Assembly: GCA_048887225.1 (NCBI GenBank)
Contig: JBHLJY010000038.1
Location: 1-15,073 of the forward strand
Direction: 5' to 3'
DNA: 15,073 nt
Origin: Candidatus Hodarchaeota archaeon
GTDB taxonomy: Archaea > Asgardarchaeota > Lokiarchaeia > Sigyniarchaeales > SOKP01
Shown here: piece by piece, positions 1 to 15,073 of the stretch
How positions within the stretch are numbered: position 1 is the stretch's first letter
How the letters are laid out: every line of letters begins with the position of its first letter
Program-made: the position numbers and the translations under genes
The notes under the pieces: generated by a model
What the model was told of the DNA's origin: nothing
Seen by the model: the letters and a program-made list of their open reading frames with translations, nothing else
The model's database searches: none

Positions 1-263
1 ACATTCATTTATTGAATTATCAATCGAGATTGATTCAAGTTAGTAAAATTTATAAAAAAGAGAAGTTAAAACTAATTATTTCATAAATAAATCCTTCAAA
101 AGATTAAAATTAAATTATATTTTAAACTAAAATATGGTAAATTGGATCTTATTATTGTTAAAATCGTTATTGGAAAAATTAAATTTAGGAAAATTGAAAT
201 TGCAATGATTGATCATTATCATTTAAATAGGACATACAACATTTATAATACAAGGTATTTGAA

Positions 264-271
264 TATATAAA
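264..271 (+). promoter_or_regulatory. Putative archaeal TATA box for a leaderless or short-leader ORF1 transcript
   Basis: TATATAAA 31-24 nt upstream of ATG 295; weak evidence in an AT-rich background. Confidence 0.35.
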
Positions 272-294
272 TAGATAAAAAGAACGTAGACATC

Positions 295-2532
295 ATGAAA
301 ATAAAAATAGAGATATTTATAATAACTTTTATCACTTTATTTGTTTTATCGAGTATTTTGAGCTGTAGCTTAAACAGTAATCTAAAAACGACTGACAAAA
401 ATATCCAATATGATGAGATTAACAAAATTGACGAATTTAGAATTCCGAAAAAATTATGGTTTAATAATTCTATGGATCCAATTGTTATTGATAATAGTGC
501 CTCTAATAACTGGACGTGGGCTCGTAATCAGGAGTGGTGTCGATTTGGTAATGGAAGTCGGGACAATCCTTACATTATCGAAAACATAACAATAGACGCC
601 GGTGGTTCGGGCAATGGTATCCTAATTGAGAATTCTATAAATGTGTACTTTGAAATTAACAATTGCACGGTTTACAATTCAGGACCAAGTTGGGAGGTTG
701 CGGGAATTATATTAATAAACACAACTAAGGGAAGAATAATTAATAACACCTGTTCGCTAAATTCCAATGGGATAAGAATACATAAAAGTAATAACAATAC
801 CATCTTAAATAACACCGCAAAAAATAACGATCGAAAAGGGATCTCTATAACGCAAAGTCATAACAACACCTTATCGGGAAACATCGCGAATGATAATTCC
901 AATTATGGGATATACATAGCGTACAGTCATAACAACAACATATCGGGAAACACAGCAAATAACAACGATTATGGGATATATTTACAGTACAGTCATAACA
1001 ACACCATCTCATTTTGCACCGTCTTGTTTAATAATTTAGATGGTATCCACATACTAGGTCCCTGCTATAATAATACCGTCTCGGGAAACACCGCATACAT
1101 CAATGAATATCATGGGATATTTTTAAAGCACAATTTTGACAGCACCATCTCGGGAAACACTGCAAATAAAAACTCTTTTGGGATAACATTATCGTACAGT
1201 AATAACAACACCGTCTCGGGAAACACTGTAAACAACAATGTAATTGGGATAGGTATATTTATAAGTAATAATAACACTGTCTCGGGAAACACCTTAATTG
1301 CTGATACTTATTTTATTTATGAAAGTGGTGGGTCTATAGATAATACTATTAAAGATAATACCTGTTATACAACAATATTGCCTGGTGGAATAAATGAATT
1401 ATCAATTGAACCATATGGTGTTGACAACATCGATGTTAATCTATCAATAGCGCTTAATGATACCACCGCTGTACTTTTCTCTGCTTTTAATAATAATACA
1501 TCAGACGTCCCTCTTGATAATGGGTTAATATTTATGAACTTACAGCTTAACGAAAGTGATAATTTAAATCAAACCTTTGATGCTCCAATTAATATTACAT
1601 TAAAAATCGACGTTAATAAATATAAAGCAATAAATACTTTCTGGTTTAATGAATCTGCCAATGGCGGACAAGGAGCATGGATAGAAATTCCCTTTACTGA
1701 TCTTAGCAATGGTATAATAGTTATTTCCTTAAATCATACATCGCTTTTTGCTCTTAACGGGGAATTAAAGTCAGTTCATTTATCAAAGGACGACAATGAT
1801 GATGATATTAATAACGAAATTAACATCCTTTTTATCATAATTATAGCAATAATTATTGGATTAATGGGTTCAATCGCAGCTTCTTCAATATATTATTATA
1901 AAACAAGCGCTATGCCAACTAAAAAAGAAAGGCTTATAAAAAAACCTCTTTTTAAAAGTTTCGATGAAAAAATTATTAAATTACCAAATTTAAAGGAATA
2001 TCTTGATGATCAAATACTCCTTAAGATATTAGAAGAGAAAAACGGCTTGGCAAAGATTGCTTCGTTAGGTGATTTAAATATAACTACGATATCACCTGAT
2101 TTTTGGGAAAAAATAGATATGTTTGATTGGAATGAAAACGAAAGAGAGGTATTTATTAGAGAAATGCTCTCTTTACTACCTAAAGAGCGGCAGGAAATTT
2201 TTAATGATATGTTGAGGAAAAAAAATAGGAGAAACTCATCGATAAGATCCAATGAAATAATTCGTGAGAAAAGAAATTCAAAGGAATATCTTGATGATCA
2301 AATACTCCTTAAGATATTAGAAGAGAAAAACGGCTTGGCAAAGATTGCTTCGTTAGGTGATTTAAATATAACTACGATATCACCTGATTTTTGGGAAAAA
2401 ATAGATTTGTTTGATTGGAATGAAAACGAAAGAGAGGTATTTATTAGAGAAATGCTCTCTTTACCACCTAAAGAGCGGCAGGAAATTCTTAATGATATTT
2501 TGAAAAAATCAATGATAGTGAGAAAAAAATAA
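295..2532 (+). CDS. Single-pass cell-surface protein: signal/anchor, right-handed parallel beta-helix (NosD/CASH-like) repeats, juxtamembrane beta-domain with GPS/GAIN-like H-T-S-L-F-A-L motif, TM helix, tandem-duplicated cytoplasmic helical domain
   Basis: 745-aa ORF. Hydrophobic N-terminus; 'GNGSRDNPYIIENITID' cap; repeated 'GIxLxxSxNNTxSGNTANxN' coils; many N-x-S/T sequons; acidic linker DDNDDD; TM at about aa 511-535; two ~73-aa C-terminal repeats. Confidence 0.9.
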   Translation: MKIKIEIFIITFITLFVLSSILSCSLNSNLKTTDKNIQYDEINKIDEFRIPKKLWFNNSMDPIVIDNSASNNWTWARNQEWCRFGNGSRDNPYIIENITIDAGGSGNGILIENSINVYFEINNCTVYNSGPSWEVAGIILINTTKGRIINNTCSLNSNGIRIHKSNNNTILNNTAKNNDRKGISITQSHNNTLSGNIANDNSNYGIYIAYSHNNNISGNTANNNDYGIYLQYSHNNTISFCTVLFNNLDGIHILGPCYNNTVSGNTAYINEYHGIFLKHNFDSTISGNTANKNSFGITLSYSNNNTVSGNTVNNNVIGIGIFISNNNTVSGNTLIADTYFIYESGGSIDNTIKDNTCYTTILPGGINELSIEPYGVDNIDVNLSIALNDTTAVLFSAFNNNTSDVPLDNGLIFMNLQLNESDNLNQTFDAPINITLKIDVNKYKAINTFWFNESANGGQGAWIEIPFTDLSNGIIVISLNHTSLFALNGELKSVHLSKDDNDDDINNEINILFIIIIAIIIGLMGSIAASSIYYYKTSAMPTKKERLIKKPLFKSFDEKIIKLPNLKEYLDDQILLKILEEKNGLAKIASLGDLNITTISPDFWEKIDMFDWNENEREVFIREMLSLLPKERQEIFNDMLRKKNRRNSSIRSNEIIREKRNSKEYLDDQILLKILEEKNGLAKIASLGDLNITTISPDFWEKIDLFDWNENEREVFIREMLSLPPKERQEILNDILKKSMIVRKK
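780..1295 (+). repeat. Beta-helix coil repeats (~22-24 aa, ~66-72 bp period)
   Basis: Recurring DNA motif 'agt(c/a)ataacaacacc...tcgggaaacac' encoding S-(H/N)-N-N-T-x-S-G-N-T. Confidence 0.85.
1993..2498 (+). repeat. Near-identical intragenic direct repeat, 218 bp x2 (1993-2210 and 2281-2498)
   Basis: Manual alignment: offset 288 bp (96 codons), 3 mismatches (2119/2407, 2177/2465, 2200/2488). Confidence 0.95.
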
Positions 2533-2549
2533 AAGTTCTAAGCAAAAAA

Positions 2550-3206
2550 TTGAGTATCTCTAATATAGTAGAATTAGAGGAAGTTGTTTATAATGCAATT
2601 CAAGATTATTTAAATAATAATAAAGCCTTTAATATGAATAAGATTGTTCCTTACTTACATAATATATTTAAAAATATATCTATAAATATTAATAAAATTG
2701 GAATTCAAAAGATCATAGCCAATTTAGTAAAAAAAAAAAAGATTGTTGTTGGATCAAAATTAACGAAAAAAGATATACTACTTATCCCTAAAAGGAAAAA
2801 AATATATGATTATATAAGAAAAAATCCAGGAACCTATTTTTTTAGAATTTTAAATGAACTAGGATTAAGTAATAATGTTGTTGTTTGGCATTTAAGTTTA
2901 TTAGAAAAATTTGATTTCATTAGAAAATTAAAAATAGATAATATTGATGTGTATTTTGAATCAAATTTGGATTTAAAAGAAATTAAAAAATTCTATATAC
3001 TTTCAAAAGAGAAATATAAAAACATTATTCAATATCTTAGAATTAACGATACTGGTATTACAAAAACTCAGCTTTCAACAGAACTTAAAATACATCATAA
3101 TACTGCTACAAAATATCTTAATTCTCTTTTAGAATTAGAAGTAATATCTTGTAGAAGAAAATCACGCAAGATATTATATTTTTTAAACGAAAATTACTTG
3201 TTCTAA
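2550..3206 (+). CDS. Multi-winged-helix transcriptional regulator (tandem ArsR/HTH_24-like wHTH, COG3398-like)
   Basis: TTG start 17 bp after the ORF1 stop. 'RKKIYDYIRKNPGTYFFRILNELGLSNNVVVWHLSLLEKFDFI' and 'IIQYLRINDTGITKTQLSTELKIHHNTATKYLNSLLELEVI' are wHTH patterns; the N-terminal ~70 aa is also helical/wHTH-like. Confidence 0.85.
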   Translation: MSISNIVELEEVVYNAIQDYLNNNKAFNMNKIVPYLHNIFKNISININKIGIQKIIANLVKKKKIVVGSKLTKKDILLIPKRKKIYDYIRKNPGTYFFRILNELGLSNNVVVWHLSLLEKFDFIRKLKIDNIDVYFESNLDLKEIKKFYILSKEKYKNIIQYLRINDTGITKTQLSTELKIHHNTATKYLNSLLELEVISCRRKSRKILYFLNENYLF

Positions 3207-3272
3207 TTCTTAACAATCTAAAGTTTTCTTTTGAGAAAATTTAATATTTTGAATCTTTTTTTATAATCTAAG

Positions 3273-4034
3273 ATGAGTATAAAAGGGATTATTTTCGATT
3301 TTGGTTTTACCTTATATTATTTTGAAGATGTTTCGATTGAGAGATATTTTAATTGTTTTAAACGAGGATTACAAAAGTCTGTGGCGTTATTAAAAAAAAA
3401 TAATATTTTAAAGGAGGATTTAATTAAAAAATTTACTAATACATTTCAAAAAAAAAGATTTGATTTCTTTAGGAAAAGTGTGAAAACTAAAAATGAATTT
3501 CCTACTACTTATGTATTTCAAAACGTATTAGGGATGATTTTAGAGAAAGAAATTATTTCTAAATTAACTAAGGAGTTCTATATACAATTAGCTGATTTGT
3601 TTCATTCATGCGAAGAAGATGAGTGGATTCCTTTTAAACAGACTAAAGATATATTAAATAAAATATTAGCGTTAAAGAGAGTTAAAATGGGCGTATTATC
3701 CAATCATCCCCATCATTCTACCATTATAAATCTTCTTAAAAAACACGATTTATTGAAGTATTTTGATGCTGTGGTTACATCTGCCAAGTTTGGCAAAAGA
3801 AAACCTGCTCCAGAAATATTTCATCATACTTTAAAAAAAATGGGCTTAAAAAATGAAGCATGCTCCTCTGTGCTTATGATTGGAGATGAATACGCAGATA
3901 TAGTTGGAGGGCAAAGAGCTGGTTTACAAACAATCCTATTTGAACGTGAATATAAATTTCCCTTTGAAAAGGAAATTGATGATCCTAATTTAAGAAAAAT
4001 ACATAATATTGGGGAGATTCTGGATTTTATATGA
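3273..4034 (+). CDS. HAD-superfamily hydrolase, subfamily IA
   Basis: Motif I 'IIFDFGFTL', motif II 'VLSN', motif III 'RKPAPEIF', motif IV 'MIGDEYADIVGG'. Confidence 0.9.
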   Translation: MSIKGIIFDFGFTLYYFEDVSIERYFNCFKRGLQKSVALLKKNNILKEDLIKKFTNTFQKKRFDFFRKSVKTKNEFPTTYVFQNVLGMILEKEIISKLTKEFYIQLADLFHSCEEDEWIPFKQTKDILNKILALKRVKMGVLSNHPHHSTIINLLKKHDLLKYFDAVVTSAKFGKRKPAPEIFHHTLKKMGLKNEACSSVLMIGDEYADIVGGQRAGLQTILFEREYKFPFEKEIDDPNLRKIHNIGEILDFI

Positions 4035-4086
4035 TAAATTAATAAATTGTAGAAAAAAAAATTAAACAAGAAAAAGAGCTAAGATA

Positions 4087-5568
4087 TTGTCGAATAATGA
4101 AATAATTCATTTATTTCTAAATCCAAAGTCCGTGGCTATTATAGGTGCATCAAAAAATCCAATGAAAGGAGGAAATTGGATTGTAAATAACCTCACATCA
4201 AATAATTTTAAGGGTGAAATTTATCCGATAAACCCTAATTCAGAGGGGCAAATATACGGCTTAGACATTAAGAAATCTGTTTTAGATATTGATAAAAAGG
4301 TTGATCTTGCAATTTTCTATGTCCCAAATTGGGTTATTCCAAGTATATTAGAAGAATGTATAGAGAAAGGCATTAAAGGTGCTATTATTGAGACTTCTGG
4401 ATTTGAAGAGGTAGGAGATAAAGGTTTAGAATTGAGAGATCAAATCCTTAAAATTACGGATAATTTTAAAAAAATTAGAATTGTTGGTCCTAACTGCATG
4501 GGAATTACTAGAATTGATAACAATAGTAATAGTGAGGAGAGAGGGGGATTTTTTTCAGGATTTGGAGTTTTTAATAATTATAAAAGAGGAAATATTGCGA
4601 TAATTAGTCAATCAGGAATGTTGAACGGGGGGTATTTAATGCATATAATGGAAAAATATCCTGATATAGGCTTTAGATATTCATGCGCAATTGGAAACAA
4701 AATGGATTTAAGTGAACTAGAGTTCCTTGAATATTTTATTAATGATTCTACTGTAAATGTCATTGCAATATATCTAGAATCATTCAAAGATCCGAGGAAA
4801 TTCATTGAATTATGCAGAAAAGCTAAAAAAATTCCAAACAAGACTATTATATTGGCAAAAGGAGGATTAACACCTCAAGGTCAGAAAGCTACTCTGAGCC
4901 ATACAGGATCTATTGCTGAAAACTTACAATTGATTGAAGCTATAATCAAACAATCAGGTATAATAAGAGCTCACAGCTTCTATGAATTATTTCAGTTTGC
5001 CAGAACATTTTCAATGATGTATAACACGGGGAAGGAATTACCCAGAAAGGGTAATGTTACTACAATTGTAGGTTCCGGGGGAGCAGGCACAATAATTGCC
5101 GATCTTCTTATGCATTATGGATTAAATCTTCCACTTTTCGGAGATAAGGCATATAGAGCCCTTGAAGAGATATTTCCTACCTGGATGCCTCCAAATCGAT
5201 TTAGTCTCATAGATATTTGGCCAGCAATGGAGAAGGCTATGAAGAATAAGATTGATCGCGCAGAGTTATTGAAATTAGTATATGATGCAGTATTAGGAGA
5301 ACCCGATATTGAAGGCTTTTTTAATATGATCTTTTGCTCAAAACGCTTTAGAAGGGACTGGAATGTCGATGAATTGATAGAAAATGCAATTCAAATCTCA
5401 AAACCGATTTTTTTCTGGTTAATTGGTGAGGCAGAGGAAGTTCAATATATATCACAACTGTTAGCTAAGAATAACATTCCTAGCTTTACCAATTTGGAAG
5501 AAATGGTTAAAAATTTTTGGATTTTGGTCCAAGAATCAAAAAATAGAAAACAAGAAGATAGGTTCTAA
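4087..5568 (+). CDS. acdA: ADP-forming acyl-CoA synthetase alpha-subunit family (CoA-binding + ligase-CoA domains)
   Basis: 'LNPKSVAIIGAS', 'IYPINP', 'GPNCMG', 'SQSG', 'GNKMD', phospho-His motif 'SHTGS', 'GSGGAG'. TTG start; no ATP-grasp beta domain in the ORF. Confidence 0.85.
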   Translation: MSNNEIIHLFLNPKSVAIIGASKNPMKGGNWIVNNLTSNNFKGEIYPINPNSEGQIYGLDIKKSVLDIDKKVDLAIFYVPNWVIPSILEECIEKGIKGAIIETSGFEEVGDKGLELRDQILKITDNFKKIRIVGPNCMGITRIDNNSNSEERGGFFSGFGVFNNYKRGNIAIISQSGMLNGGYLMHIMEKYPDIGFRYSCAIGNKMDLSELEFLEYFINDSTVNVIAIYLESFKDPRKFIELCRKAKKIPNKTIILAKGGLTPQGQKATLSHTGSIAENLQLIEAIIKQSGIIRAHSFYELFQFARTFSMMYNTGKELPRKGNVTTIVGSGGAGTIIADLLMHYGLNLPLFGDKAYRALEEIFPTWMPPNRFSLIDIWPAMEKAMKNKIDRAELLKLVYDAVLGEPDIEGFFNMIFCSKRFRRDWNVDELIENAIQISKPIFFWLIGEAEEVQYISQLLAKNNIPSFTNLEEMVKNFWILVQESKNRKQEDRF

Positions 5569-5585
5569 TCATTTTTCAATTACTA

Positions 5586-5660
5586 TGACTCTGGGGGGAT
5601 TTGAACCCCCGATTTTTAGCTCCGCAAGCTAACGCCCCATCCATGCTAGGCTACAGAGTC
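5586..5660 (-). tRNA. tRNA-Arg(GCG), intronless, CCA not encoded
   Basis: Reverse complement folds as GACTCTG-TA-GCCT-AGCATGGATG-GGGC-G-TTAGC-TTGCGGA-GCTAA-AAATC-GGGGG-TTCAAAT-CCCCC-CAGAGTC-A. All four stems pair; anticodon GCG; A20 Arg identity element; archaeal-type T loop TTCAAAT. Confidence 0.96.
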
Positions 5661-5743
5661 GTTATATTTATTTATCGTAAAAAATTATTAGCATATTTTA
5701 ATTCTCTATAATAATAAATTAATTTAGCGTTTTAGATAAAATT

Positions 5744-6409
5744 ATGTTTGGTGATTATTGCGTTATATTTGACATGGACGGAGTTCTGGCTGACACAGGA
5801 CCAATACATTTCGAAAGTTGGGTTAAAATGGCTAATGAGATTAATGTGGAGTTTACACGAGAGTTTTTTGAAGAAACGTTTGGTCAACAAAGTGTAACAA
5901 TTACTCGTAAATTATTAGGCGAGAAAGTTGATAATGAAGAACTTGTAAAGAGGGCTTATCTTAAAGAACTTTATTATCGAGAAATGGTAAAAGATAAATT
6001 AGAACCTTTACCTGGTGTTATTGAATTAATAAGAAATCTTAAAGACAAAAAGTTTAAACTCGCAGTTGGCTCAAGCGGACCACCTGAAAATGTAGAATTA
6101 TTATTAAATAGTTTGCAAGTTAAAAAATATTTTGATGCTATTATAACTGCTGATGATGTTTCAAATAGTAAACCAGCACCAGATGTTTTTTTAATCGCAG
6201 CTAAACGCCTTCAAATTAATCCTAAAAATTGCATAGTTATTGAAGACGCCCCTGTTGGCATAGAAGCAGCAATCAGGGCTAAAATGAAATCAATTGCCAT
6301 TACAACAACACACGATAAAAACGAGCTAACTTCTGCTGATTTAATTGTAAAAGATTTATCATTTGTTAGTATTAAAGATATTATCAAATTATTAAAAATA
6401 GAGAAATAA
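5744..6409 (+). CDS. HAD family phosphatase, beta-phosphoglucomutase/CbbY-like
   Basis: 'IFDMDGVLADT', 'VGSSG', 'SKPAPDVF', 'IEDAPVGIEAA'. Confidence 0.92.
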   Translation: MFGDYCVIFDMDGVLADTGPIHFESWVKMANEINVEFTREFFEETFGQQSVTITRKLLGEKVDNEELVKRAYLKELYYREMVKDKLEPLPGVIELIRNLKDKKFKLAVGSSGPPENVELLLNSLQVKKYFDAIITADDVSNSKPAPDVFLIAAKRLQINPKNCIVIEDAPVGIEAAIRAKMKSIAITTTHDKNELTSADLIVKDLSFVSIKDIIKLLKIEK

Positions 6410-6411
6410 GA

Positions 6412-6774
6412 ATGTGTCCGATGTATGAAGGTTTTCCAGCAGTAATATACTCTGGATTATGGATACTTCGAACTTTTAGAAGATTAGAGAAAGTTTTCCC
6501 GAATTTACCAATTACTATAGTTGTGCTTTTAACTGATTCTCCTCCAGCGTTCATTGTTAGGATTGATAAAGGAAATTTTGAAATCGAAATGCTAGAGGCT
6601 GTAAAGAAACCCAAAGATTTAGATGATATTGAATGTGATGGATATTTAGCTCTTCCTACTGAAATACTTTATAAAGGACCCGAGGGCATTAGGGATGGCA
6701 TTGCTGAAAAGAAAGTTAAGATAAAGAATTATGAAATTTTAACAATTTTAGCAAAATTGGCGGGTGTTGGTTAA
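6412..6774 (+). CDS. Small hypothetical protein, probable SCP2 (sterol carrier)-like fold
   Basis: 120 aa with 2-bp gaps to both neighbours. Pattern 'AFIVRIDKGNFEI...ECDGYL...IAEKKVKIK' resembles SCP2 domains (recognised by eye). Confidence 0.6.
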   Translation: MCPMYEGFPAVIYSGLWILRTFRRLEKVFPNLPITIVVLLTDSPPAFIVRIDKGNFEIEMLEAVKKPKDLDDIECDGYLALPTEILYKGPEGIRDGIAEKKVKIKNYEILTILAKLAGVG

Positions 6775-6776
6775 GA

Positions 6777-7928
6777 ATGGTAAAAATAATGTCTGCTCTT
6801 GAAAGAATTCTAACGGTGTTGGAAGGAAGAATTCCCGATAGAATTCCAAGCTTCTGCTTGGGAGGAGATTTTGATTTTGTCGATAAATTTATGAAATCTC
6901 CTTATGCCTTAACCGATGAAGATATGAAACAATTAGATAAAGATAAAATATCATATAGAATACCATATATACAAGCAATAATAGCCAAATTTTCACAACC
7001 CGAAATATTACCTGGTGGACTTGATGCAAAAATCGACCTCTGTTGGCAAAATCCTAATATGCCCTTACCTATAAAACTTGATACTCTAAATGATTTTGTT
7101 ATGTACAACGGTGGCAAGTTTAAAATTGTTGTTCGTGATGAAGGAATTCCACACTGGTGGTACGCGGGTCCTGCACTTTTAAAAAAAGAAAATATCGAAG
7201 AATATTGGAGTAAAGAAAATGACTTAAAACCTCATGAATCAAGCGTTAGGAGCTTTGCAAAAATACGAAAAACAATGTTAAAAAAATATGATATTGTAGT
7301 TGCCCAAGGTCAACCTGGTCCTTTTGAAAATTGCGTTTTTGGAATTGGACATGCGAATTTTGCGCGTTTAGCGAGAAAAAATCCAAGTTATTTAAAACAA
7401 CTTATAGAATTTCAATGGGAAACGTTTGAAGAACCTATGTTAAAAATGATAATGAGAACCAAACCTGAAGTCGTAATGTGTGGAGATGACTATGGATATA
7501 ATAAAGGTCTCCAAATGCATGTGGAACATTGGCGTAAATTTATAAAACCTATTCTGGCAAATTACGTAAGCATCGTACATGATGAAGGAGCAAAATTTAT
7601 TTTACATAGTTGTGGAGATCTTCACGAAATTTTTCCAGATTTTGTTGAAATTGGCATTGAAGGTGTAGAATCGTTAAAACCAAAAAATAATGATTTGAGA
7701 ATGTATAGAGAAAAATATCCAGAAATTTCTCTTGTTGGAACTATTGACGATTCAGAGATGTTAACATATGAATCACCTCAATTTATAAGAAATTCAGTTA
7801 AAAAAACAATAAAGACTTTAGGAAAGAAAGGAGGTTTTATTCCAGGACCCACTAATTACTTATTAAATCAACCCCCGCAGAATATAGTTGCTTTATACAA
7901 AGGCATACAGGAATTTGGGAAATATTAA
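6777..7928 (+). CDS. Uroporphyrinogen decarboxylase / MtaA-CmuA methyltransferase superfamily protein
   Basis: 'SALERI...EGRIPDRIP' N-terminus, 'GDDYG', 'FILHSCG', 'GIEGVESL', 'LVGTID', 'GGFIPG'. The true start may be ATG 6789. Confidence 0.88.
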   Translation: MVKIMSALERILTVLEGRIPDRIPSFCLGGDFDFVDKFMKSPYALTDEDMKQLDKDKISYRIPYIQAIIAKFSQPEILPGGLDAKIDLCWQNPNMPLPIKLDTLNDFVMYNGGKFKIVVRDEGIPHWWYAGPALLKKENIEEYWSKENDLKPHESSVRSFAKIRKTMLKKYDIVVAQGQPGPFENCVFGIGHANFARLARKNPSYLKQLIEFQWETFEEPMLKMIMRTKPEVVMCGDDYGYNKGLQMHVEHWRKFIKPILANYVSIVHDEGAKFILHSCGDLHEIFPDFVEIGIEGVESLKPKNNDLRMYREKYPEISLVGTIDDSEMLTYESPQFIRNSVKKTIKTLGKKGGFIPGPTNYLLNQPPQNIVALYKGIQEFGKY

Positions 7929-7931
7929 AAT

Positions 7932-9053
7932 ATGGAAAAACAAAAATATGATGTTATTGTTGTAGGAGCTGGACCTGCCGGGTCTGTAGCAGCTAAAAGG
8001 ATTGCTAAAAGAGGGCTAAAAATATTATTAATTGAAGAACATAAAGAGATAGGAAGGCCTGTTCATTGTTCAGGCTGGCTTAATGGATGTCCATTTACAG
8101 AAAAAGTTATTAATGAGTTTGGAAGAGATAAAATCATTACTAAAGTCGATCGTTGGCGTGTTTGGACCCCCAGTGGTGAAATAGCATATGAAATGAAATT
8201 TAATGGAGGTTATTTTGTTGATAGGATTAAACTTGATCAATTTTTTGCGCAGAAAGCAGTTGAAGCAGGCTCAAAATTAAGTATTAGTACAAAAGCTATA
8301 GATTTAATTAAGGACGAAGATAAAATTCTTGGAATTATCGCTCAGAAGCAAGGAAAAAATATAAAACTTTACTCAGATATTTTAATTGGGTGTGATGGTA
8401 GTTATTCCATACCATATGGGATTGCTAAGAAATCTGGTATTCTCAGTTATGATAAAAAAAAAGAGCGTCCATATTATCCTGGAATTCAAATCGAATTTCT
8501 AAATATAAAAGATATGGAGCCTGGAATAATCGAGATATTTTTTGGTTCTATATTTGATAAAAACTTAGGCTCTGCTTTTGTAAGTCCCTTAAAAAAAGGG
8601 AGGGGATTGGTTGGGTTTGGTAGTTTTAAAGATTATTTAAATGTGAAGAATAATCATCCTGTTTTCAAAAAAAGACTCGAGAATGCTCAAGAATTTAGTG
8701 TAAGAGGGGGATTATATGGAGGATTATTAGGCGAATCATTAAAAACAGGAGCTATGGCAGGACTAATGTTATGTGGAGATGCTGTAGGATATCATGGAAT
8801 AACGCCAGCGGCGATTTCGGGAGCGATAGCAGCAGATATCGCAGTAAAGGCAGTTAATGAATCCGATTTCTCAAGAAACATATTAAAGAATTATGATGTA
8901 GTACGCAGAAAACATCCAATTGCGAGATCAAAATTAGGAATTAATCTTCAAAATGTTTCTGAAGAAAATTTAGAGATTATATTGAAAAATGAAGGAGAAG
9001 CCATAAATAAAGCATTATTTAAAGATTTAGATAGATTTGATTATGAGTTTTAA
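7932..9053 (+). CDS. Geranylgeranyl reductase-family NAD(P)/FAD-dependent oxidoreductase (divergent)
   Basis: 'YDVIVVGAGPAGS', 'PVHCSG', 'VDRIKLDQFF', 'IGCDG', 'LCGDAVG'. Lacks the canonical YxWxFP motif. Confidence 0.85.
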   Translation: MEKQKYDVIVVGAGPAGSVAAKRIAKRGLKILLIEEHKEIGRPVHCSGWLNGCPFTEKVINEFGRDKIITKVDRWRVWTPSGEIAYEMKFNGGYFVDRIKLDQFFAQKAVEAGSKLSISTKAIDLIKDEDKILGIIAQKQGKNIKLYSDILIGCDGSYSIPYGIAKKSGILSYDKKKERPYYPGIQIEFLNIKDMEPGIIEIFFGSIFDKNLGSAFVSPLKKGRGLVGFGSFKDYLNVKNNHPVFKKRLENAQEFSVRGGLYGGLLGESLKTGAMAGLMLCGDAVGYHGITPAAISGAIAADIAVKAVNESDFSRNILKNYDVVRRKHPIARSKLGINLQNVSEENLEIILKNEGEAINKALFKDLDRFDYEF

Positions 9054-9180
9054 TAATTCTAATTTTAAGTATTCTTTGAATTTTTGGGAAAAAAAATTTA
9101 TTTGTGTCTTTAGTCGATAATTTTAAGAAAACTAATTACACTAATATTTAATAATTTTTTTTCCAATCGTAGCAATTCAA

Positions 9181-9228
9181 AATATTGTTGCACTTTATAA
9201 GGTCATATAAGAATTTGGAAAATATTAA
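9181..9228 (+). pseudogene. Decayed 48-bp remnant of a uroD-family 3' end (NIVALYKVI*EFGKY*)
   Basis: 3 mismatches in 48 bp vs 12628-12675 and 10 in 48 vs the intact gene end 7881-7928; contains an internal TAA. Confidence 0.85.
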
Positions 9229-9441
9229 ATTTAATAAAATAGATTATATTTTCTAAGTAGGGCGACACAACACTTTTCTTGGAAATTTACTTAATTGTCA
9301 ATTATTATTAACAACAATGACTCAATTTACTAAAACGTAAGGAATATCTTCAAGATATTGATGGCCGTCCATAATAAGGATAAATATATTTTTATAGGTG
9401 AATAATTATAATATTGGTATATAAAGTAAGAATATACAGTC
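9229..9441 (+). promoter_or_regulatory. Upstream/promoter region of surface gene copy 1, duplicated at 12676-12888
   Basis: Colinear with 12676-12888 at offset 3447 with no net indel; TATA-like TTATAATA (9406-9413) and TATATAAA (9418-9425). Confidence 0.55.
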
Positions 9442-12342
9442 ATGAGAAAAAATATAAAAGCAATATTTATTTTAATAACTTTTGGAATTGTTTTCGTCTT
9501 ATCAGGTATTAGCAATTATAATATCAGTAGCGTTCAAGAGGATAATGACAGAATCTTGGAAATTCGAGACGAAACTAATTTAAAAACTTCAAATACAGAT
9601 ATCATTATCTTATCTCCAGAAGATAAAATATACGCGGGACCGATGGACGGATACTATCCAGCAACTTACTCGTTTGATGAGCAAGCTGGGACTAATGGAA
9701 CTGATATTTCTTGGATTGATGTAGATAATCATTATATCTCTTCAATTGTTTCAGAAGTCAATGGGCATAAAAATGTTCTAGAACTTAATCTTACTTCTAA
9801 GCCTGCGAGTGTTAGACATAATATTACCACCGAGCGCAACAACGGCACGATCGAATTCTATGTAATGACAGCAAATAACTCAACAGTCTCGAAAATAAAT
9901 ATTGGTGATGGTAACGAAACAAATTCAATTGAAATTGTGTTTTTTTTCGATGGAAAGATATATTGTAATGATAAATTTTCTTCCGGAATTTTCATACAAA
10001 ATTATACTAATAACATTTGGTATCACTTTAAAATTGAATTTAACTGTTCAGAAGATTGGCATTTGTGGATCAATAATGTTAGTAAGGATGAAGGGAGTGG
10101 TTATGAATATATGGGTAATCCAACTAAATTTGATTGCATCGAGATTCTGCAGGGGACGCTGAAATGTTTTTATTTCGATGCTTTTGGATATAACTGGACT
10201 GATTACGAAATTGGAGATAATTTGAACGAAGGTTTATTACTCAGCTTTGAAAACAATACAAACTTTGATTGGATGGGTTATTCTTTAGACGGTCAAGCCA
10301 ACAAAACAATCTTAGGAAATAAAACAATTCCAATGCCGGATTACGGACAACATACGATTCAAGTGTTTGGAAACGATTCCTTAGGAATTAATTATGAATC
10401 TAACATTAGAAATTTTTACATAAGCCCAATAAATATAATTACTCCAGAAAATAAAACGTACAATAAACCGATGCGCGGCTATTATCCCGCCACTTACTCG
10501 TTTGATGATCAAGAAGCAGGGACTACTGGAACTGATATTAATTTCATCGATAAAGATCTTAATGCTAAGGCTTCACTTGTTTCAGGGGGCGTTAACCATA
10601 AAAACAATTTAAAAGTCCAAAATTCTGGTGGTCAGCCTAGTGGACACGCTATTGATGTTAATCCTGCGAATGGAACAATCGAGTTCTATGTAATGGCTGC
10701 ACAAACTAATCAGCCTAGTATGGTGAATATCAATGATGGTGGAATAGATAAATCGATTCATATTTGGTTTAATAACCTTGGAGAAATTTGGTGTCTTGGA
10801 GATGACACGGAGAAAATACAAGATTATAGTGCTTTCACTTGGTATCATTTTAAAATTAAATTTGAATGTGATACAAAAGGTGACGGAACTAATGATTGGC
10901 ATTTATGGATTGACGGGGATAGTATGGACGGAGGGAGTGGCTATAGTTATGTGGGCAATCCTACCAATATGGATTATATAGATTTACAGGCGAATAATGG
11001 TATTTTTTATTACGACGCTTTTGGATTTTCATGGGATAATAATTACGAGATTGGAGATAACATGAATGAAGGATTATTACTTAGCTGTGAAAATCATACA
11101 AACCTTAATTGGATGGATTATTCTTTAGATGGGCAACCTAATAGAACAATCTTAGGAAATACGACAATTCCAATGCCGGATTATGGACAACATACGATTC
11201 AAGTGTTTGGAAATAATACTTTTGGAACCATATTTCCATCTGAACTAAGACAGTTCACAATCGACACAATTGAACCGAATGTGACCATAATTTCTCCAAC
11301 GATGGGCATTTATGGTCCCACCTCACTATTAATTAACGCTTCAATAACGGACGATCTCTCTACTATATCATCAGCTAAAACCATGATAAACGCATCTATG
11401 CCATTTAACTTTAACATTTCTATGACTCAATCAGGAACTTATTGGTGGTGTACATGGAACAATATTTCCGAATACCAGAGTGGAGATTATAACATTACGA
11501 TATGGGCGATTGATGAAGGAGGAAATGTCAATCAAACCCAATTCATCGTTATCACATTCGACAAAAGTAGACCGAACGTGACCATAATTTCTCCAACAGC
11601 GGGCACTTACCATCCACCCTCACTATTAATTAACGCTTCAATATCGGACGAATTCTCTACTATATCATCAGTTAAAGCCATGATAGAGTTTTGGGTGCCA
11701 TTTAACTTTAACATTTCTATGACTCAATCAGGAACTTATTGGTTCTGTTATTGGGACAACATTTCCGAGTACCAGAATGGAAATTATACAATTAAGATAT
11801 GGGCGATTGATGAGGGAGGAAATGTTAATCAGACCCAATTCATCGTTATCATGATCGATAACCCTCCTATCGTTGGTGATGGTGATGGCAACAGTAGTGA
11901 TGGTGATAAAGAGAGTTCAGAGTGGTTATTAATTGTAATTATTATATCTGCCATCTCTGCAGTTGGTATTTTATCTGTCGTTTCGGCATTATTAATCAAA
12001 AACCGATCGAAGCCATTGATGATGCCTCAATCGAAGGTCCCTAAAACTTGTTCATTATGTAGTAAAAAACACACAGAATTTTGGATTCTATGTAAAGAAT
12101 GTTATGCTAAACAGCAAAAAATTCCTGTTTCAACTATATGTCCAACTTGTAAATCAAAGAAAAATATCGAAATCCCAAAATTACTCATTGACGAAGCAAA
12201 AACGATAATGACGATATCAATACCAAAAGGATTAATGTGTGATCACCATTTCCAAGCGTTTGTAGATAAAAATTTTAAGGTTCGTGGATATCAAAAAGTA
12301 GATTTTGAAGGCAATTCAAAACAAATTTTAGCCAAAAAATAA
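9442..12342 (+). CDS. Large single-pass surface receptor-like protein: 2x (Ig-like domain with inserted ConA/LamG-like beta-sandwich), 2x Ig-like, TM, cytoplasmic Cys/His Zn-binding domains
   Basis: 966 aa. Signal peptide; two ~276-aa modules ('GYYPATYSFD...GTIEFY...WYHFKI...WHLWI...FDAFG...WMGYSLDGQ...GQHTIQVFGN'); two 99-aa 'PNVTIISP...YxIxIWAIDEGGN' repeats; TM at about aa 828-852; three CxxC pairs and CDHH in the tail. Confidence 0.88.
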   Translation: MRKNIKAIFILITFGIVFVLSGISNYNISSVQEDNDRILEIRDETNLKTSNTDIIILSPEDKIYAGPMDGYYPATYSFDEQAGTNGTDISWIDVDNHYISSIVSEVNGHKNVLELNLTSKPASVRHNITTERNNGTIEFYVMTANNSTVSKINIGDGNETNSIEIVFFFDGKIYCNDKFSSGIFIQNYTNNIWYHFKIEFNCSEDWHLWINNVSKDEGSGYEYMGNPTKFDCIEILQGTLKCFYFDAFGYNWTDYEIGDNLNEGLLLSFENNTNFDWMGYSLDGQANKTILGNKTIPMPDYGQHTIQVFGNDSLGINYESNIRNFYISPINIITPENKTYNKPMRGYYPATYSFDDQEAGTTGTDINFIDKDLNAKASLVSGGVNHKNNLKVQNSGGQPSGHAIDVNPANGTIEFYVMAAQTNQPSMVNINDGGIDKSIHIWFNNLGEIWCLGDDTEKIQDYSAFTWYHFKIKFECDTKGDGTNDWHLWIDGDSMDGGSGYSYVGNPTNMDYIDLQANNGIFYYDAFGFSWDNNYEIGDNMNEGLLLSCENHTNLNWMDYSLDGQPNRTILGNTTIPMPDYGQHTIQVFGNNTFGTIFPSELRQFTIDTIEPNVTIISPTMGIYGPTSLLINASITDDLSTISSAKTMINASMPFNFNISMTQSGTYWWCTWNNISEYQSGDYNITIWAIDEGGNVNQTQFIVITFDKSRPNVTIISPTAGTYHPPSLLINASISDEFSTISSVKAMIEFWVPFNFNISMTQSGTYWFCYWDNISEYQNGNYTIKIWAIDEGGNVNQTQFIVIMIDNPPIVGDGDGNSSDGDKESSEWLLIVIIISAISAVGILSVVSALLIKNRSKPLMMPQSKVPKTCSLCSKKHTEFWILCKECYAKQQKIPVSTICPTCKSKKNIEIPKLLIDEAKTIMTISIPKGLMCDHHFQAFVDKNFKVRGYQKVDFEGNSKQILAKK
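11275..11860 (+). repeat. Two tandem 297-bp Ig-like (Big-type) stalk repeats
   Basis: 'ccgaa(t/c)gtgaccataatttctccaac' at 11275 and 11572; high nucleotide identity throughout. Confidence 0.9.
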
Positions 12343-12357
12343 AAATTAATCAAAACA

Positions 12358-12374
12358 TTTTTTTATTTCTTTTT
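12358..12374 (+). terminator. Putative archaeal oligo(T) terminator after surface gene copy 1
   Basis: T-rich tract 'tttttttatttcttttt' starting ~15 bp after the stop codon. Confidence 0.4.
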
Positions 12375-12378
12375 AAGT

Positions 12379-12675
12379 TTTCCAGATTTTGTTGAAATTA
12401 GTATTGATGGTGTAGAATCGTTAAAACCAAAAAACAACGATTTGAAAATGTACCGAGAAAAATATCCAAAAATTTCTCTCATTGGAACAATTGATGATTC
12501 AGAAATGTTAATATATGAATCGCCTGAATTCGTAAGAAATTCAGTTAAAAAAAGTATAAAAACATTAGGCAAAAAAGGAGGATATATTCCAGGACCTACT
12601 AATTTCCTACTGGATCAACCTCCAGAAAATATTGTTGCACTGTATAAGGCCATACAAGAATTTGGAAAATATTAA
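12379..12675 (+). pseudogene. 5'-truncated fragment (last 98 codons + stop) of a diverged uroD/MtaA-family allele
   Basis: Aligns without gaps to 7632-7928; 84/98 aa identical by manual count. Homology starts 63 bp upstream of the ORF-track start (12442); no genuine N-terminus. Confidence 0.9.
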
Positions 12676-12888
12676 ATTTAATAAAATAGATTATATTTTC
12701 TAAGTATGGCGACACAACACTTTTCTTGGAAATTTACTTAATTGTCAATTATTATCAACGACAATGACTCCATTTACTATAACGTAAAAAATTCCTTCAA
12801 GATATTGATGACCATCCATAATATGAATAAAAAATTTTTTAAAGGTGAATAATTATTATGTTGGTATATAAAGTGAGAATATACAGTC

Positions 12889-15073
12889 ATGAGAAAAAAA
12901 ATAAAAGTAATATTTATTTTAATCACTTTTGGAATTGTTTTCGCTTTATCAGTTATTACCAATTATAATATCAGTAGCGTTCAAGAGAATAATAACAGAA
13001 TTTTGGAAATTCGAGAAGAAACTAATTTAAAAACTTCAAATACAGATATCATTATCTTATCTCCAGAAGATAAAATATACGCGGGACCGATGAGCGGATA
13101 TTATCCAGCAACTTACTCGTTTGATGAGCAAGCTGGAACTAATGGAACTGATATTTCTTGGATTGATGCTGATGATAATAATATAGCTATAATTATTCCA
13201 GAAGTCAATGGGCATAAGAATGTTTTAGGACTAGATCCAAATTCAATAGACCAGAGTGTTAGACATAATTTTACCACCGAGCACAACAATGGCACGATGG
13301 AATTCTATCTAATGATAGCAGCTGCCGCTGATTGGTCAGGAATTTATATTTGTGATGGTAATAATGAAGATTCAATTATTATTATTATTAATCCTGATAG
13401 GACGTTTTTATGTTATAATGGTACTGGATATGAAACAATACAAGGGTATAGCAATGAAACTTGGTATCACTTTAGAATTGAATTTGACTGTTCAGACGAT
13501 TGGCATTTGTGGATCAATAATTATAGTAAAGACGGAGGGATGGGTTACGAATATAAAGGTAATCCGACTAAATTTGATCATATAAGTATTAGACGGGTTT
13601 TCGACGACATTTTATATTTCGATGCTTTTGGATATAACTGGACTGATTACAAAATTGGAGATAATTTGAACGAGGGATTATTACTCAGCTTTGAAAACAA
13701 TACAAACCTTGATTGGATGGGTTATTCTTTAGACGGTCAAGCCAACAAAACAATCTTAGGAAATGCATCAATTCCAATGCCGGATTACGGACAACATACG
13801 ATTCAAGTGTTTGGAAACGACTCGTTAGGAAATAATTATGAATCTAACATTAGAAATTTCTATATAAGCCCAATAAACATAATTACTCCAGAAAATAAAA
13901 CGTACAATAAACCGATGAGAGGCTATTATCCCGCCACTTACTCGTTTGATGATCAAGAAGCAGGGACTACTGGAACTGATATTGATTTCATCGATTCTGA
14001 CCTAAATAATAAGGCTTCAATCGTTTCAAAGTTTTATGGTCACAAAAGCGTTTTAAAATCCAATCCTTCTGATCAAGATCAAGTCCACGATATTGATGTT
14101 AAACCTGCGAATGGATCGATAGAGTTATATGTGAGGGCGGCACAGACTGATAAAGGTGGTTCTATAGTTATCGCCGATGGAGATATTATCCATTCGATTT
14201 GGTTATACTTTGATGTAAACGGAGATATTTGTTATGCTGGTGGTGGTACTATACAACCGTATGACGCTAGCACCTGGTATCATTTTAAATTTAAATTTGA
14301 TTGTGATATAGGAGGTGACAGAACTAATGATTGGCATTTATGGATTAATGGGGAGAGTAAAGACGGAGGGAGTGGCTATAGTTTTGTAGGCACTCCTTAC
14401 AACATGGATGGTATACATATAAAGTCGAATAATGGTATTTTTTATTACGACGCTTTTGGATTTTCTTGGGATAATAATTACGAGATTGGAGATAACATGA
14501 ATGAAGGATTATTACTTAGCTGTGAAAATCATACAAACCTTAATTGGATGGATTATTCTTTAGATGGGCAACCTAATAGAACAATCTTAGGAAATACGAC
14601 AATTCCAATGCCGGATTATGGACAACATACGATTCAAGTGTTTGGAAATAATACTCTTGGAACGATATTTCCATCTGAACTAAGACAGTTCACAATCGAC
14701 ACAATTGAACCAAATGTGGCCATAGTTTCTCCAACATCGGGCATTTATGGTCCCACTTCACTATTAATTAACGCTTCAATAACGGACGATCTCTCTACTA
14801 TATCATCAGCTAAAACCATGATAAACGCATCTGAGCCATTTAACATTTCTATGGCTCGAGGTGTAGGAAATTCTTGGTCTTGTAGATGGGACAACATTTC
14901 CGACTATTTGAGTGGAGATTATAACATTACGATATGGGCGATTGATGAGGGAGGAAATGTCAATCAAACCCAATTCATCGTTATCACATTCGACAGAAGT
15001 AGACCGAACGTGACCATAATTTCTCCAACAGCGGGCACTTACCATCCACCCTCACTATTAATTAACGCTTCAA
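12889..15073 (+). CDS. Paralogous surface receptor-like protein, copy 2 (partial; runs off the window end)
   Basis: ATG 12889 opens a frame with no stop to the window end (728 codons, translated manually: MRKKIKVIFILITFGIVFALS...HPPSLLINAS); colinear with 9442-11640. Missing from the ORF track because it has no stop in the window. Confidence 0.92.
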   Translation, partial: MRKKIKVIFILITFGIVFALSVITNYNISSVQENNNRILEIREETNLKTSNTDIIILSPEDKIYAGPMSGYYPATYSFDEQAGTNGTDISWIDADDNNIAIIIPEVNGHKNVLGLDPNSIDQSVRHNFTTEHNNGTMEFYLMIAAAADWSGIYICDGNNEDSIIIIINPDRTFLCYNGTGYETIQGYSNETWYHFRIEFDCSDDWHLWINNYSKDGGMGYEYKGNPTKFDHISIRRVFDDILYFDAFGYNWTDYKIGDNLNEGLLLSFENNTNLDWMGYSLDGQANKTILGNASIPMPDYGQHTIQVFGNDSLGNNYESNIRNFYISPINIITPENKTYNKPMRGYYPATYSFDDQEAGTTGTDIDFIDSDLNNKASIVSKFYGHKSVLKSNPSDQDQVHDIDVKPANGSIELYVRAAQTDKGGSIVIADGDIIHSIWLYFDVNGDICYAGGGTIQPYDASTWYHFKFKFDCDIGGDRTNDWHLWINGESKDGGSGYSFVGTPYNMDGIHIKSNNGIFYYDAFGFSWDNNYEIGDNMNEGLLLSCENHTNLNWMDYSLDGQPNRTILGNTTIPMPDYGQHTIQVFGNNTLGTIFPSELRQFTIDTIEPNVAIVSPTSGIYGPTSLLINASITDDLSTISSAKTMINASEPFNISMARGVGNSWSCRWDNISDYLSGDYNITIWAIDEGGNVNQTQFIVITFDRSRPNVTIISPTAGTYHPPSLLINAS

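Follow-up and report, generated by a model that had tools for sequence, protein, structure and literature searches.

We describe a candidate pair of receptor and regulator from a Loki-type Asgard archaeon, a reading that we consider on balance probable as a whole, covering the fold of the receptor, its self-cleavage (as a probable property) and the docking of a regulator, REG, on its cytoplasmic TAIL domains. The receptor ORF (295..2532, + strand) lies in the window, the whole 15,073-nucleotide stretch analysed from contig JBHLJY010000038.1 of Candidatus Hodarchaeota archaeon, and encodes a single-pass surface protein of 745 aa that is predicted to be N-out. With a GAIN-like fold and a His-x-Ser turn outside the membrane, and a predicted grip on REG inside, it is a testable candidate for surface-to-DNA signalling. 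Self-cleaving microbial GAIN domains are not a new concept, since MAIN (Microbial Autoproteolysis INducing) domains, such as that of B. subtilis YfkN, have already been described, in archaea too (Brogan and Rudner, bioRxiv 10.64898/2026.05.12.724683). The novelty is the cytoplasmic half, in which TAIL is paired with the winged-helix protein REG. In this receptor, one transmembrane (TM) helix carries a GAIN-fold domain outside and, inside, a tail for which a specific transcription-factor partner is predicted; the lineage is the one closest to eukaryotes. The names of close homologues support the Asgard origin that the original prediction regarded as probable.

Results

The receptor is built of modules in the order signal segment, beta-helix, GAIN-B/MAIN-type domain, TM helix and two cytoplasmic TAIL domains. 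All of its features lie on the + strand. A putative N-terminal hydrophobic signal segment (aa 1-26; 295..372; hydropathy windows 1-27) precedes a right-handed parallel beta-helix ectodomain (aa 93-356; 571..1362), which was rightly recognised in the original prediction and matches PF05048 (NosD, E 1.3e-40) and PF13229 (Beta_helix, E 5.4e-29). N-glycosylation sequons are abundant in this ectodomain. Close homologues bear the name NosD, a function that we reject for the protein (TIGR04247, 75 bits vs a cut-off of 300). The GAIN-like domain (aa 358-494; 1366..1776) and an acidic linker lead to the single TM helix (aa ~509-531; 1819..1887; hydropathy peak 2.98). The receptor has Cys only at positions 24, 82, 124, 153, 241, 257 and 357 and none in aa 358-745, so the GPS/GAIN-like motif is cysteine-free as claimed.

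The modelled domain of aa 358-494 is a cysteine-free GAIN-B/ZU5-fold beta-sandwich between the beta-helix and the TM helix. The AF2 model is confident and all-beta (pLDDT 96.3, pTM 0.88), and its top structural matches are mostly GAIN or ZU5, which bears out the predicted fold. Among 48,161 chains searched, GAIN or ZU5 chains make up 10 of the top 11 matches (Z 7.2-8.5) and all 6 matches at Z >= 8, a Z of ~8 being near the search tool's background of 7-8. The BAI3 GAIN domain (Z 8.4, rmsd 3.7, 119 aligned), CD97 and CELSR1 (Z 8.3 each) are tied with ZU5-type matches (Z 8.5, 8.2 and 7.8), of which the best is ankyrin ZU5 (rmsd 3.9, 116 aligned); FIIND chains follow at 5.8-6.9. A Foldseek search with the same model returned nothing at E <= 0.001; below that level of significance, TM(query) was 0.48-0.61 for HormR-GAIN, CD97-Fab and CELSR1 chains and 0.44 for full-length CD97. 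MYDGF, which occupied the top Foldseek rows, was discarded (TM 0.35-0.39 vs 0.5-0.6 for the GAIN/ZU5 rows).

The T482/S483 bond of the H481-T482-S483 turn aligns with the bond that is cut in GAIN domains. The turn lies between model strands E117-122 and E127-134, and the alignments to five GAIN chains end at model residue 125, which is T482. In GPR56, whose site is H381-L382/T383, the residue aligned to T482 is 382; alignments to NLRP1 chains end one residue off, at model residue 126. A comparison with the GPS profile, which had been suggested as a check, gave no PF01825 match, and Pfam profile searches with the domain gave no GPS, GAIN or ZU5 (PF00791) match. Domain alignments compared with the sequences of solved structures retrieved no GAIN chain. 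The nearest Pfam-bearing atlas cluster is ZU5 (0.85), a lead only.

The GPS-like motif is placed as predicted and is strongly conserved. The residues are F449 (1639), W450, G460, A461, W462 and I477-S-L-N480-H481 (1735)-T482-S483 (1741)-L-F-A-L487, and L487 is 22 residues from the hydropathy peak, just before the TM helix as claimed. The aromatic strand and Trp of the GPS-like region (F449-W450-F451-N452...G460-A-W462; 1639..1680) are followed by N480-H481-T482/S483 in the last beta-turn (1732..1743), with H481 as putative base, T482 as P1 and S483 as putative nucleophile. From S483 on runs the last beta-strand (1741..1776; model strand E127-134), which, by analogy with GAIN and MAIN domains, would remain on the membrane fragment if the chain were cut. 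The proposed equivalence of F449-W450 with the F-W of GPS may be one residue off: the GPS pattern contains F-W-N, and W450-F451-N452 fits better. Residues 449, 450 and 451 are aromatic in 52, 56 and 57 of 59 aligned homologues, respectively; in GAIN, a Phe/Tyr stacks on the catalytic His, and position 450 is the receptor's candidate for this role.

Conservation of the His and Ser/Thr, another proposed check, is high. Among the same 59 homologues (median pairwise identity 34%), all share W462, 55 retain H481, 56 retain S/T483 and 54 retain the full H-x-S/T; the turn reads HTS in 28, HAS in 11, HLS in 10 and HLT in 1. The wider set of distinct domains keeps H-x-S/T in 64/74, and a profile reaches canonical HFS/HLT turns in distant relatives, all of them Asgard domains. 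A looser pattern (H-x-S/T-x-F/Y-small-aliphatic, with W within the preceding 30 residues) matched 4 of 4,866 genome ORFs, three being the receptor and its two closest paralogues, so the motif is above chance.

Two features of the turn were overlooked by the first reading. N480-H481-T482 is an N-x-T sequon that overlaps the motif, and P1 is Thr, vs a hydrophobic residue in the canonical motif. Of 74 domains, 32 have both N at -1 and T/S at P1, 30 have neither and 12 have only one of the two (kinship uncorrected). Nevertheless, the sequon alone does not account for the conservation, as H-x-S/T persists in 25/27 aligned rows that lack it. In the receptor's own clade, NHTS and TAIL are found together in 9/9 rows.

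The cytoplasmic tail consists of two copies of a ~75-residue helical domain, TAIL. Both the first copy (aa 566-640; 1990..2214), which is without annotation and is a predicted REG binder, and the second (aa 662-736; 2278..2502) belong to a recent duplication with a 288-nt period (265 nt, 93% identical). An assembly artefact was rejected: a contig from another study bridges the duplication, and the TAIL protein P0003 also has two copies. Longer TAIL proteins were sought, and P0001 and P0003 were the only ones found. No Pfam family was present in more than 3 of 58 TAIL members, and TAIL had no atlas match and no relative among solved structures (best structural Z 5.2). These searches establish neither a new nor a known fold. 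TAIL is found in 116/161 genomes of the class, with many different ectodomains carried on the same TAIL-REG chassis.

REG is encoded directly downstream of the receptor. This soluble putative regulator of 218 aa (2550..3206, + strand) starts 17 nt past the receptor stop codon and has three winged-helix-like units (HTH_24, E 6e-7; HTH_HVO_0163_N); 53/54 of its homologues match PF24266. REG follows TAIL at 29 of the best 30 TAIL loci, and the two are fused as one ORF in 3 genes of a single genome (G031). In the receptor's genome, REG follows all three TAIL-bearing paralogues, a fourth close REG comes after a TAIL that is cut off, and a short-tailed paralogue has no REG after it. Likewise, at the 19 short-tailed loci (L084-L102), no REG lies within ~1.5 kb. 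Within the H-T-S clade, REG adjacency was seen only in the receptor's genome, the sole outside locus seen (L114) having no downstream REG.

A complex model also pairs TAIL with REG. Its ipSAE is 0.77 vs 0.01 for the best control, a mark reached by 116/157 solved pairs and 2/215 mismatched pairs; at least 95% of contacts recur across the model runs, and partner pLDDT is at least 85. Together, gene order, fusion and the complex model strongly support docking. Whether or not cleavage occurs, TAIL-REG appears to be a module that links receptors to regulators widely among Loki-type archaea. Of the 88 TAIL-bearing ORFs examined, just 19 carry a GAIN-like domain next to the membrane, and the His is missing from 8 of them; thus, the module does not need cleavage, and the coupling of cleavage to gene control is, for the same reasons, conjectural. 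Within its archaeal family, TAIL-REG serves as a general and swappable chassis for signalling, with the GAIN-like domain as one input module. No Pfam family covers the module, and literature searches found no published description of it.

Discussion

The receptor domain works like a MAIN domain, judging from its fold, the P1 register and the conservation of H-x-S/T. Both have a GAIN-B-like sandwich with an H-x-S turn preceding the last strand, and both run from a signal peptide through an adhesion or enzyme domain and the cleavable domain to an anchor. However, the receptor's P1 is a Thr in a sequon, whereas that of YfkN is Phe (HF/S), and it is anchored by a TM helix that leads to a cytoplasmic docking domain, whereas MAIN proteins have a sortase, SLH or wall anchor. 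The MAIN motif is described with a hydrophobic residue at P1 (bioRxiv 10.64898/2026.05.12.724683), so we class the domain as MAIN-type, working like one, rather than as a proven member.

Self-cleavage at T482/S483 is uncertain, and we lean only slightly towards it. The predicted GAIN-B-like fold, the H/S conservation and the register stand; the cut itself is conjectural. Nearly all bacterial MAIN domains assayed were cleaved (bioRxiv 10.64898/2026.05.12.724683). An unlikely but serious alternative is that the domain is an uncleaved GAIN/ZU5 module, serving as a rigid juxtamembrane spacer, in which H and S are kept for turn geometry and T482 for a glycan on N480, while TAIL-REG signals by conformation or clustering. 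The polar P1, the linked sequon residues and the missing His in 8/19 GAIN-like TAIL receptors would fit such a spacer, as would known cleavage-resistant GAIN domains with a canonical motif: ADGRB2 has HLS yet stays uncleaved, so H-x-S/T is insufficient. The L837A substitution impairs cleavage of CL1, and the receptor domain lacks the pair of disulphides holding this turn in GAIN domains. Against the spacer are the cleavage of almost all assayed bacterial MAIN domains and the retention of H and S without a sequon, in columns that are among the most conserved of the domain. The receptor domain therefore bears on whether an H-T/S turn that carries a sequon can self-cleave.

We propose a mechanism of four steps for the cleaved receptor. 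In the computed model, H481-T482-S483 sits at the turn where GAIN and MAIN domains are cleaved. H481 would then activate S483, leading through an N-O acyl shift to a cut at T482/S483, a step that we narrowly favour; the halves would be held together via the beta-sheet until pulling on the beta-helix, bound to its ligand, strips off the ectodomain. Inside, each TAIL very likely binds winged-helix units 1-2 of REG and tethers it at the membrane, with unit 3 free of contacts in the model; the duplicated tail could hold two REG chains. Finally, ectodomain loss might alter the membrane stub in state or stability, for example through rhomboid or M50 proteolysis, and so release or switch REG, a step that is possible though unlikely. 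The resulting prokaryotic mechanoreceptor, in which the beta-helix binds a surface or polymer, force removes an ectodomain pre-cut at T482/S483, the stub frees or switches docked REG and an N480 glycan may tune cutting, is slightly less likely still. If true, archaeal relatives of eukaryotes would possess a GAIN-fold receptor that signals in cis, as one input to the chassis. No presenilin-type protease (PF06550) was found in the receptor's genome (98% complete). Rhomboid and M50 proteases are present, but they carry little weight because all 14 control genomes also have them.

Self-cutting might instead serve only to shed the beta-helix as an adhesin or polysaccharide-binding module, as in MAIN proteins, with TAIL-REG doing something unrelated, such as titration autoregulation by receptor copy number. 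We consider this improbable. The majority of the family is short-tailed, with no nearby REG at the 19 loci noted above, Loki-CTERM matches weakly in 4/59 (best E 4e-4), and the C-terminal fragment of MAIN proteins is not known to signal; the MAIN preprint leaves signalling by the membrane fragment open and speculates that release without cis signalling is ancestral (bioRxiv 10.64898/2026.05.12.724683). However, the receptor's clade joins the intact turn to TAIL in every row, and varied ectodomains on one TAIL-REG chassis are the pattern of a sensor. Finally, it is scarcely credible that the domain is an ordinary beta-sandwich whose N-H-T-S is merely a glycosylation site: despite the lack of a Pfam GPS/GAIN/ZU5 match or a sequence match to solved GAIN chains, and Z scores near background, this is largely refuted by GAIN, ZU5 and FIIND chains crowding the top of the fold list with whole-domain coverage, by the exact P1 register, by H-x-S persisting without a sequon and by the HFS relatives reached by profile.

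The adhesion-GPCR-like layout of the original prediction survives for the outer half only. Adhesion GPCRs (CL1 4DLQ, BAI3 4DLO, CD97, GPR56 and CELSR1) and polycystin-1 share the fold of their GAIN-B/GPS region with the receptor (Z 7.2-8.4), as well as the P2-P1-P1' register and the position just outside the membrane, beneath an adhesion-type ectodomain. Unlike in adhesion GPCRs, there are no disulphides, no PF01825 match and no helical GAIN-A, the beta-helix being directly upstream; one TM helix replaces seven, with no G-protein coupling, and a docked winged-helix regulator, which the original prediction did not mention, is the likely output. ZU5/FIIND domains (ankyrin, UNC5b, NLRP1 and CARD8) have fold scores tied with GAIN, but PF00791 does not match the receptor domain; they are cytoplasmic in eukaryotes.

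The logic proposed for the receptor resembles, by analogy only, that of RsgI/SigI. RsgI is N-in, whereas the receptor is N-out. RsgI/SigI with SEAL domains combines constitutive self-cleavage, a retained ectodomain, release by force and intramembrane proteolysis that frees a transcription factor bound to the cytoplasmic domain (bioRxiv 10.1101/2023.06.27.546760). Its fold is SEA-like rather than GAIN/ZU5, and it partners a sigma factor, not a winged-helix protein such as REG.

Literature searches found nothing on GAIN domains in Asgard archaea, nothing relevant on Asgard or archaeal autoproteolysis, nothing on Loki-CTERM and, for Asgard membrane regulators, nothing on pairs of the TAIL-REG type. 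The words "asgard" and "loki" are absent from the main text of the MAIN preprint (bioRxiv 10.64898/2026.05.12.724683). Plasmid searches for a bacterial MAIN bridge gave no match for the receptor domain or for locus L137; for locus L143, they returned three weak Halorussus hypothetical proteins.

Receptor architecture and fold

The window encodes a receptor whose juxtamembrane domain has a GAIN-type fold. In ORF 295-2532 (+; 745 aa), a parallel beta-helix forms the N-terminal part (aa 93-356), a GAIN-like domain follows (aa 358-494), and the transmembrane (TM) helix begins 22 residues past L487. The original prediction placed a cysteine-free autoproteolysis motif close before the TM helix of a beta-helix protein. 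Each motif residue is indeed where it was read, and there is no cysteine beyond residue 357. The broader interpretation survives in part: the GAIN-type fold and the conserved His and Ser stand, and the adhesion-GPCR-like layout holds for the outer half only. GPS, GAIN and ZU5 profiles all fail to match the ORF, and the receptor differs from adhesion GPCRs in having no disulphides, no GAIN-A and no 7TM region. The relatives that have names come from Promethearchaeota or Lokiarchaeota, with a Hodarchaeota label on one; the genome is probably that of a Loki-type Asgard archaeon. The "NosD" label of close homologues does not denote function, since the match to the NosD TIGR profile reaches 75 bits and the cut-off is 300; we therefore reject NosD function for this ORF.

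AlphaFold2 predicts the domain as an all-beta sandwich (pLDDT 96.3, pTM 0.88), with H481-T482-S483 in the turn preceding the last strand. Against 48,161 chains, all six matches at Z >= 8 are GAIN or ZU5 domains, as are 10 of the 11 highest-ranked ones; the BAI3 GAIN domain aligns over 119 residues (Z 8.4, rmsd 3.7). Because Z scores of 7-8 are frequent background in the search tool used, and Foldseek with the domain model gave no match at E <= 0.001, the weight of the fold evidence lies in this crowding and in the register. Alignments to five GAIN chains (6v55, 5kvm, 7qu8, 8hc0, 8vti) stop at T482 (model residue 125); the four chains other than GPR56 presumably also terminate at P1. Two NLRP1 chains align one residue further on. 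For GPR56, the last aligned chain residue is 382, and its cleavage site is given as H381-L382/T383 (PMC13123842).

Conservation of the GAIN-like domain

The His and Ser/Thr, whose conservation in homologues the original prediction left to be checked, are conserved. A search with aa 358-494 returned 67 representatives. Our 59-row alignment holds 54 of these, four hits from another search and the window. The 13 omitted are mostly fragmentary or very long proteins (H-x-S in eight, motif lost in one, truncated before the motif in one, unalignable in three). Across the alignment, W462 is invariant, H481 occurs in 55/59 rows, S/T483 in 56/59 and the complete H-x-S/T in 54/59, at a median identity of 34%. 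N480-H-T482 is also a sequon; in the wider set, where 64/74 distinct domains have H-x-S/T, raw counts across related domains give N at -1 together with T/S at P1 in 32, neither in 30 and one alone in 12. Glycosylation does not explain H-x-S/T, since the motif is retained in 25 of the 27 alignment rows without a sequon at 480.

Genome searches find the domain family in at least 28/161 genomes of the class and at least 49/400 of the phylum. Turns in distant hits are mostly HFS or HLT, and some domains are tandem. Surface proteins from other Asgard classes (L135:1390-2697, -; L143:738-2393, +) carry three tandem GAIN-like domains with H-F-S in each. A homologue in genome G036 (L096:97-2214, +) is broken by a single TGA stop.

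Does the domain cut itself?

We consider self-cleavage at T482|S483 somewhat favoured. The conserved His and Ser, placed in the right turn, argue for it. Nearly all bacterial MAIN domains reported as tested were cleaved, YfkN at HF|S, and the preprint describes motif position X as hydrophobic (10.64898/2026.05.12.724683). P1 here is Thr, which counts against cleavage on that description; family turns in the alignment are HTS (28/59), HAS (11/59) and HLS (10/59). Findings on animal GAIN domains also count against it. For CL1, a hydrophobic pocket is described as holding the P1 Leu, L837A as impairing cleavage, and two disulphides as holding the turn (PMC3321182). ADGRB2 is reported as uncleaved despite its HLS, and Phe stacking on His as important for GAIN cleavage (10.1101/2023.03.12.532270). 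Position 450 is aromatic in 56/59 rows, and W450 is a candidate for the His-stacking residue.

The window domain would work like MAIN. Given its polar P1, and with any homology to YfkN being putative, we do not file it as a proven member. Prokaryotic GAIN/ZU5/Nup98-type domains were reportedly described by Liao, Pei, Cheng and Grishin in 2014. In a library with few subscription papers, our literature search found nothing relevant on an Asgard GAIN domain or on this receptor-regulator pair. The MAIN preprint reports archaeal MAIN, states that no cross-membrane signalling by MAIN proteins is known and leaves Asgard unmentioned in its main text (10.64898/2026.05.12.724683); its supplementary tables (15,000 homologues) may hold Asgard or TM-anchored entries.

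A cytoplasmic domain paired with a regulator

MAIN domains are already published, and the added interest beyond the motif is the putative docking domain with its regulator. Two copies of a ~75-residue domain (TAIL), modelled as helices (pLDDT 80), follow the TM helix. The duplication is a 265-nt DNA repeat (93% identical, period 288) and is real, since a contig of another study bridges it and a related protein, P0003, also carries two copies. TAIL has no Pfam family, atlas match or clear structural match. A 218-aa winged-helix protein (REG; 2550..3206, +) starts 17 nt past the receptor stop.

TAIL and REG genes are regularly paired. Of the four paralogues of the GAIN-like domain in this genome, three carry TAIL, and a REG paralogue comes after every one of these; the short-tailed paralogue has no neighbouring REG. 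A fourth close REG is preceded by a TAIL end truncated at the contig edge. TAIL occurs in 116/161 genomes of the class (111/134 within the same family) and REG in 139/161. A same-strand REG comes next in 29 of the best 30 TAIL loci, picked by TAIL score alone and including the window. Loci are available for 80 TAIL ORFs: 73 have REG next to them, three are fused to it and four have none. This set is biased, since 30 loci were picked for their REG score and 40 regions were selected manually. Since kin are not independent, these counts are descriptions, not statistics. All three fusions, with a short linker between the domains, lie in genome G031 (L064:481-5139, -; L065:398-3397, -; L066:350-3682, -), which also has many split pairs; they are natural one-component versions of the module.

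Other arrangements occur. Free-standing soluble TAIL ORFs of ~100 aa (L024:1474-1767, -; L051:1977-2306, +), with REG not directly downstream, are possibly cytoplasmic decoys for REG. A 344-aa ORF (L067:671-1702, -) joins hydrophobic N-terminal segments straight to REG without TAIL, and ~350-aa REG frames recur across many genomes in the REG search. TAIL also sits on a multi-pass protein with at least five hydrophobic segments and REG downstream (L063:2185-3072, -), which extends the module beyond single-pass receptors. Judged by eye from translations, both paralogous pairs of receptor and regulator (L002:6436-9480, +; L003:1702-2979, +) adjoin ORFs that look PAS-repeat histidine-kinase-like, receiver-like and PAS/GAF-like. 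Upstream of the window gene (170-297) and of its paralogue on contig C1 lies a common A/T-rich block that contains a TATA-like element and is a candidate promoter or REG operator.

The predicted complex supports, and does not demonstrate, TAIL-REG binding, which we judge highly probable. REG with TAIL copy 1 has an ipSAE of 0.77 (runs 0.77, 0.78, 0.76; best control 0.01); the mark applied, rough for the alignments of our own used here, is met by 116/157 solved versus 2/215 mismatched pairs. Runs share at least 95% of contacts, with partner pLDDT at least 85; searches of solved structures found no comparable complex. REG contributes 40 residues to the interface: 28 come from aa 1-75 and 12, the invariant W113 among them, from aa 76-140; aa 141-218 make no contact. 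Interface columns are slightly better conserved than the rest (REG 0.65 vs 0.57, TAIL 0.51 vs 0.43). TAIL would keep REG at the membrane, and the third unit of REG would bind DNA.

A tentative coupling of cleavage to regulation

Architecture, fold, register, conservation, gene pairing and fusion come directly from sequence or computation; that losing the ectodomain alters REG activity is a tentative proposal that we hold rather doubtful. Its closest working precedent is the RsgI/SigI system, for which release of a self-cleaved SEAL domain is described, with intramembrane proteolysis freeing the sigma factor (10.1101/2023.06.27.546760). The genome has rhomboid and M50 genes; a presenilin-type gene was not found in it.

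The TAIL-REG module does not need cleavage. Many ectodomain types sit atop it, and a GAIN-like domain next to the membrane is present in only 19/88 TAIL ORFs, with H-x-S in 11 and His missing in eight. In this count L013 and L075 represent a single gene, P0005 and P0007 have a domain in common, and seven of the eight His-less rows are weak matches (local search, E 1e-3 to 1e-9). His is replaced by E, D, S or N at L013/L075, L025, L071, L083, L150 and L153, and L113/L145; these receptors are natural cleavage-dead controls. REG lies within ~1.5 kb of 0/19 short-tailed GAIN-like loci, and Loki-CTERM matches weakly in 4/59 family members. The window's clade (nine rows, SH-aLRT 98 in a quick tree of 134 columns) is uniformly NHTS with TAIL. 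Among the loci covered, REG adjoins members of this clade in this genome alone; the one locus from outside it, L114, has no REG downstream.

The commonest TAIL receptor (~450 aa; 26/88 ORFs by a loose motif test) has no GAIN-like match (e.g., L005:1489-2838, -; L049:2185-3489, -; examples span L005-L063). It has an acidic DDDGIDDDFE-type N-terminus and often H-D-P directly ahead of the TM helix. Asp-Pro bonds are labile, and this one could, speculatively, be a second, acid-labile self-cleavage site. In P0040 (456 aa), a single chain carries a GAIN-like domain (D-H-A-S), TM helix, Cys-rich zinc-finger-like stretch and TAIL.

Elsewhere in the window, 9442-15072 (+) encodes a near-duplicate pair of surface proteins that have lectin-like and Ig domains. 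The stretch separating the two includes, at 12442-12675, a second copy of a 3' fragment of the URO-D-like gene (6777-7928).
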